The position numbers were made by a program, and so were the translations under genes. 64,000 bases of DNA from Desulfobulbaceae bacterium. GTDB taxonomy: Bacteria; Bacteroidota; Ignavibacteria; Kapaibacteriales; UBA2268. The stretch is taken from positions 11,520-75,519 of the forward strand of contig JAGXRP010000058.1 in assembly GCA_018335795.1 (NCBI GenBank). The letters are read 5' to 3'. Under the pieces are notes generated by a model. That model was not told where the DNA came from. It saw only the letters and a list, made by a program, of their open reading frames with translations, and ran no database searches. Shown here piece after piece: positions 1-64,000 of this stretch. How positions within the stretch are numbered: the first letter of the stretch is position 1; each line of letters begins with the position of its first letter.

Positions 1-1
1 T

Positions 2-208
2 GTGTTTTTCAAAGACGGCAAAATGTTTACACCCTCAACACCTCTTTTGGCTGGTACGATGAGGCAGTCATTGTTAAAAAACGGACTAATCCATGAAGTG
101 CCAATCCTATTTGAAGACATTTCTGAATATGATGAATTTATGTTAATTAATTCGATGATGGATTTGGACGAATCCCCCATTTATGATATAAGCCTTATCT
201 CGGTTTAG
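2..208 (+). CDS. 3' end of an unidentified ORF (window-truncated), no recognisable motifs
   Basis: Open frame entering from window edge, 68 codons to stop; no family-level motif recognised. Confidence 0.25.
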   Translation: MFFKDGKMFTPSTPLLAGTMRQSLLKNGLIHEVPILFEDISEYDEFMLINSMMDLDESPIYDISLISV

Positions 209-1046
209 CATTCAAAGGATTGATTCCCAATGAATCGGGGAAAAGTTCCTTCCAAGCAAAATTTACGCGGACGGTGCCAACTTCTGCGGGTGCCACCTGA
301 AAAATATTGAATATCACCGAACCACTATCTAACATAAACAAAAAGTTTTTGAAATTTTCCAATACAGGCTCCGTGCCATTCCGTATCCACGTTGTATCAG
401 CATCCGGCATTTGGGTTGATAACTTATTAAAAGTAAGGTCTGAGAGCCGCTTGAGTAGCGTAGTATCCGCTTGAAGCAAATCCTCGATGAAAATCGTTTC
501 TCCATTCAACAAGTTGAAATTGAGCACTTTGTTGAATCTCAGAATATTATCTGATGGCAAATCAAGTTGCTCGAAATGAAAAATCAACGATGAAATCAGC
601 CTCGAATTATAAGCCAAATCATAATCAATGCTTAATTTGGAGAAAAGTGGAACACTATCATTCTTGTAGCCGGTTTCAGGTGATTGACCACCCAGGAAAA
701 TCTTGAACGATGATATTGAGCCATCAAGAATATTCTTGATTTCAGCATTAAACTGTTTTCTGATACCTTCTCGCTCATAGTGGACTAATTCGGGGAATTG
801 CGCCTCGATAATGTAATTTGGGGTAGCACTTGTATCGGCAAAGGTGCGATGAATGAAAATCAAGGTATCAGACTTTTGGGCTGATATCGAAAGTGAATCC
901 ACATTCTGGAATTGGTCACGGTGCTGTCTTTGTGTTTCGCTACACGATACACAAAGCAAACAAAACGCAAACAATATTAGAAAATTTTGTCCCATAATCA
1001 AGACTAAAATAAGGAAATTTTGAAAAAAACGGATGTTTTTGTGCAA
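195..1046 (-). CDS. Hypothetical secreted/lipoprotein (possible DUF3298/DUF4163-like); alternative start at internal Met (~995)
   Basis: 283-aa ORF with hydrophobic N-terminal signal-like segment MGQNFLILFAFCLLCVSCSE; no catalytic motifs seen. Confidence 0.45.
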   Translation of the reverse strand: MHKNIRFFQNFLILVLIMGQNFLILFAFCLLCVSCSETQRQHRDQFQNVDSLSISAQKSDTLIFIHRTFADTSATPNYIIEAQFPELVHYEREGIRKQFNAEIKNILDGSISSFKIFLGGQSPETGYKNDSVPLFSKLSIDYDLAYNSRLISSLIFHFEQLDLPSDNILRFNKVLNFNLLNGETIFIEDLLQADTTLLKRLSDLTFNKLSTQMPDADTTWIRNGTEPVLENFKNFLFMLDSGSVIFNIFQVAPAEVGTVRVNFAWKELFPDSLGINPLNAKPR

Positions 1047-1156
1047 TTTTGCTTAATAAATTTGGTAAAACAGCTAAATTTAAGTAATTTCGTAAATTAA
1101 TTATTAGTCATATTTTGAAAATTTAATTGAAGATTTAACAGATTTTGAAAAACTAA

Positions 1157-2572
<1,416 letters not shown>

Positions 2573-2595
2573 TTTATTTTTGGCATAATTTTCAA

Positions 2596-2633
2596 AATGG
2601 GCTGTCCACCAAGGGCAGTCCATTTTTTTTTTC
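2596..2633 (+). terminator. Rho-independent terminator downstream of tnaA-like gene
   Basis: TGGGCTGTCC-ACCAA-GGGCAGTCCA imperfect hairpin (one G.U wobble, one bulge) followed by T9-T10. Confidence 0.65.
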
Positions 2634-2660
2634 TGTGGGGTTGGGGGATAGGGGTTAGGG
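2634..2660 (+). other. G-quadruplex-forming motif (four G4-5 tracts) on + strand
   Basis: ctGTGGGGTTGGGGGATAGGGGTTAGGGG: four G-runs with 2-3 nt loops; conspicuous in an AT-rich genome. Confidence 0.5.
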
Positions 2661-2807
2661 GTCTTTACCCCGAAGGGGTAACATGTTTATAGGAAAAAAT
2701 GGGTCTCATGTCTGTGTCTTTACCCCGAAGGGGTAACATATTTATAGGAAAAGGTTCTCCCGTCTCGTGTCTTTACCCCGAAGGGGTAACATGTTTATAG
2801 GAAAAAA
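2661..2807. repeat. Three tandem ~37-bp direct repeats (period 53-55 bp), each containing a CCCC-GAA-GGGG hairpin
   Basis: gtctttaccccgaaggggtaacatgtttataggaaaa at 2661, 2716, 2769 (1 mismatch in copy 2); 16-bp spacers are also similar to each other. Confidence 0.85.
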
Positions 2808-2819
2808 GGTCCCCAACCC

Positions 2820-3974
2820 CTAAACTTCCTTCTTTTCTTTTTTATGAATGTTATGACCACCACGACCCGGTGACCAATTAAAATTTATACTATTTAACTG
2901 TCTGATTTGTTCTTCTGTTAATTGATAATTAAAATGTCCTTTTTTAACTTTCCTTATATAACGCACCCACTCTGATAATTTTCTATTTTCATTCGGAATT
3001 GAAATGTTGCCATTTTCCTCATAAAACTTTTTAAGTAATTTAAAGTTCAATTCCCAATTGTGTTCCTCCCAATGCCATATAAATCCAATTTCATTTAATC
3101 TTCGTTTTTTATCTTCCGGCAATTCACCTCTTTTCGTACGTTGACGATGTACCCAATAATAGAATAATCTGTCTTCGTAATTTACAGGAACATGACAGTG
3201 ACCATACTTATTTTTAAATTCTAACATTTTATTAAAATTTAATTCCCAATCATTCTCGAGAATTGATTCTTTAAGGTTAAAATTAAAATTAATGTTATTG
3301 AGTAATAAAATTTTATCTTTACTCAGCATATTGCGATTATAATACCAAATTTGTTTGCAACACCATCTGTTTAACCGATTCAAACTTTGCCCATTATAGC
3401 CTTGCGTCATATCCCGTTGAACGTAGGCAACACCGTGTTCTTCATAGTAATCTTTCAGCCAACCATACATTTCATCCCATTTATGCCGTTTAATTCCCCA
3501 GTCAAATTCAAGTTCATCAAGAAGTCTAATTCTCTCATCAGAAAGTCTTTTCTTGTGATAGCGCTGTTCTCCGACCCATTTGCCAAGCTTAAAATATTCA
3601 TTATCATATTTTGGAACATTACTATGACCAAATTTATTTTTATAATCTAATAATTCCTCATATCTTCTATGCCAGTAAGTATCAAGTGGTTCAAATAAAA
3701 AACCTGCATCCTGGAGTTGTTTAAATCTCCAGTCTTTCAGCAATCCTCTTCTTGCTTGTACTCTTTGAGTATTTGCCCATCTTGCAATAATTCCTATTTC
3801 GGGAGTAAATCTTGGACTTTCCGGCTCACAAGCTATTCTTTGATGTCCGTTTTTGCGAACAATTTCTTGCCATTTATTTAGTTTTTCTATCCATATTAAA
3901 TCCCATTTTTCATGAAGGGTCAATTCATCAACAGCGTAAACTTTTCGCCTATTTCTTACGACTACTTTAGCCAT
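2820..3974 (-). CDS. Helicase-associated (HA) domain repeat protein (five tandem HA domains), co-operonic with type IIG RM enzyme
   Basis: Five ~65-aa repeats each with W..(F/Y)..L..(F/Y)...GH..VP......LG.WV..QR........L...R...L..(I/L)GF.W signature of PF03457; start codon overlaps stop of upstream gene at 3974. Confidence 0.75.
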   Translation of the reverse strand: MAKVVVRNRRKVYAVDELTLHEKWDLIWIEKLNKWQEIVRKNGHQRIACEPESPRFTPEIGIIARWANTQRVQARRGLLKDWRFKQLQDAGFLFEPLDTYWHRRYEELLDYKNKFGHSNVPKYDNEYFKLGKWVGEQRYHKKRLSDERIRLLDELEFDWGIKRHKWDEMYGWLKDYYEEHGVAYVQRDMTQGYNGQSLNRLNRWCCKQIWYYNRNMLSKDKILLLNNINFNFNLKESILENDWELNFNKMLEFKNKYGHCHVPVNYEDRLFYYWVHRQRTKRGELPEDKKRRLNEIGFIWHWEEHNWELNFKLLKKFYEENGNISIPNENRKLSEWVRYIRKVKKGHFNYQLTEEQIRQLNSINFNWSPGRGGHNIHKKEKKEV

Positions 3975-6900
3975 TATTCTCCCTCCACAATCCTTATTTC
4001 TTCATCGCTCAATTCGTAGAGCTGATAGACGAGTTGGTCTATTGTGCGGTCGGTTTGGTTGATAATTGCTTTGATTTCCTGCGCTTTCGATGTCATTCGG
4101 GTTAGGCGTTCCGACCAGTCTTCTTTGTGTACGCCTTTGAGTTCGATTTTTAGCTTGCGGAGTTCGGCGGTGAAGTCTGCCCAACTGAGTTCGTACCAAT
4201 TTTGCAGTTTGGTGCTTAGTTTTTCGATGCTGAAATCTGCTTTCAGTAGGTCAAGAAATTTATTCTTTACATCCTGCAGCTCTTTATTTTTCTCAAGCAT
4301 AATATCGGCAAGCTCTATGAATGGGACTTGTGCTTCAGGAGATATGTTTGGAATGGGTAATTCTTTACATTGTCCAAGTTTTGCTTTTGGAAAAACATTG
4401 TCGAATTCTGAAAAATTGAATTTAAAGTAATAACCTAATAAAGTTGAATTCAATATTGTAAGAATAAATCTATAATCATAATTTGAATCTTCTGAAATTA
4501 ATTTGCAAACATGAGCAGTATTTTTTGTGGTGTAGTCATCACTTACAAATGTAGCAATAATACCCCTTGTATCAGGTATTTCTCTAATAATTATTCGATC
4601 TCCAATAAAAATATCTTTCTTTCTAGGAGCCGCTAACCATTCACCATATTTAATGTACTCATTCATCCAATCAATTTGATACCTTTTAATATTATTCCCA
4701 GATAGATGTTTCAAATAATCATCAGATATTTTATAATTTGAATTAAATACTTTATTAATTACATCGGATGAGGTTTGTTTTGGAATACCTTTCCCAATCT
4801 CATATTCTTTCAAACCACTATAAAGATTACATATAGAATTTAACTTTATGCTATTTTGATTTACTTTTTCAATTAGCTTTTTTGTTGAGTCATTTTGAAA
4901 TAATTGAAAATCTCCATGTTCTTTGATGTTATCTTGTATAATCTCGGATGATTTAGTAATATTATTATTTATTAGTTCGGATGTCTGAATTATATTATTT
5001 TCAACGTACAACTTTTTAGCTATAATTATTGAATTATCAACCTTAATTCCTTCGAATACTCCCATTGGTAATATTACTAAATCATTAATCGTATGTTCTG
5101 ATAGTATTGATGTTCTAAAATTAACTAATGTTAAATTATTTATCCAAGAGTTTGGAATAATTAACCCAAGAGTTCCATTTAATGATAACAAATCAAATGA
5201 AAGTTTTGTAAATAAAAGGTATAAATCTAATTGATTTTTTTGAAGATTATACTTTAAACTTAAATAATCACTTTGAATTGATATATCTTTATTATCAATA
5301 TTAGTAACATACGGTGGATTGCCAATAACGACATCGAAGCCGCCGGAATATTCTAATTTATCATTTATTTGAGCATCGGCTTGTGCATTATCCTTATTTA
5401 TCAATAAATACAAACGGTCAACTTCATCCATTATAGAATTACACACACCCTCAAAACTGTTCATCACTTCTAAATTATTGAATCTTATAACTTTAATGCC
5501 ATAATGATTTAATATTTCGGAACGGACACTGTCGTATTCAAGCCCCTCATCACTAAAATGCGAATCGCCGTCAATTTCGATTGCCAACTTCACCTCGGCA
5601 ATATAAAAATCAACGATATAATTGTCAATAGTTCTCTGCCTTAAAACTCTGAATTTGAAATCATGCAGAAAGTGATACCAAAGCTTTTTCTCGGGCGCTG
5701 TCATATTTTTCCTCAACTCTTTCGCCCTATCAATGAGTTTCGGATTATACGGCAAATAATATTGCGAATAAAGCAGCCCTCTTTTGATAATCCAATCTTT
5801 CATATGCGCATAAGAATCCCCCTTTAATTCCCCCTTGGAAAGGGGGATTTCGCCCATATCATGATTTAATTCCCCCTTGGGAAGCGGAATTTCGTCCATA
5901 TCTTCATCAAATTCGTCCATATTTTTATTTAATTCCCCCTTGGAAAGGGGGATTTCGCCCATTTCATGATTTAATTCCCCCTTGGGAAGCGGGATTTCGT
6001 CCATATCTTCATCAAATTCGTCCATATTTTGATTTAATTCCCCCTTGGAAAGGGGGTTAGGGGGATATGACTTCTCATCTATTTTGGGATATGCGCCTGA
6101 TTTTGAATTAGAATTATAAGAATCCCCCTTTAATTCCCCCTTGGAAAGGGGGATTTCGCCCATTTCTTGATTTAATTCCCCCTTTTTAAGGGGGTTAGGG
6201 GGATATGACTTCTCATCTATTTTGGGATATGCGCTTAATTTTGAATTCAAATTATAAGAATCCCCCTTTAATTCTCCCTTGGAAAGGGGGATTTCGCCCA
6301 AATAACGATTAAGTTCCCCCTTTTTAAGGGGGTTAGGGGGATATGACTTTTTAACTTTAAACACCTGCGGAAATTCCTTCGCCCAATCAAATGCTTTCTC
6401 GCCTGCTACTTCGGGGTCGTCTATCAGTGAGTTGCCGCATTTGATATTACTTGTGAGCGTGTTTAGTTTTCTGCCTTTTTGTGCAGTCCGCAGCCATAAG
6501 GAAAGTTTTGCGATTTCGACGGATTCTTCATTTATATCCACACCGAATATATTATTTTCGAGTATGTCGGTGGTAATATCGGCAAAAACTAAGCCACCAC
6601 CAAATAGCAATGCCCGCAGTTCATCGAGCTTTCTGTGTTCTTCAATTAAAAATTCGAGCGCCTGATTCAAAAATGCTCCGGAGCCGCAAGCGGGGTCAAG
6701 TATTGTGATGGTAAGTAGCCAGTTGCGATAATTTGTGATTTTTGCGTCGAGTGCAATGATTATGTTTTTATCTTTTTTGGTTCTTTCGATTGCATAATCT
6801 TCGGGGTTGATGCCGAATTGGACGCGTTTTTCAGCACATAATTTACCGACAGTATTTTCAACGATATATTTTGTGATGTATTTGGGAGTATAGTAGATGC

Positions 6901-8017
6901 CGTCTTTTTTGCGTTTGGATTTTTGGGTTTCGACTTTTTCGCCCATGATTTCCGCCTGCACGTTTTCAATTTCACCAAGTGAATGCTCGAAAATATGCCC
7001 GAGAATATTGACATCGACTTCTGTATCGAAATCGTATTGGGATAGTTTCAGGGTATGACTGTATAGGATTTCATCATCAATTGTGATGTTGTCCAAAATT
7101 TCATCTTCAGCGAAAAGCCCGCCATTATAGGCAAAAACCTCCATGTGCTTATTTTTGTATCCGGTGTTCAGGTAGCCGAAATATTTTTTGAATCTGTCGT
7201 AGAGCGGCACGTATTCATCAAGTACATCACGCAGAGTTTCCCAATGATTTATAATTTCCCTGATGGAATTTGGTGGCAGAAGCAGTCGGTCCTCAGCGAA
7301 AAATACGAATAAAAATCGATCGAGAAGTTTTTGCGTCTTCTTGAAAAGCAGAAGTTTGTCGAGCTCGGGATTATTTTTTATCAGATTATTATAAATAGCG
7401 TTGCGGAATTTGGAGTAATCGGCATAAAGCTTTTTGGTAATGTCTTCTTCCTGCAATAGGGAAGATTCCTTGATTTTGAGCGGCACATCATTTAGCAGAT
7501 TATCTTTGCCTAGACAGAGCCACAGCAGAGAAAATTGATTACGCGAAAGATTGAACAAATCAAAATCAATGTAATCAACGGCATTTTGGATATAAAAACG
7601 CAATTTGCCGAAATTTGAAGTGATGACATAAATACATTTTGGATGATGATTTTTGTAGCCGAACGCCTGGGATTCGATAGTGTCAAGGTCGGTAGTGGAG
7701 AGCGATTTCAGTTCGATGACGGCAAGGGCTTCATCACCGCGTAAGATAGCACCGTCGGCTTTGCGGCTGTTGGTGATATTTTTATATTCGGAAATTAGGT
7801 TGTAATCCGGCTCGGGCTGTAGTGTATAGCCCAAAATTTTGACGAATAATTCCCGAAGGAAACCTTCCTGAAATTGTTCTTCTTTGGCAGATTTAATATT
7901 TAGCTGAATCAGCTTATTGCCGAAATATTCCATAAATGCGGAATACTTGACATCAATGAGTGTGGAATCCAACTCATTTAGATATTTTTTCTCAACTGAC
8001 TTTTGAAATAAACTCAT
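3974..8017 (-). CDS. Type IIG restriction-modification fusion enzyme (N-terminal PD-ExK nuclease + Eco57I/MmeI-like gamma-class N6-adenine MTase + TRD) carrying a ~332-aa in-frame insertion
   Basis: N-term ADGAIL...AVIELKS (PD-ExK); MTase motif I ILDPACGSGAFL; NNIFGVDINEESVEIAKLSLWL; CGNSLIDD; FDWAKEFPQVF then insertion then GGFDVVIGNPPYV (motif IV). Confidence 0.75.
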   Translation of the reverse strand: MSLFQKSVEKKYLNELDSTLIDVKYSAFMEYFGNKLIQLNIKSAKEEQFQEGFLRELFVKILGYTLQPEPDYNLISEYKNITNSRKADGAILRGDEALAVIELKSLSTTDLDTIESQAFGYKNHHPKCIYVITSNFGKLRFYIQNAVDYIDFDLFNLSRNQFSLLWLCLGKDNLLNDVPLKIKESSLLQEEDITKKLYADYSKFRNAIYNNLIKNNPELDKLLLFKKTQKLLDRFLFVFFAEDRLLLPPNSIREIINHWETLRDVLDEYVPLYDRFKKYFGYLNTGYKNKHMEVFAYNGGLFAEDEILDNITIDDEILYSHTLKLSQYDFDTEVDVNILGHIFEHSLGEIENVQAEIMGEKVETQKSKRKKDGIYYTPKYITKYIVENTVGKLCAEKRVQFGINPEDYAIERTKKDKNIIIALDAKITNYRNWLLTITILDPACGSGAFLNQALEFLIEEHRKLDELRALLFGGGLVFADITTDILENNIFGVDINEESVEIAKLSLWLRTAQKGRKLNTLTSNIKCGNSLIDDPEVAGEKAFDWAKEFPQVFKVKKSYPPNPLKKGELNRYLGEIPLSKGELKGDSYNLNSKLSAYPKIDEKSYPPNPLKKGELNQEMGEIPLSKGELKGDSYNSNSKSGAYPKIDEKSYPPNPLSKGELNQNMDEFDEDMDEIPLPKGELNHEMGEIPLSKGELNKNMDEFDEDMDEIPLPKGELNHDMGEIPLSKGELKGDSYAHMKDWIIKRGLLYSQYYLPYNPKLIDRAKELRKNMTAPEKKLWYHFLHDFKFRVLRQRTIDNYIVDFYIAEVKLAIEIDGDSHFSDEGLEYDSVRSEILNHYGIKVIRFNNLEVMNSFEGVCNSIMDEVDRLYLLINKDNAQADAQINDKLEYSGGFDVVIGNPPYVTNIDNKDISIQSDYLSLKYNLQKNQLDLYLLFTKLSFDLLSLNGTLGLIIPNSWINNLTLVNFRTSILSEHTINDLVILPMGVFEGIKVDNSIIIAKKLYVENNIIQTSELINNNITKSSEIIQDNIKEHGDFQLFQNDSTKKLIEKVNQNSIKLNSICNLYSGLKEYEIGKGIPKQTSSDVINKVFNSNYKISDDYLKHLSGNNIKRYQIDWMNEYIKYGEWLAAPRKKDIFIGDRIIIREIPDTRGIIATFVSDDYTTKNTAHVCKLISEDSNYDYRFILTILNSTLLGYYFKFNFSEFDNVFPKAKLGQCKELPIPNISPEAQVPFIELADIMLEKNKELQDVKNKFLDLLKADFSIEKLSTKLQNWYELSWADFTAELRKLKIELKGVHKEDWSERLTRMTSKAQEIKAIINQTDRTIDQLVYQLYELSDEEIRIVEGE
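5348..6343 (-). mobile_element. In-frame insertion inside the MTase catalytic domain: complete DUF559 (Vsr-like PD-(D/E)xK endonuclease) unit plus upstream repeat array
   Basis: Inserted segment translates MKDWIIKRGLLYSQYYLPYNPKLIDRAKELRKNMTAPEKKLWYHFLHDFKFRVLRQRTIDNYIVDFYIAEVKLAIEIDGDSHF...GIKVIRFNNLEVMNSFEGV (canonical DUF559 from its own Met). Flanking MTase residues FPQVF and GGFDVVIGNPPY are normally ~10 aa apart in Eco57I-family enzymes. Confidence 0.5.
5805..6343. repeat. Array of nested direct repeats (~138-bp super-unit, 46 codons) built from CCCCC-N7-GGGGG hairpins; in frame within the ORF, encoding PLSKGEL / SYPPNPLKKGEL peptide repeats
   Basis: ttaattcccccttggaaagggggatttcgcccat x5, ttaattcccccttgggaagcgggatttcgtccatatcttcatcaaattcgtccatatt x2, aagggggttagggggatatgactt... 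x3. Confidence 0.85.
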
Positions 8018-8040
8018 ATTTAATTTATGAATATTTTTAT

Positions 8041-8070
8041 TATTAATTTACCCCAAACCCCGAACCCCAA
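8041..8070 (-). other. Canonical G-quadruplex motif on coding strand 24-53 nt upstream of the RM gene start
   Basis: Minus strand reads GGGGTTTTGGGGTTCGGGGTTTGGGG (four G4 tracts, loops 3-4 nt). Confidence 0.5.
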
Positions 8071-8076
8071 AACCCC

Positions 8077-9270
8077 TTACCGCATGTCTTTTAGTACGAT
8101 TTCGATTTCGTGAGCTAATTTTTTGTTGACTTGGTCGAATGTGCCGCTACCGTCAATTTTGACACCATTATGCAATTTCATGTATTTTGAAATTACGGGG
8201 ACTGTTCTTGTTTCGTGGTCTTGCAAACGTTGGATGATTTTTTCGTAATTGGAATCATAGGGTCGGCTGCCATCGGTTTTGCCACGTACATTTAATCTGC
8301 GAATCAATTCTAAGGTAGGGACTTCGATTTCGATTACTTTTGTGATGGACGATGTGTATTTCTTGAGCAATCCGTCCAGAATATATGATTGAACCAATGT
8401 TCTCGGGAATCCTTTGAAAATGAAACCCTTCATGTCCTGCGATTTAGAGATTTTTTCTTCAATCAATTGGACAACTATTTCATCGGGGACTAATTGACCG
8501 ATTTGGTCGGGGTTTAGAGTGCCACTATCATAAAGCTTTTTAATTTGGATTCCGTATTCAGTTTGCATTTCAACTTCGCTTTCTAACATATCGCCGGCTG
8601 AAAGGTATTCGAGACCGAATTTTTCGGCTAATGCTCTGCCTTGGGCGCTACGTCCCGAGCCCGGATAGCCGAATAGAACGACATTGAGCAAGCTCTTGCT
8701 GAGTTCTTCTTTGACGATTTCGGTGATTTGGTCTTTGACACCTTTGATGTCCAAAAGTCCATTGACCTCTTTGTAATTGCCGCGGTCTTTGAAAAATTTG
8801 AGCACGGGCAACGTTTTTTGGTTGTATTCTTGCAATCGTGTTCGGATTACGCTTTCGTTGTCGTCGGAGCGGCTCGAAGATTTTCCTCTGCCGAGAAGCC
8901 TTTTGACGGATTCTTCTTCAGGCACATCAATGCTGATTAGGCAATTTAGCGAGGTGTTGAGCTTGAGCATCAAGCCTTCGAGTATATAGGCTTGGACGTA
9001 GGTACGCGGGAAGCCGTCGAAAAGAAAGCCGTTGAATGAGGTATTTTCGGTGATTGTCTTTTCAATTATTTGGACTATGATTTCGTCAGAAACCAAGCCG
9101 CCGGACGCGATGACGCTTTTAACTTCTTTGCCGATTGGCGTATCGAGTGAGATTTCATTTCGGAGCAAATCGCCTGTCGAAATGTAGAATAAATTGTATT
9201 TCTTAATTAAATACTCTGACTGTGTTCCTTTCCCTGCACCCGGAGGTCCAAATAGTGCTATGTTCAACAT
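8077..9270 (-). CDS. adk: Tandem-duplicated (fused) adenylate kinase; second domain has degenerate P-loop
   Basis: Domain 1: FGPPGAGKGTQ, LFDGFPRT. Domain 2 directly fused: FGYPGSGRSAQG (Walker-A Lys->Arg, GT->SA), FKGFPRT retained; both short-LID type. Confidence 0.85.
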   Translation of the reverse strand: MLNIALFGPPGAGKGTQSEYLIKKYNLFYISTGDLLRNEISLDTPIGKEVKSVIASGGLVSDEIIVQIIEKTITENTSFNGFLFDGFPRTYVQAYILEGLMLKLNTSLNCLISIDVPEEESVKRLLGRGKSSSRSDDNESVIRTRLQEYNQKTLPVLKFFKDRGNYKEVNGLLDIKGVKDQITEIVKEELSKSLLNVVLFGYPGSGRSAQGRALAEKFGLEYLSAGDMLESEVEMQTEYGIQIKKLYDSGTLNPDQIGQLVPDEIVVQLIEEKISKSQDMKGFIFKGFPRTLVQSYILDGLLKKYTSSITKVIEIEVPTLELIRRLNVRGKTDGSRPYDSNYEKIIQRLQDHETRTVPVISKYMKLHNGVKIDGSGTFDQVNKKLAHEIEIVLKDMR

Positions 9271-9356
9271 ATTATAATCTTCGTAAATTTACAAAAGAAT
9301 AATAACGTAAAACTAATGAAATACTTGGTAAATGACAAAATATTAACGCTTTATGA

Positions 9357-9770
9357 CTACATCTTCATCGTCAAAGTCAGTATATTCTGTCCATGTGAAC
9401 GGCGATAAGTAATTGAATCGCAAAGTTTTTTCACAATGAAGATTCCCAAACCACCGACGGTTCGTTCTTCCAATGGTGCTTCGACGTTTGGTGATTCGCG
9501 GTCGAGCGGATTAAATTCGATTCCGCTATCGATAATTACTATTGTCATAGTGTTATTTTCGTATTTGATATATATATCTATTTCGCCACTTTCGTGCTTT
9601 GGGTATCCGTAGTTTATAATGTTTGTGACAAGTTCGTCAAGGCACAAAGACAGATTGTATGCGACTTTTGGAGCTAATTCGGCTTGCTCGGCAAAAGTTT
9701 CTAATTCCGAAGCCAAGGTACGGAGTTCGGAGATTTCGTTTTTCAGTTTTATGTCTAAGTTCAATTTCAT
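9357..9770 (-). CDS. Anti-sigma regulatory factor, HATPase_c Ser-kinase (RsbW/SpoIIAB-like)
   Basis: 137 aa; LDELVTNIINYGY...IDSGIEFNP...GGLGIFIVKKL motifs of GHKL anti-sigma kinases. Confidence 0.7.
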   Translation of the reverse strand: MKLNLDIKLKNEISELRTLASELETFAEQAELAPKVAYNLSLCLDELVTNIINYGYPKHESGEIDIYIKYENNTMTIVIIDSGIEFNPLDRESPNVEAPLEERTVGGLGIFIVKKLCDSITYRRSHGQNILTLTMKM

Positions 9771-9845
9771 ATATCTTTGCTTTGTTAGTCTTGCCGAAAT
9801 AATCTAAATTTGCTTTTGAAATAATACAAATTTAAAAATAACAAA

Positions 9846-10193
9846 TTGGAGTCAGAAATGAATATTGTTTTTTCTAGTGAAAACGAAATTAATATAGCAA
9901 AGTTATCCGGCAGAATTGACACGACAAATTCTGACGAGGTTCAAAGTGAATTGCTCGGCAAAATCAATTCGGGAGCTACGAAATTAGCGATTGATTTCTC
10001 GGAAGTAACTTATATCAGCAGCGCCGGATTGAGAGCTATTCTCGCGTCAGTCAAGGAAATCACGAAGAAAGAAGGCAAACTTGCGATTTTTTCGATGCAA
10101 GACAATATTAAGGATGTTTTCGATATGTCCGGATTTTCGGCAATTATGAATATATTGCCCGATTATAATTCAATAAAAGAATTCATGAAATAA
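9846..10193 (+). CDS. STAS-domain anti-sigma factor antagonist (SpoIIAA/RsbV-like)
   Basis: 115 aa; FSEVTYISSAGLRAIL with phosphorylatable Ser in the DxSxVxxIDSSGL position. Confidence 0.75.
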   Translation: MESEMNIVFSSENEINIAKLSGRIDTTNSDEVQSELLGKINSGATKLAIDFSEVTYISSAGLRAILASVKEITKKEGKLAIFSMQDNIKDVFDMSGFSAIMNILPDYNSIKEFMK

Positions 10194-10204
10194 ATGAGCA
10201 TAAA

Positions 10205-10816
10205 ATGAGTAATATTTATGAATTTGACGGCTACATTCCGGTAATTGACGAATCTGCATTTGTGCATCCGCAAGCGAATGTAACGGGGAATGTTATCATC
10301 GGGAAAAATGTTTATATCGGTCCCGGTGCATCGGTGCGTGGTGATTGGGGACAAATTATCATCGAAGATGATTGCAATGTGCAGGAAAATTGTGTTATTC
10401 ACATGTTCCCGGGAGTCACCGTAGTGCTGGAAAGCAAGGCTCATATTGGTCATGGAGCTATCATTCATGGGGCGCGCATTTGCCGGAATTCGCTGGTTGG
10501 AATGAATGCTGTCGTGATGGACGGAGCTGTCGTCGGAGCTGAATCCATCGTTGGAGCCTTATGTTTTGTTCCCGCAGATATGATTATTCCGGAACGTAAA
10601 ATCGTTGTGGGCAATCCGGCAAAAATCGTGAAAGATATTGTGCCTGATATGGTAGATTGGAAAACAGAAGGCACTGAGCTTTACGTCGGGCTGCCACAAG
10701 ATTGCAGAGATTCTCTTCGCCCTTGTGAGCCGCTGCGGCAAGTGCCGGCGAATCGCCCTCCGATGAAATCGGATTATAAGACTTGGAAGGAATATATTGC
10801 TTCTAAAGGTAAATGA
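10205..10816 (+). CDS. Gamma-carbonic-anhydrase / PaaY-like hexapeptide-repeat (LbH) protein
   Basis: 203 aa; left-handed beta-helix hexapeptide repeats and conserved His ligands (HIGHGAIIHGARI). Confidence 0.7.
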   Translation: MSNIYEFDGYIPVIDESAFVHPQANVTGNVIIGKNVYIGPGASVRGDWGQIIIEDDCNVQENCVIHMFPGVTVVLESKAHIGHGAIIHGARICRNSLVGMNAVVMDGAVVGAESIVGALCFVPADMIIPERKIVVGNPAKIVKDIVPDMVDWKTEGTELYVGLPQDCRDSLRPCEPLRQVPANRPPMKSDYKTWKEYIASKGK

Positions 10817-10841
10817 GATTTGATTGGGAATTATTGGGGAA

Positions 10842-11363
10842 TTAAATCCTAAAAATCATTGCGCCGGGTTTCAAACTTGAAGTGAACATATCCAAGACTT
10901 TGAATTGCTCAATCTGACTGAAATGATGCATAACATTCGAACAAATTATAGCATCAAAATCTGTACCGACGCTTTTAAATGTCAGCAAGTCATGTCGTTT
11001 GAATTGTACTTTGCTGCGTATGATTTCCGAAACTTGATAATGTGCATTATTTTCGCTGAAATACTTGTCTAATATGGCTTCGGGTATATTGAGTAAATTA
11101 TTTTTTGGGTAAATCCCTTTCTCAGCACTTGATTTGAAAGTTCGCAATTCGTCAATATCAGTAGCTATAATTGTGATTTTGTCCGAATATGATTGGAGTC
11201 CGATTGACTCCGCCAATAGTATCGCCATTGTGTATGTACTTTGGCACATTCCGCATCCGGCATCCCAAATCCTTATTTCGGCTTGATTGTTTATTCGGTT
11301 TTTGACATGAGCAACAAGTTCGGAGATTAGCTCAACATTTTTATAAAATTGCGAGAAGGACAT
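10842..11363 (-). CDS. CheR-type SAM-dependent protein methyltransferase catalytic domain only (no N-terminal CheR helical domain)
   Basis: RIWDAGCGMCQSTYTMAI, ATDID, GIY, FDAIICSNVM, LKPGAMIF align with CheR motifs. Confidence 0.65.
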   Translation of the reverse strand: MSFSQFYKNVELISELVAHVKNRINNQAEIRIWDAGCGMCQSTYTMAILLAESIGLQSYSDKITIIATDIDELRTFKSSAEKGIYPKNNLLNIPEAILDKYFSENNAHYQVSEIIRSKVQFKRHDLLTFKSVGTDFDAIICSNVMHHFSQIEQFKVLDMFTSSLKPGAMIFRI

Positions 11364-11366
11364 TTA

Positions 11367-12179
11367 TTATTTACTCCGATTCAGATATGCTGAAATAATC
11401 GAATCAATAATATCAATTCCGTCTGTTAGGGCAGCGGGTCCGGGTTGGAGTATAATTGCCGAATCAATTTCGTGAATTTCATCATTTTTGATTGCATTTA
11501 TTTCCGCCCAACCCTCTCTTTTCAACATGCGTTCACGTTTGAAGGGCTTACCGCACCAAGATGCTATTATTATATCGGGATTTTTCTCGATGATTATGTC
11601 TGTGCTTTCCAAAATTCGGCGTTTAGCATCGAAAAATTTGCGATGATGTGCAAATGGGTCTATCCCACCGCAAAGTTCAATTATTTCGCTCACCCAACAT
11701 ATTCCCGTTATCAGAGGATTATACCATTCTTCAAAATATACAATAGGTTTGGATTGATAATTTTGGGTGCGATTGCTCAAATTTTCGATTTTGCTCATAT
11801 ATTCGCTCACTAGTTTCTCGGCGTCATTTTGTTTGCCCACTATTGCACCGACTTTAAGAATCATGTTCAGGATTCCTTCGATAGACCGATGATTGAATGT
11901 GAATACTTCAATGCCGTTACGGATTAATTCTTCCGCAATTTTTGACTGCAAATCTGACCATGCAAATACTACATCGGGTTTGAGTTTGATTATTTCATCA
12001 ATTTCAGCATCAATATATCTCGCTATAATCGCCTTTGTCAATTTCGCTTCCGGTGGACGAACTGTATATGCAGTAATTCCGACAATACTGTCGTCTGCAC
12101 CGAGTTTGTATAAAGTCTCTGTGGTCTCTTCAGTTAGGCAAACAATTCGTTTTGGCAATGAAGGTTTGAAATCAAGCAT
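11367..12179 (-). CDS. BtuF/FecB-like (TroA-fold, PF01497) binding protein lacking a signal peptide
   Basis: 270 aa; KRIVCLTEETTETLYKLGADDSIVGIT...PDVVFAW typical of cobalamin/siderophore-binding proteins; no hydrophobic N-terminus; 3-nt gap to downstream CheR-like gene. Confidence 0.65.
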   Translation of the reverse strand: MLDFKPSLPKRIVCLTEETTETLYKLGADDSIVGITAYTVRPPEAKLTKAIIARYIDAEIDEIIKLKPDVVFAWSDLQSKIAEELIRNGIEVFTFNHRSIEGILNMILKVGAIVGKQNDAEKLVSEYMSKIENLSNRTQNYQSKPIVYFEEWYNPLITGICWVSEIIELCGGIDPFAHHRKFFDAKRRILESTDIIIEKNPDIIIASWCGKPFKRERMLKREGWAEINAIKNDEIHEIDSAIILQPGPAALTDGIDIIDSIISAYLNRSK

Positions 12180-12200
12180 ACAAAAAAACTCCTGTTAAAA

Positions 12201-14513
12201 TTAGAATGCGTGACCGATACTGAAGTGGAATCGCAAATCCTTTATCGAATCATACTCAGTCCAAATTTTATAATCGGGCAAATTATAGTTTGGTTTGTAT
12301 ATTGGCATTGCAAAATCTAATCTTATAGGTCCTATCGGAGTTTCATATCTTATTCCAAGTCCGGCAGACCAAGCCAATTTAGTGAAATATTCCACAAAGC
12401 TAATTTGCGAAATATCATTATCTCCTTCTGCGAACCAATGATAAGCATTTCCATAATCAAGAAACGTCGTTATTCCAAATTTGGAAATCTGTTCAGCAAG
12501 CACTTCATTAATGCTCTGATAAAATGGGAATGTATATCTGAACTCGATGCTACCTTCTAATAAAACGCGGCTACCAATCAAATTTGAATACAACAAATAG
12601 TCGTTTCTATATGACGAATCTTTAGGATGAAATGAATCGGGTTCATTTCGAGAATAATGCAATTCACGTGAACTCCAACCACGAACACTATTTGCACCAC
12701 CGGCGAAAAATTGACGTTCAAACGGGACATATGAATTTTCAGTATCGAACCTGAATATGACACCCGTCCTAAATTTTGTCGCAAATACAGTGTTATCTGA
12801 CAAAGGTTCGAACATGGAATATGCAGTTTGCAAACGTACAAATCTCGCAATACCTGATACAACGGGATGTGCCAAGAAGAAATTCCAACCATCAACAGAC
12901 CCGTAGAAATAATCACCATTTGTAGGGTTGAAAGGATGATTGCGGCTGTCGCCAATGAGTGTAATCCCAAGCAAATTTGCAGTTGTTAGTTTTAAATCCG
13001 GTTCTTGCAAATAATGGTACAATTGGCTGTAAAAGTCTATCGAACGCTTTATTCTGGCATCTATATTGTCTCCGGATATGTATTTCGCTTGTACTTCCTC
13101 ATAATTAACCAAATTCTGCAATTCAAAGTTGAAATCTATGATAATCTGATTTATATATGTTTCGTTTGTCAAACTTATTGGAATCCTGAAATTTGCAAAC
13201 CAAGCCGAAATATCGAATAACTGTTCGACCGTAAGATACGAATAATAGATTCTGCTTGCACCACCTATTCTCATATTCTCAATTGCCCATATTAGAGGTT
13301 GAGCAAGCCTGATACCTATTTGCCCTTCGTATTCGGCACGTTCGCCGGAAATTATGCTGCTTATGTCTTTGGCTTTCACATTTGCGTAAAAAGTGCCGGA
13401 TTGTGCAGCACCACCCCAATTCCGATGCGATATTGAAGCTTCGGCACCTATATTGGTTAAGTTGTCTATTTGAGTATTATTGACAAACAAACCTACACTC
13501 CATTCCTTTTGTTTGCGGTAATCGGAAGTAACAACCAATGAAAGAGTTGTATCAGTTTGCATTTTGAAAATTGAACTTGTATCTATATTGACGGATGTAA
13601 AAGTACCGAGAGAGTTCAGATTATTGAGTGAACGCTGCACTTTTCGTCTGCTATACCAATCGTTTTCTTTTATGTCCATCTGCAATCGTTTCATTTCCTT
13701 AACCACAATATTCTGATTGTTAAGGCTATCAATATATTCAATTGATTCAATTTTCTGACGCTTCCCTGTAGTGAAAACCGCCGTAACACTGTCAGTAGCA
13801 GTCTCTGTATTTATGGAGACAGGTAATATTTCAAATTTGGAATAGTAATAGCCGGAATTTTGTAAAATGTTAAAAATATTGCCAATTTCACCCAATACCT
13901 TTTCTTCGTTAAAAAATTCATTGCTTTTGACTTGTCTCGCAGCTTCAATTCTTTGTCTTGTTAAAGTGTCTATACTTTCAAGCCCAAGGTACATAACGGT
14001 ATCAATCGTATATCGAGTGCCCTCGTTGATAGTGAAAGTCAAAACATTGATTTTGCTAGCCGAATCGGGTTCGAATCTGTAGCTAATCTCTGCGAAATGG
14101 AAACCGTTTGTGTTGTAGTAACTCCATAATGTTTCGGTGTCCATATTCACGTCTAATTCATTGAAATGGCTGATTTCATGATTATGATTTTTCAAAAAGA
14201 CACCGAGTGAAGTATCGAGAATAGCCGGTGTCCATGGTATTAGTTTAACATTGTCGTAATAATACTCAGCTGTTCTGTGCTGAGGACTCATGTTGGTCTC
14301 TTTCGTATTAATAAGCTCCTTGAGTAAGTTGGAACTGAAAGAATCATTGTTCTCAAACCGGATCTTGTGAATTTCGAATTGCTTTTGAAGACGACGTGAT
14401 GGATATAGCCCGGGCGAAATAAAATTCTCGACAGCAAGTGCTGAAAAATCGGAGTAGAACACCGATATAATCAGGACAAGTACCGCAGATATTGAATATT
14501 TTTTTGAACCCAT
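12201..14513 (-). CDS. Omp85-family outer membrane protein (BamA/TamA-like)
   Basis: 770 aa, N-terminal signal peptide, POTRA-like region, C-terminal beta-barrel ending RFHFSIGHAF (terminal aromatic). Confidence 0.75.
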   Translation of the reverse strand: MGSKKYSISAVLVLIISVFYSDFSALAVENFISPGLYPSRRLQKQFEIHKIRFENNDSFSSNLLKELINTKETNMSPQHRTAEYYYDNVKLIPWTPAILDTSLGVFLKNHNHEISHFNELDVNMDTETLWSYYNTNGFHFAEISYRFEPDSASKINVLTFTINEGTRYTIDTVMYLGLESIDTLTRQRIEAARQVKSNEFFNEEKVLGEIGNIFNILQNSGYYYSKFEILPVSINTETATDSVTAVFTTGKRQKIESIEYIDSLNNQNIVVKEMKRLQMDIKENDWYSRRKVQRSLNNLNSLGTFTSVNIDTSSIFKMQTDTTLSLVVTSDYRKQKEWSVGLFVNNTQIDNLTNIGAEASISHRNWGGAAQSGTFYANVKAKDISSIISGERAEYEGQIGIRLAQPLIWAIENMRIGGASRIYYSYLTVEQLFDISAWFANFRIPISLTNETYINQIIIDFNFELQNLVNYEEVQAKYISGDNIDARIKRSIDFYSQLYHYLQEPDLKLTTANLLGITLIGDSRNHPFNPTNGDYFYGSVDGWNFFLAHPVVSGIARFVRLQTAYSMFEPLSDNTVFATKFRTGVIFRFDTENSYVPFERQFFAGGANSVRGWSSRELHYSRNEPDSFHPKDSSYRNDYLLYSNLIGSRVLLEGSIEFRYTFPFYQSINEVLAEQISKFGITTFLDYGNAYHWFAEGDNDISQISFVEYFTKLAWSAGLGIRYETPIGPIRLDFAMPIYKPNYNLPDYKIWTEYDSIKDLRFHFSIGHAF

Positions 14514-14627
14514 TTCCTACACCATTTTTCAAATGGCACAGACGTTATACTGCTATTAAGGTTTTAAATAAAGAAAAAAGCGAGAAAAAAGAGAAATTTC
14601 TCGCTTAGTTCCGTAATTTCCGAAAAC

Positions 14628-14867
14628 TTAGATATATTGCTCTTCTTCGTCATCGTTATAAAAATACTCTTCAGAATTGAGGTCTTCATACTCAGGCCAT
14701 AAGTCTTCCATACCTTCAATTAGCTCGTCTGTATCATCTAATTCAGCCAAGTTATCCAATACTTCTTGTGGACATCCGGCTCTATTGGCATAATCTATTA
14801 ACTCTTCTTTAGTTGCCGGAAATGGCGCATCTTCTAAGGATATGGCTAATTCAGGTGTCCAAAACAT
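14628..14867 (-). CDS. DUF2795-like small acidic protein
   Basis: 79 aa; PFPATKEELIDYANRAGCPQEVLDNLAEL matches DUF2795 core. Confidence 0.5.
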   Translation of the reverse strand: MFWTPELAISLEDAPFPATKEELIDYANRAGCPQEVLDNLAELDDTDELIEGMEDLWPEYEDLNSEEYFYNDDEEEQYI

Positions 14868-15050
14868 AATGCTCTCCAGTCTTTTGGTTTTAATCGTTTA
14901 ACAATTTTGCAAAATTAGCATATTTTTACTGATTATAACAATACTATTTCGCTTTAGTTACAAAGAATCTCAATTTTATCTTTATATCGTGGGTTCGTTC
15001 ATATTATTTTACTTTATTTTACAAAAGTGAAGATTTAGTAGATAGCACAT

Positions 15051-15734
15051 CTATTCTAACTCGCAATTTTCAGTATAAAATAGCTCTTTGGAAATCAAAT
15101 CGAATGCACAGAGATAGCCCAAATCTTTGACTTGGCGGTGGTAAACGCATCCTCCGTCAAGTCTGATTATGTCGTTGTGAATGCTTTCTTTTATAGCAGA
15201 AATTGGTGTTGGTGTGTGCCCAATTACCATTCTACGCTCACCGATTTTTTCGCGATTTATTTTTGAGGGTCGCGACCATAGCATTGCATGAAAATCTGAG
15301 TATGGGTTTTTGATTTCAAAGTTGAAACCTGCATGTGTGATTGCAAAATCATCTGTCAGATGGAACATTTTCAAATTGAGGAAAAAATCTAAATACTCTT
15401 CGTCAAGGAATCCCGAACTCATGATTTCAAAATCATCCAATGTACTCTGAGCTCCGTTACGGAGCCAATTCCGGAGAGATTTGGGCTGATTGATAGCATC
15501 AATCAGCATTTGCTCATGATTGCCCTTAAGTGTAATTACTTCAAATCCGGCTTTTCGAAGATTCAATATTCTGTCCACAACGGCTTTTGGGTGCGGACCT
15601 CTGTCTATATAATCGCCCAAGAAGATTAATGTATCATCAATGCTGATTTCGCATACATCATCCAATAATTTATTCAATGTATTGGAACATCCATGAACGT
15701 CGCCTATTACAATGCTTCTGCCCGTTTTTATCAT
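15051..15734 (-). CDS. Metallophosphoesterase, Ser/Thr protein phosphatase family (ApaH/PrpE-like)
   Basis: GDVHG, GDYIDRG, GNHE motifs. Confidence 0.75.
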   Translation of the reverse strand: MIKTGRSIVIGDVHGCSNTLNKLLDDVCEISIDDTLIFLGDYIDRGPHPKAVVDRILNLRKAGFEVITLKGNHEQMLIDAINQPKSLRNWLRNGAQSTLDDFEIMSSGFLDEEYLDFFLNLKMFHLTDDFAITHAGFNFEIKNPYSDFHAMLWSRPSKINREKIGERRMVIGHTPTPISAIKESIHNDIIRLDGGCVYHRQVKDLGYLCAFDLISKELFYTENCELE

Positions 15735-17401
15735 TCTTTTACGATTATTTTAGTGAAGACTTGATTTTTCGTTGTTAGCGTCAAATAATATGTTCCGACT
15801 GCTTGATTGCTCAAATTAATTTCTGTAGCTCCGAATATACTCTGTTTCATAATGTTTTTGCCCAAGGCATCGCTGATTGTCATCATTGCGGATTCGATAC
15901 CGCTTATAAATATAATTCCTGTACTCGGGTTTGGATATACTTCAATATGGTCTGATTCAATCAATTCTACTGATGTAACTTTGCAAATATTGTGAATTTC
16001 GGTTGGACTATTGCATCCTATATTGTTATATTGTATAAATGATAATTCAGAAGTTGCCAGGTGCATGCAAACGCTCCAAATATTACATTCGGATAATTTA
16101 GGACACGATTGGATGAATAAAGTATCAATGCTTTGGTAATCAATACTATCCAATCCTGACAAACTTTCAATCTTATCCAAGTTCAACAGACTTATGCTGC
16201 CTCCAACGCTTTTCAAAGACTGAAATGCGTTGAAGTTTTCCAAATTTTTATGGTTCGATAGGTAAAATATACTACCAATAGATCTTAAAGAATCGAGTCC
16301 TGTACAATTTTCTAATGATATGTTATCAGCGAAATAGAGTCCGCCTCCTAATGATTTTAATCTATTGAAAGCGTCAAACTCTTTTAAAGTTGGATTTTCC
16401 CTTATGACAAGATAGCCGTTTATAGATTCAATGTTTCTAAATCCATCAATAGATTGCAGTAATTCATTATTTTCAATTCTCAGGTCTCCGCCAATTGTTT
16501 TTAGATTAGCAAAAGATTTGAATGAAAGCAGACTGTTATTTGTTGCAATTGTAACCCTTCCGCCAATAGATTCTAATCCATCTAATCCTTCTAATGAAGC
16601 TATTTTGAAGTTAAATCGGGATTCGAAAAATCCGCCTATGGTTTTAAGGGATTGAATTCCATCTAGATTTGCAAGATTTAGTGTGATTAATCGAAAATTC
16701 CAATAAATTGATTTGAGCGAATCCAATCCCTTCAAATTTGTTAAAGCCGGGTTTTTATCAATTTCTAATGAACCATTGATATGTTTCAATCCATTTAAAC
16801 CTTCCAACTCTATTAATTCTTTATTATCGGAAATGACAAAGTCGCTTTTGAGCGAATCAATCCCTTCTAATCCTTTCAACGATGAGAGTTTGTTATTTGA
16901 TTTTATCCAAAAATATCCACCGATTCGTTTAAGTGATTTGAATCCTGCAATAGAAATTAAATTGATATTCGAAGTAAGCATTGCATCGCCGTTGATTCTC
17001 TGAAGTTTATCCAAACCATTCAAACTTTCTAACTTTTGATTTCCCAGCAAAAGGAAATTGCCTCCTATCACTTCTAAAGATTCTAAACCTCTCAGGTCTA
17101 TCAATTGTTCTGTATAATCGAAACTTAAATTTCCGCCGATTTTCAATATCTTATTCAAAGGCTCTAAGTTGGTGACTTTTCCTGTTACACGTACATTTCC
17201 TTCAATTTCTGAGCAATTTGGGTAATTGGCAAGAAAATCTTCAACAGACTGTTGTGTATTAAATGTGACACCTTCGGGCAAACACGATTGAGCAAGTGCA
17301 TGACTCGACATCGCCATAATAGACAACATAATGATAAACACGGACATGATTTTAGTCATGACAACCTCATTTCTTAATGATACTTCACACAAAAATAACA
17401 C
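15731..17401 (-). CDS. Leucine-rich-repeat (BspA-like) surface protein with T9SS C-terminal sorting domain
   Basis: Signal peptide; ~20 LRR units (L..I..IGG..); C-terminal VYPNPSTGIIFISG...YYLTLTTKNQ CTD. Confidence 0.7.
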   Translation of the reverse strand: MLFLCEVSLRNEVVMTKIMSVFIIMLSIMAMSSHALAQSCLPEGVTFNTQQSVEDFLANYPNCSEIEGNVRVTGKVTNLEPLNKILKIGGNLSFDYTEQLIDLRGLESLEVIGGNFLLLGNQKLESLNGLDKLQRINGDAMLTSNINLISIAGFKSLKRIGGYFWIKSNNKLSSLKGLEGIDSLKSDFVISDNKELIELEGLNGLKHINGSLEIDKNPALTNLKGLDSLKSIYWNFRLITLNLANLDGIQSLKTIGGFFESRFNFKIASLEGLDGLESIGGRVTIATNNSLLSFKSFANLKTIGGDLRIENNELLQSIDGFRNIESINGYLVIRENPTLKEFDAFNRLKSLGGGLYFADNISLENCTGLDSLRSIGSIFYLSNHKNLENFNAFQSLKSVGGSISLLNLDKIESLSGLDSIDYQSIDTLFIQSCPKLSECNIWSVCMHLATSELSFIQYNNIGCNSPTEIHNICKVTSVELIESDHIEVYPNPSTGIIFISGIESAMMTISDALGKNIMKQSIFGATEINLSNQAVGTYYLTLTTKNQVFTKIIVKE

Positions 17402-17562
17402 TTTTGGTCTTATACCATATTATATAAAGCAATAATCTATCCAAAAATCAAGTTATTCAATCACACATTCAGATTTGTAGCTAAATTCGACATTTTGCAA
17501 ATAAAATAAAAGTATAAGCGTCCAAGCAAATCTTAACCATAATAGGTTAATTTTTATTATTT

Positions 17563-19731
17563 TTGATTATAATGATGGAGATTTTGATGGCAGTTAATGC
17601 AACCGCTTCAAAAATAGATGTTAAAACGACGAAAAACGGGTCAGGTAAAAAATCTGCTTCTGTTACCATGAATTATCAAGACCACGAAATCGAAGTTGAC
17701 TTGTATAGTGCCTTCGACTTTGGCGAATTTGACAAAGAGACAGTCATTGACTGGTACAAACTCAATCACTTAGGCAGAAGATTAGATGACAAAGCTGCTT
17801 TGTATCTGAAAATGGCGAAGGGTTGGTCCTATCATGCACCTTTTGCGGGTCATGATGGTATTCAGCTTGCATTGGGCTTAATGTTTCGCCAAAATCACGA
17901 TTTCTTATTTCCTTATTATCGTGACTTGTTGACATCTTTAGCGGGAGGTATCACGGTAGAAGAAATTATTTTGAATGGGTTGAGCAAAGATACTGATGTA
18001 GCCGGTGGTGGACGCCATATGAGCAATCACTTTGCCAAACCTTCGATTCGTATCCAAAATGTATCTTCTTGCACAGGCAATCACAGCCTTCATGCAGTTG
18101 GCGTCGCTCGTGCCATTAAAAAATATAATGGCGATGAGATAGCATACTATTCAGGTGGCGAATCTGCTACAGCCGAAGGTTACTTCTACGAGGCTATAAG
18201 TGCCGCTAATCTCGATAAATTGCCTGTTGTATTTGTTATTCAAAATAACAAATTCGGTATCTCTGTTCCGCTCCACGAAGTTTCGGGCAACATGGTTGTC
18301 AGCGATAACTTCAAAGGCTTTAAAAACATGAAAATCATCGAATGTGACGGTAGAGACCCATTTGATTGCTATAAAGCTCTCAATTTGGCTGTCGAGCATA
18401 TCCGTGCTGGAAACGGTCCGGCAATGATTCATGCAGATTGCGACAGAATTGGTTCACATTCCAATTCCGACAGGCACGAACTTTACCGTTCGGAAGAAGA
18501 GAGAACATTGCTCAAACGACGCGACCCGTTGATGCAATTCCGTTGGCATTTACTTGACAAACAAATTCTAACGCTAAAAGAAATTGAAGAAATTGAAGAA
18601 AACAACAAGGAGTTGATCTTTGCTGCTGCGGATAAGGCTGAAGCTGCTCCTGATGCAAACGGAAAAAGTTGGGACCAATTTATTATTCCAGAACCATATG
18701 TGAAAATCTCTGATAACACAGAAACTGCTATTAATCCTGATGCTCCGCGAATTCAATTTATAGAAGGTATAAATCATACCTTGAAAGAAGAATTCCACAG
18801 AAATCCTGATACATTCCTATGGGGGCAGGACATCGGCAAGGGTGGCGTTTTCAATGTTGTCAAAGGTATGCCGCAAGAATTTGGCAAAGAACGTGTCTTC
18901 AACGCCGCTATTGCTGAAGATTGTATCGTAGGCACAGCTAATGGATTTACTCGTTACAACGACAAAATCCGCGTTGTGGTAGAAGGTGCTGAATTTGCTG
19001 ATTATTTTTGGCCAGCAATGGAGCAATTAATCGAATGTTCGCATGATTATTGGCGTACTCGTGGGCAATTTTCTCCTAATGTTGTAATTAGAATTGCGAG
19101 TGGTGGCTATATCCAAGGAGGTTTGTATCATTCTCAAAACCTTGAAGGTACTTTAAGCACTATTCCCGGAATTCGTATCGTAATGCCTTCCTTTGCCGAT
19201 GACGCAGTTGGACTTTTGCGTAATGCAATTCGTTCACGCGGGACAACACTATTTTTAGAACCAAAATTTTTGTATAATTTCAAAGCAGCATCAGCGCCTA
19301 CTCCTGACGACGATTTTGTTATTCCCTTTGGGAAAGCGAAAACACGTCGCTCTGGCAGTGATTTAACAATTGTATCATTTGGTACAACTGTTCATCTAAG
19401 CATGATGGCAGCTGAAGAGCTTGCAAATGAAGGGATTTCGGTTGAGGTAATAGACCTTCGTTCGATAATCCCTTGGGATAAAGAAGCTGTACTCGAATCA
19501 GTTAGAAGGACAAATCGTTTGGTAGTAGTTCACGAGGACAAAGTCACAGGTGGATTTGGCGGTGAGATTGTTGCTACTGTTTCAAAAGAAGCATTTCGTT
19601 CATTGGATGCTCCGATTTTGAGAGTAGGGTCAAAGGACGTACCTGTTGGTTTTGCTAAAAGTTATGAAAGTGCAACTTTGCCAAATAAAAATGATGTTGT
19701 CCTTGCAGTTAAGGAGACCTTACAATTTTGA
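17563..19731 (+). CDS. 2-oxoacid dehydrogenase E1 component, fused alpha+beta subunits (TPP-dependent; branched-chain or acetoin type)
   Basis: N-half E1-alpha TPP motif (YYSGGESATAEG...N); C-half transketolase-like beta (FNAAIAEDCIVGTANGF); 722 aa. Confidence 0.8.
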   Translation: MIIMMEILMAVNATASKIDVKTTKNGSGKKSASVTMNYQDHEIEVDLYSAFDFGEFDKETVIDWYKLNHLGRRLDDKAALYLKMAKGWSYHAPFAGHDGIQLALGLMFRQNHDFLFPYYRDLLTSLAGGITVEEIILNGLSKDTDVAGGGRHMSNHFAKPSIRIQNVSSCTGNHSLHAVGVARAIKKYNGDEIAYYSGGESATAEGYFYEAISAANLDKLPVVFVIQNNKFGISVPLHEVSGNMVVSDNFKGFKNMKIIECDGRDPFDCYKALNLAVEHIRAGNGPAMIHADCDRIGSHSNSDRHELYRSEEERTLLKRRDPLMQFRWHLLDKQILTLKEIEEIEENNKELIFAAADKAEAAPDANGKSWDQFIIPEPYVKISDNTETAINPDAPRIQFIEGINHTLKEEFHRNPDTFLWGQDIGKGGVFNVVKGMPQEFGKERVFNAAIAEDCIVGTANGFTRYNDKIRVVVEGAEFADYFWPAMEQLIECSHDYWRTRGQFSPNVVIRIASGGYIQGGLYHSQNLEGTLSTIPGIRIVMPSFADDAVGLLRNAIRSRGTTLFLEPKFLYNFKAASAPTPDDDFVIPFGKAKTRRSGSDLTIVSFGTTVHLSMMAAEELANEGISVEVIDLRSIIPWDKEAVLESVRRTNRLVVVHEDKVTGGFGGEIVATVSKEAFRSLDAPILRVGSKDVPVGFAKSYESATLPNKNDVVLAVKETLQF

Positions 19732-19820
19732 AAATTGTGTGGAATTTAGTTGACAGTGTGAAATATCACACACAAGCATTTTATATAAAGTTTATTTATT
19801 ATATTTGATATGCAGAGAGT

Positions 19821-19849
19821 TGCCGAAATAATAATTGTTTATTCGGCAA
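19821..19849 (+). terminator. 12-bp perfect inverted repeat hairpin downstream of E1 gene (weak terminator candidate; T-run 12 nt downstream)
   Basis: TTGCCGAAATAA-taattg-TTTATTCGGCAA. Confidence 0.3.
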
Positions 19850-19891
19850 ACTTAGCATATTTTTGCGTACTATTGAGCGGGAAAAATTTTT

Positions 19892-19965
19892 GCGCCCGTA
19901 GCTCAATTGGATAGAGTATTGGATTCCGGTTCCAAAGGTTGGGGGTTCGATTCCCTTCGGGCGTG
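19892..19965 (+). tRNA. tRNA-Arg (anticodon CCG)
   Basis: Cloverleaf folded by hand: acceptor GCGCCCG/CGGGCGT, anticodon stem TTGGA/TCCAA, loop TTCCGGT, T-loop GGTTCGATTCC; CCA not encoded. Confidence 0.85.
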
Positions 19966-20005
19966 CAAACTAAGATAGTTATTAACTTATTGTCAGAAAG
20001 GGTAG

Positions 20006-20737
20006 ATGAAAAAGAGAACAGAATTAGACAAAGAAAACTACAAGAATGAAGGCGATTCATCAACTGATGAAGTCTCTGAAAATAGCAACCCGGCGGAAGG
20101 CTTCATTCAAAAATACAGTAAACCAATAATCATTGTATCAATAGTAGTTATCGCCTTAGTGGCTTTGCTTATCTATATGAAGTATCAAGCTGAAGAAAAT
20201 GAAATCAAGGCATCAACCTTGATGACACGTATTGTACCATACTTCCAAGCAGGTGATTTTGAAAAGGCGCTTAATGGCGACCCCGATAAAACCTATTTAG
20301 GAGAAAAAGTAGTGGGACTAAAGCAAATAGCTGATGAATATCAGAGTACTTCCCAAGGGAAGATTGCATCTTTATATGTAGCAACAATATACGCTGATAC
20401 AGCTGATTATGATAACGCTTTGAATTATTTTGAAAAAGCTGCAAAAGCAGATGCCAATATAATAAAAATGGGTGGAATGGCAGGAATTGCTTCTGTACAC
20501 GAACACAAAGGCAACCTAAAAGATGCAGCCCAGAACTACTTGTCTGCATCAGAATTAGCCGAAGATGATAACACTAAATCGCGTTACTCATTTTATGCCG
20601 CTTTATGTTTTGAAAAAACAGGCGATAAAGCCAATGCCGAGAAAATTTTCAGAACTATCATTGAAGAGAATCAGTTAACAGAATTTACACCTTTAGCAAA
20701 GGCGGGGTTGATTAGAATTGGCACGATTATTGAATAA
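20006..20737 (+). CDS. Membrane-anchored TPR-repeat protein (YfgM-like topology)
   Basis: Polar N-terminus, single TM (IIIVSIVVIALVALLIY), then TPR-like helical repeats. Confidence 0.5.
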   Translation: MKKRTELDKENYKNEGDSSTDEVSENSNPAEGFIQKYSKPIIIVSIVVIALVALLIYMKYQAEENEIKASTLMTRIVPYFQAGDFEKALNGDPDKTYLGEKVVGLKQIADEYQSTSQGKIASLYVATIYADTADYDNALNYFEKAAKADANIIKMGGMAGIASVHEHKGNLKDAAQNYLSASELAEDDNTKSRYSFYAALCFEKTGDKANAEKIFRTIIEENQLTEFTPLAKAGLIRIGTIIE

Positions 20738-20837
20738 GTTGATTGGGTTCATACCCGATATTTTTGTTTTTTATAAGATTGAAATAGATGTTAATATATA
20801 ATTTTTTGTACATAAGTATTAAATTTTTGGAGGTATC

Positions 20838-23800
20838 ATGAAACGATTGATTCGTTTGAGTTTTTTGGTGGTACTATTGGGCATCCTGTCATACGGATAC
20901 GCTCAGTCAAACCAAGTTTACGTATCCGGTTCTATTGAGCCGGGTCAAGTAAGGGTTTTCATGAAAGACTCTGTTTACATATTCAATAAGGATTACACTG
21001 TAAACGGAACTCTTATAATAGAACCCGGAACAACACTCTACATGCATCCCAATGGCAGATTGATTGTCGCCGCAGGCGGCAGAGTTTTAGCCGATGGGCT
21101 TGCAAAAGCTTCTTATACTGAAAGACCGGGTGGTTTAAATCCGGTTTTGACATATGAGCCGCTTGGTCACGCCAGCTACGAGTATTTCTTCTACAATGCT
21201 GTTGACCAATACAATGACAACTCTGGTGCTGCTCGCACTATCAGAGTTGAATCACCTAAGGACCCGACGGTCCACATGGATAAGTATAATCATATTTTCC
21301 ATGTATTGTTGAATAAATCAACAAGGCAGATAGTTGATATTGCTGACCCCAGCAGTAGCAATTACCCAAGATTCCGTAATTCTGCGGCTCAAAATAATTC
21401 GAATCACATCGTACTATCGTACGAGCAAGCATTGATGTATCAAGCTGCACGTTTGAATTTTGACCCGGAAACTTACGATCCAAATCTTAAAACTATGCCT
21501 TGGAGAAGAGTTGGCGGTAAAGTCGCTACTATCGCTCCCGCAACGATTAAATTCATCGGTCAAGCATTTGATATGTCCCGTGAATGGGGTCATATTATAG
21601 TTTTACCAGGTGCAAGAGCTGCTTTCTTCAGAAATGTAGAATTTGAATCATTCAAAAAAGATACTACTGTTGATAGAGTTCCGCTTTATCCGGGTGGTGC
21701 TTCAACTGCTCTTAACATGAGAATGAAACAATTAACTAATGGTGCAGGTGGTGCTCTTACTACTTTCTCATCAAGAACTTGGTTGATTGATTGTAAATTT
21801 TCTAATAACATGGCTCGTCTTCGTGGCGGTGCTCTAAACATTTTGTCCTCACCTATCGAACTTGCTTCTACTTTTAACGGAAGCACTCAAGGTTTGGGCT
21901 ATTATCCTGCTACTAAAAACCCACACATAACAAATCCTGATGGTACTCCTTCTATTATTAATACTCAAAATCCAATTTTGAGAATTGATAATGTTGACGA
22001 AAATATGAATTTGGCTGAACCTTGGGGAAGCAATAACGCAACTTATCGTCAAGCTTTTGATGATGGTCGTTTAGCTCTTTTCTTAGGAAGAATGCGTAAC
22101 CTTGAATTTGACAATAACATGGTTCAATTAGCGAATGTTAGAGTTGAAATGCAAGATGGTCGCCAAATTACTCGTGACGTAACTGATGAACCTGCTAACT
22201 ATCCAATGCAAGCAGGCAATCATGCTTATGGTGGTGCGATTTACATTTCGGGTATGCCTGAATATAAAGAAAGACAAATTGAAGTTGCTTTAGGTTTCAA
22301 CAATAGCATTAATATCGGTGGCGAAGTTGTATTCTTTGATACCCCCGATACATTCATTGCAAAAAATAACTCTTCAAGAAACTTCCAACAGTCAATGAAT
22401 TCACATGGTGCTCGCGGTGGTGCTTTATACATTGCAAACTACACTTCTATGATTGTTGCAGGTGAATATACTGAAAATAACACATATGCTAAGTATTTCG
22501 AAGATGACTCATTATTCGGTGTTACTTCTGCAGGTTACTCACAAGGTGGCGCGATTTTCATGGAAAACACTCTTGCAAGACTTCAAGTAAGAGGTGGTCC
22601 TTCTCGTGAAAACGTCAACGAAACTTATTTCACAGGTAACAAATCAGCTGCCGGTGGAGCAATTTTTGTTGATGGTAATACTTCAGCTCATCCTTCACCT
22701 ATCGTTGGTGGTTCGGATGCGAAACTTGAAACAAGAGATTATGGCTTCGATATTAAATTCGAAGGCAATATGGCTTTGACTCATGGCGGTGCAATTCTCA
22801 CTAAGAGAAATATGTCTGTTAATGGCTCAGGTGGTGTTGAAGCAAATGCTTTATTAGGTTATGATGGTAAATATACTGTCAGATTCTGGAATAATACAGC
22901 CGGTTTCTCCGGTGGTGCGATTGACATCAGAATACCTAATGCAATTCCTCCGGTTCCTCCAATTAAGAGAGTTGTTTCTCTTATCCGTGCAGAATTCATT
23001 GGCAACGTTGTCGGTGAAGGTATGGAAGGCGATAACATTACTCAAATTCGTGGTGGTGGTGCAGTTTATTCATTCAATGGCGAATTAAACGTTATCAAAG
23101 GTGTTGACTTTTTGAACAACACTGTATATAATGGTAATGGTGGTGCGGTATCTTTGGTTAATCTGCAAGATGAAGCTTCAAAACGCTATTTCCTTACTGA
23201 CTTAGATGAAATTCATTATCAAAACGGTTTACCTGTTGGCTATCATTCAAATGATGATGCATTTACAGGTGCTGACCAAACTTTCCCGGCTGACGTCAGA
23301 ATGTTAACAAGATTCATTGACAATAAAGTCGTTCTTGATACTGAAAATGAGCTTGTACAAGCTCAAATGGGTACAGGAACAACTCAAGTTGGTCAAGGCA
23401 CTCCTGTTACTACTTTAGATTTGTTAGCAACAAAATGGGTTACTAATACTACCGGTTATGCTGTTGGTATGAATGGTGTAGCTATTAAATTTACAAATAG
23501 CGGTGACAATTGGCAATACTTAAACACAGGTGTTCCATTTAGATTCACTACAGTTGCATTTACTTCAGAAATGGTTGGCTACTTTGGTGGCGACCGTGGT
23601 ATTATCGTTAAAACTATTGACGGTGGTGCTACTTTCCAAATGCTAAATACAAATACTGACAAGAGAATCAATGACGTATTCTTTGTAGGTTCAAACGTTG
23701 GTTATGCAGTTTGTGATGATGGTTACATCTTAAGAACTGTTAATGCCGGCGCTACTTGGTCTGTTACAAAACCTGGTATCCTTGATTTGAAGAGCGTATT

Positions 23801-26800
23801 CTTTGTTTCTACAAATGTCGGTTTCGCAGTTGGTAACAATGCTGAAGTTTTAAGAACTTCTGATGGCGTTACTTGGGAATTTATTGACTTAGCAGGAACA
23901 TACCAAGATTTGAATTCAGTTCATTTTGTTAATTCAAATAAAGGCTTTATCTTAGGTCAAAACGGTACATTCTTAGTAACTGAAAATGCAGGTAATACTT
24001 GGAATTTGGTTGACTTTGGTATCATGAATCACTTGAAAGATATTACTTTCATTGGTCAAACTAACGGCTATATGATTGGTACAGGCGGTTTGGCTTGGAA
24101 ATCAGTTGACGGTGGTACTAATTGGACTCCAATGGTTACTAATACTGAATTGAACTATCATGGACTTAGCTTCCCAACTCCAAATGTTGGTTATATTGTC
24201 GGCGATGCCGGATTGGTATTAAGAACTATGGATGCCGGTGCAAACTGGACTAAAGCTAATCCTACAAATATGAGCTTTACAGACGTAAAACGTTACAACC
24301 TTGATTCATGGTTACCAGAAAATGGTATTGGTCTTGGTGGTGCTCTTTATATTCTTGATAGCGTTTCATCTTCTAAAATTGGAAGAATTGATTCAGTTAA
24401 CTTTAACCGTGTTAGAATTCAAGATAACATGGCTTATTCAGGTTCTGCAATCTATTCAGATAACTATGATTTGAAACTTATCTTAACTCGTTCATTGGTA
24501 ACAGGCAATAATGCTTATTCAATGGTTGGAATGGAACAAAATGTCATCACAGGTGCTCTTTCAAGAGACAACGGTGGTAATATTAACTTTAACGAAGCAT
24601 CATCAGACCTCGTAGGTACTACGATTTATGGTGAAGTTCAAGGTCCATTGCCCGCTTATACATATTCAGAAGCCGCAAATAGTATTTACAACAATAATGC
24701 AAGATTCTTGATTAGATTGCCTGATGCACCGAATTCAAAAGGTATATTGGCAGGTACTACAGGTCTTGGTTATGGTGGTACTGATACATTACGCGGTAAC
24801 TTCTGGGGTGCTACTGAAGCAAATGTTCATTTTACTTTGCCTCATATGCAACAAAATCCTCAATTTGCAAGAATGGAAACTTTCTTCGTTTCAGGCGATG
24901 GCAATACTTGGTTACAATTCTTATACCCTGAATTGATTAATCCAAATCCTGCTGACCCAAGACAAAAAGGTCCATTTGAATCAATTGCAAGAGGCGACGT
25001 TATGTACGTTCCTATAGTATTGAAAAATGAAGCCGGAACACAAAATACACATGACGCAATGAGTATTCCTGAAAAATTACTCATGTCAGGTCACGTTTAT
25101 GATTTATACGACAAAAACACTGACATTAAAACTGCTGATTATTCAAACAGAAGAATGAGCCCAATTGAAGACTTTGCTGTAGGTATTCCACCTAAGTTAA
25201 GAACTTTCGATAACGTTAACCAACCTTCATATGGTAAGGTAATCAAACGTTGGACTCGCGATCCATTTATTGCAGAAGCAAGAGATGAATCAAACAACTT
25301 GAAATATCCTGGTATTGCTGCACTTCTTACAGAATTCAAACCTGATATGAATGGTGTAAACTATCATCCAATCGGTTATCCTCTGTATCTTGAAGCAAGA
25401 GCTAACTATGAAGATTTAACAAGAAGAAGCAATCATGACCCGAGATTATTGAACCATACAGTTTACTTTGTAATCAACTTGAATACAGGTGACTATGTTC
25501 GTGCTAATCTCGAACAAGTAAGTGAAAATGCTCCTCATAGAGAAACTTTCAGAGCTACAATCGAAATGATTCCTGACTCTTCAGAAAGACGCGACCCAAC
25601 TTGGAGACGTTCTTCAGAAGGTTTGGCTAACTTAGGTTCAGGTCCTGAATTGTTAAAGAGACTATACTTAGACCCATATGATGAAGATTTCGGTGTCCTC
25701 CAAGGTCGTCGTTATACAGCACAAACTCACAGATTACTCGGTAGAGTTCCTGATTTATTCAGCAACCGCCCGGGTATGCCTGCATCAAACTTAATTGGTT
25801 CAGAATCAAGAACTACTTACTTTGGTGGCGAAAGATATCGTTCATTACCGGTAAGAGTTGGTGACTCAGTACAAATCGTTTCAAGAACTATTCTCTGGAG
25901 AGAAGGCGTTCATGAAGCAGCTTTGAAAGGAACTGCATTCAGAATCGTAGAATCAACAGTACCTCCTGTATTTACAGGCGATATCGTGAAATTACAAACT
26001 GACACTATTTTCAAAATGCTTCCATCTTATGATAACCCTGATGTTAAAGAAGAAGTTGTTATTACTGAATTCTTAAACAAAGTGTTTGTTACTGAAGATA
26101 GACCTTATCCTGTTGATTTCCGTACTTATAGCGGATTAGACGTCGAAGGCGACCCTGCTATGGAAATTGCTGGTGGACGTGGAAGAGACTCAATCTTAAA
26201 TATTACTGCAGTTGACACTAATAGATTCTGGGATCCAAGATTTTTGGAAGATCCGGCTAACTATTCACAATTAGGCTATAGAATTGAGCTTGAACCAAAT
26301 TCAGGTTTAAAACATTGGTTAGTTGTTAATAGAAAATCAGCTTCGTCACCAGTAAAAGATGGTGCGTATGGTTACTTAGAATTAGCAGGTCGTCCAATCA
26401 ATCCGTTCGTAGTACCAGGCGGAGAATGGGTCAGAGTTTACTCTGATAATTATCCTCCTCATTACAGAACGCTTGATTCATTGTTAGCTTTCCAACCGCC
26501 GTTAGATGCAGATGTGATTGCACAATATATCGAATCATTCCCTGCATATATGCATGCTGAAATGTACGATATTGCAAATGCAAGATACTTGCAACAAGAT
26601 ACAATTAACGTAGGTCCAAGATATACTAATTCATACCAATTCCATATCTTTGTTGTTGATAGCGTCCCCAGATTCTTGGAAGATGGAGATGGCGGTATTG
26701 AAACAATCTACAGAATTGATAAACCAAATGAAGTATATGTAGATTACGTACCTTCAGTATATCCTTGTGGAACTGATAGAGAAGATAGATTGCTTGCAAA

Positions 26801-28868
26801 CTTAACTGATAAGCTTAGATTCCAAATTGATATAAATACTGACGACGAATTAGAAGACCATTCTCCTGCAGCTGCAGGTTGGGATTTCCGTTATGGTAGA
26901 ACATCTTATGGATATATAAGCAAGGCTATACGCATGAACCCGGCAGATTCAGCCATATTTGATGAAATTGAATATGAAGGTGACTTTGAATGGGTAGAAG
27001 GCGTTTACTTAGTTCAATCAAGACCTCAATGGATGGATGCTAAATATATGTATCTATACGACAGTGAAACTGATTCAGATGCTTTTGGTACTGATTTCAC
27101 TGCTTTTGGTAAGATCAATATCAGAATTCCTGCAGACGAAGCATTAGAAATGATTACGCCTGATCCTCAATATCATGGCGCATTCCATACTGATACTATA
27201 TTCACAATCGTAGTTAATGACGGTCATAGTGGTATTGCCTCAAAACAATATAATGTAATGATAAATATTGTTCCGACTATCGTAACAAATTCGTTACCTG
27301 CTGCTATTGAAGATAGAGATTACAATCCAACTTTGTTAGATCAAACTCGTAGAATTGTAGTTACTGATCCTAACTTCGGACAAAAACATACTTACAAGTT
27401 GATTTATGTTAATACTCCTGAAAATTCAATTCCAATTGACCCTTGCTTTGAAGATGCAGGAAATATTGATTTGACTGATAAGAAGACGACTCCACTTTGG
27501 TTGAAAATTAATCCAAATACAGGCGTATTGTATGGAACTCCAAGAGTAAAAGATGCACCTAAAGATGTATTAGTTACTGTAGTTGTAACAGACGAAAACG
27601 GGCTTTCAACTTATGCTCAAATTCCTCTTACAGTCCAAGGTGTTTCTCATAATCCTTACATAACCGGTGTCCCTGAAGTAGATTGTATTTATCCAAATCT
27701 ACCATGGAGTACTAAGATGACTATATATGATATTGACTTACTAAGAACTAATCCTGCTGAAACAATAACAATTAAATTATTGAATTCTGAAGGCTTACCA
27801 TTGCAAGGATTTACAGTAACTCCAAGTACCTACTCAGGTAATGGGACTACTGATAATTTTGAAATTACAATTTCAAAAACAGGCAATATTCAACCTGATG
27901 CAGATGGTAAAGTTACTATAAAAGTTATTGTTGAAGATATATTTGGTAATAAGTTTGAAAAAATCTTCAAGTTGCACGTATCACTCGAAACTAACTTCAT
28001 TGCTTCGGTAAGAGTAGAAAACGTTAATGGTGCATACCAAGATTTGACTTTTGGTACTTCAAGCATACCCGGTACTTCGACAGGCGATGGAAACGATGGT
28101 GAATATGTTGGTAAACTTGACGCAGAACTTTGCGAATATGAATTACCACCTGTCCCATTTGCTGACGTATTTGACTCAAGATGGGAAATTGCAAACAGAC
28201 AGGGTGTTCATACAAACATCTTCCCAACTGCAATTAGCAACAATAATAGAGTATATATTTATAAAGCTAAATTCCAAGCAGGCGGTCTCGCAGGCGGAAC
28301 ATCAGCACTATATCCTGTTAAGATTTCTTGGGACCCGAACCAAATCCCTGCTCTCAATGATGTTACTAAGAATCCTGCGGGTTCTTCATGGCACTTAAGA
28401 GACAGATTCTCTGATGGTAATCTCTTTACTTTCAATATGAGAGACCCAATGCAAAACTATTACACAAGTTCCGTTCAATTCGCAATGATTGATGGTAAAG
28501 CTGTTGTAACTGTGACTGACAATGCTATTGATGGTTTTGTAATTATGCACGACTGGACTAACTCTGTTATAGAAGTTAATCCTAATGCAAGCGCAACTCG
28601 TATCGTTAGCGTTTCACCTAATCCGGTCAACGAAAACACTACAATCGAATTCGAATTGCTTAATAGCGGTAATGTAACCATTCAATTGGTTGACCTTATC
28701 GGTAATGAGTTGATGACACTTACTAACGATGTTATGACAAGCGGTACATACCAAATTAATTGGGATGGTAATTTAACTGACGGTAACAAAATCTCAAGCG
28801 GTCAATACATGCTTAGATTAGTTTCAGGTAAAGCTACCAGCGTTTATCCGATTGTAATAGTTAAATAA
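20838..28868 (+). CDS. Giant (2676 aa) T9SS cargo: polymorphic-membrane-protein-like beta-helix repeats + Ycf48/BNR-like beta-propeller + C-terminal sorting domain
   Basis: Signal peptide; repeated GGA(I/L/V)(Y/F) Pmp-type motifs; seven blades of G..(N/T)W...(D/N) propeller (~res 870-1110); C-terminal NPVNENTTIEF...GQYMLRLVSG CTD. Confidence 0.75.
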   Translation: MKRLIRLSFLVVLLGILSYGYAQSNQVYVSGSIEPGQVRVFMKDSVYIFNKDYTVNGTLIIEPGTTLYMHPNGRLIVAAGGRVLADGLAKASYTERPGGLNPVLTYEPLGHASYEYFFYNAVDQYNDNSGAARTIRVESPKDPTVHMDKYNHIFHVLLNKSTRQIVDIADPSSSNYPRFRNSAAQNNSNHIVLSYEQALMYQAARLNFDPETYDPNLKTMPWRRVGGKVATIAPATIKFIGQAFDMSREWGHIIVLPGARAAFFRNVEFESFKKDTTVDRVPLYPGGASTALNMRMKQLTNGAGGALTTFSSRTWLIDCKFSNNMARLRGGALNILSSPIELASTFNGSTQGLGYYPATKNPHITNPDGTPSIINTQNPILRIDNVDENMNLAEPWGSNNATYRQAFDDGRLALFLGRMRNLEFDNNMVQLANVRVEMQDGRQITRDVTDEPANYPMQAGNHAYGGAIYISGMPEYKERQIEVALGFNNSINIGGEVVFFDTPDTFIAKNNSSRNFQQSMNSHGARGGALYIANYTSMIVAGEYTENNTYAKYFEDDSLFGVTSAGYSQGGAIFMENTLARLQVRGGPSRENVNETYFTGNKSAAGGAIFVDGNTSAHPSPIVGGSDAKLETRDYGFDIKFEGNMALTHGGAILTKRNMSVNGSGGVEANALLGYDGKYTVRFWNNTAGFSGGAIDIRIPNAIPPVPPIKRVVSLIRAEFIGNVVGEGMEGDNITQIRGGGAVYSFNGELNVIKGVDFLNNTVYNGNGGAVSLVNLQDEASKRYFLTDLDEIHYQNGLPVGYHSNDDAFTGADQTFPADVRMLTRFIDNKVVLDTENELVQAQMGTGTTQVGQGTPVTTLDLLATKWVTNTTGYAVGMNGVAIKFTNSGDNWQYLNTGVPFRFTTVAFTSEMVGYFGGDRGIIVKTIDGGATFQMLNTNTDKRINDVFFVGSNVGYAVCDDGYILRTVNAGATWSVTKPGILDLKSVFFVSTNVGFAVGNNAEVLRTSDGVTWEFIDLAGTYQDLNSVHFVNSNKGFILGQNGTFLVTENAGNTWNLVDFGIMNHLKDITFIGQTNGYMIGTGGLAWKSVDGGTNWTPMVTNTELNYHGLSFPTPNVGYIVGDAGLVLRTMDAGANWTKANPTNMSFTDVKRYNLDSWLPENGIGLGGALYILDSVSSSKIGRIDSVNFNRVRIQDNMAYSGSAIYSDNYDLKLILTRSLVTGNNAYSMVGMEQNVITGALSRDNGGNINFNEASSDLVGTTIYGEVQGPLPAYTYSEAANSIYNNNARFLIRLPDAPNSKGILAGTTGLGYGGTDTLRGNFWGATEANVHFTLPHMQQNPQFARMETFFVSGDGNTWLQFLYPELINPNPADPRQKGPFESIARGDVMYVPIVLKNEAGTQNTHDAMSIPEKLLMSGHVYDLYDKNTDIKTADYSNRRMSPIEDFAVGIPPKLRTFDNVNQPSYGKVIKRWTRDPFIAEARDESNNLKYPGIAALLTEFKPDMNGVNYHPIGYPLYLEARANYEDLTRRSNHDPRLLNHTVYFVINLNTGDYVRANLEQVSENAPHRETFRATIEMIPDSSERRDPTWRRSSEGLANLGSGPELLKRLYLDPYDEDFGVLQGRRYTAQTHRLLGRVPDLFSNRPGMPASNLIGSESRTTYFGGERYRSLPVRVGDSVQIVSRTILWREGVHEAALKGTAFRIVESTVPPVFTGDIVKLQTDTIFKMLPSYDNPDVKEEVVITEFLNKVFVTEDRPYPVDFRTYSGLDVEGDPAMEIAGGRGRDSILNITAVDTNRFWDPRFLEDPANYSQLGYRIELEPNSGLKHWLVVNRKSASSPVKDGAYGYLELAGRPINPFVVPGGEWVRVYSDNYPPHYRTLDSLLAFQPPLDADVIAQYIESFPAYMHAEMYDIANARYLQQDTINVGPRYTNSYQFHIFVVDSVPRFLEDGDGGIETIYRIDKPNEVYVDYVPSVYPCGTDREDRLLANLTDKLRFQIDINTDDELEDHSPAAAGWDFRYGRTSYGYISKAIRMNPADSAIFDEIEYEGDFEWVEGVYLVQSRPQWMDAKYMYLYDSETDSDAFGTDFTAFGKINIRIPADEALEMITPDPQYHGAFHTDTIFTIVVNDGHSGIASKQYNVMINIVPTIVTNSLPAAIEDRDYNPTLLDQTRRIVVTDPNFGQKHTYKLIYVNTPENSIPIDPCFEDAGNIDLTDKKTTPLWLKINPNTGVLYGTPRVKDAPKDVLVTVVVTDENGLSTYAQIPLTVQGVSHNPYITGVPEVDCIYPNLPWSTKMTIYDIDLLRTNPAETITIKLLNSEGLPLQGFTVTPSTYSGNGTTDNFEITISKTGNIQPDADGKVTIKVIVEDIFGNKFEKIFKLHVSLETNFIASVRVENVNGAYQDLTFGTSSIPGTSTGDGNDGEYVGKLDAELCEYELPPVPFADVFDSRWEIANRQGVHTNIFPTAISNNNRVYIYKAKFQAGGLAGGTSALYPVKISWDPNQIPALNDVTKNPAGSSWHLRDRFSDGNLFTFNMRDPMQNYYTSSVQFAMIDGKAVVTVTDNAIDGFVIMHDWTNSVIEVNPNASATRIVSVSPNPVNENTTIEFELLNSGNVTIQLVDLIGNELMTLTNDVMTSGTYQINWDGNLTDGNKISSGQYMLRLVSGKATSVYPIVIVK

Positions 28869-28951
28869 TTCAATTATTGAGCAGGCTTCTCTTTTGAGGA
28901 GCTTGCTCAAAATTAAACATTGAAAATAAATATAAAAAATAGGAGATAATC

Positions 28952-30880
28952 ATGAAAAAATTTCTATTGAGTGCGATAATGATGACAGTAATTGCTGTTG
29001 TCGTCAATCTGCCTCAAACAGCAATTGCTCAGGTGTTCGGTGAATTCAATAGCATCACATTGGTCGAAAATAAACCATATGATGAATTTTCTGATGGAAC
29101 TTTAATACCTGCCAGTGCGTTCTCGTTAGGTCCAAACTTTAACGAAACAAACAAGAAAGATGGATACTATCGTGTTAATCTCGGATTCGATTTCGAGTTT
29201 AACGGAGAAATATTTAACCAAGCGTGGATTTCAGTGAATGGGTATATTACCTTGTCACCTCCTCCATTCTTGCCATCACCAAATCCACAAGCTCTATTTT
29301 TGGATGCAAATAGCTATCCAACTAACGTAATTGCTCCATTTTGGGGTGACCACTATTATAGAGATGAAACAGACTTCTTCACAAACGGATATGTTGTTTC
29401 AGGAATTTCTTACAAAACTATTTCTGAATTTGACGAAGATGGCAAAGAAAGAAAAGTTTTTATCGTACAATGGAAAGATTTAAATATCAATTATATACTT
29501 GACGGTGACCCTGTCAAATCAAGCGTTGGTAATTTCCAAGTTAGATTATACGAGTCATACGATGAATATTCAAAACAAGGCGATATCGAATTTGCATATG
29601 GTTCCATCGGACCACGCAATCGTCCTGATATAACTGACACACGCGTTATCACACGCGGCGCTGTCGCGGGTATCAAAGGCGAAGGCAAAATCGTTGGCGA
29701 AGGTGCAGACTTTTTGAACGGTTTGTTTTTTGATAGAGATCTTCAATTGGCAAGCACAAGAACTGACGTTACTCAAAATTGGCAACCTTCAACCGGTTCC
29801 GACAAGAGAATCCTCTTTACTGCAAGCATCAGATTTAATGTTGCAGAATGGTGGGGCGATGGTGACGTTGACTTTTCAAAAGCAGTTGGTAACAAGCATT
29901 ACAATATGCCACAAAGTAGATTTGTAACTGTTAACGATGTTAGATTAATTATGAAATCCGTTGCTACCGGTATTCCTTTGGATCCCGTAAGACGTCGTGC
30001 AGCTTACCACGCTGATGTAAACCATAATGGTAGATATTATTACAATACTTCTGGCGATAAAGTTAATATAACTAGAAGAAGCAAAGTATTTACTGATGAT
30101 TTGCCAAATGAAATCAGTTCTATTAAGCAAGTTCTTTTTGAAGCAAACGAATATGATGCAGCTTGGATTTTGCGTTATATTGGTGCAAGGATCGTTGAAT
30201 TGCCTTGGTTGATTGATACTTCAGTTAACTATGGTAAATTAGCTGCTGAAGAACATGCTAACCATATTAAGTTAGGAAATATTACTAATTTAGGTAATGG
30301 TACAATTCAAGTTCCTGTCTATTTGAATGGAACTTTGAATAACGCGCTTGGTATCAAATTTAATGTAAATGCCGAAATCCTTGATGTAATCAAATACGAG
30401 ACGGAAGCGTCAAATATTATGGTTATGTCCAATGCTAATACTGTAGTTATATCTGGTGATGGCAAATTCTCAAATACTGACCCCGTTGTTATTCTTACCT
30501 TAAGATTAAACGATGCAGCTTTGAATTTAACAAATATCAGATTTAACGATAATGTCGTTGGCGACTTAAGCCTTGTTGTTAATAAAGTTGAAACAAGTGA
30601 TGCTACGGTTCTTACATTATCGAATACTCCAAATCCATTTGCCGAAAATACACTTATCAATGTTAATATTGCCCAATCAGGCAACTATTCGCTAAACGTA
30701 TATGATTTGCAAGGCAATTTGGTAAAAGAAATCTTTAACGCTGACTTGACAGCTGATGTTCATTCATACTTGTGGAATGGCTCTGATATAAATGGCAACA
30801 GTGTTGCTAACGGAGTCTATATCTACAAATTGCGTGGAAACGGTATTAATGTCTCAGAAACAATGATTTTAAACAGATAA
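28952..30880 (+). CDS. Secreted protein with T9SS C-terminal sorting domain
   Basis: Signal peptide; C-terminal NPFAENTLINV...GVYIYKL CTD. Confidence 0.65.
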   Translation: MKKFLLSAIMMTVIAVVVNLPQTAIAQVFGEFNSITLVENKPYDEFSDGTLIPASAFSLGPNFNETNKKDGYYRVNLGFDFEFNGEIFNQAWISVNGYITLSPPPFLPSPNPQALFLDANSYPTNVIAPFWGDHYYRDETDFFTNGYVVSGISYKTISEFDEDGKERKVFIVQWKDLNINYILDGDPVKSSVGNFQVRLYESYDEYSKQGDIEFAYGSIGPRNRPDITDTRVITRGAVAGIKGEGKIVGEGADFLNGLFFDRDLQLASTRTDVTQNWQPSTGSDKRILFTASIRFNVAEWWGDGDVDFSKAVGNKHYNMPQSRFVTVNDVRLIMKSVATGIPLDPVRRRAAYHADVNHNGRYYYNTSGDKVNITRRSKVFTDDLPNEISSIKQVLFEANEYDAAWILRYIGARIVELPWLIDTSVNYGKLAAEEHANHIKLGNITNLGNGTIQVPVYLNGTLNNALGIKFNVNAEILDVIKYETEASNIMVMSNANTVVISGDGKFSNTDPVVILTLRLNDAALNLTNIRFNDNVVGDLSLVVNKVETSDATVLTLSNTPNPFAENTLINVNIAQSGNYSLNVYDLQGNLVKEIFNADLTADVHSYLWNGSDINGNSVANGVYIYKLRGNGINVSETMILNR

Positions 30881-30881
30881 A

Positions 30882-32087
30882 ATGAAGAATCGTTTTACGA
30901 TATATATGATGTTGTTACTGTTGCCGATGATTACCATCGGCAACAGTAGCTCATTATTTTCGCAAAATGAAATTAAACCTGCACTTACTAACTTTTATAA
31001 TACAAGACTTTGTGGAACCGAACGTAACAAAGAGATTTTGATATTGATAGAAATTGGTAGTGTTAGTCTTAAGGACTCATTGTACGGATTTGATTTTTCT
31101 GTTGCTTATGACCCAAGCATGATTAAGTTTGAAACTCCAATTTATATTAATACATTGTCCGAATTTTTTGAATGGAAAGACATAAGTTTTGGATTGGATT
31201 ATGGAAAAGTAAAAGGCTATGCTTTAGCTAATTTGCCTTTTGGCGGTAATAAGCCTTTGATTGGTTTTCTGGGTAAATATATACACGACTGTGACGTGGC
31301 AACTCCACTTGTTTTGGAATATCTTGAATTTACGGATGACTTCAAAAAAAGTGTAATTGCATCTGATACTCTTTGGGTAAAGCCTAATATAGTTGAAAAT
31401 CCTGACTATTTTTACAACATCTCTCTTGAAGAAGAAGTATTTGTTTTTGAAAAAGAAGATACTAAATTATTCAGAGCCGAAATTGAATATGTATCAAACG
31501 CCAGTAGTGAAGAATTGGGGTTTGAAATTAGGGTTGATACGGATAATTACTTGATTGAGTCAATCCAACCTATAAATTCTTCATTTGAGATTTTGGAGCA
31601 AAATGTCTTGCAAAATGGATTGAATCTTAAAGTGAAACTGAATATTGAGCTTACTGATAATATTGAATTTTCAATATTATTGCGTGAACTTAGAAAAGAT
31701 TCCAACCAAACTTACAAGCTGGATGTAGTACCTTTACAATTGAGCGAATGTAATTGCGTTTCAATGTATAATGGTGATTTTGTTGAAATAAAAACTGTAA
31801 TAGATGGTCAAGATACCACTGTTTCAGCAATAGATGACAAATATTACTCAAATCATATACAAGTATTGACTGATGATGTTTATATTACTATAGACAATCA
31901 ATCAGCAACGACTATGAAAGCAGTGCATTTATTCAATTATGAAGGTAAATTGGTGAAATCATTTACTGACATAGCTCAGAAGAGATATAGCATTGATAAA
32001 AGCAATCTGACTCCCGGTGTATATTTTTTAAATATACTTATGTCAGATTTGGAATTTGTAAAAAAAACAGTTTTAATATACAATTAG
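30882..32087 (+). CDS. Hypothetical secreted protein, probable T9SS CTD
   Basis: Signal peptide; C-terminal ...LTPGVYFLNI... CTD-like. Confidence 0.5.
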   Translation: MKNRFTIYMMLLLLPMITIGNSSSLFSQNEIKPALTNFYNTRLCGTERNKEILILIEIGSVSLKDSLYGFDFSVAYDPSMIKFETPIYINTLSEFFEWKDISFGLDYGKVKGYALANLPFGGNKPLIGFLGKYIHDCDVATPLVLEYLEFTDDFKKSVIASDTLWVKPNIVENPDYFYNISLEEEVFVFEKEDTKLFRAEIEYVSNASSEELGFEIRVDTDNYLIESIQPINSSFEILEQNVLQNGLNLKVKLNIELTDNIEFSILLRELRKDSNQTYKLDVVPLQLSECNCVSMYNGDFVEIKTVIDGQDTTVSAIDDKYYSNHIQVLTDDVYITIDNQSATTMKAVHLFNYEGKLVKSFTDIAQKRYSIDKSNLTPGVYFLNILMSDLEFVKKTVLIYN

Positions 32088-32103
32088 TTAATTTTCAATT
32101 ATT

Positions 32104-35100
32104 ATGGGGGTTATTATGAAACTCTTACTACGTTTAGGTAAAATCAGAAATGCCTTTTTACTGTCTCTGGTTATTGGTTTTATAGCCTTGACTATTACTG
32201 ATTCTTACTCACAATCTAACCGTCCTGAGATACCGAAATTGAGTTTAATGGGACAAGACGAATCCTATGACACTGATTTCTATCCGGATGGAAGAATTTG
32301 GGTTCCGCCAACCACAACTGGCGCACGAGAATTTTTAGTACCTGTGTTTATCACAAACAACTGGTATAGCTATACTAACGCACAAGGCGTTGCATTGTAT
32401 TCGGTGAATCCGATTACAAGTTTTGAGTTTTCGATTTTCTATAATGGTGAAGCAGTTCGCGCGATTGGCGTCGAAAAGGCACATCCATCATTTGTAAATG
32501 ATTTGGATTATGAACCTTTAGCAAGCACCTTCGAAATAAAAACCGATGACTTCGAAGACGATTATTATTGGTACTACATCAACCCGAATAAATGGAATGA
32601 TGCACGTGACAATGAAAATGGACGTAGGATAAATATTACAGGCGCTTCTGCTAAATATCTTCCTAACACTGATAGACAATTCAAAGAATACAAAGTTATG
32701 TTGTATGTAAGATTTAGAGTTATTGCAACAAGCAAACCCGGAGACCCTGGTTTCCAATTGTTACAAACATCACCTATGTACATTGACAACAGAAAAGTCA
32801 AATACAACGAGATGGATGTTGCTACAGATTTAGCATGGCAACATATGACAGACTATGATATAAATAACTATCGTAATCTTTACAATCGCGTTTTGATAGG
32901 TCCAAACAGAGGTAGATTAGATGGCAATTTGTTTGTTCCCGAATCATACTTAGATGGGTTGAACAATGCTCCAATTTCCGAAGATGATAACAATATACTT
33001 CTTCCGGGTCCATTACAAGATGATGCGATGTGGAAATCCGAACCTGTACTTCCGGGTGTAATTACATTGAAGATTTCTGATGCGGTGCCTAAATTTAGAG
33101 TAGCATCAGTTACAGATGATGAATATGAGTCATTCGATAATGGCAGTCTTTACTATTTGCCTCAGGTTGTCACAGTTGATGATAATTCACCTGAAGTGAT
33201 TGGTATAGCTAGAATTAAAATCACTAACAGTACAACCAAATCAAGACTTAATAATATTCGTATCGAAACTGATAACGATTGGTTAAGATTGAATACAGAT
33301 GAGCTTAATCAAAATAGAACTCTACGTACTAGACCTCGTGACGCTAATGCAAAATGGCTTGATAATGGGATTTTAGGTTTTGAATTAGATCCTATACTCA
33401 AAACTACACAAGACGATGGTGATATTTTCTTAAGAATATCGGCTGACCCAAAAAGATTGACAAATAAAGGTGATGAACCTTGGGGACTTCATGAAGGTTT
33501 TGTAACTATCCATTCCGATTATTCAATCGTAAGTCCGGTAAGGGTTAGAGTATTATTCTACTTCTTGGCAAATCCGTTTGAACCTTCATTAACTAAGACT
33601 TCTCCTGGTGGTATTAACCTAAAAGTTACTAATTCTCAAGGTGCAGCAGGTACGTCTTTAAATATGGTATTCGGTACTGGCAATAGAGCTACTGACGGTG
33701 TTGATTTACTTTATGGTGAAAGAGCTTATACATTTCCTTTGTCAGCATCTAACTTTGATGTTCGTTTCTTCCCATTCCCTGCTAATCCTGCAATTCCTTA
33801 TGGTTTTGGAGATTTTGCACCTAACGTAAATGGACCAAGAACTATTTCACGTGACATCAGAAATCACAATATGCCTGATAGTATTAACTCTTATATTTAT
33901 CTTGCTCGTTTCAACAATGCTGCTGCGGATTATCCGATTATTGTTGAATGGGATACTCGTGACTTCCCCGATGGAGCACAATTGTTTATTCGTTCGGTTC
34001 TTCAAGGTGAATTGTTACCGGCTACTGATATGAGATCGGCTACTTCTACAGGCGATTTTACACGTGCGTTTACAATTCAAGACCCAAGAGTCAAAGAATT
34101 TAGAATTGAATATACTTTACCAAGTGCTATTGATTTTCTTGATTCAGAAGGCAATCCTATCATCAAATATGGTTGGAATTTGCTTTCGATGCCTTTGAAA
34201 CCAACTAACAGCAAATGGGATGTCGTTTACAAAAACGCAATTAATATCCCTTATGCTTTTGTTAATACTCAATATCAACCAAGAGAAATTTTGAAATTTG
34301 GTGAAGGATATTTTGTAAAATATCCCAAAACTGTTGATACAAAATTTGCAGGTGCTTTTGTTACCCAAATTGGTGCTCCTGTTGATCAAATTCGTGTATT
34401 TGGTGGCGACGCTCCAGATCCGGGTGACCAACAATACAGAGGTGGTTGGAATCTAATTGGTGCTCTTTCGGTAGAAACAAGCACTGATGGAATATTATTC
34501 ACTCCAACACCTGACGGTTCTTTACCTAATACTGATTATACGAAACGTTATGATGTTTGGGGTTACAGAACTGACTTAGGCTACCATGCAGTTTCTATTT
34601 TAACTCCCGGCTTTGGATATTGGATTAAAACTTCAGGCGATGGTTTCCTTAGATTGATTGAAACACCAAATAATAAAGTAATCGGTGGTAGTTCAGCTCA
34701 ATTAACAAAACAAAACATTCTTGACAAATCACAAATGATTAGTGTTCGTGATAATGCACAGAAATCTACTCAATTATACATATCGAATAATTCCAATTTG
34801 GAAGTTGACAATTTTGAATTGCCACCAACTCCTCCGTTAGGTCTGTTTGATGTTAGATTTAAAGATAATAGTTACTTGACCAATGCATTGGAAAATGTAA
34901 TAACTCTTCAAGGTGCTACATATCCGGTATCATTCACAGTTAACAACGCAGAAACTAATTTGACATTTATTGACCCTGTAACAGGAGAGGTTTATGGTAC
35001 AATCGAAGCCGGTAAATCAGGTTCGGTCCAAATTAGAAATCTTCCGTTTAACTCTGTGAAAATCATGAAGCCAACAAGTAGTGATATCAGTTCATTTGAA

Positions 35101-35349
35101 TTTAGTACTTATCCTAATCCTGCTACTCATAATGCTACAATGACTATTAATTTACCTGAAAGCGGTAACGTCGTTGTTGGATTATATGATGCATTAGGTA
35201 ATCAAGTTGCTGTTTTATTGAACCAAGAAATTGCTGCCGGTCAATACATTCACAATGTTGATTTGACTGCTTATGCTTCAGGAAGCTACACTTTGAAAAT
35301 TGTAGCAGGTCAATTTAGCACAGCTGCCAAATTGAACATCGTGAAATAA
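32104..35349 (+). CDS. Large secreted protein (1081 aa) with T9SS C-terminal sorting domain
   Basis: TM/signal N-terminus; C-terminal YPNPATHNATMTINLPESGNVVVGLYDALGNQV...GSYTLKIV. Confidence 0.65.
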   Translation: MGVIMKLLLRLGKIRNAFLLSLVIGFIALTITDSYSQSNRPEIPKLSLMGQDESYDTDFYPDGRIWVPPTTTGAREFLVPVFITNNWYSYTNAQGVALYSVNPITSFEFSIFYNGEAVRAIGVEKAHPSFVNDLDYEPLASTFEIKTDDFEDDYYWYYINPNKWNDARDNENGRRINITGASAKYLPNTDRQFKEYKVMLYVRFRVIATSKPGDPGFQLLQTSPMYIDNRKVKYNEMDVATDLAWQHMTDYDINNYRNLYNRVLIGPNRGRLDGNLFVPESYLDGLNNAPISEDDNNILLPGPLQDDAMWKSEPVLPGVITLKISDAVPKFRVASVTDDEYESFDNGSLYYLPQVVTVDDNSPEVIGIARIKITNSTTKSRLNNIRIETDNDWLRLNTDELNQNRTLRTRPRDANAKWLDNGILGFELDPILKTTQDDGDIFLRISADPKRLTNKGDEPWGLHEGFVTIHSDYSIVSPVRVRVLFYFLANPFEPSLTKTSPGGINLKVTNSQGAAGTSLNMVFGTGNRATDGVDLLYGERAYTFPLSASNFDVRFFPFPANPAIPYGFGDFAPNVNGPRTISRDIRNHNMPDSINSYIYLARFNNAAADYPIIVEWDTRDFPDGAQLFIRSVLQGELLPATDMRSATSTGDFTRAFTIQDPRVKEFRIEYTLPSAIDFLDSEGNPIIKYGWNLLSMPLKPTNSKWDVVYKNAINIPYAFVNTQYQPREILKFGEGYFVKYPKTVDTKFAGAFVTQIGAPVDQIRVFGGDAPDPGDQQYRGGWNLIGALSVETSTDGILFTPTPDGSLPNTDYTKRYDVWGYRTDLGYHAVSILTPGFGYWIKTSGDGFLRLIETPNNKVIGGSSAQLTKQNILDKSQMISVRDNAQKSTQLYISNNSNLEVDNFELPPTPPLGLFDVRFKDNSYLTNALENVITLQGATYPVSFTVNNAETNLTFIDPVTGEVYGTIEAGKSGSVQIRNLPFNSVKIMKPTSSDISSFEFSTYPNPATHNATMTINLPESGNVVVGLYDALGNQVAVLLNQEIAAGQYIHNVDLTAYASGSYTLKIVAGQFSTAAKLNIVK

Positions 35350-35371
35350 TAAGTATTCATGCTTTTAATAT

Positions 35372-35406
35372 GGGCAACCGGATTTATCCTGTTGCCCTTT
35401 TATTTT
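35372..35406 (+). terminator. Rho-independent terminator
   Basis: GGGCAAC-cggatttatcct-GTTGCCC followed by TTTTATTTT. Confidence 0.7.
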
Positions 35407-35411
35407 AAATA

Positions 35412-36188
35412 TTGGAATTGGATATGAAAAAGTATATTATCTTAATCTTACTATTCATATTATTAGCTGAAAATTTGAAATCTCAAGTTCATTCAGTTAC
35501 TAATTTGAACATTACGAACGACCGTGGAGCTAAACTCAGTTGGAATTACGGGTTTGGTGCATCGCATATGGCAACCGACGGAGTTGATAAAGAATTAGGC
35601 GAATTTGATTTGCCGCCTGCTCCACCCGAGGGTTTATATGTGTATTTTGAATATATCTACAACAGAGATGGAATGGATGAAATCATTTCCACTAATATGG
35701 ACATTAAGGCTGTTCCTGATGAAGAACATTTTTATATTAAGCATAAATTGAATATAAAATGGGGATTTTCTAAGGAAGTTTATATAAAATGGAATAATCT
35801 TTCTTTTTCGGCACATGTTGATTCTGTCTTTATCAAAGACCCATTTGATGGGCAATTCATCAAAGCTGATATGAAGCAAAAGGATTCGATTTTACTCCGG
35901 AATAGTGCATTTACCGTCTTCTACATTCATGTTTATTATTCTAAAAATCCTGCAAGTATCGTTGATGGTTATGAAAATCTAAAAGACTATCAAGTATTTC
36001 CTAATCCTGTTGATGATATTTTATCTATAGGAAAAAAGGATTTTAACGATTTAATCGTTTACTCAAGTGATGGCAGAATGATTGCACGTTTTGAGAAGAA
36101 TGAATTGATTTCACTCAAACATCTACAAACAGGAATTTATTTTTATTTAATTGATGGTATTCATTACGGAAAATTTATAAAACAATAA
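35412..36188 (+). CDS. Small secreted protein with T9SS CTD
   Basis: Signal peptide; C-terminal FPNPVDDILSI...GIYFYLI. Confidence 0.55.
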   Translation: MELDMKKYIILILLFILLAENLKSQVHSVTNLNITNDRGAKLSWNYGFGASHMATDGVDKELGEFDLPPAPPEGLYVYFEYIYNRDGMDEIISTNMDIKAVPDEEHFYIKHKLNIKWGFSKEVYIKWNNLSFSAHVDSVFIKDPFDGQFIKADMKQKDSILLRNSAFTVFYIHVYYSKNPASIVDGYENLKDYQVFPNPVDDILSIGKKDFNDLIVYSSDGRMIARFEKNELISLKHLQTGIYFYLIDGIHYGKFIKQ

Positions 36189-36194
36189 GTCCAA

Positions 36195-37268
36195 ATGGCT
36201 GACAAAACCGAAGAAACTAAGACAAAACCAAAGGATATCTCGGGCATTCCGATTGCTTCTGAACCGATTGCAAAGAAAAAGAAAGGCTACGGGAACCGTG
36301 AAAATGCTCCAAATAATAATGCCGATAAAGACATTCTAATGTCTGTAGTTATTCCATTATTAGACGAAGAAGAGTCTTTGCCTGAATTATCTACTATGCT
36401 CGAATCTGAATTACGCAAAATAGCCGGGAGTAGATGGGAAGTCATTTTTATTGATGATGGCTCTAAAGATAAATCTTTCGCGGTTATCAAGGAAATTAAC
36501 GCTCGAAACAAGAGATTCAAATGCATCAGATTCAGACGCAATTATGGCAAATCTGCCGCTCTTGCTGTTGGTTTCAGACAGGCCCGCGGCAAATATGTCG
36601 CAACTATGGATGCCGATTTGCAAGACGACCCTAAGGAACTTGTGAATTTGCTTAATAAAATGAAGGAAGGCTACGATTTAGTGTCGGGTTGGAAAAAGAA
36701 ACGTTACGACCCAATATCTAAAACAATACCTTCTAAGTTTTTTAATTTTGTCACTTCGATTGCAAGTGGAATCAAATTGCACGACTTTAATTGTGGCTTG
36801 AAATTATATAGGCGTGAAGTTGTCAAAACGGTCAATGTTTATGGCGAAATGCACCGTTACATTCCCGCATTAGCACATTGGGAAGGTTTCAAGGTCACAG
36901 AATTGCCCGTTAGTCATCACCCCAGGCAATATGGCAAAACAAAATTCGGTTTGTCGAGATTTGTCAACGGTTTTTTAGATTTGCTGACTGTCTTGCTTAC
37001 TACTCGATATATGAAGCGACCACTTCATTTCTTCGGAGCTACAGGCTCTTTGATTGCGATGCTTGGGCTTTGTATCAATATATATTTGACAATTGAATGG
37101 GTCTTGGGCAATACTTATCTTAGTAATCGTCCATTGGCTTTGTTTGGAATCGGTATGATAATTGTAGGTGTTCAATTCATATCAATAGGCTTGATTGCGG
37201 AAATAATAACCAAAGGTATGAACGAATCTCAGTCAATTAACTATAGTATTAAAGAAAAAATTTTATAA
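36195..37268 (+). CDS. GT2 polyprenyl-phosphate glycosyltransferase (ArnC/GtrB/DPM1-like) with C-terminal TM helices; true start probably internal Met at ~36339
   Basis: VVIPLLDEEESL, FIDDGSKD, NYGKSAALAVG, DADLQDDP motifs; two C-terminal TM segments. Confidence 0.8.
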   Translation: MADKTEETKTKPKDISGIPIASEPIAKKKKGYGNRENAPNNNADKDILMSVVIPLLDEEESLPELSTMLESELRKIAGSRWEVIFIDDGSKDKSFAVIKEINARNKRFKCIRFRRNYGKSAALAVGFRQARGKYVATMDADLQDDPKELVNLLNKMKEGYDLVSGWKKKRYDPISKTIPSKFFNFVTSIASGIKLHDFNCGLKLYRREVVKTVNVYGEMHRYIPALAHWEGFKVTELPVSHHPRQYGKTKFGLSRFVNGFLDLLTVLLTTRYMKRPLHFFGATGSLIAMLGLCINIYLTIEWVLGNTYLSNRPLALFGIGMIIVGVQFISIGLIAEIITKGMNESQSINYSIKEKIL

Positions 37269-37335
37269 GTGTAACAAACTGCAATTTTGATTGTCTATAC
37301 TTAATATATAGAACAAATACTTAAAAAGGGGAAAA

Positions 37336-38079
37336 ATGTTAAAAAACATACTCACACTAATCGCAATACTTTTATTGACGGTCTCAATTTCTGAGGCGCA
37401 ATTCCCAAGCGGATTAAAAATTGCGACCGGATTGACAACCACTTCGCTTTTGGGTGATAACCCTGCAAAACTGCCGATGGTGCCGATGACTGATGAGGAA
37501 GATGCAGTTACAGGTGGTGCTTTAACTCATGCTCAACCGGGATTTGAATTTAGGTTAATTATGCCTGTTGATGATGAACAAACATATTATGTCCCATTAA
37601 GTTTTGAATACGCTTTCTTTACAGGTCGTGAACGTATAAATACAAGTCAATTTATTGTGGATATCTGGACTCATTCTTTAGATGTAATTAGCTTAAGTAC
37701 CGGATTGAACATGAATTTCTATAAGATGGACTTTGCAAATGCTCAAATTTATGCCGGAATTGAAGGGCGTGTTTCTTTCATCGGTAATATTGATACTCGT
37801 GCAGAACGTGATTATCTTGAAAATTTACTTGAGGATGAAACATGGATTGTGCCTCCGAAAGAAAATGCGACCAGAATTGGCGGAACTCTTAGATTAGGTG
37901 TAGAAGGGAAACTACGTGATGTATTTCACGTTAATGCAGGTTTTGCTTTTTCTGCAATGAATTTAATTGGAAAAGATAATGAAAGAGGCGAGTTATTTAC
38001 ACCTATTAAAGTTTTGGAAGTTAAAGAATCTACAGTGACTACATTCCAAGTATTTATTCTTCTTCAATTTAATATTTAA
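37336..38079 (+). CDS. Putative outer-membrane beta-barrel protein
   Basis: Signal peptide; alternating amphipathic strands; C-terminal ...FQVFILLQFNI. Confidence 0.4.
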   Translation: MLKNILTLIAILLLTVSISEAQFPSGLKIATGLTTTSLLGDNPAKLPMVPMTDEEDAVTGGALTHAQPGFEFRLIMPVDDEQTYYVPLSFEYAFFTGRERINTSQFIVDIWTHSLDVISLSTGLNMNFYKMDFANAQIYAGIEGRVSFIGNIDTRAERDYLENLLEDETWIVPPKENATRIGGTLRLGVEGKLRDVFHVNAGFAFSAMNLIGKDNERGELFTPIKVLEVKESTVTTFQVFILLQFNI

Positions 38080-38081
38080 AA

Positions 38082-39158
38082 ATGAATTTGACAATTTACA
38101 AAAGTGATTGTAAGCATTTCCTTGGCTACATTCCTTGCAAACCCCACAAACTCTACGGTGTTCATTGTGACGAATGCGAACACTATTCAAAAGTCGAAGG
38201 AAATATACTCATAATCAAACTCGGAGCAATTGGCGACGTAATTCGCACTACTCCTTTATTGCACAGATTATGGGCTGAATTCCCCAATCATCGTATTTGG
38301 TGGCTCACTTACAGCCCCGATATTATTCCGGCTTCTGTGGACAGAGTGCTGAACTTTGATGCGGAATCTGTCGAAATTTTGAAATCGATTAAATTTGATT
38401 TATTAATCAATTTGGATAAGGACTTGCAGGCTTGTGCTCTTGCTTCATCTGTCCAATCTACCGTCAAACGCGGCTTCATTATGGGTAATGCTGTCCCGGC
38501 ACCAATTGATGAATTAGCACAAGGTAAATTCCTCACAGGACTTTTCGATGACGTCAGTAAAGCAAATACCAAGTCCTACTTAGAAGAAATATTCGAAATA
38601 TGCGGCTGGAAGTTCGCTGGTGAAGAGTATATCATGGATTGCGACCCAACAGTCAAATGGGAATTGCACAACCAAGGTAAGCCCGTTATCGGCTTAAATA
38701 CGGGCTGTGGAGCCCGCTGGGTTTCGCGATTGTGGTCTGATGCTAATTGGGTCGCTCTCATCGAAAAACTTCAAGATGCAGGGTATTTCCCATTATTACT
38801 TGGCGGCAAGCAAGAACACGAAAAGAACGAATTCTTTGCTTCAAAAACTAATTGTGCCTATCTCGGATATTTTTCTTTGCCGAATTTCATTTCCTTAGTC
38901 AACCATTGCGATACGGTCGTTTCGGCGGTGACTATGGGCATGCACATTGCTATGGGGCTCAAAAAGAACCTCGTTTTGATGAATAATATTTTCAATCCCG
39001 CTGAATTCGAATTATACGGTAGAGGCGAAATCGTTATGCCCTCGAAGCCTTGCGAATGTTATTTCAGCCCGAAATGTAAAAATACTGAATATTTTTGCAT
39101 GGATTATTTATCCGTTGATGCCATATTTCAAGCCGTCCGCCGTACTATTAACTCCTAA
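38082..39158 (+). CDS. GT9 glycosyltransferase (LPS heptosyltransferase family) with Cys-rich N-terminal extension
   Basis: ILIIKLGAIGDVIRTTPL signature of GT9; C-terminal donor-binding region. Confidence 0.7.
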   Translation: MNLTIYKSDCKHFLGYIPCKPHKLYGVHCDECEHYSKVEGNILIIKLGAIGDVIRTTPLLHRLWAEFPNHRIWWLTYSPDIIPASVDRVLNFDAESVEILKSIKFDLLINLDKDLQACALASSVQSTVKRGFIMGNAVPAPIDELAQGKFLTGLFDDVSKANTKSYLEEIFEICGWKFAGEEYIMDCDPTVKWELHNQGKPVIGLNTGCGARWVSRLWSDANWVALIEKLQDAGYFPLLLGGKQEHEKNEFFASKTNCAYLGYFSLPNFISLVNHCDTVVSAVTMGMHIAMGLKKNLVLMNNIFNPAEFELYGRGEIVMPSKPCECYFSPKCKNTEYFCMDYLSVDAIFQAVRRTINS

Positions 39159-39186
39159 AAGCTCTAAATAACATAATTGGATTTTA

Positions 39187-40614
39187 ATGCCTTCTAAAAG
39201 AAAAAAAGATATAATCATAAGGGATTTGAGCATCGAAGCGATCGGATTCGAAGGTGTCGCTGTTGGGCGACACGAAGAAATCGTTTGTTTTGTCAAGGGT
39301 GCTGTTCCCGGTGATGTGATTGATGCTAAAGTCAAACGCAAAAAGAAAAAATATTACGAATGTCGCGTGGAGCAAATCCACGAATTTTCAGCTGATAGGG
39401 TCGAACCACCATGCAGTCATTTTGGTGTTTGCGGAGGATGCACTTGGCAACAACTTGATTATGACAAACAACTGTTTTGGAAACGCCGTAATATTGAGGA
39501 TTTATTCCGCAGAATAGCAAAAATCGAAGTTGGTGAATATTTACCTTATCTATTCTCCGAATACAAGTACGGCTATCGTAACAAAATGGAATTTTCCTTT
39601 TCGGCTAACAGATGGCTTACTGATGAGGAAATCGCAAAGGATGATGAAATTTCCGACAAATATTTCGCTTTGGGCTTGCATTTACCCGGTAGATTTGATA
39701 AAATTCTGAATATCGAAAATTGCTATTTGCAACAAAATGCTGCAAATATTATATTAAATGAGGTAAGAACGCAAGGTTATGCTGTCGGTATGAGCGCCTA
39801 TCACGTCACAAAACACCATGGTTTCCTGCGACATCTTACAATTCGTTATTCATTAGCACAAGATGCTTTCATGGTAATTTTGACTACGGCTGAAATTACA
39901 AATGATTCCGAAATGAAGTTTGTGAATGATATCTGCCGGCGTTTAATCGAAATCATCCCCAATATGAAATCTTTTGTTCATGCTCTCAATATTTCTCATA
40001 ATGCTGTAATGATAGATTCCTACAAGATTCTTCATGGTGATGAATATCTTGTAGAATCAGTTTGTGGTGTGGATTTCCGAATCTCACCATTTTCATTTTT
40101 CCAAACAAATTCATATATGCTGAATCCTTTCATCGGCAAAATCGTCGAATCGGCTGCAATTCGCCCCGACGATATTGTTTGGGATTTATATTGCGGAACA
40201 GGCTCAATTTCATTGCCGGCATCAAAATCGGCAAAATCAGTTTTTGGCTTGGAATTATCCGAATCATCTATTGCAGACGCTAAAGCTAATGCGGAATTCA
40301 ACGGAATTGAAAATTGCGTCTTCTCGGTAATTGATTTACATGGCAAAAATGCGACTGAGTCTATTTCTCAATTGCCGTCGCCGGATGTTATCATCGTTGA
40401 CCCGCCACGAGCCGGAATAGCACAAAATATTATCGATATTTTGCTCAACAGCGATTGCAGAAGAATTGTTTATGTAAGTTGCAATCCCGCGACTCAAGCT
40501 CGAGACTGTGCCTTGCTAACAGAAAAATACAAAGTAACTTCAATTTTGCCTGTTGATATGTTTCCTCAAACTTATCATATTGAATCAATCGCAATTTTAG
40601 ACCGAATTCAATGA
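39187..40614 (+). CDS. rlmD: 23S rRNA (uracil-C5)-methyltransferase RlmD (TRAM + 4Fe-4S + SAM MTase)
   Basis: TRAM domain; CSHFGVCGGCTWQ cluster; FFQTN; DLYCGTGSISL. Confidence 0.8.
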   Translation: MPSKRKKDIIIRDLSIEAIGFEGVAVGRHEEIVCFVKGAVPGDVIDAKVKRKKKKYYECRVEQIHEFSADRVEPPCSHFGVCGGCTWQQLDYDKQLFWKRRNIEDLFRRIAKIEVGEYLPYLFSEYKYGYRNKMEFSFSANRWLTDEEIAKDDEISDKYFALGLHLPGRFDKILNIENCYLQQNAANIILNEVRTQGYAVGMSAYHVTKHHGFLRHLTIRYSLAQDAFMVILTTAEITNDSEMKFVNDICRRLIEIIPNMKSFVHALNISHNAVMIDSYKILHGDEYLVESVCGVDFRISPFSFFQTNSYMLNPFIGKIVESAAIRPDDIVWDLYCGTGSISLPASKSAKSVFGLELSESSIADAKANAEFNGIENCVFSVIDLHGKNATESISQLPSPDVIIVDPPRAGIAQNIIDILLNSDCRRIVYVSCNPATQARDCALLTEKYKVTSILPVDMFPQTYHIESIAILDRIQ

Positions 40615-41282
40615 AAGGGCTAAGCAAATATAATTTCAATGTTTCGGAAATCTTCTATTCGATTCAAGGTGAAGGCACCCGCGCCGGCTTGCCATGTGTT
40701 TTCGTTCGATTGCAAGGATGCAGATTGCGATGTTCGTGGTGCGATACTCCTTATGCTCTCGAAATTAATCAAACTGAAACTTTGATGAACGGTGCTGAAA
40801 TTATTGAGAAAATCAAATCTTATGATTGCCATTTTGTCGAATTCACCGGTGGTGAACCTTTTGAACAAGCTGAAATTCATCAAGTGATGAAACATTTAGT
40901 TGACTTAGGATTTGTAGTAGCAGTTGAAACTTCGGGCTATATTGATTTGGCGTTTGCAGACAAGAGAATTATCAAAATATTAGATGTCAAATGCCCGGGT
41001 TCGGGGATGTCTAAGAAAAATAAATACGAAAATTTCGAATATTTGACTAAAATTGATGAAGTTAAATTCGTGATTGCCGATAGGGCAGACTATGACTTTG
41101 CAAAAGGTATTTGTGACAAATATTCACTCGGAAGCAAATGCGATTCAATTCTATTTTCGCCTGTTTTTGGCAAATTGGATAATTTACAATTAGCTGAATG
41201 GATTTTGGCAGACCGATTAAATGTCAGGATGCAAGTTCAGATGCACAAATACATTTGGCATCCCGATAAACGTGGCGTTTAG
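40611..41282 (+). CDS. queE: 7-carboxy-7-deazaguanine synthase (radical SAM)
   Basis: IFYSIQGEGTRAGLPCVFVRLQGCRLRCSWCDTPYA; overlaps rlmD stop by 4 nt. Confidence 0.85.
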   Translation: MKGLSKYNFNVSEIFYSIQGEGTRAGLPCVFVRLQGCRLRCSWCDTPYALEINQTETLMNGAEIIEKIKSYDCHFVEFTGGEPFEQAEIHQVMKHLVDLGFVVAVETSGYIDLAFADKRIIKILDVKCPGSGMSKKNKYENFEYLTKIDEVKFVIADRADYDFAKGICDKYSLGSKCDSILFSPVFGKLDNLQLAEWILADRLNVRMQVQMHKYIWHPDKRGV

Positions 41283-41284
41283 AC

Positions 41285-42100
41285 TTATTTATGGATTCTT
41301 CGTATTTTTAGTACTTCCAAAAACATTTTGAGCGAATCCGTAATCGGATTCACTTTGCTTCGCTCATCATTGTACCACTCTACTGGCAATTCTTTAATCT
41401 TGAATTGAAATTTCGTGGCAAGGTATAAAATTTCAACATCGAACCCAAAGCCATCAATTTTCGTTAGTGGAAATATAGCTTGAACTGATAGTTTCGAAAA
41501 ACCTTTGAAACCGCATTGTGTATCGTTAATGCCTTTGAAAACGAGCATCTGGACTATTTTGTTAAAGGTTTTACCCATGAATTCACGGTAAAATGGCTGG
41601 TGTTTCCTAATCAAATCACTTTCGATGGCACGGCTGCCAATACAAACATCATAACCATTGCTTAGCTCGTTCAAAATTCTTGAAGTTTCATAAATCGGAG
41701 TTGATAAGTCGGCATCCGAAAATAGGCAATATTCCCCGTTTGCTTCAAGCATTCCACGTCGAACGGCCGCTCCCTTGCCCATATTTTGGGGTTGGCATAG
41801 CAATCTAACCTGCGGGAATTTAGCACAAATTTCAGTCGTCTTGTCATTTGAACCGTCATCAACCACGATTATTTCCGTTGAATAATCTTGTTCCGCAAAA
41901 TACTCAATAACCGTTTTTAGTGTCATCCCAATACGGTATTCCTCGTTGTAGGCCGGTATTACGAAACTTAAGTCAACGCTCATTTGGTTCTTTTCCATAT
42001 TAATATATATAAAAGGCAAATATAGTAATAATTTCTTGCTCGGTCTAAAAAATAAATATGGCTGTTCACGATATTCGTCAGAGAACAGCCACATCTTCAA
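41285..42100 (-). CDS. GT2 glycosyltransferase (dolichyl/polyprenyl-phosphate hexose synthase-like); likely start at internal Met (~41996)
   Basis: FVIPAYNEE, VVDDGSND, DADLSTP motifs. Confidence 0.75.
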   Translation of the reverse strand: MKMWLFSDEYREQPYLFFRPSKKLLLYLPFIYINMEKNQMSVDLSFVIPAYNEEYRIGMTLKTVIEYFAEQDYSTEIIVVDDGSNDKTTEICAKFPQVRLLCQPQNMGKGAAVRRGMLEANGEYCLFSDADLSTPIYETSRILNELSNGYDVCIGSRAIESDLIRKHQPFYREFMGKTFNKIVQMLVFKGINDTQCGFKGFSKLSVQAIFPLTKIDGFGFDVEILYLATKFQFKIKELPVEWYNDERSKVNPITDSLKMFLEVLKIRRIHK

Positions 42101-42115
42101 ATACTAAGCCTCAAA

Positions 42116-45100
42116 TCAAAAATCCAATAAGTCTGGTGTGCTGTCTGGAGTCCCTTGTTGCAATTCCATTAGTTTTGCTCTTAGGGCTTGGTTTCGATAT
42201 TGGTCTTCGATTTTATCCGGGGAAAGATTTTGAATCATCTTTTCCACAGTATCTATTGCGGCTTCTTTGCCTTTGTTGTCAAGCACATTTTTTACTGTCA
42301 TTTCATCGTTAAATCGGAATACTTCTATTAGATTGTAACGGATTTGGTCACGTTCTTGTTGGCTCAAATTAACGTCTCCTCTGGAAATAATACCTTCCAT
42401 GTATGCCCCAAGTCTATTCATAATCTCTATAGCATTATTGTACTCGCCTTTGAGTTCGTACATATAAGCTGCTGCTTGGTGTGGACCTATGCGTCGTCCA
42501 AGAGCTTCGAAATAGAAAACATTCGGATTTAGATATGGTTTGTTGATTAATTCCATCGAAGTAGCTATACACAAATCAGCATATTTGAAAGCTTGTTCTT
42601 TCTTTCCGGCTGTTTCGTACATTTTGGCTATACGCATTTCAAAATCTAGTTCCATTGGGAATTGTTCTGTCGAAATTAACTCGTCCATTTTGTCTAAGAT
42701 GGCGATAGCTTTTTCGGGTTGATTTTGATTTTGTAACATATAAGATGCATAAGTCAAATAGAGACTGCGATATGTATTCATCAATCTGCGATGCACTTCA
42801 TCATAATAGATACTCGGGTCATTCAAATTACGCATTTTGAATCCATATGCAAAATCAGTACTGTAATTATCACTATTGTCAACGTTCATCAAGCATTTTT
42901 CCATGACTTCTGTATCCATCGAAATTGAATTGCTTGCATTTTGGGGCACAGGGCAAATTCGCATCGCCATTCCTTCGTAACGGAAGAATGGTTCTAAACC
43001 TGAGTAAGCATCAGGACCCACTGTATTTGAGAAATAAACAGGACGTTCAAATCTTGTATTTTGCAAAATATTCAAAATAAGTTTGTCTTGGACTCTGAAA
43101 AGGAAAACTTCTTTGCCTTCCATTTGAGTGTAACTTTTGCCTGTCCATTTAAATCTGAAATGTCCATCTGCGAGAATTGCAGGGTCGTTAGTATATTTTT
43201 CGAGTATTTCACGTTTCACGGGAATTGCAACATTTATTGCCTCTCCAAAATCATACGACAGAGCTTTTGGGTCTGCTTCATCTTCAACCTGCAAACTATC
43301 GTCAGCAAAGGTTAATGGAATTTTTTCAGTTCCCCATGGTTGGCGGTTTTTCAATTGGTCAACGTACCATAATGTATTTCCAAGGCTAAGATTCACTACT
43401 CTAACATCACGACGCACACCAACAACATCTTGTATAAACCACAATGGGAATGTATCGTTATCGCCATTTGTAAATAAAATGGCATTTGGTTCAACGCTTT
43501 GCAAAATGTTGTAAGAATAATCAAATGGTAAATAATTTCCTGCACGACTATGAATTTTCCATCCGCCGATTGCCATATTGACCGGAACTAATAATAATGA
43601 GAGAATAAGCACGGGGACAGCAATGGCTGTAGTAATTTTGCTTTTGCCGAGCGATTCTTTCAAACTAAATGCTCCCATACCTATCCAAATACACCAGACA
43701 AAGAATGAGCCTGCATAGAAATAATCTCGTTCACGCGGTTGAGGGTCTTGTTGATTTTGGGCTAATGCCGTCAATACACCCATCAATAAAAACATTATAA
43801 GATAAACGAATGCCATTTTCGGGTCTTTCTTGAAATGGAACAGAAGACCGATTAGCCCGAATAGTAGCGGCAATGCAAAAAATCGAATAGGGAATTGGTC
43901 TGCATAGCCGGATTTGTAGTTCATCGTTTGAATGTCTTGGTCTGATTCGTTTGAGAACCATGCCGTTCGAGCGTCTTGAACGTCGCTCTTCCTACCTATG
44001 AAGTTCCAACCGAAATATCGCCAATACATATGATTCATCTGGTACTTTACCAAATAGTTGATTTCGCCCGATGAATTCACTTTTGTCCATTCATTTGTAC
44101 CTATTGCCGTTCCGTCTTTTCTGCGAGCTTCCCCTCTTGAAGGTGGAAACCATTCGCCGTAAATATAATTGCCTTGGTCGTCGCGGCTGGTGTAATTGCG
44201 AACAAACATATCGTCGGTTTGGTATCTACGAGGCCATGTCGGTGCGTCGCCATATTGTTCTCGACCAAGATACGAAGTCAATCTTGTCATATCTTTGGGT
44301 TCGTTTTCATTCATCGGTGGGTTAGCATTTGAGCGGAGCAATATTTGCGTATATGTAGAATACCCAAATATCATCAACAAAAATGCGCTTGCTACAAGAT
44401 TTAACCAATTTATTTTTTTCTTCCAACCGTAGAATAATGCATAAGCCGCAGCCACAACTGAGCCAATTGCTACTATTTGCAGGAATAACGAGTTCTCGAT
44501 TGCATATTCACGAGCTTGCGACCTTCCGGCTGTATGACCTGCTAAAAATGCCGGAATCCATTTTACAATGATAGGATAAATTAAGTAGAAGACTAATACT
44601 GCAATTACACCCATTAGTAGAAATGAGCCAATACTGAATTTGTACTTACGATAGTAAACTACCATTGCAATCGAGAATACCGTCAAAATACTGAGCAAGT
44701 GGACCCCGATTGATAGACCTATCAAATACGCTATCAGCAATAAGTATCGCTCGTTGCCGGGCTCGTTGTATTTCTCGTTCCAAATCATCATTAGCCAGAC
44801 GATAGCTGCCACAAATGTCAGAGACGTGGCATAAACTTCGGATTCGACGGAGTTGAACCACATCGTATCGCTGAAGGTCAAAGCGGCTGCAGCTAAGAAG
44901 GCAGAGCCGTAAACAGCTATAGCTTCGCCGATATTTTCTGCTTTTTTGTAGAAATTATTAATCACCTTTACAGTAATTAAATACATAAACAGTACTGTGA
45001 AAGCACTTGAAAATACTGCTGCAAGGTTGACTTTCCAGCCCGGGTCGCCAAAAGGAATCAAAGTATGGAATACATTGCCTATGAGCAAAAATGCAGGTGC

Positions 45101-45256
45101 TCCCGGAGGATGTGGAACTTGTTGCCAGATAGCAGCGGCAGAAAATTCACCGCAATCCCAAAATGGCACTGTCGGTTGTACTGTCATCAGATATACGATT
45201 GCTGCAAGTGTAAATGACGCAACCGCAAATATCCTGTGAAGGGTTTTCATATCCAT
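42116..45256 (-). CDS. DUF2723 polytopic membrane protein (GT-C-fold glycosyltransferase-like) with C-terminal TPR repeats
   Basis: 1046 aa; ~11 TM N-terminal half beginning VQPTVPFWDCGEF; C-terminal TPR-like helical repeats. Confidence 0.7.
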   Translation of the reverse strand: MDMKTLHRIFAVASFTLAAIVYLMTVQPTVPFWDCGEFSAAAIWQQVPHPPGAPAFLLIGNVFHTLIPFGDPGWKVNLAAVFSSAFTVLFMYLITVKVINNFYKKAENIGEAIAVYGSAFLAAAALTFSDTMWFNSVESEVYATSLTFVAAIVWLMMIWNEKYNEPGNERYLLLIAYLIGLSIGVHLLSILTVFSIAMVVYYRKYKFSIGSFLLMGVIAVLVFYLIYPIIVKWIPAFLAGHTAGRSQAREYAIENSLFLQIVAIGSVVAAAYALFYGWKKKINWLNLVASAFLLMIFGYSTYTQILLRSNANPPMNENEPKDMTRLTSYLGREQYGDAPTWPRRYQTDDMFVRNYTSRDDQGNYIYGEWFPPSRGEARRKDGTAIGTNEWTKVNSSGEINYLVKYQMNHMYWRYFGWNFIGRKSDVQDARTAWFSNESDQDIQTMNYKSGYADQFPIRFFALPLLFGLIGLLFHFKKDPKMAFVYLIMFLLMGVLTALAQNQQDPQPRERDYFYAGSFFVWCIWIGMGAFSLKESLGKSKITTAIAVPVLILSLLLVPVNMAIGGWKIHSRAGNYLPFDYSYNILQSVEPNAILFTNGDNDTFPLWFIQDVVGVRRDVRVVNLSLGNTLWYVDQLKNRQPWGTEKIPLTFADDSLQVEDEADPKALSYDFGEAINVAIPVKREILEKYTNDPAILADGHFRFKWTGKSYTQMEGKEVFLFRVQDKLILNILQNTRFERPVYFSNTVGPDAYSGLEPFFRYEGMAMRICPVPQNASNSISMDTEVMEKCLMNVDNSDNYSTDFAYGFKMRNLNDPSIYYDEVHRRLMNTYRSLYLTYASYMLQNQNQPEKAIAILDKMDELISTEQFPMELDFEMRIAKMYETAGKKEQAFKYADLCIATSMELINKPYLNPNVFYFEALGRRIGPHQAAAYMYELKGEYNNAIEIMNRLGAYMEGIISRGDVNLSQQERDQIRYNLIEVFRFNDEMTVKNVLDNKGKEAAIDTVEKMIQNLSPDKIEDQYRNQALRAKLMELQQGTPDSTPDLLDF

Positions 45257-45412
45257 CTAAAAATCCAAATTTATCGTTAAAAATTACTTTCTGTACAAAT
45301 ATGTAAAATCATAGACTTTAAATATAATTAATCTGTGTCTTATAGCAAAAGAGAATCGTAATTCTCACTTCTTTTTTCGTAAGATTTATACCATTCTAAC
45401 GTCATTATATTC

Positions 45413-46057
45413 ATGAAGATGTCAATATATATTATTTTCCTTGTTTTTGTGACTCTAAATTCGTGCAATGCCGAAAAAAACCCACAAAAAACTGAGGTTA
45501 AAGGTGGCAAAATGTCTTACGACAAATTAGATTCCGTAACTTTAGGCGGTGGATGCTTTTGGTGCGTCGAAGCTGTTTTCCAACGTCTTGATGGTGTAGA
45601 AAAAGTTATGTCGGGGTATTCAGGCGGTAAAATTGAAAACCCGACTTATAAACAAATCACCACAGGTACTACAGGTCATGCTGAAGTTATCAGAATATTC
45701 TATAATCCCGAAATTATCGGTTTCGAGGAATTACTCGAAGTATTTTGGATGACTCACGACCCAACCACTCTAAACAGACAGGGTGCAGATGTCGGTACTC
45801 AATATCGCTCTGTTATCTTTTATCATAATGAATCGCAGCAGGAAATTGCCGAAAGATACAAAAAGCAACTTAACGACGCTGAAACTTTCGATTCACCCAT
45901 TGTGACCGAAATTAGTCCCATGATAAATTTCTACGAAGCCGAAGATTATCACCAAAATTATTATAACGAAAATGGCAATCAACCATACTGCTCCTTTGTC
46001 ATTACACCAAAGATTCAGAAATTGGAAAAACTATTCAAGCACAAGCTAAAGGATTAG
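45413..46057 (+). CDS. msrA: Peptide methionine sulfoxide reductase MsrA (with signal/lipoprotein leader)
   Basis: GGGCFWCVEAVF active-site motif. Confidence 0.85.
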   Translation: MKMSIYIIFLVFVTLNSCNAEKNPQKTEVKGGKMSYDKLDSVTLGGGCFWCVEAVFQRLDGVEKVMSGYSGGKIENPTYKQITTGTTGHAEVIRIFYNPEIIGFEELLEVFWMTHDPTTLNRQGADVGTQYRSVIFYHNESQQEIAERYKKQLNDAETFDSPIVTEISPMINFYEAEDYHQNYYNENGNQPYCSFVITPKIQKLEKLFKHKLKD

Positions 46058-47655
46058 TCTTGATTGTTTAGGTTTGACTTCTTAAATTGAGATAGAATAT
46101 CTACACCAGTCGCATTTTCAATCATTTCGCTCAAGTTCACAACTGCTCCCGGAATTTGATTAACTACTCGAGACATTGGAGTCGAATCAGAATTGCCCGA
46201 GTCAATGATGCTGATTTTGTCAATCTTCACGTCTTTCACAGTGCTTACTAATTGGCTGATGATATCCGGCAACATATTGAGCATGAATATTTTATCGCCT
46301 TGTTCTTTTGCTGATAAATAAGCTGCAATTTTTTGGTTGATTACATGTATTGTTGCATCGCCATCAGCCAAAATGCTCGATGCTTTACCCTTTGCTTCCA
46401 ATTCCATAGCTTCCATCTTAGCTTTAGCAGGTTCTATAACATCTGCCATGAGTCTTTTTTTCTGGAGTATAATTCGTTCTTCTTCAAGCTCTTGCTCAAA
46501 TTTCACTTTCGCTTTGTGACCTGCGACAACGGCTTCTTGCTCTTTTACAACAGCAGTTTTTTCGAGTTCGGCTTTTTTGATACGATATTGATTGTTCTCT
46601 ATTTCGATTTGTTGGTCGGCTTGGGCACGTGTAATTTTAACATTTTGGTCAGTACTGATTTGAGCTTGTTCGATATTGAGTTTAGCACTTGCTCTCGCTT
46701 TTTCTGAGCGCTCGCGAGATAACGCTTCGGCTTCTTCAGAGGCTGCTTTCTTATTTGCTTCGGCAATGTAAATGTTTTGTGCGGTTAAAATCTGAGCTTG
46801 CTCAATTTCCAATTTCGCTTTTGCTTTCGCAATTTCGGCTCTTTCGCCACTTTGGGCTTGCGCTTCGAAAGTTACGGCATCTTTCATAGCTTGTGCAATT
46901 GCAATGTTTTGTTGCGACTCTATTTGAGCTTTTTCGATGTTTTGTTTGGCAATAGCTTTAGCTTTTTCGGAACGTTCCAATGAAGTGGCTTCGGCTTCGC
47001 TTGATTCTGCCATTTGTTCAGCTTCGATTTTCTTGGCACGAGCAATCACTTCTGCCGTTTTACCACGACCGATTGAATTCAAATAATCGTTATCATCAGA
47101 AATATTTGTGATTTTTAATGTGTCAAGTTGCAGACCAAGTTTTTGAAGGTCTATTTCGGCTTCGTCCATCAAACTTTCCGCAAATTTCAATCTATCTTCG
47201 TTGACTTCTTCCGGAGTCAGTGATGCCAATATTCCACGTAAGTTCCCTTCGAGAGTATCTTTGGCAATTGCATGAATTTCACTGTCACTGCGAGTCAAAA
47301 ATCTTTCGACAGCATTGCCGAATGCAGGTTCCGAAGAAGCGATTTTAATATTTGCAATTGCTTCTACACGCAAGGGGATACCGCCTTTTGAGTAGGCATT
47401 GCTAACTTGAAGTTCAATAGGAATTGTTTCGAGAGACATACGTGTTGCTTTTTCGAGCAATGGAATTTTGAAAGTTCTTCCGCCACGAATCGCCCGATAG
47501 CCTACAGTTTCGCCAGTTTCGATTTTACGTTTCCTGCCCGAAAGTATGATTACTTCGTTCGGGTGAGCAATTAACAGCATTCTGCTTATCATAAAAAGTA
47601 TTGTGACTATGGAAACTGCACCAATCGCAACTAAAGTTAAAATTAATTCAAGCAT
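46054..47655 (-). CDS. Flotillin-like SPFH/band-7 protein (YqiK-like) with long Ala/Glu-rich coiled coil
   Basis: N-terminal TM + SPFH domain; ~6 degenerate repeats of AxxEAEALSRERSEKAxAxAKxNIExAQI. Confidence 0.8.
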   Translation of the reverse strand: MLELILTLVAIGAVSIVTILFMISRMLLIAHPNEVIILSGRKRKIETGETVGYRAIRGGRTFKIPLLEKATRMSLETIPIELQVSNAYSKGGIPLRVEAIANIKIASSEPAFGNAVERFLTRSDSEIHAIAKDTLEGNLRGILASLTPEEVNEDRLKFAESLMDEAEIDLQKLGLQLDTLKITNISDDNDYLNSIGRGKTAEVIARAKKIEAEQMAESSEAEATSLERSEKAKAIAKQNIEKAQIESQQNIAIAQAMKDAVTFEAQAQSGERAEIAKAKAKLEIEQAQILTAQNIYIAEANKKAASEEAEALSRERSEKARASAKLNIEQAQISTDQNVKITRAQADQQIEIENNQYRIKKAELEKTAVVKEQEAVVAGHKAKVKFEQELEEERIILQKKRLMADVIEPAKAKMEAMELEAKGKASSILADGDATIHVINQKIAAYLSAKEQGDKIFMLNMLPDIISQLVSTVKDVKIDKISIIDSGNSDSTPMSRVVNQIPGAVVNLSEMIENATGVDILSQFKKSNLNNQD

Positions 47656-47673
47656 TGTTTATCCTTAAAATAT

Positions 47674-48255
47674 TTATAAATCTGATTTAGTGATTATCGC
47701 ATCATTGCCGGAGAAATCAATCACAAGGATTGTCTCGCCGATTTTCAATTCATCTTCATCTGAGGCTTCGGATACAATTGCAGTCAGTTCTATCGTCCCG
47801 GATGATGTGCTTATCAATACTTTTCCACGTTTATTTTTTGTAGCTGGCAATACTACTTTGCCTACTCTGCCGGCAAGGCTTCTGATAGAAATTGATTCAC
47901 CGGACTCTGAATTTTTGATATATTTCATAAAAGCAAATCCAAATCCGGCAGAAAACACGCCCATCGTCATTGACGACAGAAAAGTGACAATAGAGTTGGT
48001 GTCGAGCCAACTCAAAACTGAGCCGGTCAATCCGAAAAATGTCAGGAAGAAGATGATATTTCTGATACTAAAAAACTGAGCTGCTTCAGCCATCAAGCCG
48101 TGCGAGGGAATATCACCATGTCCCAAGTCACCGGTGTCATGGCTCAAATCCGTATCATGAGAGACATCCGACGAATCGCTGTCTGAACCCGAAAATAGGG
48201 TGAATCCGAGAAATATACCGCCAAATATCAAAGCTGCCAAGTATATTGCGAGCAT
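47674..48255 (-). CDS. NfeD-like membrane protein (YqiJ-like) with C-terminal OB-fold
   Basis: TM helices + C-terminal GRVGKVVLPATKNKRGKVLI...IGETILV beta-barrel motif; adjacent to flotillin. Confidence 0.65.
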   Translation of the reverse strand: MLAIYLAALIFGGIFLGFTLFSGSDSDSSDVSHDTDLSHDTGDLGHGDIPSHGLMAEAAQFFSIRNIIFFLTFFGLTGSVLSWLDTNSIVTFLSSMTMGVFSAGFGFAFMKYIKNSESGESISIRSLAGRVGKVVLPATKNKRGKVLISTSSGTIELTAIVSEASDEDELKIGETILVIDFSGNDAIITKSDL

Positions 48256-48308
48256 AAGTATTCAACCGATTGTTTTTTTATAATTGCTAATTTAAGAAAA
48301 AAAATGAT

Positions 48309-48599
48309 TTATCCGACATAATGAGATATAAATTCTTTTAATTCTGCAAGAGGACTAATGTCATCGCCCTCTGGTAAAATGACCATAAAGTGGTCGTCAC
48401 TTTCGTTGCCCTTCATGGTGTATTTTCCACGTACTATTACTCTGAATGCAGGTTTGTTCATTTCTGTGATATACACGAGTTTGCCTAATTTTGCCAAATA
48501 ATCAATAAAATTCTTGTTGATTGTATCGTTCAAATAAGCTGAATGAACGTTGCGACCTTCGAGGCACCCTTCCTCATATTCAAAATACATTACTTTCAT
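48309..48599 (-). CDS. Hypothetical 96-aa protein, translationally coupled to upstream class-V aminotransferase
   Basis: ORF overlaps upstream gene stop by 4 nt; no recognised motif. Confidence 0.4.
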   Translation of the reverse strand: MKVMYFEYEEGCLEGRNVHSAYLNDTINKNFIDYLAKLGKLVYITEMNKPAFRVIVRGKYTMKGNESDDHFMVILPEGDDISPLAELKEFISHYVG

Positions 48600-49795
48600 A
48601 TCAATTTTTCTTCGTTATAGGCAATAGCTTTAATTGCATTGATTGTATAATCAACCTCTTCATCGGTTGTGAAATAGGATGGGCTGATTCTGACTGCTCC
48701 GAGAGGCTCAGTTCCGATATATTTTCGTATAACGGGTGAACACATCAAGCCGGACCGTGCGATTATATCATAATTTGTCTCGAGCCAGTAATGCGTTTCT
48801 TCCGGTGGCAATTGTCCGATATTAAAACTCAAAAGTGTGCCACTATTGTTTATGCTCGAATAATACAGCCTTATTCCGCGATAGCCTGAAATGGAATCAA
48901 CGATTTTTTTGATTATAGTATCTTTTCTTTCGTGAATTTTATCAATTCCGGTAGCCATTATCCACTCAATTCCCGCATTTAGCGATATAATCCCGGGAAT
49001 GTTCAGTGTACCGGATTCGTACTTATATGGTAGCTCATGTGGTTGGCTCAGCGAATCGCTCTTGAATCCTGTTCCGCCAAATTTGAGAGGCTCGGGATTT
49101 TGGTCTTTCCGTATGAACAATCCGCCGCACCCTTGCAAACCATACAATGATTTATGACCTGTAAATGCAAAATAGTGGCAGTTCAATTTCTGCAAGTCAA
49201 TTGGGATTACACCAGCTGTTTGCGAGCCGTCTATAACTAAGATGCAATCATGTCGTTCGGCAATTTCCGAGATAGCTTGAATATCAGTCATTGCACCGGT
49301 GATATTGGAGCAATGATTGATGGCAATCATGTTTGTGTCTGCTTTGATAGCTTTTTCTATATCATTAAGCGAAACATTTCCAAACTCATCACAAGCAACA
49401 ATTGTTAATTCAATTCCATAAACTTGCTTAAGCTTGTCTAAAGGTCTATATACTGAATTATGCTCGATAGCTGTAGTCACAATGTGGCATTTTTCTTTAA
49501 TTGAGCCGAGAATTGCCAAATTTAGTGCTTCTGTGCTGCCAGATGTAAATACGAGATTATGTGATTCCGAGCCGTTGAAGAAATCTGAAATCAGTTTCCT
49601 TGTGCTACTTACAATCGAGCCTTTGCTTTTGTCTATACCACTTCTGCCGTAATTTCCGGGTAATGCTTGCAAATGTTCATTAATTGCATTTGTCACCTCA
49701 AGTGGCTTTGGAAAACTAGTCGAACCGTTATTAAGATAGATTTTCATATGTGTCTTTGTTACTATTATACCAAAATACGATATTTTATTGGACAT
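48596..49795 (-). CDS. Class-V aminotransferase (cysteine desulfurase/selenocysteine lyase-like); probable start at internal Met17
   Basis: PLP-Lys motif FTGHKSLYGLQGCGGLFI; candidate catalytic Cys in ARSGLMCSP. Confidence 0.75.
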   Translation of the reverse strand: MSNKISYFGIIVTKTHMKIYLNNGSTSFPKPLEVTNAINEHLQALPGNYGRSGIDKSKGSIVSSTRKLISDFFNGSESHNLVFTSGSTEALNLAILGSIKEKCHIVTTAIEHNSVYRPLDKLKQVYGIELTIVACDEFGNVSLNDIEKAIKADTNMIAINHCSNITGAMTDIQAISEIAERHDCILVIDGSQTAGVIPIDLQKLNCHYFAFTGHKSLYGLQGCGGLFIRKDQNPEPLKFGGTGFKSDSLSQPHELPYKYESGTLNIPGIISLNAGIEWIMATGIDKIHERKDTIIKKIVDSISGYRGIRLYYSSINNSGTLLSFNIGQLPPEETHYWLETNYDIIARSGLMCSPVIRKYIGTEPLGAVRISPSYFTTDEEVDYTINAIKAIAYNEEKLI

Positions 49796-49858
49796 GATTT
49801 AGATAATTTTATTATTTTGGCACGGTAATTACGGCTCATACGTTAAAACAAAATATAT

Positions 49859-50863
49859 ATGGAAAATTCTAAAACAGACAGGCAATTATATTACAAATTA
49901 ACTGACCACAACCTTGGTCAGTATTTGATATTTTTGATAATATTTTCAATCATTCAATTCTTTGCTTTCCATGGAACTTTGAAAATAATGGAAGAAAATG
50001 TAATAGAAAAATATCTCGAAGGAAAAGTTTATAATTCTGGTCAGCCTATTAGTATCTTGAAAGATAGCCGTAGCACCGATAAAACTACATCTTACTATTC
50101 TTCTTGGGCAATTGATATATATATTGGCACTCCACAAGAATCGCGATATTGGTTCAACCCGACTTTATCGCTAATTTTACCAATCTCCTTATTTTCAGTA
50201 TGGGTCACTTTGATAATCTCTTCATTTATGCCGACAAGTTTAGGGCTAATTCGGCATAAAATTGAGCGAGAAATCATTCACGTACTTGATACTATTCACT
50301 ATAAAATCCATGGTTTTTATTCAACTGATGAAAACCGAGAATTGATGAATGAAATAAAAACCGCAGATACTCGAGCAGCGCATGATTTTGCCGAAAGGTG
50401 GAATATTCTTCACGAAGATATTGCTTCGCTCCAAAAAGTATTGTTTTGGTTGCATGGAAGTCTAAGTTACAAATTATTTCACCCATGGAGCGGACTTAAA
50501 TTCTACCTCAGATTTTATTTTACTGAAAAATATAGTAATGTAATTTTAGGCTTAGTATATATTGGTGCAGCAGTACTGATCATTATAATTGGTATGAGAG
50601 GGCTAAAATTCATTCCTTCGACTCAGCCTTCGCTTGTTTTTTTCGCTCTCGGGCTGGAATTTTCCGTTTTGCTAACATACGCATTTTCGGTCATGTACAG
50701 CAGAAGCGATAACGAGACCGAACAAGATAAGAACAAAGAGAATCATTATTCCGGCAACTATATACTATCGGACGAATTTGGCAATTCGAAGGAAATTGAA
50801 AATTTGCTCCGAGCTTATATTAGGTCGCCGAAACCCGAAAAAATATCAGAAAAAAGAGAATAG
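49859..50863 (+). CDS. Hypothetical integral membrane protein
   Basis: Multiple hydrophobic segments; no motifs. Confidence 0.4.
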   Translation: MENSKTDRQLYYKLTDHNLGQYLIFLIIFSIIQFFAFHGTLKIMEENVIEKYLEGKVYNSGQPISILKDSRSTDKTTSYYSSWAIDIYIGTPQESRYWFNPTLSLILPISLFSVWVTLIISSFMPTSLGLIRHKIEREIIHVLDTIHYKIHGFYSTDENRELMNEIKTADTRAAHDFAERWNILHEDIASLQKVLFWLHGSLSYKLFHPWSGLKFYLRFYFTEKYSNVILGLVYIGAAVLIIIIGMRGLKFIPSTQPSLVFFALGLEFSVLLTYAFSVMYSRSDNETEQDKNKENHYSGNYILSDEFGNSKEIENLLRAYIRSPKPEKISEKRE

Positions 50864-50872
50864 GCATTATAT

Positions 50873-51619
50873 ATGACAGACCAATTCCCCGGTGATTATG
50901 ATTGCATGGTTATCGGTGCGCATCCTGACGATGCAGAGTTATGTTGTGGCGGCACAATTGCCAAGATGACATCGGAAGGTAAAAAAGTTGTACTTGTGGA
51001 TTGCACTAAAGGTGAAATGGGTACTCGCGGCAGTGATGAACTACGTCTTCGCGAGGCTCAAGATGCGGCTAAGATACTCGGCGTCTATAACAGAATCAAT
51101 CTCGGATTTCGCGACGGATTCATAAAGATTGATGAAGAGCATCTTTACGCTATGGTTAAAACTATTCGGAAGTATCGTCCTAAAATTATTCTTGTGCACC
51201 CTTGGTTCGAACGGCATCCCGACCACGAAAATATGCACAGACTATTTCGTGATGCAATGTTCAAAAGTGGCTTACGCAAATTCGCAACTGAAGATGAAGG
51301 CAATGTGCAGGAAATTTTCCGTACTCGCCGAATTTTTTGCTACCAACAAGCCTATCAATTACCGCGTCTGCCAGACTTTTTCGTGGACATTTCTGATGTT
51401 CATGAGATTAAAATTCAGGCTATAAAAGCGTTTTCGTCACAGGTGTTTGTGCCCGGACAGTACGAAAACGAACCACGAACACGATTATCAAGCCCAGAAT
51501 TTATGGAGGAATTAATCGCCCGTGCTCGATATTTCGGTGGATTATGCGGAGTAAAATATGCCGAACCTTTCGTATCGGTAGAGCCGATTCTTCTCCGAAG
51601 TATGTCACGCTTTTTGTGA
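50873..51619 (+). CDS. bshB1: PIG-L/LmbE-family deacetylase, BshB1-like (bacillithiol biosynthesis N-acetylglucosaminylmalate deacetylase)
   Basis: VIGAHPDDAELCCGGTIAK...DCTKGEMGTRG matches BshB1 N-terminal metal-binding motif. Confidence 0.6.
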   Translation: MTDQFPGDYDCMVIGAHPDDAELCCGGTIAKMTSEGKKVVLVDCTKGEMGTRGSDELRLREAQDAAKILGVYNRINLGFRDGFIKIDEEHLYAMVKTIRKYRPKIILVHPWFERHPDHENMHRLFRDAMFKSGLRKFATEDEGNVQEIFRTRRIFCYQQAYQLPRLPDFFVDISDVHEIKIQAIKAFSSQVFVPGQYENEPRTRLSSPEFMEELIARARYFGGLCGVKYAEPFVSVEPILLRSMSRFL

Positions 51620-51741
51620 GAGCAGTTAATAAGCAGTTGTTAAGTAATTCTTAATAACTGAATCAATACCATTTCCCGACAAAAGATTTAAAATAGCAAT
51701 CTCTTTTTTTTACATTTCTAAATGTTTTAATAATCCCTCCC

Positions 51742-51779
51742 CAAAAAAAAATAGCTACCCTTTCGGAGTAGCTATTTTG
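51742..51779 (-). terminator. Hairpin flanked by A9 and T4: rho-independent terminator for the minus-strand lipoprotein gene (possibly bidirectional)
   Basis: A9-TAGCTACCCTTTCGGAGTAGCTA-TTTT. Confidence 0.55.
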
Positions 51780-51800
51780 TAAACTTGTATAAAAATGCGA

Positions 51801-52463
51801 TTACATGCTTTCGACTCTGACGCTATTCAAAAATGATTTGAAAGTGTCAATTTCCTTACTTAAAATAGATTTTGGTCCGAAGACTTTGAAATAATAAGGT
51901 CCTTCCGATGATGGAACAATTGCAGCAAGAACCATATAATCAGGCGTAGGAACAAATTCTTGTGCCATTGGGAAAGGCTTCAAATTATATGTCCCTTCCA
52001 AAATCACGAAATCTGTCTTGCCATCTTTCATTTTGATTACAGACGAATTATCGAGTTTGTTGAATTCATTTTTCCAACGTTCTATATTATCGGCTGCCAA
52101 ATCTTGTTCTCCGAAGAAGAATCCTGTAACTTTAAGCGAATTATCCGCTTTCAAGGCATACTGCACGACTCTCATTGAAGATGATGGAGCTTCGCGAATC
52201 CAAGTGCTCGGAGCTGTGAAAGTCAAGTTTGATAATTTCAAAGATGGGTCTTCTGGGTCGAAATCAGGGTCGCCTGTTGCTAATTGGTCGAGCATCATAG
52301 TATGGTCGGGCATAACACCAAGATGTGGGTCAACATTGGTCATTTCTGCATTTGGGTCTGTTTCTGCTTCTTTCTCCTTTTCACCACAAGAAATGATTAA
52401 GGCGATTGTTGCAAATAAAATCAGTAAATTTTTCATATTTATCCTCAAAAATATATTACTCAA
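51801..52463 (-). CDS. Hypothetical lipoprotein
   Basis: Signal peptide with lipobox-like LIISCG. Confidence 0.5.
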   Translation of the reverse strand: MSNIFLRINMKNLLILFATIALIISCGEKEKEAETDPNAEMTNVDPHLGVMPDHTMMLDQLATGDPDFDPEDPSLKLSNLTFTAPSTWIREAPSSSMRVVQYALKADNSLKVTGFFFGEQDLAADNIERWKNEFNKLDNSSVIKMKDGKTDFVILEGTYNLKPFPMAQEFVPTPDYMVLAAIVPSSEGPYYFKVFGPKSILSKEIDTFKSFLNSVRVESM

Positions 52464-52490
52464 AAAGACTATTAACGTTTTTACAATTTA

Positions 52491-55400
52491 TTATTTTGAT
52501 TCATCAGGAGCAGGAGGTACTGTAATTTTTTTAACCGGATTTAACTTAAGTTCCTCAAGCAATATTTCAATCGCTTTATCAAGCGATGGGTCTATACCTT
52601 TTGCTGTTAGCTCCGGGCGGTCAACAACTTCGATGTCGGGTTCGACGCCGTAATTCTCGATTATCCAATTCCCGTCTGGGTCCATGATTCTGAAAGTTGG
52701 GATGTTCAAAAACCCGCCGTCAACGAAAGCAGGATTTCCTGATATGCCGATTAATCCGCCCCATGTTCGAGTTCCGATTAATTTGCCAAGTCCTAATGAT
52801 TTGAAATAATAGGGGAATGCATCACCACCTGAACTCGAATAACCATTAATCAAACATGCTTTCGGACCCTTGTGCGAAAATGTCGGGTCGGGCAATGGGT
52901 CTAATCCGCGTCTCGCCCAATAATTCAATACGCGACGTTCGAGTAGTTTTATCATCATGCTTGGGATAAATCCACCACCATTCCATCGGTCGTCAAATAT
53001 TAAAGCGTCTTTGTCCACCTGTGGATAGAACCAACGATAAAGCTCGCGATTACCTTCAATATGAGTGTTTGGCAACCAAATATAACCAATTTTGCCACCG
53101 GATTTTTCAGCTACATATTCACGATTTTTAGTAACCCAATCCAAAAAGCGAAGTTCGGATTCGGAATTGATTGTCTTTATTTTGTATTCCCGTGCTCCGG
53201 CTTTGTCAGGCTTGTTGTTTACTTGGATTGTAATTACCTGTCCTGCTTTATTTTGCAAATATTTGTAAGGATTCTCTTTTGTAGAGATTTCTTCGCCATC
53301 AATACTGATTAAATATTCACCCTTTTTGACATCAACGCCTATTTCGGTAAGCGGTGAACGCCAAACTTCGTGCCAGTTTTCTCCTGTGAAAATTTTCTCG
53401 ATTTTGTAATATTTACTGCCATCATTTGCAAATTCGCAACCCAACATTCCGCCTTCGAATCTCTCGACTTGAGCTTCATCGCCTGAATTGACATAAGTAT
53501 GACCTGCATTGACTTCGCCGATTAATTCGCCCAAGATAAAGTCCAAATCATTTCGATGAGACACTGAAGGCAATAATTGCTCGTATTTTTTACGCATTTG
53601 TTCCCAATCATAACCGTGCATATTTGGGTCGTAGAACCAATCTCTCATCAATCTCCATGCATCTGCGTAAATCTGATTCCATTCTGCTTGCGGTTCGATT
53701 CGCAATATCATGCCGTCGAAATTAAGTTTACCGTCATCGGCTTTTTGACCCGGGCTATTTTTGCAAATTCCCCAAGTGCCACCTGATAAATAAAGTATCG
53801 TTGAACCATCAGCGGAGATTTCGTAAGTTTGAATGCTTGATATGATTTCACTTTCTTTGTTTTCGGATAAATCATATTGCATCAGTGAAGAATTTTTCTG
53901 ATAATATAATTTTCCCTTTGAGAACGATAAATTCCCGTATCCTGCATTTGCGAGTGGCAGACTTTGGATTCGGCGAGCAAAATTCTCTTGCTTGATTTTA
54001 ACTACGACAGGAGTGTCAGCTTTTTTGTCATCTTCTTTTTTCTCATCTTCATCAATTTTATATTCTATTACTGCCGGAATGCCATCGTCAAGAGCGGCAT
54101 AATAGATTTTAGTTGGATTAGTATAAAAATAATCAAATTCGTAGCCGGAAAAAGTCATGTTGAAATCACGATTGGACAAAAAGAACATGTATTTACCGTC
54201 ATCAGAAAATACAGGGTCGTAATTATTGGCAAATCCGTCTGTAAGCATAAATGTTTTGTTTTGGTCGAGAGAGTAAACGTAAATTTGTGTCAGGAAGTTT
54301 TCGCTTTCCTTTACATATACAATCCATTTGCTATCGGGCGACCAACGATAGAAAGTCATGTCTGTATAGAGTCCATGGTCAACATCAGTAATTTTGCCAC
54401 TTGACATATCTATCCATCTGAGCATTTGGTCTTTATCGCCGAAAGCCATTTTCTTGCTGTCGGGAGACCATGTGGGGGCGAATCGCCAACGAATTGAATT
54501 TTTTGTTATTTGCTTGGGTTTTTCCGAGCCATCATTATTAATTGTGTAAAGTTCGTATTCTCCTGTAGCATCTGAATAGTATGCAATCGTTTTACCATCC
54601 GGTGAACATGTAGGATAAATTTCCCTTACTCCTGAAGTTTTCGTCAAATTATAAGTTTCGCCGATTTTTGCCGGAACGGAAAATAAATCCCCGCGTGCAT
54701 CAAAAACTGCTCGTTTGCCATTTGCAGATATTGAAGCAGATTGAATATTGCTTTTTACATTTTTAAAGTATGGAACTGATAATCCGCCGTCATTTGCAAT
54801 GTTGATTGTCAAGGCTTGGGTTGCTTTTGTTTCGGGATTGAGTTTCCAAATCCTGCCACCGCATTGATAAACAATTCCTCCGGGACCGCTTGAGGGCCAT
54901 AAAACGTCAAAATCTTCATGATTTGTGATTTTTTCGGTAGATTTCGTTTTAGTATCATAAGCAAATAAGTTAAGCGTATAATCTCTGTCGGAAGTGAAAT
55001 AAACTTTGTCGCCATGCCAGACGGGCATATTATCTGTCATTGTATGTTTGGTGATTTGCTCTGCAGTTACATTTTTTATATCATAAATCCAAACATCTTG
55101 AGCTCTGCCACCGCGATAACGCTTCCAAGTACGCCATTCTCGTGCGATAGGTGTGAATGCCAATTTTGAACCGTCAGGAGAGTAGTCTGCATATCCGCCC
55201 TCGATTAATGGCAAGGGAGTTTCCAAACCACCATTAAAAGGGACTGTATAGTATTTCCCGTTACGTTCGCTCCAAGGAGTGCGATTGGCGATGAATAAAA
55301 TATTTTTTCCGTCGGGTGTCCAACCTAGAACTTGATTATCGTAACCGCCTCTCGGTGGCATTACACCCACATCATTGTAATAAGTAAGTTGAGTAGGCAT

Positions 55401-55682
55401 TCCACCCTCAGCAGGTATTACATAAACTTGGCGAGTCCCTGTATATTCTGCCGAGAAGGCAATCCATTTCCCATCGGGCGAGAATTTCGGGAATAGTTCT
55501 TTACCCTTATGTGAAGTTAATTGGCGGGCTGTACCTCCGGTCGAAGAGCTAATATAAATATCACCACCGTATACAAAGGCTATTTTGTCGTTATGAATAT
55601 CAGGGAATCTCAACATCCTTGTACCGGCTAAAACAGTAGCGGGTATAAGCATCAACACTATCAATGCAAGGCGCAATTTCAT
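52491..55682 (-). CDS. Tricorn-protease-like protein (beta-propellers/PD40 repeats + PDZ + S41 peptidase)
   Basis: 1063 aa; TolB/PD40-like propeller repeats N-terminal; C-terminal S41 region (GYIWLPNTH, NGGGFIP). Confidence 0.75.
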   Translation of the reverse strand: MKLRLALIVLMLIPATVLAGTRMLRFPDIHNDKIAFVYGGDIYISSSTGGTARQLTSHKGKELFPKFSPDGKWIAFSAEYTGTRQVYVIPAEGGMPTQLTYYNDVGVMPPRGGYDNQVLGWTPDGKNILFIANRTPWSERNGKYYTVPFNGGLETPLPLIEGGYADYSPDGSKLAFTPIAREWRTWKRYRGGRAQDVWIYDIKNVTAEQITKHTMTDNMPVWHGDKVYFTSDRDYTLNLFAYDTKTKSTEKITNHEDFDVLWPSSGPGGIVYQCGGRIWKLNPETKATQALTINIANDGGLSVPYFKNVKSNIQSASISANGKRAVFDARGDLFSVPAKIGETYNLTKTSGVREIYPTCSPDGKTIAYYSDATGEYELYTINNDGSEKPKQITKNSIRWRFAPTWSPDSKKMAFGDKDQMLRWIDMSSGKITDVDHGLYTDMTFYRWSPDSKWIVYVKESENFLTQIYVYSLDQNKTFMLTDGFANNYDPVFSDDGKYMFFLSNRDFNMTFSGYEFDYFYTNPTKIYYAALDDGIPAVIEYKIDEDEKKEDDKKADTPVVVKIKQENFARRIQSLPLANAGYGNLSFSKGKLYYQKNSSLMQYDLSENKESEIISSIQTYEISADGSTILYLSGGTWGICKNSPGQKADDGKLNFDGMILRIEPQAEWNQIYADAWRLMRDWFYDPNMHGYDWEQMRKKYEQLLPSVSHRNDLDFILGELIGEVNAGHTYVNSGDEAQVERFEGGMLGCEFANDGSKYYKIEKIFTGENWHEVWRSPLTEIGVDVKKGEYLISIDGEEISTKENPYKYLQNKAGQVITIQVNNKPDKAGAREYKIKTINSESELRFLDWVTKNREYVAEKSGGKIGYIWLPNTHIEGNRELYRWFYPQVDKDALIFDDRWNGGGFIPSMMIKLLERRVLNYWARRGLDPLPDPTFSHKGPKACLINGYSSSGGDAFPYYFKSLGLGKLIGTRTWGGLIGISGNPAFVDGGFLNIPTFRIMDPDGNWIIENYGVEPDIEVVDRPELTAKGIDPSLDKAIEILLEELKLNPVKKITVPPAPDESK

Positions 55683-55941
55683 TAATCTTTCCTAATTTAT
55701 TTTTTTTGCAAATTTTTCAATTACAATTTTAAGCATTTTCATCCACATAAGCAATTATTGCTTACGTAATTCGTAGAGAACATTTATGTGTATATCGTTA
55801 ATTTTTTTTAATAATGAGATTTTATTTGCAAAAATCAAAAATTGTGTTTATTTTAGTATATTAGAATAAGAGTTTTAAGTGTAACTAAATTCTATTTAAA
55901 TATGGTATTGTAATTATAATTACGGTATTGTTTATAACAAT

Positions 55942-58900
55942 TTGAAAATAACATTCTTTATTTTAATAGGGGTTTTTATGAAAATTATGAAACTTTTGGT
56001 TTTGGTAGTAATGTTCTTGCTACCTGCGGTTTTATTTAGTCAAAATCCGGTACACTTTACTTTTACAAGTGTAACGGGTAATAATATGACAGTTGTCGTG
56101 CCTTTAGCGGTTAACCCGACTATCAGCGGAGTACCATTATCAGCGGGTGATGAAATTGGTGTTTATACTCCCAATGGACTTTGCGTAGGTGCAACTGTAT
56201 GGACAGGTACAAACAATCGTTCAATAACTGTTTGGGGCGACAATGACCAAACTGCGGTAGTTGACGGAATGGTTGCCGGTCAAGCTGTACATTTTAGAAT
56301 TTGGGATAAATCAGAAGATATTGAATATTCAGTCGTTACGGCTACATGGGTCGGCGGCGGAACTCGTACATACTCAGCTGGTTCTTTTTCTCCAAACGTA
56401 GCAACACTTCAGGCTTTCTCAGTTCCTGCTCAGCCAAATATCACAGCTCCTGCAGATAATTCTGTTGGAAATGCATTGAGTGGTAATATTGTATGGGATG
56501 CTGCGAGCGGAGCAGACGATTATGACGTTGTATTATCGGCAAACAGTAATTTTTCAAGCCCAATTATAAACTCAAACACGACTAACACAAGCTTAGCTTA
56601 CTCAGGTTTGAATTTTAATACAATGTATTACGTACGCGTAAGAGGAAATAATGACGTTGGTGCAGGTGCATGGGACGAAGTTTCCTGGAAAACTAAATTA
56701 GGTCAAGTTACACTTATTAGCCCGGCTAATGGCGCTACAGGTTTGATGGAAAGCGGTACTTTATCTTGGAACTCAGTTTCCGGTGCTGCCAACTATGACC
56801 TTACAATTGCTACAGATGCAGGATTTACAAATGTTGTGGTCAGCACAAATGTTGCAGGTACTTCATATAACTATTCAAACTTTAACAATTATCAGACTTA
56901 TTACTGGAAAGTTCAAGCTAAAGACGGCTCCAACACAGGCGATGTGTCAGCTACTAGAAACTTCAGAATAAGAGTGGGAAGCCCCGTAATCACAGCTCCG
57001 GCTAACGGTTCGACAGGATTAGCTTTAAATGGCAATGCTGCGTGGACTGCTGTTACCGGCGCTACAAAATATCGTATGCAAATTGCAACTGACGCAGCAT
57101 TTGCGAACGTTATTCAAGAAGTAAATAATATCACTCTTACAAACCAAAATTATACAGGTTTGAGCAACTATACTAATTATTTCATTAGAGTATTTGCAGG
57201 TGATGCTGATGGCGAAGGAATTGTTTCGGCTACTGTTACATTTAGAACTATACTTGGTATCCCGACTAACCTTACTCCTGCAAACGGTTCTTTTGCTCGT
57301 CCTTTGGCAGGCAATTTGACATGGAGTGCTGTAACTGGTGCTACTACTTATAATGTTCAAATTTCTACCAATGCTACATTTACAAATATCATAGTTGATG
57401 CCAATAATGCAACTACAACTTATGCTTATGCAGGTTTGAATAACAACACTCAATATTTCTGGAGAGTTAGAGCCGGCGAAGGTGGTGGTGTTTTCAATTC
57501 ATTCTCTGCTCATACAAGTTTCACTACTTTGTTAGGTCAAGTTGTATTGAATACTCCTGCTAATAATGCTACCGGTGTTTCGCCTTTGAGTGGAACCTTT
57601 ACTTGGACTGCATTATCGGGCGCTACAAATTATCGCATTCAAGTTGCAACAGATGTTAATTTCGCTAACATTGTTATCAACCAAGACGGTATTGCAGCTA
57701 CCAATTTCAATTATACAAACTTGAATAGTGTTACAACTTATTTCTGGAGAGTAATTGGTTATAATGCAAACGATGCAGGACAAAATTCTGCAGTATTCCA
57801 ATTCTTGACTTCTCTTGGCAAAGTTGCACTTGTTGCACCTGCTAATAATGCAGTCGGCGTTGAATTGAACGGCGTGAATTTCTCTTGGACTTCTGTGAAT
57901 GGTGCTGAATCATACAGACTTCAAATTTCAGAACAAGCTGACTTCTCAGCTTTTGTTGTCAACACTGGCGGAATTGCAGGAACTTCAACTGTAATTAATG
58001 GCTTAATGTACAACAAAACATACTATTGGAGAGCAAATGCTCAAAATACTAATAATGGAGAAGGTCCTGTAAGTGATTCACGTTCATTCCAAACGAAAGT
58101 CGCTGCTCCGACTTTGCTTACTCCGGTTAATAATGAAACGGATGTAATTCTTGATGGTCAAATGACTTGGACAGCTGTCACAGGCGCTGATTCATACCAA
58201 GTTCAAGTTTCATTGGTTAACAATTTCTCTTCAACAGTTATTAGCGCTACTAACGCTACTACGACTTATAATTATTCCGGTTTGGAAAATAACAAACAAC
58301 ATTTCTGGAGGGTAAGAGGAATCAAAAACGGAGGTTTCGGTGATTGGTCATCTGTATTTACTTTCGAAACTATGAGCCTCGCAGCTCCTGTACTTTTATC
58401 ACCGGTTAATGGAAAATTGAATCAATTTCTTGACGTAACTTTCACATGGGAAGCCGTTACTGATGCAACAGGTTATAACTTCCGTTTAGCATCTGATGCC
58501 GGATTTACTAATATCGTTGCTTCAGGTAATAACTTAGGCACTACATCATTCAACGTTACAGGGTTATTCAAAGACAGAAAATACTATTGGCAAGTCCAAA
58601 CAGTCGGTTTGCAAGGTGTTTCAAACTGGTCAACTGCATTCAATTTCACAACAATCAAAGCTCCAATCGTTTCAGGTCCGAATGCTGTTTGCCAAAGCAG
58701 CCAAGGAATGTATTCGACAGAATTCTTCGATTTCATTGATTATCAATGGACTGTCACAGGCGGTACTATCGTTGGTCCTTCGACACTATCAACGGTTACT
58801 GTCAACTGGGGAACAAATGCTTCCGGTACTGTTAAAGTTACTCGTAGTTCTGCTGAATGGGGTACTTATACAGACAACGCAACAATGAATGTATCATTGA

Positions 58901-59979
58901 CTCCAATTGCCTCGATTGCCGTTGGTATTGATGCTGAACATTATTACGAAGGCAACGCTTGTATGAACGAAACAATTAAATTTACAGGAACTACAAGCAG
59001 TGAAAATCCTGTAGTTTGGAGTTGGAATATGGGCGACGGTACTATGAAATCAGGCAAAATCGTATCGCACGTTTATGCAACTCCGGGTGATTATACTGTC
59101 ACTCTTACTGTTACAAACGGTGTGTTCTGCGAACGTGGCGAAGAAACTTACGACATTGAAGTTCGCGATGATTGCCCGCTAACTATACTCAGAGATGCTG
59201 AACTTGAATCATGTAAAGAAACTTCACCTACATTCCAAAGTGTAGTATTTGGGGGTTCGGGAGATTATTCATTTATTTGGGCTCCTGCAGCTGACTTCGT
59301 TAATGCAACAGTCCTTAATGCAACTCTCAAAAGAGCAGTTTTCTCGAAAGAATATAAACTTACAATATTTGACAACGAAAGCGACGAAACATTAGTTACT
59401 TATCCTTATCTTAAAGTATTGGCTTCACCAAGTGCATCTTTAAGTAAAGGATTTGTTGTCGTCAAGGGAATGGGCTCGATTGATTTGACTGACCCTTCAA
59501 TTTTAGTTGTTTCCGTTTCAGGTGGTCAAGCTCCTTATATTCACAGATGGGTTGATGCAAATGGTCAAGAAGTTGACCCGACCAACGTTAATCCTCCGGT
59601 AGGCTCGACTTCATATTATTTGACTATAATTGACGATAATGGATGTTTGTCTGTCGAAAAAAGATTCATCGTATTCCGTTCAGCTTCGAAAGATGCTATT
59701 CCTGAAGATGTCGTTGCCGGTGTTTCAGGTACAGGTTACATGTTCACTTATCCGAACCCTGTTGTTGACAATATGAATATCATTGCCGAATTTGACGAAC
59801 AATCATACACTACTTTAAGAGTTATGAATTTGTTAGGAGAAGAAGTTCTTTATATTAATCTTGGTTCGATGAAGAGTATCGAAACTGAAATCAGCCTTCG
59901 TCATTTGACTAAAGGATTCTACAACTTAGTTGTCGAAACTGAAAATAATACTTTCGTTAAGCCATTCATCAAAGAATAG
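55942..59979 (+). CDS. Secreted protein with ~11 tandem FN3-like repeats, PKD domain and T9SS CTD
   Basis: Repeats with W(T/S)AV(T/S)GA..Y..Q(I/V)ATD..F.N; PKD (WSWNMGDGT...GDYTVTLTVTN); C-terminal YPNPVVDNMNI...FYNLVVE. Confidence 0.7.
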   Translation: MKITFFILIGVFMKIMKLLVLVVMFLLPAVLFSQNPVHFTFTSVTGNNMTVVVPLAVNPTISGVPLSAGDEIGVYTPNGLCVGATVWTGTNNRSITVWGDNDQTAVVDGMVAGQAVHFRIWDKSEDIEYSVVTATWVGGGTRTYSAGSFSPNVATLQAFSVPAQPNITAPADNSVGNALSGNIVWDAASGADDYDVVLSANSNFSSPIINSNTTNTSLAYSGLNFNTMYYVRVRGNNDVGAGAWDEVSWKTKLGQVTLISPANGATGLMESGTLSWNSVSGAANYDLTIATDAGFTNVVVSTNVAGTSYNYSNFNNYQTYYWKVQAKDGSNTGDVSATRNFRIRVGSPVITAPANGSTGLALNGNAAWTAVTGATKYRMQIATDAAFANVIQEVNNITLTNQNYTGLSNYTNYFIRVFAGDADGEGIVSATVTFRTILGIPTNLTPANGSFARPLAGNLTWSAVTGATTYNVQISTNATFTNIIVDANNATTTYAYAGLNNNTQYFWRVRAGEGGGVFNSFSAHTSFTTLLGQVVLNTPANNATGVSPLSGTFTWTALSGATNYRIQVATDVNFANIVINQDGIAATNFNYTNLNSVTTYFWRVIGYNANDAGQNSAVFQFLTSLGKVALVAPANNAVGVELNGVNFSWTSVNGAESYRLQISEQADFSAFVVNTGGIAGTSTVINGLMYNKTYYWRANAQNTNNGEGPVSDSRSFQTKVAAPTLLTPVNNETDVILDGQMTWTAVTGADSYQVQVSLVNNFSSTVISATNATTTYNYSGLENNKQHFWRVRGIKNGGFGDWSSVFTFETMSLAAPVLLSPVNGKLNQFLDVTFTWEAVTDATGYNFRLASDAGFTNIVASGNNLGTTSFNVTGLFKDRKYYWQVQTVGLQGVSNWSTAFNFTTIKAPIVSGPNAVCQSSQGMYSTEFFDFIDYQWTVTGGTIVGPSTLSTVTVNWGTNASGTVKVTRSSAEWGTYTDNATMNVSLTPIASIAVGIDAEHYYEGNACMNETIKFTGTTSSENPVVWSWNMGDGTMKSGKIVSHVYATPGDYTVTLTVTNGVFCERGEETYDIEVRDDCPLTILRDAELESCKETSPTFQSVVFGGSGDYSFIWAPAADFVNATVLNATLKRAVFSKEYKLTIFDNESDETLVTYPYLKVLASPSASLSKGFVVVKGMGSIDLTDPSILVVSVSGGQAPYIHRWVDANGQEVDPTNVNPPVGSTSYYLTIIDDNGCLSVEKRFIVFRSASKDAIPEDVVAGVSGTGYMFTYPNPVVDNMNIIAEFDEQSYTTLRVMNLLGEEVLYINLGSMKSIETEISLRHLTKGFYNLVVETENNTFVKPFIKE

Positions 59980-60002
59980 TTTAGAATTTTAATTTAATAT
60001 AA

Positions 60003-60038
60003 CTGCACCTTTTTAATTGAAGGTGCAGTTTTTTTATT
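60003..60038 (+). terminator. Rho-independent terminator
   Basis: CTGCACC-ttttttaattgaa-GGTGCAG + T7ATTT. Confidence 0.7.
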
Positions 60039-60160
60039 TATAAGCTCAAACACAATATTTGATGTTATTTCGTTTCTTTATACTTAATAATTGGACTTTT
60101 GTCCTGATTTTTAGTTACCTTTGCAGACTTTAGAAAATTGCATTTGGAATAAAATAGAAA

Positions 60161-61858
60161 ATGAAACAAACTGAATTTTTTGTACCTACTCTGAAAGAGA
60201 CGCCTGCTGACGCAACGATTCCGTCGCACCAACTGATGCTACGTGCAGGCTTAGTGCGTCCTTTGGCTTCCGGGATATTCTCCTTCCTGCCAATGGGATT
60301 CCGCGTTCTGAACAAAGTGATTAACATCATTAGAGATGAAATGAATGCAATCGGAGGGCAGGAGTTTTTGCTTCCGGCACTCAACCCGATTGAAATTTGG
60401 GAACAAACCGGCAGAGTCGAGGCTATGGGTGATGTCATGTTCCATATTAAGAACAGGGAAGGGCTCGTATTAGCTCCCACTCACGAGGAAATTATCACTT
60501 ACCATGCTCGCCAACACGTAAAATCATATCGCGACATGCCACAAATTTGGTATCAAATTCAAACTAAATTCCGCAACGAACCTCGTCCAAAATCCGGTGT
60601 TCTTCGCGGCAGACAGTTCATCATGAAAGATGCTTACTCTCTCGATACTACTTGGGAAGGATTGGATGCAAGCTATGATAAGCATTACGAAGCATATAAG
60701 GCAATTTTCAACAAATGCAAGATTAAATTCTTCGATGTTGGTGCTTCGAGCGGTGCAATGGGTGGCAGCAAATCCCAAGAATTTATGGTCGAATCCGATT
60801 CCGGCGAGGACACTTGCGCAATCAGCGATGCGGGTTACGCTGCAAATATAGAAGTAGCGACTTCCAATCTACCACCTGTTGGCAGAATTGACCAAGATTT
60901 GCCGCTCGAAAAATTTGCTACTCCAAATGCCAAAACAATTGATGATTTGATTGAACAATTCAATATACCCGAACATCGTTGTGCCAAATCTGTTGTTTAT
61001 ATGGCTGACGAATCGCCTGTATTGATTTTTATGCGTGGCAATGATGAATTGAACGAATCCAAATTGCAATCTGTTCTTGGCACTGCAAACGTCCGCCCGG
61101 CTGTTTCCGAAGAGTTAATTCAATTCACAGGTGCAGACCACGGTTCGATTGGTCCGATTAATCTCAAATCAAAAATTAAAATTATTGCCGATAATTTGCT
61201 CAAAGATGCCAGTGGAATGGTCAGTGGTGCAAATGAAGACGGCTACCATTACAAAAACATAGATTTTGTTCGCGATACCACAATTATGGATTACCACGAT
61301 TTGCGAACCGTTCAAGCGGGCGAACCATGCCCCATCAGTGGTCAACCATTGAGAGTTGTAAAAGCTATCGAATTAGGACATATTTTCAAACTCGGCACAA
61401 AATATTCTGTGGCTTTGGGCGCAAACTATCTTGATTCCGAAGGCAAAGAACACCCAATTATCATGGGTAGCTATGGCATAGGCGTTGAAAGGGTTATGGC
61501 ATGCTATATTGAGCAACATCACGATGAAAAAGGTATAATCTGGTCATCGCCATTAACTCCTTTCCACGTTCATTTGATTGGCATCAACGAACCGAAATTC
61601 CCCGAAGTCAAGGCTGCTGCCGAAGGAATTTATTCCGATTTGGTAAAAGCAGGATTTGATGTGCTATATGACGACCGCGACGAATCACCCGGAATTAAGT
61701 TCAACGACGCAGATTTGATTGGTTTACCGATTCAAATCATCGTTGGCAACAAGAATCTAAAAGATGGCAATATCGAAATTAAAGACCGCCAGACAGGCGA
61801 CAGGAAATCTATTTCGATTAGTAATGTTATAACGGAAATACAAGAATTTTATAAATAA
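60161..61858 (+). CDS. proS: Prolyl-tRNA synthetase
   Basis: 565 aa; class II aaRS motifs and full-length ProS conservation. Confidence 0.9.
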   Translation: MKQTEFFVPTLKETPADATIPSHQLMLRAGLVRPLASGIFSFLPMGFRVLNKVINIIRDEMNAIGGQEFLLPALNPIEIWEQTGRVEAMGDVMFHIKNREGLVLAPTHEEIITYHARQHVKSYRDMPQIWYQIQTKFRNEPRPKSGVLRGRQFIMKDAYSLDTTWEGLDASYDKHYEAYKAIFNKCKIKFFDVGASSGAMGGSKSQEFMVESDSGEDTCAISDAGYAANIEVATSNLPPVGRIDQDLPLEKFATPNAKTIDDLIEQFNIPEHRCAKSVVYMADESPVLIFMRGNDELNESKLQSVLGTANVRPAVSEELIQFTGADHGSIGPINLKSKIKIIADNLLKDASGMVSGANEDGYHYKNIDFVRDTTIMDYHDLRTVQAGEPCPISGQPLRVVKAIELGHIFKLGTKYSVALGANYLDSEGKEHPIIMGSYGIGVERVMACYIEQHHDEKGIIWSSPLTPFHVHLIGINEPKFPEVKAAAEGIYSDLVKAGFDVLYDDRDESPGIKFNDADLIGLPIQIIVGNKNLKDGNIEIKDRQTGDRKSISISNVITEIQEFYK

Positions 61859-61899
61859 TAGTAGGGGAGATTGTCAGCACAATTTCCCCTTATGATAAT

Positions 61900-62730
61900 A
61901 TGACAAAGAAAGTTGACCTACATATGCACACCTATTACTCCGACGGAGCTTTGTCTCCGGAGGAGCTATTGGTTAAGGCACAATCAGTCGGACTTTCCGT
62001 AATCAGTATTACTGACCACGATACACTTGACGGGTGCATCAATGCTATGAGTCTTGCACCCAAATATGGAATTGAGATTATTACAGGCTGCGAGTTCAGT
62101 TGTAACGACGCCGAGCGCGAATTTCACGTACTCGGCTATAACGTTGACCCCGACAATAAGCACCTCAAATTCCATCTTCATAACTTCCGTAATGCCAGAC
62201 TTGTGCGCGCCAAGCAAATACACAAGAAATTGCGCAACATGGGTATGATGATTGATTTTGACGACATTTTAATCAAGGCTGACCAAGCGCCAATCACCCG
62301 TCCGCACATCGCTCAGATATTGCTCGAAAAAGGCTATGTAGAGACTTTACGACAGGCTTTTGATAAATTTATAGGCGACAGCGGACCTGCATTCCACCCC
62401 AAAGCAGTATTTCCGGTGAGCCAGGCTATAAAATTGATTAACCAGGCAAATGGCGTCGCAGTGTTGGCGCATCCGGCAAATTTTGTTGACCAGCCGACAC
62501 TCTACAAGATGATTCAAAGCGGTTTGGACGGCATCGAGGTCATTCACCCGATGCATAACCAATCCCAACGCGAATTCTACCGCTCGATAGCAGCACAATA
62601 TTGGCTACTCGAAACGGGCGGCTCCGACTTCCACGGCAACCGCGAACAAGACGAACTCAACTTCGGCAACTTCTACATTCCCTATTCAATCGTCGAATCC
62701 ATCAAATACCACACCGGGCAGTTGTATTAG
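61900..62730 (+). CDS. PHP-domain metal-dependent phosphoesterase (TrpH/YciV-like)
   Basis: VDLHMHTYYSDG, ITDHDT motifs. Confidence 0.75.
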   Translation: MTKKVDLHMHTYYSDGALSPEELLVKAQSVGLSVISITDHDTLDGCINAMSLAPKYGIEIITGCEFSCNDAEREFHVLGYNVDPDNKHLKFHLHNFRNARLVRAKQIHKKLRNMGMMIDFDDILIKADQAPITRPHIAQILLEKGYVETLRQAFDKFIGDSGPAFHPKAVFPVSQAIKLINQANGVAVLAHPANFVDQPTLYKMIQSGLDGIEVIHPMHNQSQREFYRSIAAQYWLLETGGSDFHGNREQDELNFGNFYIPYSIVESIKYHTGQLY

Positions 62731-62799
62731 GGGAGGTGGGAGTGACAATTGAATTACCATTAAAAAGGCACTAGCTTTATATCGCGCTAGCAGTTTATT

Positions 62800-63531
62800 T
62801 TATATTTCCTTTTCCAATGTTTCCCCTGAAAACTCGTAATGAAGTAATATCAGTCTAAACTCCTTTCCAATTTTTGTGTGTAGTGCAGACTTAAGATTGT
62901 TTAATTCAATTATTAACGCTGAATCATTCCAAAAATCTTTACTCAATGGTAAACTTAACATATACTTACTATCCTTCTTTTCAACCCTTACTGCATGTTG
63001 GACAACATCATTAAAATACTCGAAATCAGCTAAAATTTGCCCTATACTTTGTAAGTCCTGTTCAACAATGTCACCTTTGTCATAAAAAATTTCGTGTTTT
63101 AGATTTCCATATTCAATTTTTTCGCCCGGGAAAGCAGGTTCTGAGTATGCAAATATGAAAACTATAATAACAGTAAATATCATTCCAATAATTGTAATAC
63201 CTGCTACATTCCAATTTGACATTTTATTTTCAGGGGCAACAATTTTGTCATTAATTGTATCAGATAGATACCTATTATATATCAAGTAAACAATTCCGGT
63301 ATATAAGGATGTAAATAGAATATTTGGAAGTTTATCAGATATTTCATCAGGAATCTGCATCATTCCATAAAACAACACAATTGTAAACACGAAAGTCAAA
63401 ATTAATGACATTGAAGCCTTGCTATCATCACCAATTCTTTTGAAGTTTATATAAATCAAAATACCCGGGGGAATTGGTCCTCCGAAAAAAGTTGCGGCAT
63501 ATATCTGCTTAGCAGTATAAAATTTTTCCAT
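62800..63531 (-). CDS. Hypothetical membrane protein
   Basis: Three to four TM segments; no motifs. Confidence 0.4.
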   Translation of the reverse strand: MEKFYTAKQIYAATFFGGPIPPGILIYINFKRIGDDSKASMSLILTFVFTIVLFYGMMQIPDEISDKLPNILFTSLYTGIVYLIYNRYLSDTINDKIVAPENKMSNWNVAGITIIGMIFTVIIVFIFAYSEPAFPGEKIEYGNLKHEIFYDKGDIVEQDLQSIGQILADFEYFNDVVQHAVRVEKKDSKYMLSLPLSKDFWNDSALIIELNNLKSALHTKIGKEFRLILLHYEFSGETLEKEI

Positions 63532-63540
63532 AATGTTTAG

Positions 63541-63717
63541 TTATTTCAATATTACTTTATAATTTACTGGAGTAGTACATATTTTTGTCAATTCTCCTTT
63601 TATTTTCAAAATTTTACCTTTATCTTTTTCTTCATCATATTCATAAACACGGTATAAGAAGTAACTATCCTTTTCAAGTATACTTTTTTCTAATTCGTTT
63701 CTAGTAATAAAGAAGGT
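63541..63717 (-). pseudogene. 3' fragment (59 codons) of a gene with DUF3883-like C-terminus, truncated by IS insertion
   Basis: Translates TFFITRNELEKSILEKDSYFLYRVYEYDEEKDKGKILKIKGELTKICTTPVNYKVILK*; open frame abuts the IS3 left terminal repeat at 63718. Confidence 0.35.
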
Positions 63718-64000
63718 TGAAATGACCTTCCCCTAATAGAGTGGACATTAGGAAAAGAGATGAAAACTAGTTAGATTTGAGAAAAACGGAGGTCAAAAAT
63801 GGAAAAAGTAAAAAGAACATACGACAAAGAATTTAAAATAAATACTGTAAAACTGATATTAAGCAAACAAAAGCGAATATCGGAATTATCAAGAGAACTT
63901 GGTATAAACGAAAATACCTTGCATCTCTGGAAGCAACGGTATTTGAAAGATGCTGAAGGTGCATTCCCCGGTAAAGGACACCAAAGCCCTATAGATTCAG
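63718..64000 (+). mobile_element. IS3-family insertion sequence, left end (continues beyond window)
   Basis: Terminal TGAAATGACCTTCCCCTAATAGAGTGGACA (IS3-type IR: TG...TGGACA) followed 80 bp later by orfA. Confidence 0.6.
63799..64000 (+). CDS. IS3-family transposase OrfA (HTH), 5' partial
   Basis: MEKVKRTYDKEFKINTVKLILSKQKRISELSRELGINENTLHLWKQRYLKDAEGAFPGKGH: classic IS3/IS911 OrfA. Confidence 0.7.
   Translation, partial: MEKVKRTYDKEFKINTVKLILSKQKRISELSRELGINENTLHLWKQRYLKDAEGAFPGKGHQSPIDS

Follow-up and report, generated by a model that had tools for sequence, protein, structure and literature searches.

A helicase-associated-domain gene coupled to a predicted self-sufficient type IIG restriction–modification enzyme in a strain-variable cassette

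The question raised by this locus is whether a free-standing array of helicase-associated (HA) domains, encoded directly downstream of a type IIG restriction–modification (RM) gene, is a working partner of the RM enzyme. An earlier note on this DNA took the two genes for a non-canonical defense module in which the HA protein is obligatory. Within the window, that is, the whole 64-kb stretch of DNA analysed here, the two genes are the following:

3974..8017, minus strand: type IIG RM gene, 1347 aa, MBS4000821.1
2820..3974, minus strand: gene for five HA domains (HA x5), 384 aa, pI 9.5, MBS4000820.1

The two genes are indeed tightly coupled, as that note had described. Base 3974 is common to both ORFs, the RM stop TAA and the HA ATG forming TAATG, and GGAGGGAG, with the SD-like GGAGGG, lies immediately 5' of this overlap. 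Overlaps of 1 nt are frequent among operon genes, and this one implies that the HA x5 gene is probably co-transcribed with the RM gene and translationally coupled to it, but it is no proof of a common function. We also considered recoding (a programmed frameshift or readthrough) that would fuse RM to HA and rejected it: the two frames differ in the window and are the same after TGA-GAG in a second allele (L020), no slippery site is evident at the RM/HA junction, and these two alleles do not share a consistent recoding signal. Scans for sigma-70 promoters and terminators, with models ill-suited to this organism, gave results at background level. Pfam matches identify the neighbours of the module as an adenylate kinase, an anti-sigma-type HATPase and a lyase.

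The answer depends in large part on what the RM protein can be expected to do by itself. Its recognizable parts are these:

7706..7759, minus strand: N-terminal PD-ExK-type nuclease motif (ADGAIL...AVIELK, aa 87-104), read from the translation
6668..6700, minus strand: MTase motif I (LDPACGSGAFL, aa 440-450), from translation and alignment
5306..5347, minus strand: MTase motif IV (SGGFDVVIGNPPYV, aa 891-904), from translation and alignment
4352..4711, minus strand: TaqI_C-type target recognition domain (TRD), aa 1103-1222, PF12950 69.4 bits, cutoff 26.5
3977..4054, minus strand: conserved RM C-terminal tail (TDRTIDQLVYQLYELSDEEIRIVEGE), the start of a DNA block common to L001 and L020

Judged from its sequence, the protein appears to be a complete, self-sufficient, single-polypeptide MmeI-like type IIG enzyme. 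It matches the PADLOC profile REase_MTase_IIG (PDLC03609) at 879 bits; residues 1-554 cover profile positions 1-554 of 1066, and the alignment resumes after an insertion. Among the Pfam families it matches Eco57I (137 bits) and MmeI_Mtase (43.4 bits), which both exceed their cutoffs, as well as N6_Mtase and TaqI_C. The full-length profile match including the nuclease region, the MTase motifs and the built-in TRD place it among the type IIG enzymes, and DPACGSGAF (aa 441-449) and GNPPY (aa 899-903) mark a gamma-class N6-adenine MTase. The nuclease motif, which by analogy with the MmeI family would be catalytic, recurs in all six other rows of our alignment A3 but one, the unrelated RM protein of strain L001. 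The TaqI_C region, on the other hand, varies among otherwise close orthologues in that alignment. The protein is 100% identical to P0043, and NCBI names its gene 'DUF559 domain-containing protein'. Assignment to BREX or DISARM was rejected, given that BREX_1_MTaseX scored 126.5 bits against a cutoff of 500 and the PglX/DrmMI matches reflect generic MTase similarity; companion genes of those systems (e.g., PglZ, BrxC) are absent among the module neighbours.

The earlier description of the second protein as five HA domains and nothing else holds. PF03457 matches it in five stretches at 199.4 bits, above the threshold of 28.4 (E 8.5e-60), and no further Pfam, NCBIfam, PADLOC or PHROG family was matched. 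The HA-family profile matches the solved HA domain 2kta (E 7e-6), and the AlphaFold model (mean pLDDT 79.5) consists of five three-helix units and, outside them, a short beta hairpin near the N-terminus (residues 5-12). A whole-chain fold search with this model, in which the domain arrangement is unreliable (pTM 0.36), gave no match at E <= 0.001. The gene is under purifying selection (dN/dS 0.11-0.13), a sign that it is functional. PMC12191111 cites Mills 2013 for DNA binding by the HA domain (2kta), and we infer that HA x5 is a basic multi-domain DNA-binding protein, with which its pI is consistent. The conserved N-terminal motif MAKVVVRNRRKVY occurs also in family members that have no adjoining type IIG gene, which speaks against a IIG-specific interface. 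We rejected a phage origin or an anti-restriction role, as there were no relatives on viral contigs, no PHROG match and one weak match in a phage collection.

If the HA protein were obligatory, it should accompany the enzyme elsewhere, and it does not: all four close RM orthologues (in alignment A3 their overall identity is 64-69%; the N-terminal ~41-44% is 75-92% identical) lack a downstream HA gene, and the slot 3' of the RM gene holds a Y1_Tnp-like gene in one of them (L008) and RhuM in another (L011). Nor is the suggestion that HA supplies target recognition supported, because the RM protein carries its own TaqI_C specificity domain, and on this ground HA was rejected as the specificity subunit. 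Free-standing HA arrays are also less unusual than had been supposed. HA-array proteins are common (at E <= 0.001 they number 26,014 cluster representatives), and about half of the long ones are fused to helicases (19 of 38 sampled; 3 of the 38 carry Mrr domains); none of these 38 is fused to Eco57I or N6_Mtase. Fusions of HA to PLD nucleases and to TniQ, the target selector of Tn7-like elements, are on record in the literature.

The genomic neighbourhoods of HA relatives outside the IIG loci (39-55% identity among those compared) give a mixed picture. The relative follows DUF4365/GmrSD/Fic in L004, is separated by 900 nt from a preceding Mrr_cat+HNH_repeat x10 gene in L006, follows a second HA gene in L012 and follows helicase+HNH+Y1_Tnp in L016; five other contexts (L005, L017-19, L021) have no nuclease nearby. 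Nuclease-type genes (IIG, DUF4365+GmrSD/Fic, Mrr_cat-HNH_repeat, helicase+HNH) lie upstream of HA in 4 of ~9 distinct family contexts. Plasmid contexts yielded no RM neighbours (0 of 7). In P0028 HA arrays co-occur with homing-endonuclease repeats. Synteny scans returned one locus from genome contigs and four from metagenomes, too few for statistics, and an alignment including distant HA members gave no usable pattern. Upstream of HA in L021 there is a 17/19-nt match to the RM tail, equalled in 3 of 2000 shuffles; we regard it as weak evidence for a relic of an RM tail upstream of distant HA genes, because a conserved purine-rich ribosome-binding region would explain it equally well and the remaining loci gave borderline or negative results. 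The neighbourhood conservation on which the earlier note made its proposal depend stands for three alleles of one lineage and fails at the other HA-family loci and the seven plasmid loci, where no type IIG gene was found; outside the single lineage, then, the proposal fails by that note's own standard.

Comparison of these alleles indicates how the cassette has been exchanged. The module is delimited as follows (no strand assigned):

8051..8076: left border, C-tract heptamer array (CCCCAAACCCCGAACCCCAAAACCCC), directly 3' of the adenylate-kinase stop codon
2661..2807: three REP-like hairpin repeats (GTCTTTACCCCGAAGGGGTAACATGTTTATAGG...), downstream of HA
2637..2661: putative right border, G-tract heptamer array (GGGGTTGGGGGATAGGGGTTAGGGG), inverted relative to 8051-8076

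On the left flank, the window and strain L001 agree at 99.2% identity as far as 8051, where the match ends. The RM bodies of the two strains share 23-31% protein identity, and the N-terminal nuclease of the L001 enzyme is of a different type, HSDR_N. Nucleotide identity to L001 resumes at 4057 (94.8%), as it does for L002, and L020 has the same breakpoint (4054), with its HA start 3 nt past the type IIG tail. The conserved block consists of the last ~27 RM codons plus HA, and the RM bodies joined to it are unrelated; since the block shared with L001 and L020 begins in the RM tail (3977..4054), the tail is the probable recombination joint. HA itself is 96% identical to the window in L001/L002 and 76% in L020. 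Between the window and L001, dS is 0.18 for HA and 0.03 for adk and omp85, a synonymous divergence ~6x that of flanking core genes, which argues that HA moves with the cassette and not with the static flank. As far as sequence comparison can establish it, a cassette swap with HA within the exchanged unit is shown.

The IIG-HA junction is found in three alleles only, those of the window, L001/L002 and L020. Because it recurs though the RM bodies differ, HA appears, within this lineage, to travel with type IIG genes, and the tightness of the junction (0-3 nt) is maintained at HA dS > 1. The three loci nevertheless share one conserved block and so represent a single evolutionary event, not independent replication, and swapping of RM bodies via shared-tail recombination would make retention of the junction automatic. 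The idea of a conserved two-gene system is not borne out, on these grounds and for want of an Eco57I/N6_Mtase-HA fusion among the 38 proteins sampled. By the loci compared, the pairing is real within one narrow lineage and does not amount to a general or obligatory two-gene defense system.

The heptamer arrays are the only two in the 64-kb window, one at each module end, and the array at 2637..2661 lies just past a hairpin that resembles a terminator and belongs to the convergent gene for a beta-eliminating lyase. L001 has one inverted REP-like copy upstream of RM, and the contigs of L001 and L002 both end within the REP-like repeat. No G-tract arrays were found near the HA genes of other loci. 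We interpret 2637-8076 as a strain-variable defense cassette between the adenylate-kinase and the convergent tryptophanase-like genes; recombination probably took place at the RM tail and the G-tract arrays.

The RM gene itself contains a large insertion:

5345..6349, minus strand: in-frame insertion of ~335 aa (aa ~557-891) in an MTase loop, EFPQVFK to GGFDVVIGNPPY
5807..6349, minus strand: GC-stem hairpin array (CCCCCTTnnnAAGGGGG) with peptides PLKKGE / PLSKGELKGD, TRF periods 42, 105, 138
5420..5734, minus strand: DUF559 (Vsr-like PD-(D/E)xK) endonuclease domain, aa 762-866, PF04480 92.3 bits, cutoff 20.6

The insertion lies between MTase motif I and NPPY and is missing from the uninterrupted orthologues P0044 and P0049. 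A stop-free frame of this length has a chance probability of ~9e-12, and the other two frames contain 27 and 39 stops. The hairpin array comprises repeat families D1 and D2, and all 12 of the C4-5/G4-5 hairpins in the 64-kb window fall within 4000-8000, by inspection inside the insertion. The DUF559 core, YIVDFYI...AIEIDGDSH, is common to homologues and contains the conserved VDF...EIDG..H. Compared with a related copy in L010, which is split into two ORFs, the domain has a dN/dS of 0.03 with dS saturated. Relatives of the DUF559 cassette occur in-frame within many unrelated housekeeping genes. A Y1_Tnp-like domain occupies the same MTase loop in 22 of the 120 homologues listed and also in L001, which suggests that the loop is a permissive site; in the window's module Y1_Tnp has no Pfam match, and a REP/RAYT system was not recognized there. 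A surface loop of the MTase thus appears to accommodate, in-frame, a selfish insertion made of hairpin repeats and a DUF559 nuclease. An intein was rejected, since Pfam detects no Hint/intein family and the residue that follows the insertion is Gly (..EYS, then GGFDVV), not Cys, Ser or Thr; lacking a Hint/splicing domain, the insertion is presumably retained in the mature RM protein. A literature search found no description of DUF559 or RAYT domains in-frame within MTases. The insertion, the DUF559 relatives in housekeeping genes and the G-tract bracketing of the module are absent from the earlier note.

What, then, is the HA protein doing here? We tentatively prefer the explanation that a self-sufficient IIG enzyme is accompanied, in a swappable cassette, by an optional and lineage-restricted DNA-binding HA accessory. 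The enzyme would recognize DNA through its own TaqI_C domain, methylate adenine (NPPY) and cut with its N-terminal PD-ExK domain and, with recognition, methylation and cleavage domains of its own, would need no partner. Different type IIG bodies would have been joined to the tail+HA block by recombination in the conserved C-terminal tail. HA would be a non-covalent counterpart of the arrays that elsewhere form part of helicases, Mrr nucleases and PLD nucleases, and would bind DNA and modulate the site or efficiency of the neighbouring nuclease. HA is most likely such an optional accessory, neither a specificity nor an essential subunit, and it may thereby influence restriction. A bolder version, which we consider improbable, makes HA x5 a trans-acting DNA-binding subunit of interchangeable type IIG enzymes that docks on the conserved C-terminal tail, a split analogue of nuclease-HA and helicase-HA fusions, with the RM+HA cassette exchanged at its G-tract (G-quadruplex-prone) borders. 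That HA is an obligatory part of a non-canonical type IIG system, supplying target recognition or regulation, is the least likely of all the readings weighed here. The stop/start overlap with its SD-like sequence, the junction conserved in three alleles and the DNA binding of HA domains reported in the literature speak for it, but the TaqI_C domain, the absence of HA from all four orthologues, of co-occurrence beyond one lineage and of Eco57I-HA fusions speak against it. Moreover, in L001 this HA stands beside an RM protein that is only 23-31% identical and has an HSDR_N nuclease, which makes specific subunit contacts unlikely, the shared tail excepted.

HA could instead be an unrelated passenger with a role of its own (nucleoid-associated, regulatory or a mobile-element remnant) at the 3' edge of a defense hot spot, co-transcribed only through genome compactness. 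This is a serious possibility, although an unlikely one in our estimation: orthologues without HA, HA relatives in non-defense contexts, other small genes in the slot downstream of RM orthologues, an N-terminal motif conserved whatever the neighbour and a junction that shared-tail recombination keeps without selection all agree with it, whereas the sixfold synonymous divergence of HA, the 0-3 nt junction held at dS > 1 and the nuclease-type genes upstream in 4 of ~9 contexts do not. It is distinctly less probable that the RM enzyme was crippled by the insertion and that the locus is a decaying remnant, a pair with no current joint function. The insertion does divide the MTase between motifs I and IV, and the related L010 copy is broken; yet the 1347-codon frame is intact, the insertion is stop-free against long odds, every catalytic motif is present, the same loop holds a Y1_Tnp-like domain in the homologues counted above, and purifying selection acts strongly on DUF559 as well as on HA. 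Slightly less likely again is a cassette maintenance or mobility factor, by which HA would recognize the border G-tract heptamers or REP-like hairpins and promote exchange. That G-tract arrays occur only at the module's two ends, that L001 has REP-like copies at both ends and that HA arrays are fused to TniQ and co-occur with Y1_Tnp/HNH (L016) and homing-endonuclease repeats (P0028) would fit, but this evidence is purely correlative, the cassette has no recombinase or transposase besides the nested DUF559 (RAYT-like in L001), and the arrays are not near HA genes at other loci.

Our preferred explanation, an optional accessory beside a self-sufficient enzyme, can be set against known systems. 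The MmeI-family (type IIG/IIL) and Eco57I enzymes have the same order of PD-ExK nuclease, helical spacer, gamma-class N6-adenine MTase (motif I ... NPPY), TaqI_C-type TRD and conserved C-terminal tail, and likewise vary in the TRD between close relatives; they differ from this locus in its 335-aa hairpin and DUF559 insertion before NPPY and its coupled HA x5 gene. We know of neither feature in the described MmeI/Eco57I enzymes. HA arrays fused to helicases, Mrr, PLD nucleases and TniQ belong to the same tandem domain family and are likewise allied with DNA-acting enzymes, but the array at this locus is encoded as a protein of its own, next to a type IIG enzyme. Hot spots at which RM genes vary between conserved flanks are exemplified by the E. 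coli immigration control region, where near-identical strains likewise carry unrelated RM genes at one site with sharp identity breakpoints; in the present case one breakpoint lies inside RM coding sequence, in the C-terminal tail, and HA diverges with the cassette. C proteins are ~80-aa HTH proteins encoded upstream of R, and in the RM operons that they control a small DNA-binding protein is likewise co-expressed with a restriction gene, whereas HA x5 has 384 aa, lies downstream and matches no HTH family. That an HA partner falls outside described systems, as had been claimed, agrees with PADLOC, no model of which includes HA, and with the papers found in our literature search, which do not describe HA partners of type IIG enzymes. 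As for the insertion, Rickettsia palindromic elements, in-frame MITE-like insertions and inteins with homing endonucleases, comparators mentioned in PMC1779305, PMC10969869 and PMC2677866, preserve the frame of coding genes as the DUF559/hairpin cassette does, but Rickettsia palindromic elements have no nuclease ORF, which the window's insertion has, and inteins have a Hint/splicing domain, which it lacks.

Should HA modulate the enzyme, MmeI-like type IIG enzymes, which are deemed self-contained, would gain their first described accessory DNA-binding partner, and free-standing HA arrays, which make up a large family with almost no literature, would acquire a function. Were HA a shared docking subunit and the cassette exchanged at its G-tract borders, the former would define a new class of type IIG accessory and the latter a hot spot of a new kind. 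The settling of DUF559 and Y1_Tnp-like nuclease cassettes in-frame in RM and housekeeping genes appears to be an under-described behaviour, relevant to genome annotation, as the DUF559 name of this RM gene in NCBI illustrates, and to selfish DNA in coding regions. For the turnover of RM specificity, the alleles compared here point to whole RM bodies being swapped onto a fixed tail+HA block between 99%-identical strains.

The pair consists of two minus-strand genes, the layout that the earlier note had reported:

3974..8017, minus strand: RM gene (type IIG enzyme), ORF of 1347 aa
2820..3974, minus strand: HA gene (HA x5), ORF of 384 aa

Base 3974 is common to both ORFs, so that TAATG holds the stop of RM together with the start of HA, and a GGAGGG stretch directly ahead of it is contributed by the final codons of RM. 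The upstream product matches the PADLOC profile REase_MTase_IIG with 879 bits as well as Eco57I, MmeI_Mtase, and TaqI_C, and it shows all of the type IIG family features tested. The downstream product is a bona fide PF03457 array, matched by Pfam in five stretches (199.4 bits, cutoff 28.4), and no further family was found for it in Pfam, NCBIfam, PADLOC, or PHROGs. Together, these family matches and the ORF coordinates confirm the earlier observation of a type IIG gene overlapping a gene for five HA domains and no other domain. The profile of the HA protein's family matches the solved HA domain 2kta, and an AlphaFold model (mean pLDDT 79.5, pTM 0.36) predicts five three-helix units with a short beta hairpin ahead; the protein is basic (pI 9.5). 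The NCBI entries are MBS4000820.1, "helicase associated domain-containing protein," for HA and MBS4000821.1, "DUF559 domain-containing protein," for RM, both from a MAG labelled Desulfobulbaceae. A BREX or DISARM identity for the pair was rejected by PADLOC and family-profile searches.

The earlier note had further proposed a conserved two-gene system with HA as the obligate partner of the enzyme, and this proposal was not supported by comparison from either side. Four close RM orthologues were examined (L007, L008/L009, L010, and L011 of Draconibacterium halophilum), which are 64-69% identical overall in the alignment of RM orthologues (A3) and 75-92% identical across the N-terminal ~41-44%. 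HA is missing downstream of RM in all four; its place is taken by a Y1_Tnp-like gene or RhuM, or left empty. At L008, a second Y1_Tnp-like gene directly follows RM.

Close relatives of HA are rare: 42 proteins were found at E <= 1e-5, and loci once in 185,579 species genomes, four times in metagenomes, and never in viral contigs; few loci were available for synteny, many of them on short contigs. At L001, a near-identical strain with another RM body, and at L002 (HA 96% identical in both), a type IIG stop overlaps the HA start, and at L020 (HA 76% identical) a type IIG C-terminal tail ends 3 nt ahead of it. In L020 (177-185) the HA ATG lies in the RM frame with only TGA-GAG between, so that readthrough would give an RM-HA fusion; the frame relationship of the two genes differs between the window and L020. 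At L004 (HA 55%), HA is preceded by DUF4365, and GmrSD and Fic lie close by; at L016, HA x9 comes after Y1_Tnp, HNH, and a helicase; and at L006/L003 (HA 54%) HA follows this gene:

L006 6440-9094: protein with an N-terminal Mrr_cat nuclease and ten-fold HNH_repeat (PF18780), 884 aa, separated by 900 nt from the HA x6 gene downstream

The protein P0028 carries HA and HNH_repeat in one chain, and the two repeat families may thus be related DNA-binding modules. At L012 (HA 40%; L012 1133-3851), two tandem paralogous HA x6 genes (459 and 438 aa) are separated by 23 nt and followed by an ABC transporter, which indicates that HA-array genes are able to duplicate locally, away from nuclease genes. 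A nuclease neighbor of HA is absent at L005, L017-19, and L021, and an RM neighbor is absent from all seven plasmid HA contexts. HA arrays in general are abundant (26,014 cluster representatives, E <= 0.001), and free-standing ones with 5-10 repeats are recurrent. SF2 helicase domains occur in 19 of 38 long HA proteins and Mrr domains in 3, and none of the 38 has Eco57I or N6_Mtase fused to HA. The reciprocal synteny and the fusion counts indicate that RM has no need of HA, that HA has no need of a type IIG enzyme, and that no fusion links them. RM is predicted to be a self-sufficient MmeI-like enzyme, and it is highly unlikely that HA is an obligate subunit of it.

Comparison with L001 reveals the pair as part of an exchanged cassette. 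The left flank, from omp85 to adk, is 99.2% identical to L001 over 6 kb, up to 8051, and the break in identity coincides with the left border, within the left of two G-tract arrays:

8077-9270, minus strand: adenylate-kinase protein, 397 aa, two tandem ADK stretches (283 bits), directly upstream of the cassette and conserved in L001
2637-2661 and 8051-8076, mutually inverted: G-tract heptamer arrays (GGGGTTn), bracketing the RM-HA module exactly
2661-2807: REP-like hairpins, three copies of a 39-nt repeat (TTACCCCGAAGGGGTAA core), between HA and the right-hand G-tract array

These two arrays are the only ones in the 64-kb window; L001 has the left array (L001 6016-6054), and the right one is a candidate right-hand border of the cassette. 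The arrays are telomere-like and G-quadruplex-prone. In L001 an inverted REP copy lies upstream of RM (L001 6119-6172), and the downstream copy (L001 11171-11204) is where the assemblies of L001 and L002 stop.

The RM bodies of the window and L001 are unrelated (23-31% protein identity); that of L001 is of the HSDR_N type at its N-terminus and contains a Y1_Tnp insert. From 4057 on, the two sequences are again alike (94.8% identity) over the last ~27 RM codons and the whole of HA; similarity to L020 begins at 4054. Thus, the conserved unit is the RM tail plus HA, to which differing RM bodies are attached. Conservation of the tail (..IDQLVYQLYELSxEEIxIVEGE) extends through the enzyme family, HA-less orthologues included, and the tail is a plausible recombination joint. 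The locus behaves like classical variable RM hot spots but differs from them in that one breakpoint lies inside RM coding sequence and an accessory gene, HA, co-diverges with the cassette.

Recombination in the conserved tail would by itself preserve a tight RM-HA junction, as expected if HA were a passenger held there by recombination geometry. We regard this main rival as rather unlikely, though a serious contender. HA is not a static flank: at synonymous sites the window and L001 diverge by 0.18 in this gene and by 0.03 in adk and omp85. All three comparisons gave a dN/dS of 0.11-0.13 for HA, and this together with the excess in dS indicates that HA is functional and lies within the exchanged segment. 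HA x5 is a co-transcribed basic protein under purifying selection, inherited with a swappable cassette. Decay of the locus appears improbable, and a role for HA in cassette mobility very doubtful. The HA domain is DNA-binding (Mills 2013, as cited in PMC12191111), and HA fusions with PLD nucleases and helicases, and also with TniQ target selectors, are described in the literature. With a little less than even confidence, we infer that HA x5 serves nuclease systems as an optional DNA-binding accessory, a split version of the HA fusions, which would influence where or how efficiently the neighboring enzyme engages DNA.

The taxonomy of the window is uncertain. Two large proteins (32104-35349 and 55942-59979) end in T9SS sorting (Por_Secre_tail) domains, which are typical of Bacteroidota and relatives and are at odds with the NCBI label "Desulfobulbaceae bacterium." Among the RM relatives, Bacteroidales and Ignavibacteria predominate. 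Both observations suggest that the label of this MAG contig may be a binning error.

Although the type IIG assignment of the earlier note stands, its description of RM overlooked an insert:

5345-6349, minus strand: hairpin and DUF559 insert, within the RM gene

The PADLOC profile aligned to RM residues 1-554 and was then interrupted, and DUF559 lies at aa 762-866 (92 bits, Pfam), between both halves of the Eco57I MTase. Alignment with the uninterrupted orthologs P0044 and P0049 (about 1010 aa) places a ~335-aa insertion between EFPQVFK and GGFDVVIGNPPY. Its first 180 aa are coded by tandem GC-stem hairpins (CCCCCTTnnnAAGGGGG) that yield the peptides PLKKGE / PLSKGELKGD, after which comes DUF559. 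The insert has no stops in the host frame (chance ~9e-12), against 27 and 39 in the remaining two, and its DUF559 segment shows strong purifying selection relative to the L010 copy (dN/dS 0.03, dS saturated). An intein identity was rejected by Pfam search. A Y1_Tnp (RAYT-like) domain occupies the same MTase loop in 22 of the 120 RM homologs listed (including P0045 and P0074) and in the otherwise unrelated L001 RM (L001 6243-10001), which argues that the loop is a permissive site. The Y1_Tnp insert is in-frame, between EFPxVF and GGFDVVIGNPPY, with an HUH-like DHVH motif and a YIxxN motif. The host enzyme retains all of its catalytic motifs intact (D...ELK at aa 87-104, DPACGSGAF, NPPY, TaqI_C), and it is probably still functional despite the insertion.

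Close homologs of the DUF559 insert (P0310-P0429) lie in-frame within many unrelated proteins. In MnmA (P0319) and chorismate synthase (P0417) they are nested and divide the host domain in two. A copy also lies inside HsdS (P0317); RnpA, CysQ, and PALP enzymes carry theirs at the N-terminus and PrmA at the C-terminus. Most copies are flanked by similar hairpin-coded peptides (PPTPLNKGG and similar), and stand-alone forms of ~195 aa have a hairpin-type peptide at both ends. The insert has the look of a selfish element that carries a nuclease and enters coding sequence with the frame unbroken. It resembles Rickettsia palindromic elements in its in-frame behavior and differs from them in its nuclease cargo. 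Our literature search found no description of such behavior for DUF559, and the in-frame element merits separate study.

What the first reader, a model, noticed from the sequence alone, without database searches (positions are those of the whole stretch)
5348..6343. Type IIG RM methyltransferase core split in frame by a ~1 kb DUF559-endonuclease + repeat-array insertion
Seen directly: FDWAKEFPQVF and GGFDVVIGNPPY are separated by ~332 aa in this protein. In Eco57I/MmeI-family enzymes they are normally within ~10 residues. The inserted segment contains, from its own Met (MKDWIIKRGLLYSQYYLPYNPKLIDRAKELRKNMT...), a textbook standalone DUF559 Vsr-like PD-(D/E)xK endonuclease that lacks its stop codon, so it reads through into the C-terminal half of the MTase. 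Upstream of it lie ~540 bp of hairpin repeats that are also open in the same frame. A 1 kb insertion staying stop-free by chance is very unlikely. Either the frame is under selection, giving a chimeric or domain-inserted RM enzyme or a DUF559-MTase C-terminal fusion expressed from the internal start. Or this is a very recent homing-like insertion that disrupted the gene without leaving a stop. It looks like a mobile endonuclease cassette that inserts in frame into a defense gene. There is no intein signature.
Basis: partly seen in the sequence, partly recalled or inferred. Interest (0 to 1): 0.8.

Follow-up and report, generated by a model that had tools for sequence, protein, structure and literature searches.

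The report
Nuclease-hairpin element inside restriction enzyme
A 1-kb selfish-looking cassette, made of a small DNA-cutting enzyme gene plus a run of hairpin repeats, sits in frame inside a bacterial restriction-modification gene and is read as part of that protein; relatives of the cassette sit the same way in many other genes, so it may represent an undescribed kind of mobile element.

Summary
The ORF at window 3974-8017 (-), 1347 aa, is an intact MmeI/Eco57I-like type IIG enzyme. A 1008-nt (336-codon) insert at 5348-6355 separates EFPQVF from GGFDVVIGNPPY. 84 of 108 homologs have at most 12 residues there. The insert is 552 nt of C5-loop-G5 hairpin repeats plus a complete DUF559 (Vsr-like) nuclease with no stop codon. 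It has 0 stops in frame, against 27 and 40 in the other sense frames.

The insertion is not recent. Against a second MTase carrying the same insert, DUF559 shows saturated synonymous change and dN/dS of about 0.04, like the host gene. All invariant residues of the clade are kept. No intein or intron signature was found.

Comparison supports a mobile origin:
- In 80 metagenome loci the same hairpin motif is 27-fold enriched within 250 nt of related DUF559 genes.
- DUF559 plus hairpins occurs in frame in other type IIG, type ISP and beta-class DNA methylases, and in LeuRS, MnmA, MurD and EPSP synthase.
- About 20% of this MTase family carry a RayT-like Y1 nuclease at the same site.

Best reading: a long-resident, translated-through nuclease-hairpin element in a permissive loop. 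Mobility and nuclease activity are inferred, not shown.

The parts
3974..8017 (-). Host gene: a single 1347-aa ORF for an MmeI/Eco57I-like type IIG restriction-modification enzyme, including the insert
   Evidence: ORF list. Pfam finds MmeI_hel, MmeI_Mtase, Eco57I (split), N6_Mtase and TaqI_C. An identical protein is in NCBI as P0001.
7706..7756 (-). N-terminal PD-(D/E)xK-type endonuclease motif of the host enzyme (D88 ... E102-x-K104)
   Evidence: D88, E102 and K104 are invariant in alignment A1 of 10 homologs. Assigning them as the catalytic motif rests on general knowledge of the MmeI family.
6359..6697 (-). N half of the MTase, from motif I (DPACGSGAF, 6671-6697) to the left junction motif FDWAKEFPQVF (6359-6391)
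   Evidence: Motif positions. This is the end of the conserved N part, which is 85/80/74% nt-identical to L001/L003/L004.
5348..6355 (-). The insert: 1008 nt, 336 codons (aa 555-890), open in the host frame
   Evidence: Boundaries come from DNA comparison with uninterrupted L003 and Y1-bearing L001. Stop counts are 0/27/40 in the three sense frames.
5804..6355 (-). Hairpin-repeat array (aa 555-738). It holds 9 C5-loop-G5 hairpins of two mutually inverted types. In mRNA sense these are ATC5-TAA-C5-TTAAAAA-G5 (peptide PPNPLKKGE) and ATC5-TTTCCAA-G5-AATTAAA-G5-AT (peptide IPLSKGELKGD). Unit lengths are 42/105/138 nt.
   Evidence: AlphaFold2 predicts disorder here, pLDDT 28-40. The hairpin cores are 97-100% nt-identical to those in L004, although the neighbouring coding DNA is only 74-80% identical. 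dN/dS is about 0.85 and the copy number differs from L004.
5402..5803 (-). DUF559 (Vsr-like PD-(D/E)xK) nuclease, Met739 to about aa 872. It has no stop codon. The Pfam domain covers aa 762-866 (window 5420-5734).
   Evidence: Pfam E 2.2e-26. Matches PDB 3HRL at E 1.6e-11. All residues that are 100% conserved in the clade are present. dN/dS is about 0.04 against L004. pLDDT is 90-98.
5348..5401 (-). Poorly conserved tail of the insert (aa 873-890, ...NKDNAQADAQINDKLEY). It has no right-end hairpin.
   Evidence: 21% aa identity to L004. No hairpin match here. In L004 the corresponding tail keeps a degenerate C-run motif.
5307..5347 (-). MTase motif IV (S-GGFDVVIGNPPY): a short island of conserved DNA immediately 3' of the insert
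   Evidence: 88-95% nt identity to L001/L003 over 38-42 nt, with no detectable similarity downstream of it.
4346..5306 (-). Variable module (MTase C half plus TaqI_C-type target-recognition domain, aa 905-1224). It has atypically low GC.
   Evidence: No nt similarity to L001/L003/L004. Mean aa identity to 107 homologs is 0.14-0.36, against 0.6-0.87 for the N part. GC is 0.255 (measured over window 4400-5347) against 0.38 for the whole window.
3974..4345 (-). Conserved C-terminal tail of the host enzyme (aa 1225-1347 plus stop)
   Evidence: 82/74/68% nt identity to L001/L003/L004.

Best explanation
The 1-kb segment is a long-resident copy of a compact nuclease-hairpin element. The element is a DUF559 (Vsr-like PD-(D/E)xK) endonuclease ORF that runs through the element without a stop. 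In free-standing relatives it is bounded by C-run/loop/G-run hairpins.

Here it sits in the 1-4-residue linker just before the motif IV (NPPY) strand of a type IIG restriction-modification enzyme. It is translated as part of the host polypeptide. The hairpin array encodes a disordered Pro/Gly/Lys/Glu-rich linker, and the nuclease folds as an autonomous extra domain. Riding on the host gene's transcription and translation would explain why the element needs no promoter, start or stop of its own.

The host enzyme keeps all of its own motifs and is presumably still active. The nuclease is kept by purifying selection, most likely for the element's own propagation. That could be nicking or cleaving insert-free alleles, or acting on the hairpin ends.

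Shown: the in-frame architecture, intact catalytic residues, old age with purifying selection, nucleotide-level conservation of the hairpins, the hairpin-DUF559 association across phyla, and recurrent independent in-frame embedding in other genes.

Inferred: nuclease activity, mobility or homing, the role of the hairpins as cis sites, and continued activity of the host enzyme.
For: (1) Architecture and frame. The 336-codon insert has 0 in-frame stops against 27 and 40 in the other sense frames, and the repeat periods are all multiples of 3.

(2) The nuclease is intact. Pfam DUF559 scores E 2e-26 and 3HRL matches at E 1.6e-11. E38, Q56, D65, E76, D78, H82, D91 and R94 (numbered from Met739), which are 100% conserved in 246 relatives, are all present. 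The domain is modelled at pLDDT 90-98 while the repeats are disordered.

(3) It is old and selected. Against L004/P0005, DUF559 has pS 0.725, pN 0.098 and omega about 0.04. The host N part has pS 0.73-0.74 and omega about 0.05. The two embedded DUF559 copies are each other's nearest relatives (84%, against 68% to any free-standing copy).

(4) The hairpins look like a cis element. 33-nt hairpin cores are 97-100% identical between the window and L004, amid coding DNA that is 74-80% identical. The two hairpin types are inverted versions of one DNA motif that give different peptides.

(5) The hairpins associate with the nuclease.
- In 80 metagenome loci there are 3.74 hairpins/kb within 250 nt of the domain, against 0.14/kb elsewhere.
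- 50 of 53 loci at 50% identity or more have a hairpin on at least one side, and 31 have one on both sides.
- Flanking repeats are 29-35-nt inverted repeats or 62-nt direct repeats.
- The orientation is canonical: the C-loop-G-G type lies upstream in 43 of 73 cases, as it does directly before Met739 here.

(6) Embedding is recurrent.
- 24 of the 150 best cluster representatives are 250 aa or longer with an internal DUF559. Nineteen were checked and 16 have recognisable host domains.
- Hosts are type IIG, type ISP and beta-class/DUF1156 DNA MTases, and also LeuRS, MnmA, MurD-like ligase, an ELP3-like radical SAM enzyme, PabB-PabC and EPSP synthase. Hairpin-derived peptides lie at both junctions.
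- The nearest relatives of most embedded copies are free-standing ones, which implies many independent events.

(7) The site is permissive. Three other type IIG lineages (P0255, P0348, P0374) carry DUF559 in the same linker. About 22 homologs carry a Y1 domain there. PglX has about 85 extra residues there.
Against: - No direct evidence of mobility. No presence/absence polymorphism was seen between near-identical alleles, no target-site duplication was found, and there is only one copy in the 64 kb.
- The window copy has no right-end hairpin, so it may no longer be mobile.
- Strong purifying selection over a long time is equally what a domesticated domain would show.
- The enrichment of DNA methyltransferases among hosts (4 of 6 embedded loci in the unbiased scan) could point to a functional link rather than mere tolerance.
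- Whether the 1347-aa protein is made and active is unknown.
- The AlphaFold2 model has pTM 0.41, so the position of the extra domain relative to the MTase core cannot be judged.
Confidence: 0.6

Rival explanations
1. Domesticated domain insertion. The DUF559 nuclease came from a mobile element but now serves the restriction-modification enzyme itself, for example as a second strand-nicking activity or a DNA-binding module. The open frame is kept for the host's benefit.
For: - omega is about 0.04 over saturated synonymous divergence, equal to the host gene.
- The same site is used in at least 4 type IIG lineages.
- A different nuclease (Y1/HUH), with conserved junction residues (KKAWHVT...HAFRTEYKGG), occupies the same site in about 20% of the family.
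- DNA MTases are the main hosts even with a DUF559-only query.
- The window copy has lost its right-end hairpin.
Against: - The same nuclease-hairpin unit sits in enzymes that have nothing to do with DNA: LeuRS, MnmA, Mur ligase and EPSP synthase.
- Insert-bearing and insert-free alleles are scattered over the family tree.
- The host already has its own N-terminal PD-(D/E)xK nuclease.
- The hairpin array evolves almost neutrally at the protein level, omega about 0.85, yet its DNA core is conserved. That pattern fits a DNA element better than a protein linker.
Confidence: 0.2
2. An intervening sequence that is removed. The insert would be excised from the mRNA or the protein by an unrecognised mechanism, with the hairpins marking the ends, so that the mature enzyme lacks it.
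For: Related inserts occur in essential genes (LeuRS, EPSP synthase, MnmA), where a 200-300-aa insertion might be expected to do harm. Hairpins usually flank both ends, often as inverted repeats that could pair.
Against: - Rfam finds no group I/II intron or any other RNA family.
- Pfam finds no Hint/intein domain, and the junction residues do not fit an intein (K/V at the start...EY|S at the end; no consistent Cys/Ser/Thr or His-Asn across hosts).
- The window copy lacks a right-end hairpin.
- Removal at the RNA level would not require an open frame, yet the frame is always open.
Confidence: 0.07
3. A disrupted, decaying restriction-modification gene. A recent or neutral insertion happens to remain open, or only an internal-start DUF559-MTase-C fragment is made.
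For: Met739 aligns with the start of free-standing homologs. In the related L004 the gene is broken downstream, with the TaqI_C part in a separate ORF.
Against: - The frame is open far beyond chance.
- The insertion predates a divergence with saturated synonymous sites, and both host and insert have omega about 0.05.
- All host motifs are intact.
- No promoter-like site lies upstream of Met739 on the coding strand.
- A C-terminal fragment would lack the AdoMet-binding motif I.
Confidence: 0.06
4. An assembly or sequencing artefact that created a false read-through or a chimeric contig.
For: The source is a metagenome-assembled genome. Repeat arrays are hard to assemble, so the repeat copy number may be wrong.
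Against: The identical protein is recorded on two contigs and in several databases. An independent MAG (L004) has the same insert at the same site. Dozens of unrelated assemblies show the same in-frame design.
Confidence: 0.02

Closest known systems
Inteins carrying a homing endonuclease domain
   Same: In-frame insertion with an ORF that runs from one end of the element to the other. It carries a nuclease, is expressed by riding on the host gene, sits next to highly conserved host motifs, and occurs in essential and DNA-metabolism genes across phyla.
   Different: No Hint/splicing domain and no conserved junction nucleophiles. The nuclease is DUF559/Vsr-like rather than LAGLIDADG or HNH. DNA hairpin repeats bound the element. 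The insert probably stays in the mature protein.
Vsr-like (EDxHD, I-Bth0305I-type) homing endonucleases of fractured genes and group I introns (Dassa et al. 2009, PMC2677866; grouped with VSR/DUF559 by Steczkiewicz et al. 2012, PMC3424549)
   Same: Same PD-(D/E)xK/Vsr structural clade (PMC3424549). These nuclease genes invade conserved coding regions, and hairpins have been noted upstream of them.
   Different: Those endonucleases are separate ORFs with their own start and stop. They break the host gene into two, or sit inside an intron or split intein. Here one continuous ORF is kept with no intron or intein. No sequence match to 3R3P was found at E <= 1.
REP/BIME repeats with their RayT (Y1/HUH) transposase ('REPtrons'), and IS200/IS605 elements
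   Same: A small nuclease gene flanked by short GC-rich hairpins, often in inverted orientation, with hairpin-only derivatives nearby. In sister alleles of this very MTase, a RayT-like Y1 domain occupies the same site.
   Different: The nuclease fold is PD-(D/E)xK, not HUH. The hairpins are C-run/G-run, not REP-like. The elements are translated inside genes instead of lying between them.
[quoted passage not shown] 2000)
   Same: Hairpin-forming repeats that are inserted in frame, translated, and tolerated in surface regions of otherwise conserved proteins.
   Different: RPEs carry no nuclease gene and are confined to Rickettsia. Here the repeats accompany a conserved nuclease and are found in cyanobacteria, CPR bacteria, Bacteroidota-like genomes and others.
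MmeI-family type IIG enzymes and BREX PglX (PDB 5HR4, 8C45)
   Same: The host has the MmeI layout: N-terminal nuclease, helical spacer, gamma-class N6A MTase and TaqI_C-type TRD. PglX and MmeI are the nearest solved relatives.
   Different: MmeI has no insertion before motif IV. PglX has a native extra segment of about 85 residues there, but no nuclease.

Membership tests
Type IIG restriction-modification enzyme (MmeI/Eco57I-like) | Gamma-class N6-adenine MTase with motif I (FxGxG-type) and motif IV (NPPY) in one polypeptide | tested here: met
   DPACGSGAF is at aa 441 and GNPPY at aa 899-903. Pfam Eco57I scores 137 bits, N6_Mtase 63.7 bits and MmeI_Mtase 43.4 bits, all above their cutoffs.
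Type IIG restriction-modification enzyme (MmeI/Eco57I-like) | Fused N-terminal PD-(D/E)xK endonuclease domain | tested here: met
   The D88...E102-x-K104 pattern is invariant in 10 homologs. No Pfam model matched this region, so the assignment rests on the motif only.
Type IIG restriction-modification enzyme (MmeI/Eco57I-like) | C-terminal target-recognition domain | tested here: met
   TaqI_C at aa 1103-1222, E 4e-19.
Type IIG restriction-modification enzyme (MmeI/Eco57I-like) | Methylation of a specific site and cleavage at a fixed distance from it | not testable with these tools
   Needs enzyme assays or methylome data.
DUF559 / Vsr-like PD-(D/E)xK nucleases (PF04480) | Profile match above the curated threshold | tested here: met
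   92.3 bits against a cutoff of 20.6, covering profile positions 4-108 of 109.
DUF559 / Vsr-like PD-(D/E)xK nucleases (PF04480) | Conserved core and catalytic residues retained | tested here: met
   29 of 30 columns conserved at 85% or more match. All eight 100%-conserved residues are present. Aligns to 3HRL at E 1.6e-11.
DUF559 / Vsr-like PD-(D/E)xK nucleases (PF04480) | Nuclease activity | not testable with these tools
   No member of this DUF559 clade was found characterised in the literature searched.
Intein | Hint splicing domain with an N-terminal Cys/Ser and a C-terminal His-Asn followed by Cys/Ser/Thr | tested here: not met
   No Hint or intein family appears in Pfam at E <= 0.01. The insert starts ...FK|VKKS and ends ...LEY|SGG, and junctions in other hosts show no consistent nucleophiles.
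Group I / group II intron | Conserved ribozyme secondary structure | tested here: not met
   Permissive Rfam scan of 3500-8500 returned only a chance mir-964 match, 26 bits against a gathering score of 100.
REPtron (RayT + REP) | Y1/HUH tyrosine transposase as the associated nuclease | tested here: not met
   No Y1_Tnp is found in the window's protein or anywhere in the window by tblastn. Sister alleles do carry one.
REPtron (RayT + REP) | Nuclease gene flanked by GC-rich hairpin repeats, often inverted | tested here: met
   Met for the DUF559 clade as a whole. The window copy has hairpins on the 5' side only.
Vsr-like EDxHD homing endonucleases (I-Bth0305I type) | Free-standing ORF inside an intron, intein or fractured gene; sequence similarity to 3R3P | tested here: not met
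   No intron or intein was found. The ORF is continuous with the host. 3R3P was not matched at E <= 1.
Proposed class: translated-through DUF559-hairpin elements | C-run/loop/G-run hairpins within about 250 nt of a DUF559 gene of this clade | tested here: met
   The window has 9 hairpins directly 5' of Met739. The enrichment is 27-fold across 80 loci.
Proposed class: translated-through DUF559-hairpin elements | Actual transposition or homing | not testable with these tools
   No near-identical empty/filled allele pair was recovered. It needs population data or experiments.

The most novel reading that the evidence does not exclude
DUF559 nucleases of this clade, together with their C-run/G-run hairpins, form an undescribed class of mobile elements that live like inteins but do not splice.

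The element's ORF spans the whole element and is read through as part of the host protein. The hairpins serve two roles: cis sites for the nuclease, and coding sequence for flexible Pro/Gly linkers. The elements colonise permissive loops next to highly conserved DNA, preferentially in DNA methyltransferases of restriction-modification and BREX-like systems.

In this gene the element lies exactly at the border between the constant N part and a swapped, low-GC specificity module. Nuclease-induced breaks there might also drive exchange of specificity cassettes between alleles.
Probability: 0.35. Interest if true: 0.85.

Novelty: new variant of a known kind. Interest (0 to 1): 0.72.

Why it matters
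If the reading is right, bacteria harbour a widespread family of selfish nuclease genes that persist by being translated inside host proteins with no splicing step. That would be a third strategy alongside inteins and introns. It has been hidden in databases under 'DUF559 domain-containing protein' and 'endonuclease domain-containing protein'.

It would matter in four ways:
- It would give DUF559, a very large family of unknown function, a testable role.
- It would explain the puzzling PPxPLxKGG-type peptides in many annotated ORFs.
- It would mark loops in restriction enzymes, tRNA synthetases and other enzymes that tolerate a whole extra domain, which is useful for protein engineering.
- Two unrelated nuclease types (DUF559 and RayT-like Y1) occupy the same linker, at the constant/variable border of a type IIG enzyme. 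This raises the testable idea that such elements influence how restriction specificities are reshuffled.

Tried and rejected
- **Self-splicing intron:** a permissive Rfam scan of 3500-8500 found nothing real.
- **Intein:** no Hint domain, and the junctions do not fit.
- **Recent insertion or chance open frame:** rejected by dN/dS and by shuffling.
- **Internal promoter for a separate DUF559 product:** no sigma-70-like site on the coding strand between 5803 and 6360. The scan does not cover Bacteroidota-type promoters, so this is weak evidence.
- **Hairpins as a genome-wide REP family:** they occur only inside the insert within this 64 kb.
- **Genome-contig scan with the single DUF559 sequence:** only 5 loci, so of limited use.
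- **Plasmid collection:** only 3 weak hits.
- **Looking up the window's own protein for other contigs:** not on record.
- **AlphaFold2 model of aa 405-1050:** confident folds for DUF559 and the MTase C part, but pTM 0.41 and a poorly modelled N part. Domain placement could not be used.
- **Literature searches:** DUF559; type IIG plus HUH; in-frame palindromic elements; Vsr homing endonuclease; small dispersed repeats. None describes this arrangement. The library lacks most subscription journals.
- **Enrichment of RM enzymes:** partly an artefact of my query, which included the MTase C part. I re-checked with a DUF559-only metagenome scan.
Full report
**1. What is in the sequence**

The finding lies inside one long ORF, window 3974..8017 on the minus strand, 1347 aa. 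Pfam gives the layout of an MmeI/Eco57I-like type IIG restriction-modification enzyme:
- MmeI helical spacer;
- MmeI_Mtase at aa 425-526;
- Eco57I MTase in two separated stretches, with the C-terminal part at aa 874-983;
- N6_Mtase;
- TaqI_C target-recognition domain at aa 1103-1222.

Between the two Eco57I stretches Pfam finds DUF559/PF04480 at aa 762-866 (E 2.2e-26, 92 bits against a cutoff of 20.6).

FDWAKEFPQVF starts at aa 543 and GGFDVVIGNPPY at aa 892. The region between them carries tandem repeats with periods of 42, 63, 105 and 138 nt, all multiples of three. It also carries nine TTCCCCCTTnnnAAGGGGG-type hairpins that occur nowhere else in the 64 kb; 0.01 are expected by chance.

DNA comparison with an uninterrupted homolog places the insert at window 5348-6355, which is 1008 nt or 336 codons. 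The junctions are ...GTGTTTAAAG|TTAAAAAGTCATATCCCCC... on the left and ...TTAGAATAT|TCCGGCGGCTTCGATGTC on the right.

The insert has no stop in the host frame, against 27 and 40 in the other sense frames and 16-20 in the antisense frames. None of 20,000 shuffles of the repeat part stayed open, and only 0.2% did for its non-redundant 243 nt.

**2. The host family and the insertion site**

The identical protein is in NCBI as 'DUF559 domain-containing protein [Desulfobulbaceae bacterium]'. Thousands of homologs exist, mostly about 1008 aa, from Bacteroidales, Ignavibacteria and Kapabacteria-type genomes.

Of 108 top homologs that could be scored:
- 84 have at most 12 residues between EFPxxF and GGFDVVIGNPPY;
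- two (the window and P0005) carry DUF559 there;
- about 22 carry a Y1_Tnp/HUH (RayT-like) domain at exactly the same place;
- one carries an unrelated 77-aa segment.

The Y1 inserts are homologous to one another, with conserved junctions (…KKAWHVT… and …HAFRTEYKGGFDVVI). They have free-standing RayT-like relatives at 37-51% identity. Insert-bearing and insert-free proteins are interspersed on a tree of the N-terminal 550 aa.

The nearest solved relatives are BREX PglX (8C45 and others) and MmeI (5HR4). In PglX about 120 residues separate the segments that are 37 residues apart in the uninterrupted homolog. This spot therefore varies in length even in characterised enzymes.

The host keeps a D88…E102-x-K104 nuclease motif, motif I (DPACGSGAF) and motif IV (NPPY).

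**3. Age and selection**

P0005 (locus L004, an independent MAG) has the same kind of insert at the same site, but with two hairpins instead of nine.

Nei-Gojobori estimates between the window and L004:

| Region | pS | pN | omega |
|---|---|---|---|
| DUF559 | 0.725 | 0.098 | about 0.04 |
| Host N part | 0.73-0.74 | not listed here | about 0.05 |
| Repeat region | not listed here | not listed here | about 0.85 |

The two embedded nucleases are each other's closest relatives (84%). The best free-standing relative is 68% identical. All eight residues that are invariant in 246 relatives are present in the window copy, and 29 of 30 well-conserved columns match.

An AlphaFold2 model of aa 405-1050 gives pLDDT 90-98 for the DUF559 domain and 28-40 for the repeat region. 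The overall pTM is only 0.41, so domain packing cannot be judged.

The insertion is therefore old. It has stayed in frame through a long divergence, and the nuclease is under strong purifying selection.

**4. The hairpins are a DNA-level feature tied to this nuclease clade**

In mRNA sense the array alternates two motifs:
- ATC5-TAA-C5-TTAAAAA-G5, read as PPNPLKKGE;
- ATC5-TTTCCAA-G5-AATTAAA-G5-AT, read as IPLSKGELKGD.

These are inverted versions of one three-run motif. Their 33-nt cores are 97-100% identical between the window and L004, although the surrounding coding DNA is only 74-80% identical with saturated synonymous sites. That points to a constraint on the nucleotide sequence itself.

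Free-standing DUF559 genes about 55-65% identical to the window's occur in Nostocales and other cyanobacteria and in many metagenomes. Their ORFs often run into PPTPLNKGG- or PPFLRGxRGD-type peptides on one or both sides.

At the DNA level these genes are flanked by the same motif:
- as 29-35-nt inverted repeats (L006, 94% complementary; L011);
- as 62-nt direct repeats (L010, 95% identical);
- as tandem arrays (L007).

In 80 metagenome loci recovered with a DUF559-only profile:
- C5+-N5-9-G5+ hairpins occur at 3.74/kb within 250 nt of the domain, against 0.14/kb elsewhere, a 27-fold difference;
- 50 of 53 loci at 50% identity or more have a hairpin on at least one side, and 31 have one on both sides;
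- only 10 of 27 more distant loci have any.

The loop is usually TTnnnAA. The upstream copy is mostly of the C-loop-G-N-G type (43 of 73), which is exactly the type that lies directly before Met739 in the window.

**5. In-frame embedding is recurrent**

A full phmmer scan of 1.84 billion cluster representatives returned 24 proteins of 250 aa or more among the best 150, each with an internal DUF559. Pfam on 19 of them and their sequences show these hosts:
- other type IIG enzymes with the nuclease in the same linker before GGFDxVIGNPPY (P0255, P0348, P0374), and one at another site (P0370);
- type ISP enzymes (P0277, P0291, P0297, P0358, P0382, P0250);
- housekeeping enzymes: LeuRS (P0345, P0362), MnmA with its domain split (P0261), a Mur ligase (P0305), an ELP3-like radical SAM enzyme (P0309) and PabB-PabC (P0269).

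Hairpin-derived peptides sit at the junctions. The MnmA case was checked at the DNA level. It has hairpins at both junctions, in a genome that reads TGA as Gly, and the nuclease's own EIDG motif uses such a codon.

My query had included MTase sequence, which biases that list toward MTase hosts. I therefore repeated the count on the DUF559-only metagenome loci. 6-9 of 80 are embedded in long open frames. The hosts are two kinds of beta-class DNA methylases, a DUF1156 methylase, EPSP synthase (domain split) and an MnmC-like protein.

Most embedded copies have free-standing nearest relatives, so many independent events are implied. No intein domain or consistent splice-junction residues were found, and no intron or other RNA family.

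**6. Mosaic structure of the host gene**

At the DNA level:
- the N part (aa 1-557) is 85/80/74% identical to L001/L003/L004;
- a 38-42-nt island encoding GGFDVVIGNPPY is 88-95% identical;
- aa 905-1224 show no detectable nucleotide similarity;
- the last 123-144 aa are 82/74/68% identical again.

The variable module has GC 0.255 (measured over window 4400-5347), against 0.38-0.41 for the rest of the gene, the insert and the window. Mean protein identity to 107 homologs drops from 0.6-0.87 to 0.14-0.36 exactly at the insertion site.

The insert therefore lies at the border between the constant part and an exchanged specificity module. Whether that position is causal is speculation.

**7. Interpretation**

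The best-supported reading (confidence about 0.6) is a long-resident copy of a compact nuclease-hairpin element, translated through as part of the type IIG enzyme in a permissive linker.

The main rival (about 0.2) is that the nuclease has been domesticated by the enzyme. The data cannot separate the two, because purifying selection is expected under both. The occurrence of the same unit in enzymes unrelated to DNA argues for a selfish origin. The preference for DNA methyltransferases, and the parallel Y1 inserts, keep a functional link open.

Three further readings are unlikely:
- removal of the insert by an unknown splicing process;
- a decaying gene;
- an assembly artefact.

**8. Comparison with known systems**

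- It works most like an intein-borne homing endonuclease: in frame, expressed with the host, next to a conserved motif. It fails the intein membership test.
- The nuclease belongs to the Vsr/DUF559 clade of PD-(D/E)xK enzymes (PMC3424549). Vsr-like homing endonucleases are known, but as separate ORFs in fractured genes, split inteins or group I introns (PMC2677866).
- The pairing of hairpins with a nuclease resembles REP/RayT, but the nuclease fold is different.
- The in-frame translated palindromes resemble Rickettsia palindromic elements (own knowledge), which carry no nuclease.

No paper describing DUF559-hairpin elements, or nuclease domains inserted before motif IV of type IIG enzymes, was found in the searchable library. 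That library is incomplete.

**9. Verdict**

I rate it a new variant of known kinds of selfish in-frame elements. There is a substantial chance (about 0.35) that it represents a distinct, undescribed class.

Noticed in passing
Same site as window 5348/6355, seen in homologs P0003, P0004, P0016, P0032, P0037 and others; L001 7650-8440: About 22 of 108 homologs of this type IIG enzyme carry a RayT-like Y1/HUH transposase domain in frame in exactly the same linker. The junctions are conserved (KKAWHVT...HAFRTEYKGG), the HUH and Tyr motifs are intact, and the inserts have their own hairpin-derived peptides (NKGLQPLV, NPTLQRGD). The closest relative of the window's N part (P0003, 92% aa) has this insert instead of DUF559. 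Its tail (QNKLEYK) resembles the window's (NDKLEYS).
   Followed up: partly
window 4346-5306: The MTase C half plus target-recognition domain has GC 0.255 (measured over window 4400-5347), against 0.38 for the window. It shares no nucleotide similarity with close alleles, while the flanking NPPY island and C-terminal tail are conserved. This looks like a swapped specificity cassette whose 5' border coincides with the insert.
   Followed up: partly
window 2820-3974 (-): The ORF immediately downstream (384 aa) consists of five helicase-associated (HA, PF03457) repeats, and its start overlaps the MTase stop codon. This neighbour is not conserved in L001 or L003.
   Followed up: no
L013 1376-2395: The MnmA gene that carries an in-frame DUF559 comes from a genome that reads TGA as a sense codon (Gly at conserved positions, code 25-like, candidate phyla radiation). 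One such codon lies in the nuclease's own EIDG motif, so the element is adapted to that code.
   Followed up: partly
P0004 (aa ~355-420), P0291, P0297, P0358, L087: Hairpin-only inserts, with repeats but no nuclease, occur in frame at additional sites of the same host proteins. Examples are LNKGLQMSD repeats after ENIQAD in P0004, a second copy of the flanking repeat block in P0297, and HLSPNPSPLLKERKGE in the L087 EPSP synthase.
   Followed up: no
L004 237-3885: In the other DUF559-bearing allele (P0005), the gene is broken downstream of the insert. The TaqI_C part lies in a separate overlapping ORF (3232-3885), so that copy may be decaying or may contain a sequencing frameshift.
   Followed up: no
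L001 9736-10401: Directly downstream of the Y1-bearing allele P0003 lies a 221-aa ORF that matches only the C-terminal half of Y1_Tnp (E 2.8e-08).
   Followed up: no
window 8077-9270 (-): The upstream neighbour is a tandem fusion of two adenylate kinase domains in one 397-aa protein (ADK, two stretches, E 7e-85).
   Followed up: no
whole window: NCBI labels the source as a Desulfobulbaceae MAG. However, the window's GC (0.38) and the closest homologs of the MTase (Kapabacteria/Ignavibacteria, Bacteroidales) suggest a different lineage or a mis-binned contig.
   Followed up: no

What the first reader, a model, noticed from the sequence alone, without database searches (positions are those of the whole stretch)
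5805..6343. Nested coding repeat array of C5/G5 hairpins inside the RM ORF
Three interleaved repeat motifs (34, 58 and ~75 bp) form a ~138-bp super-unit repeated about twice, with extra partial copies. Each motif carries CCCCC-TTGGAAA-GGGGG or CCCCC-TTTTTAA-GGGGG-TTA-GGGGG. On the coding (minus) strand they encode low-complexity acidic peptides (IPLSKGEL, MDEFDEDMDE, SYPPNPLKKGEL). G5/C5 tracts are striking against 38% GC. They predict strong hairpins and G4/i-motif structures in DNA and mRNA, and the repeat number could vary by slippage (a phase- or length-variable linker).
Basis: seen in the sequence. Interest (0 to 1): 0.5.

Follow-up and report, generated by a model that had tools for sequence, protein, structure and literature searches.

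The report
Hairpin repeats flanking an inserted nuclease
The C5/G5 repeat array is real and is the amplified palindromic flank of a small selfish nuclease gene (DUF559) that sits in frame inside a restriction-modification gene, and across many unrelated bacteria this nuclease family is flanked by the same kind of hairpins, which suggests a partner enzyme for the long-orphan BoxC/triplex-motif repeats.

Summary
Window 5805-6349 carries nested tandem repeats, with periods of 42, 63, 105 and 138 bp. It holds 11 of the window's 13 C5+ runs and 10 of its 17 G5+ runs.

The array lies in a 1347-aa type IIG restriction-modification ORF (3974-8017, minus strand). It is part of a roughly 336-aa insert, made of the array plus an intact DUF559 nuclease. 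The insert splits the methyltransferase between motif I and NPPY. Of the 120 closest orthologs, 83 have an empty site there.

The units are DNA-level elements. They are C-G-G three-block motifs in inverted pairs, the layout of E. coli BoxC/PIT/"TM" elements. Near-identical sequence is dispersed and mostly non-coding in Pseudanabaena.

In 80 metagenome loci chosen by DUF559 peptides alone, such hairpins occur at 5/kb within 150 nt of the gene. Other non-coding DNA has 0.43/kb. The hairpins have a fixed orientation and often match on the two flanks.

DUF559 plus hairpins also sits in frame in aminoacyl-tRNA synthetases, a Mur ligase, MnmA and other restriction-modification genes.

Phase variation (ON/OFF) and G4 formation are not supported. 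Length variation is plausible: a related insert has 2 units against 9 here.

That DUF559 acts on the hairpins is inferred, not shown.

The parts
3974..8017 (-). Host gene: a 1347-aa type IIG restriction-modification enzyme. It has an N-terminal PD-ExK nuclease, an MmeI-type helical spacer, an Eco57I/N6-adenine methyltransferase and a TaqI_C specificity domain.
   Evidence: ORF list, translation, Pfam, PADLOC PDLC03609 at 879 bits. The database copy is P0001 = MBS4000821.1.
5348..6355 (-). In-frame foreign insert (aa 555-890), made of the hairpin array plus a DUF559 nuclease. It lies between KEFPQVFK and SGGFDVVIGNPPY.
   Evidence: Alignment with insert-free orthologs. DNA comparison with the empty site in L001, which reads KEFPDIMS|SGGFDV. 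83 of 120 orthologs are empty at this site. The Pfam Eco57I match is split into two stretches.
5805..6349 (-). Repeat array: nine PLxKGEL-coding C5/G5 hairpins in nested tandem repeats. It is predicted to be disordered as protein.
   Evidence: Only the host frame is open; it has 0 stops and the other five frames have 7-18. AlphaFold2 pLDDT is below 50 with no secondary structure over aa ~549-732.
6017..6349 (-). 138-bp super-unit x2.4. Each unit holds one inverted pair of three-block motifs.
   Evidence: TRF. Units 1 and 2 are 126/138 identical.
5823..6056 (-). 105-bp unit x2.2 at 97% identity. This is a recent tandem duplication inside the third pair.
   Evidence: TRF, the repeat finder family D1.
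6316..6340 (+). C5-N7-G5-TTA-G5 three-block motif, the BoxC/TM type A layout. Further copies lie at 6178-6202 and 6040-6064.
   Evidence: 3 matches against 0.00 expected.
6262..6290 (-). C5-N7-G5-AATTAAA-G5 three-block motif in inverted orientation to the one above. Further copies lie at 6124-6152 and 5818-5846.
   Evidence: 3 matches against 0.00 expected.
5801..5803 (-). In-frame ATG (M739, MKDW...). It probably corresponds to the start codon of free-standing DUF559 genes.
   Evidence: The free-standing relative in L128 appears to start ATGAAAGACTGG (MKDW) just after its upstream hairpin, read from the printed flank. The correspondence is an inference.
5420..5734 (-). DUF559 (PF04480) Vsr/PD-(D/E)XK-like endonuclease domain, aa 762-866.
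   Evidence: Pfam E = 2e-26. Matches PDB 3HRL at E = 1e-11. 28 of 28 columns conserved at 80% or more among 145 relatives are kept, including D803, E814, D816, H820, D829 and R832. pLDDT is 90-97.
6671..6697 (-). Methyltransferase motif I (DPACGSGAF), upstream of the insert.
5309..5320 (-). Methyltransferase motif IV (NPPY), downstream of the insert.

Best explanation
The array is the tandemly amplified palindromic flank of a selfish DUF559-nuclease cassette that has landed in frame in a length-tolerant segment of the methyltransferase domain of a type IIG RM gene.

The units work at the nucleic-acid level. They are C-run/G-run three-block motifs arranged as inverted pairs. This is the architecture of BoxC/PIT/'TM' elements, with shorter blocks.

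The PLxKGEL peptides are a by-product of translation. Only stop-free copies whose length is a multiple of 3 survive inside an ORF, and they end up as a disordered loop.

Replication slippage or unequal recombination between the near-identical units changes the unit number and so the loop length.

Inferred, not shown: the DUF559 nuclease recognises or cuts these structures, and that drives spread of the cassette and of solo hairpin elements. This would parallel RayT and REP sequences, or a homing endonuclease with a multicopy target.
For: Shown:
1. It is an insert. The closest insert-free ortholog (P0002, 86% identity over its best local match, which covers 42% of the query) reads KEFPDIMS|SGGFDV at the site. 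83 of 120 orthologs are empty.
2. The hairpins travel with DUF559. L002 has the same nuclease (P0005, 75% identity to the window protein over the best local match) at the same site with the same DNA motifs (CCCCCTAACCCCCTTAAAAAGGGGG; CCCCCTTTCCAAGGGGGAATTAAAGGGGGAT), but only 2 units.
3. The association is general and was not built into the search. The 80 metagenome loci were selected by six DUF559 peptides only.
   - C4+/G4+ hairpins occur at 5.3/kb within 150 nt of the domain and 0.18/kb beyond 300 nt.
   - Against other non-ORF DNA in the same contigs, the figures are 5.0/kb against 0.43/kb.
   - 51/71 loci have a hairpin upstream, 41/69 downstream and 30/60 on both sides.
   - Orientation relative to the gene is C-run first in 127 cases against 13.
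   - Upstream and downstream loops are identical in 12/36 loci, against 1% of between-locus pairs.
   - At protein level, in an unbiased HMMER sample, hairpin-type peptides occur at 1.5 per 100 aa in DUF559 flanks against 0.02 in background.
4. The element is DNA-level, not a protein motif. Of the copies found in other genomes, 89 of 121 lie in no open frame of 80 codons or more. Flanking hairpins lie both inside (58) and outside (81) the nuclease's open frame.
5. The cassette enters ORFs in frame repeatedly. 21 of the 150 best DUF559 relatives are embedded in larger proteins. By Pfam the hosts include LeuRS, other class I aaRS, a Mur ligase, MnmA, PabB-PabC, TruB, riboflavin kinase, an ELP3-like radical SAM protein, HsdS and six Type ISP enzymes. 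Several also carry extra solo hairpin clusters elsewhere in the same protein.
6. The nuclease looks active, with 28/28 conserved columns kept.
7. The site tolerates length. PglX has about 120 aa where P0002 has about 36, and 21 orthologs carry a RayT-type insert there.
8. An independent check in E. coli K-12. The DUF559 gene ycjD (1351407-1351760) has TMECO/BoxC element no. 9 of 23 (1351204-1351239, Table 1 of PMC4666352) 168 bp downstream. It also has degenerate copies and a duplicated 3' end.
Against: - No biochemical link between DUF559 and the hairpins exists, and none was found in the literature searched.
- The fixed orientation, and a G-run just before the start codon in free-standing genes, also fit a purely regulatory role. 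That role would be ribosome-binding-site sequestration or termination, as described for phage homing-endonuclease genes (PMC2677866).
- The window has hairpins only on the upstream side of DUF559, not both.
- No other copy lies in the 64 kb, so nothing shows activity in this genome.
- Only 1 of about 115 hairpin loci in other genomes had a DUF559 gene within a few kb.
- The blocks are 5 nt long, shorter than the 6 nt or more used to define triplex motifs.
- The ORF is intact, so a beneficial or domesticated role for the insert cannot be excluded.
Confidence: 0.65

Rival explanations
1. Domesticated fusion. The DUF559 domain is a working second nuclease of this RM enzyme, and the PLxKGEL array is a flexible linker selected at the protein level.
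For: The 1347-codon frame is intact through about 1 kb of insert. The nuclease's conserved residues are kept. The array is predicted to be disordered, as linkers are. RM and MTase genes are frequent hosts of DUF559, with six Type ISP enzymes, HsdS and N6_N4 MTases among them.
Against: The same DNA motifs occur in non-coding DNA of other phyla. They flank free-standing DUF559 genes outside the reading frame. What is conserved is the palindrome, not the peptide. Only 2 of 120 orthologs have the insert, and one of them (L002) has its RM gene split into two ORFs. The same cassette sits in unrelated housekeeping enzymes.
Confidence: 0.12
2. Independent in-frame invasion by a MITE/RPE-like palindromic element that merely happens to lie next to DUF559. 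Both accumulate in a tolerant loop.
For: Solo hairpins do insert in frame without DUF559, for example IPLFKGELKGV in a threonine synthase in L010. Most dispersed copies have no DUF559 nearby. The same loop accepts other inserts.
Against: Hairpins are enriched 12- to 30-fold around DUF559 genes in 80 independent loci, with fixed orientation and matching flanks. L002 shares both nuclease and hairpins at the same site. No ortholog among the 120 has hairpins alone at this site.
Confidence: 0.1
3. Contingency locus. Slipped-strand changes in unit number tune or switch the RM enzyme.
For: Units are 90-97% identical. A related insert has 2 units against 9 here. BoxC/TM loci are rearrangement-prone in E. 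coli (PMC4666352).
Against: All periods are multiples of 3, so there is no ON/OFF switch. The array is in a disordered loop far from the specificity domain. No strain-level data exist, because the protein is alone in its 90% cluster.
Confidence: 0.08
4. G-quadruplex or i-motif regulatory element, or an assembly artefact.
For: G5 and C5 runs are dense. The sequence is a short-read MAG.
Against: No four runs lie within loops of 12 nt or less on either strand, and every run has a nearby complement favouring hairpins. The independent assembly L002 carries the same motifs at the same site.
Confidence: 0.03

Closest known systems
BoxC / PIT / 'TM' intrastrand-triplex motifs (Bachellier 1990s; Hoyne and Maher 2000; Holder et al. 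2015, PMC4666352)
   Same: Three consecutive blocks C-G-G on one strand. The second loop is TTA, as in TMECO type A. Two motif types are paired in inverted orientation. Loci are prone to rearrangement. The family is widespread in Enterobacteria and Cyanobacteria. The Pseudanabaena relatives (CCCTCCCC..GGGGAGGGTTAGGGTGGGG) are almost the E. coli consensus.
   Different: Blocks are 5 nt rather than 9, and loop 1 is 7 nt. Here the motifs are inside an ORF and translated. All copies are in one tandem array rather than dispersed. Holder et al. report that the E. coli elements are always intergenic and found no link to mobile elements. They do not mention a nuclease partner.
REP/REPIN sequences and their RayT (Y1/HUH) transposases
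   Same: Short palindromes, often as inverted doublets, flank the gene of a nuclease and are otherwise dispersed. RayT-type inserts with in-frame REP-like hairpins occupy this very site in 21 of 120 orthologs.
   Different: The enzyme here is DUF559 (Vsr/PD-(D/E)XK-like), not a Y1 transposase. No GTAG heads are present, and CGTC occurs only in the spacers between hairpins, not at their heads. No activity is known.
Rickettsia palindromic elements (RPE; Ogata et al. 2000, as reviewed in PMC10969869)
   Same: Palindromic selfish DNA inserted in frame into unrelated protein-coding genes and tolerated as extra peptide segments.
   Different: RPEs are about 150-bp single elements in Rickettsia with no associated nuclease gene. 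Here the units are about 25-80 bp, G/C-run based, tandemly amplified and coupled to DUF559.
Vsr-like (EDxHD, I-Bth0305I) homing endonucleases and 'fractured genes' (Dassa et al. 2009, PMC2677866; PMC3239194)
   Same: A Vsr-fold nuclease gene invades conserved genes, with hairpins immediately upstream of the nuclease start codon.
   Different: Those sit in introns or inteins, or split the host into two ORFs. Here the cassette is read through in frame with no splicing element (no Hint domain; no Rfam intron). That family is only distantly related to DUF559.
Inteins
   Same: An in-frame insertion carrying an endonuclease inside conserved enzymes, including aaRS and RM genes.
   Different: No Hint/splicing domain, no C/S...HN|C/S/T junctions (here ..LEY|SGG), and no evidence of removal.

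Membership tests
BoxC/PIT/TM intrastrand triplex motif | Three consecutive blocks (C-G-G, class II) on one strand | tested here: met
   C5-N7-G5-TTA-G5 x3 on the + strand and C5-N7-G5-AATTAAA-G5 x3 on the - strand, against 0.00 expected.
BoxC/PIT/TM intrastrand triplex motif | Block (stem) length of at least 6 nt (ITxF), or 9 nt in TMECO, and loops of 1-6 nt | tested here: not met
   Blocks are 5 nt and loop 1 is 7 nt. The definition is in PMC4666352.
BoxC/PIT/TM intrastrand triplex motif | Second loop TTA (type A), and pairing of two motif types in inverted orientation | tested here: met
   TTA is present in three copies. Each is paired with an inverted AATTAAA-type copy 17-23 nt away. The E. 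coli description is.
BoxC/PIT/TM intrastrand triplex motif | Multicopy, dispersed, intergenic distribution in the genome | tested here: not met
   All copies are in one intragenic array, with none elsewhere in the 64 kb. Related sequence is dispersed and mostly non-coding in Pseudanabaena.
BoxC/PIT/TM intrastrand triplex motif | Triplex formation by the single strand | not testable with these tools
   This needs CD/NMR, as in PMC4666352.
REP/REPIN-RayT system | Associated Y1/HUH tyrosine transposase (PF01797) | tested here: not met
   Pfam finds DUF559 in this ORF, not PF01797. PF01797 is present at the same site in other orthologs.
REP/REPIN-RayT system | Palindromic repeats flank the nuclease gene and occur as inverted doublets | tested here: met
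   for DUF559 genes in general. In the window the repeats are on the upstream side only.
REP/REPIN-RayT system | Conserved GTAG or CGTC head on the palindrome | tested here: not met
   There is no GTAG/CTAC. CGTC occurs only in the MDE spacer codons.
Intein | Hint splicing domain and canonical junction residues | tested here: not met
   No Hint family appears in Pfam. The junctions read FKVKK|SYPP and KLEY|SGGF.
Self-splicing intron carrying a homing endonuclease | Group I/II intron RNA structure around the nuclease ORF | tested here: not met
   No Rfam match reaches a gathering score. The insert is read through in frame.
DUF559 (PF04480) / Vsr-like PD-(D/E)XK nucleases | Domain match above the curated cut-off with conserved acidic/His residues | tested here: met
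   92 bits against a cut-off of 20.6. 3HRL at E = 1e-11. 28/28 conserved columns kept.
Type IIG RM enzyme (MmeI/Eco57I-like), the host | One chain with a PD-ExK nuclease, a gamma-class N6A methyltransferase (motif I, NPPY) and a specificity domain | tested here: met
   Activity was not tested.
Phase-variable (contingency) repeat | Unit length not divisible by 3 (or promoter location), so that slippage switches expression | tested here: not met
   The periods are 42, 63, 105 and 138.
Phase-variable (contingency) repeat | Copy-number polymorphism among close strains | not testable with these tools
   The protein is alone in its 90% cluster and no contig is on record. The only comparison is with a 75%-identical relative, which has 2 units against 9.

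The most novel reading that the evidence does not exclude
DUF559 nucleases are the missing partner enzymes of BoxC/PIT/'TM'-type G/C-run palindromes. Together they would form a widespread REP-RayT-like, or multicopy-target homing, system.

Its cassettes (element-nuclease-element) and solo elements colonise intergenic DNA. Uniquely, they also colonise the reading frames of essential and defence genes, as non-splicing, translated insertions.

The window's array would then be an amplified end of such a cassette.
Probability: 0.35. Interest if true: 0.8.

Novelty: new variant of a known kind. Interest (0 to 1): 0.6.

Why it matters
BoxC/PIT/TM elements have been known since the 1990s. They are linked to genome instability, but have had no mechanism of spread and no associated protein (PMC4666352). 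DUF559 is a very large family (17,397 cluster representatives at E <= 0.001) with no assigned function.

A reproducible physical association between the two gives a concrete, cheap experiment, and E. coli YcjD with its TMECO elements is a tractable model.

The finding also shows a class of protein insertions that is neither intein nor intron. These nuclease-plus-palindrome cassettes are read through in frame in aaRS, Mur ligase and RM genes.

This matters in three ways:
- Annotation. Such proteins are currently named 'DUF559 domain-containing protein' and their host function is missed.
- How selfish DNA is tolerated inside essential genes.
- How RM enzymes acquire extra domains.

For this window alone, the practical message is that the RM gene is interrupted by selfish DNA and may or may not still work.

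Tried and rejected
- Rfam, permissive on 5000-6800 and at gathering thresholds on 18 related loci: nothing.
- Intein or intron: no Hint domain, no intron model, and in-frame read-through.
- G4 or i-motif: no run geometry compatible with loops of 12 nt or less.
- Phage carriage: 0 exact hits of the 24-nt motif in viral contigs.
- Strain-level copy-number comparison: impossible. No contig is on record for P0001 and its cluster has one member. The metagenome scan returned only relatives at 63% identity or less.
- The DUF559 cassette replaced an older RayT insert (both end ...KLEY): local DNA alignment shows homology only from GGCGGCTTCGATG onward, so this is unsupported.
- RayT genes near the dispersed hairpins in other genomes: none.
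- A covariance model of the hairpin family: not built, because the stems are invariant C:G runs (no covariation to score) and spacers vary from 0 to 70 nt.
- E. coli presence/absence of ycjD bounded by hairpins: the locus is variable from about 40 bp before TMECO no. 9 in about 2000 genomes. In Nissle this is a different gene island, not a clean empty site.
- The AlphaFold2 model of the methyltransferase part was of low confidence (mean pLDDT 59.6), so the insertion point was not mapped on a structure. The length variability of the segment was instead inferred from the PglX alignment.
Full report
**1. Observation**

Window 5805-6349 contains nested tandem repeats. Tandem Repeats Finder reports a 138-bp unit x2.4 (6017-6349, 90% matches). 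It also reports a 105-bp unit x2.2 (5823-6056, 97%) and 42- and 63-bp sub-periods. The repeat finder gives the same families plus inverted repeats between the two hairpin types.

CCCCCTTNNAANGGGGG with one mismatch allowed matches 13 times, all within 5830-6332. Shuffles predict 0.01.

The 539 bp hold 11 of the 13 C5+ runs and 10 of the 17 G5+ runs of the whole 38%-GC window.

The only correction concerns unit sizes: all periods are multiples of three.

**2. Where the array sits**

The ORF 3974-8017 (minus strand, 1347 aa) is a type IIG restriction-modification enzyme. Pfam finds MmeI_hel, MmeI_Mtase, Eco57I, N6_Mtase and TaqI_C. PADLOC's REase_MTase_IIG model scores 879 bits, and its first matched stretch ends at aa 554.

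The Eco57I methyltransferase match is split in two. Between the halves Pfam finds DUF559 (PF04480, aa 762-866, E = 2e-26).

Motif I (DPACGSGAF, aa 441-449) lies before the array. Motif IV (NPPY, aa 900-903) lies after DUF559.

A search of 5.8 billion proteins found the window's own protein (MBS4000821.1, a MAG labelled Desulfobulbaceae) and thousands of orthologs. Among the best 120:
- 83 have nothing between KEFPxIF and GGFDVVIGNPPY;
- 21 carry a RayT-type Y1 transposase domain (PF01797) there;
- one carries a 77-aa helical insert;
- two carry DUF559, namely the window and P0005;
- 13 did not match the junction pattern used.

At DNA level the empty site in L001 reads KEFPDIMS|SGGFDV. The window has about 1 kb more, aa 555-890, window 5348-6355. 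So the array is the first two-thirds of a foreign insert, and the rest of that insert is a nuclease gene.

**3. The array belongs with the nuclease**

L002 encodes P0005, which is 75% identical to the window protein. It carries DUF559 at the same site. It is preceded by the same DNA motifs, CCCCCTAACCCCCTTAAAAAGGGGG and CCCCCTTTCCAAGGGGGAATTAAAGGGGGAT, but has only two hairpins.

The in-frame ATG at 5801-5803 (MKDW...) appears to match the start of free-standing relatives. L128 seems to start ATGAAAGACTGG right after its upstream hairpin, as read from the printed flank. On this reading the insert looks like a whole small gene together with its 5' flank, read through by the host frame.

I then asked whether this is general, using samples that were not chosen for hairpins.

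(a) An exhaustive HMMER search with the 125-aa DUF559 domain alone found 17,397 cluster representatives at E <= 0.001.
- In the 150 best, hairpin-type peptides (P-[LPF]-x-x-G-[GE] and similar) occur at 1.5 per 100 aa in the 60-aa flanks.
- The rate is 0.016 per 100 aa inside the domain and 0.023 in insert-free RM orthologs.

(b) A metagenome scan seeded only by six DUF559 peptides returned 80 loci with DNA.
- C4+-loop-G4+ hairpins occur at 5.3/kb within 150 nt of the domain, 1.2/kb at 150-300 nt, 0.18/kb further away and 0.07/kb inside the domain.
- Against other non-ORF DNA of the same contigs, the contrast is 5.0/kb against 0.43/kb.
- 51/71 loci have a hairpin within 200 nt upstream, 41/69 downstream and 30/60 on both sides.
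- The hairpins are oriented C-run first on the nuclease's coding strand in 127 cases against 13.
- The loop sequence is identical on the two flanks in 12 of 36 loci, against 1% of between-locus pairs.
- In the best-preserved loci both flanks carry the same composite element, as direct repeats. In L128 it reads CCCCCTGTCCCCCCTTATTAAGGGGGGTGACCGAAGGTCGGGGGG.
- The strict four-block form is found next to DUF559 in 14 of 64 loci, and only twice in 228 kb of distant sequence.

**4. The units are DNA elements, not a protein motif**

Most are in Pseudanabaena and Tumidithrix. There the motif is the right arm of a roughly 90-nt dispersed palindrome. Its consensus is ACCCCACCCTAACCCTCCCCTTGCAAAGGGGAGGG...TTCCCCCTTTGCAAGGGGGAATTAAAGGGGGT. 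Other hits are in WOR-3, Latescibacterota, Bacteroidota and Marinamargulisbacteria.

Of the 121 copies found, 89 lie in no open frame of 80 codons or more. One sits in frame in a threonine synthase as IPLFKGELKGV.

Around DUF559 genes, 58 flanking hairpins fall inside the gene's open frame and 81 fall outside.

In the window only the host frame is open across the array. It has 0 stops, and the other five frames have 7-18. This is what purifying selection on a host ORF would leave.

AlphaFold2 predicts the array as disordered, with pLDDT below 50 and no secondary structure. It predicts DUF559 as a confident separate domain, with pLDDT 90-97.

**5. Anatomy of a unit, and the closest known family**

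On the plus strand there are three C5-N7-G5-TTA-G5 motifs, at 6040, 6178 and 6316. On the minus strand there are three C5-N7-G5-AATTAAA-G5 motifs, at 5818, 6124 and 6262. Neither type is expected by chance.

Each 138-bp super-unit is therefore an inverted pair of three-block C-G-G motifs. The pair folds as one long imperfect hairpin, at -16.7 to -19.7 kcal/mol as DNA with z -1.7 to -2.7. The 105-bp repeats are a recent duplication inside the third pair.

This is the layout of the E. coli BoxC/PIT/'TM' elements:
- The E. coli consensus is CCCTCNCCC-N3-6-GGGNGAGGG-N3-GGGNGAGGG.
- Type A has TTA as the second loop.
- Type A and type B elements are often paired in inverted orientation.
- The single strand forms a triplex in vitro.
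- The loci are unusually rearranged among strains (Holder et al. 2015, PMC4666352).

The Pseudanabaena elements nearly match that consensus. The window's copies are a short-block version, with 5-nt blocks and a 7-nt first loop. They therefore fail the formal ITxF definition.

Holder et al. report that the E. coli elements are always intergenic and that they found no link to mobile elements. The word 'endonuclease' does not occur in their paper.

No paper in the searchable library combines BoxC or triplex terms with DUF559 or Vsr.

As an a-priori check, I looked at the DUF559 gene I knew of in E. coli K-12, ycjD:
- TMECO no. 9 of 23 lies 168 bp downstream of it.
- The gene's own 3' end runs into a degenerate C/G hairpin.
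- That 3' end plus its hairpin is partly duplicated.

With 18 TMECO sites in 4.6 Mb, a site within 200 bp of one chosen gene is expected about 0.002 times. This is my arithmetic.

**6. The cassette enters reading frames repeatedly**

Of the 150 best DUF559 relatives, 21 are 250 aa or longer, with DUF559 embedded. Pfam identifies the following hosts:
- LeuRS and two other class I aaRS;
- a Mur ligase, with DUF559 within or next to the C-terminal domain;
- MnmA, PabB-PabC, TruB and riboflavin kinase;
- an ELP3-like radical-SAM protein;
- HsdS, an N6_N4 methyltransferase and six Type ISP RM enzymes.

The inserts are usually bracketed by hairpin peptides. Several hosts (P0232, P0219, P0241, P0179) also carry solo hairpin clusters at other positions. 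These could be footprints left when the direct repeats recombine.

None of these has intein or intron features. Essential hosts imply that the insertions are tolerated as extra surface segments.

The site used here is naturally variable. In the alignment to BREX PglX (8C45), about 120 residues separate the two conserved blocks, where P0002 has about 36.

**7. Mechanism: what is shown and what is inferred**

Shown:
- the array is part of an insert;
- the association of such hairpins with DUF559 genes is general, oriented and paired;
- the elements also exist without coding context;
- the nuclease copy keeps 28 of 28 conserved columns;
- unit number differs between the two known inserts.

Inferred: DUF559 recognises or cuts the folded or extruded elements, and repair or recombination spreads both cassettes and solo elements. 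This would be analogous to RayT with REP sequences, or to a homing endonuclease whose target is multicopy.

The main alternative for the association is regulatory. In free-standing genes a G-run sits a few nucleotides before the ATG, where a hairpin could hide a ribosome-binding site. This has been described for phage homing-endonuclease genes (PMC2677866). The downstream copy could act as a terminator. Identical elements on both flanks, and dispersed solo copies, argue that regulation is not the whole story.

For the host, the likeliest consequence is neutral to mildly harmful. In L002 the RM gene is split into two ORFs. In the window it is intact.

**8.

- Hairpins: supported.
- G4 or i-motif: not supported.
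- Phase variation: excluded as a frame switch. Length variation is plausible, but cannot be tested at strain level.
- Other copies of the unit: none in this window, many in other genomes.

**9. Verdict**

The feature is real. It is best described as a short-block BoxC/TM-like palindromic array. The array belongs to a DUF559 nuclease cassette inserted in frame in a type IIG RM gene.

The kind of element is known, and so is the idea of in-frame palindromic selfish DNA (RPE). Two things appear to be undescribed in the literature I could search. One is the coupling to DUF559. The other is the read-through cassette architecture across many host genes.

Confidence is 0.65 for the overall reading. 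It is about 0.35 for the stronger claim that DUF559 is the enzyme that acts on these elements.

Noticed in passing
L003 6001-9723 (P0003) and 20 other orthologs (P0004, P0016, P0024, P0032, P0037, P0053 and others): A RayT-type Y1 transposase domain (PF01797) is inserted in frame at exactly the same methyltransferase site in 21 of 120 orthologs. REP-like hairpins are translated inside it, for example CCCCACGCTTCAGCGTGGGG read as INPTLQRGDN, and NKGLQPLV. P0004 also has a second hairpin array at another site. The conserved boundaries (KKAWHVTTATHNSR...EHAFRTEYKG) suggest an old, possibly domesticated, insertion.
   Followed up: partly
L208 4041-4407 (E. coli K-12, between fabI and ycjD): Downstream of the DUF559 gene ycjD lie a degenerate hairpin at the stop codon, a partial duplication of the gene's 3' end with a second degenerate element, and then the intact BoxC/TMECO no. 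9. In about 2000 of 5426 complete E. coli genomes, colinearity breaks about 40 bp before that element. Nissle has TetR and RND efflux genes there.
   Followed up: partly
L005-L124 (Pseudanabaena and Tumidithrix genomes): A high-copy palindromic element of about 90 nt, made of two BoxC-like arms in inverted orientation, is dispersed mostly in non-coding DNA. In L012 a free-standing DUF559 gene (3635-4015) has such elements within about 40 bp on both sides.
   Followed up: partly
L010 5172-6419: A threonine synthase gene of an uncultured bacterium carries one hairpin unit in frame (AIPLFKGELKGV) shortly before the PLP-lysine motif, with no nuclease nearby.
   Followed up: partly
L002 237-3885: The only other RM gene with the DUF559 insert at this site is called as two overlapping ORFs (1005 aa and 217 aa, the latter carrying TaqI_C). 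It may be frameshifted and decaying, or this may be a sequencing error.
   Followed up: no
window 8077-9270 (-): This 397-aa ORF has two adenylate kinase (PF00406) stretches. It is an apparent tandem double ADK immediately upstream of the RM gene.
   Followed up: no
window 2820-3974 (-): This 384-aa ORF is made of five helicase-associated (HA, PF03457) repeats. Its start abuts the RM gene's stop at 3974, which suggests co-transcription. It has no PADLOC match.
   Followed up: no
window 3974-8017, and hits: The source MAG is labelled Desulfobulbaceae. The named close orthologs of the RM protein are from Bacteroidota and Ignavibacteriota/Kapaibacteria. Either the contig is mis-binned or the gene was transferred.
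   Followed up: no
P0131, P0161, P0274: Several DUF559-bearing host proteins have tryptophan where glycine is expected (for example 'DWETH' and 'WNW'). This suggests genomes that read UGA as glycine, translated with the wrong table. These would be candidate-phyla-radiation-type hosts.
   Followed up: no
P0143: This 345-aa protein has tandem YTDGETNS repeats, a hairpin peptide (LPACGEGWGGV) and DUF559. Its flanks faintly resemble an intein-like context. Not analysed.
   Followed up: no
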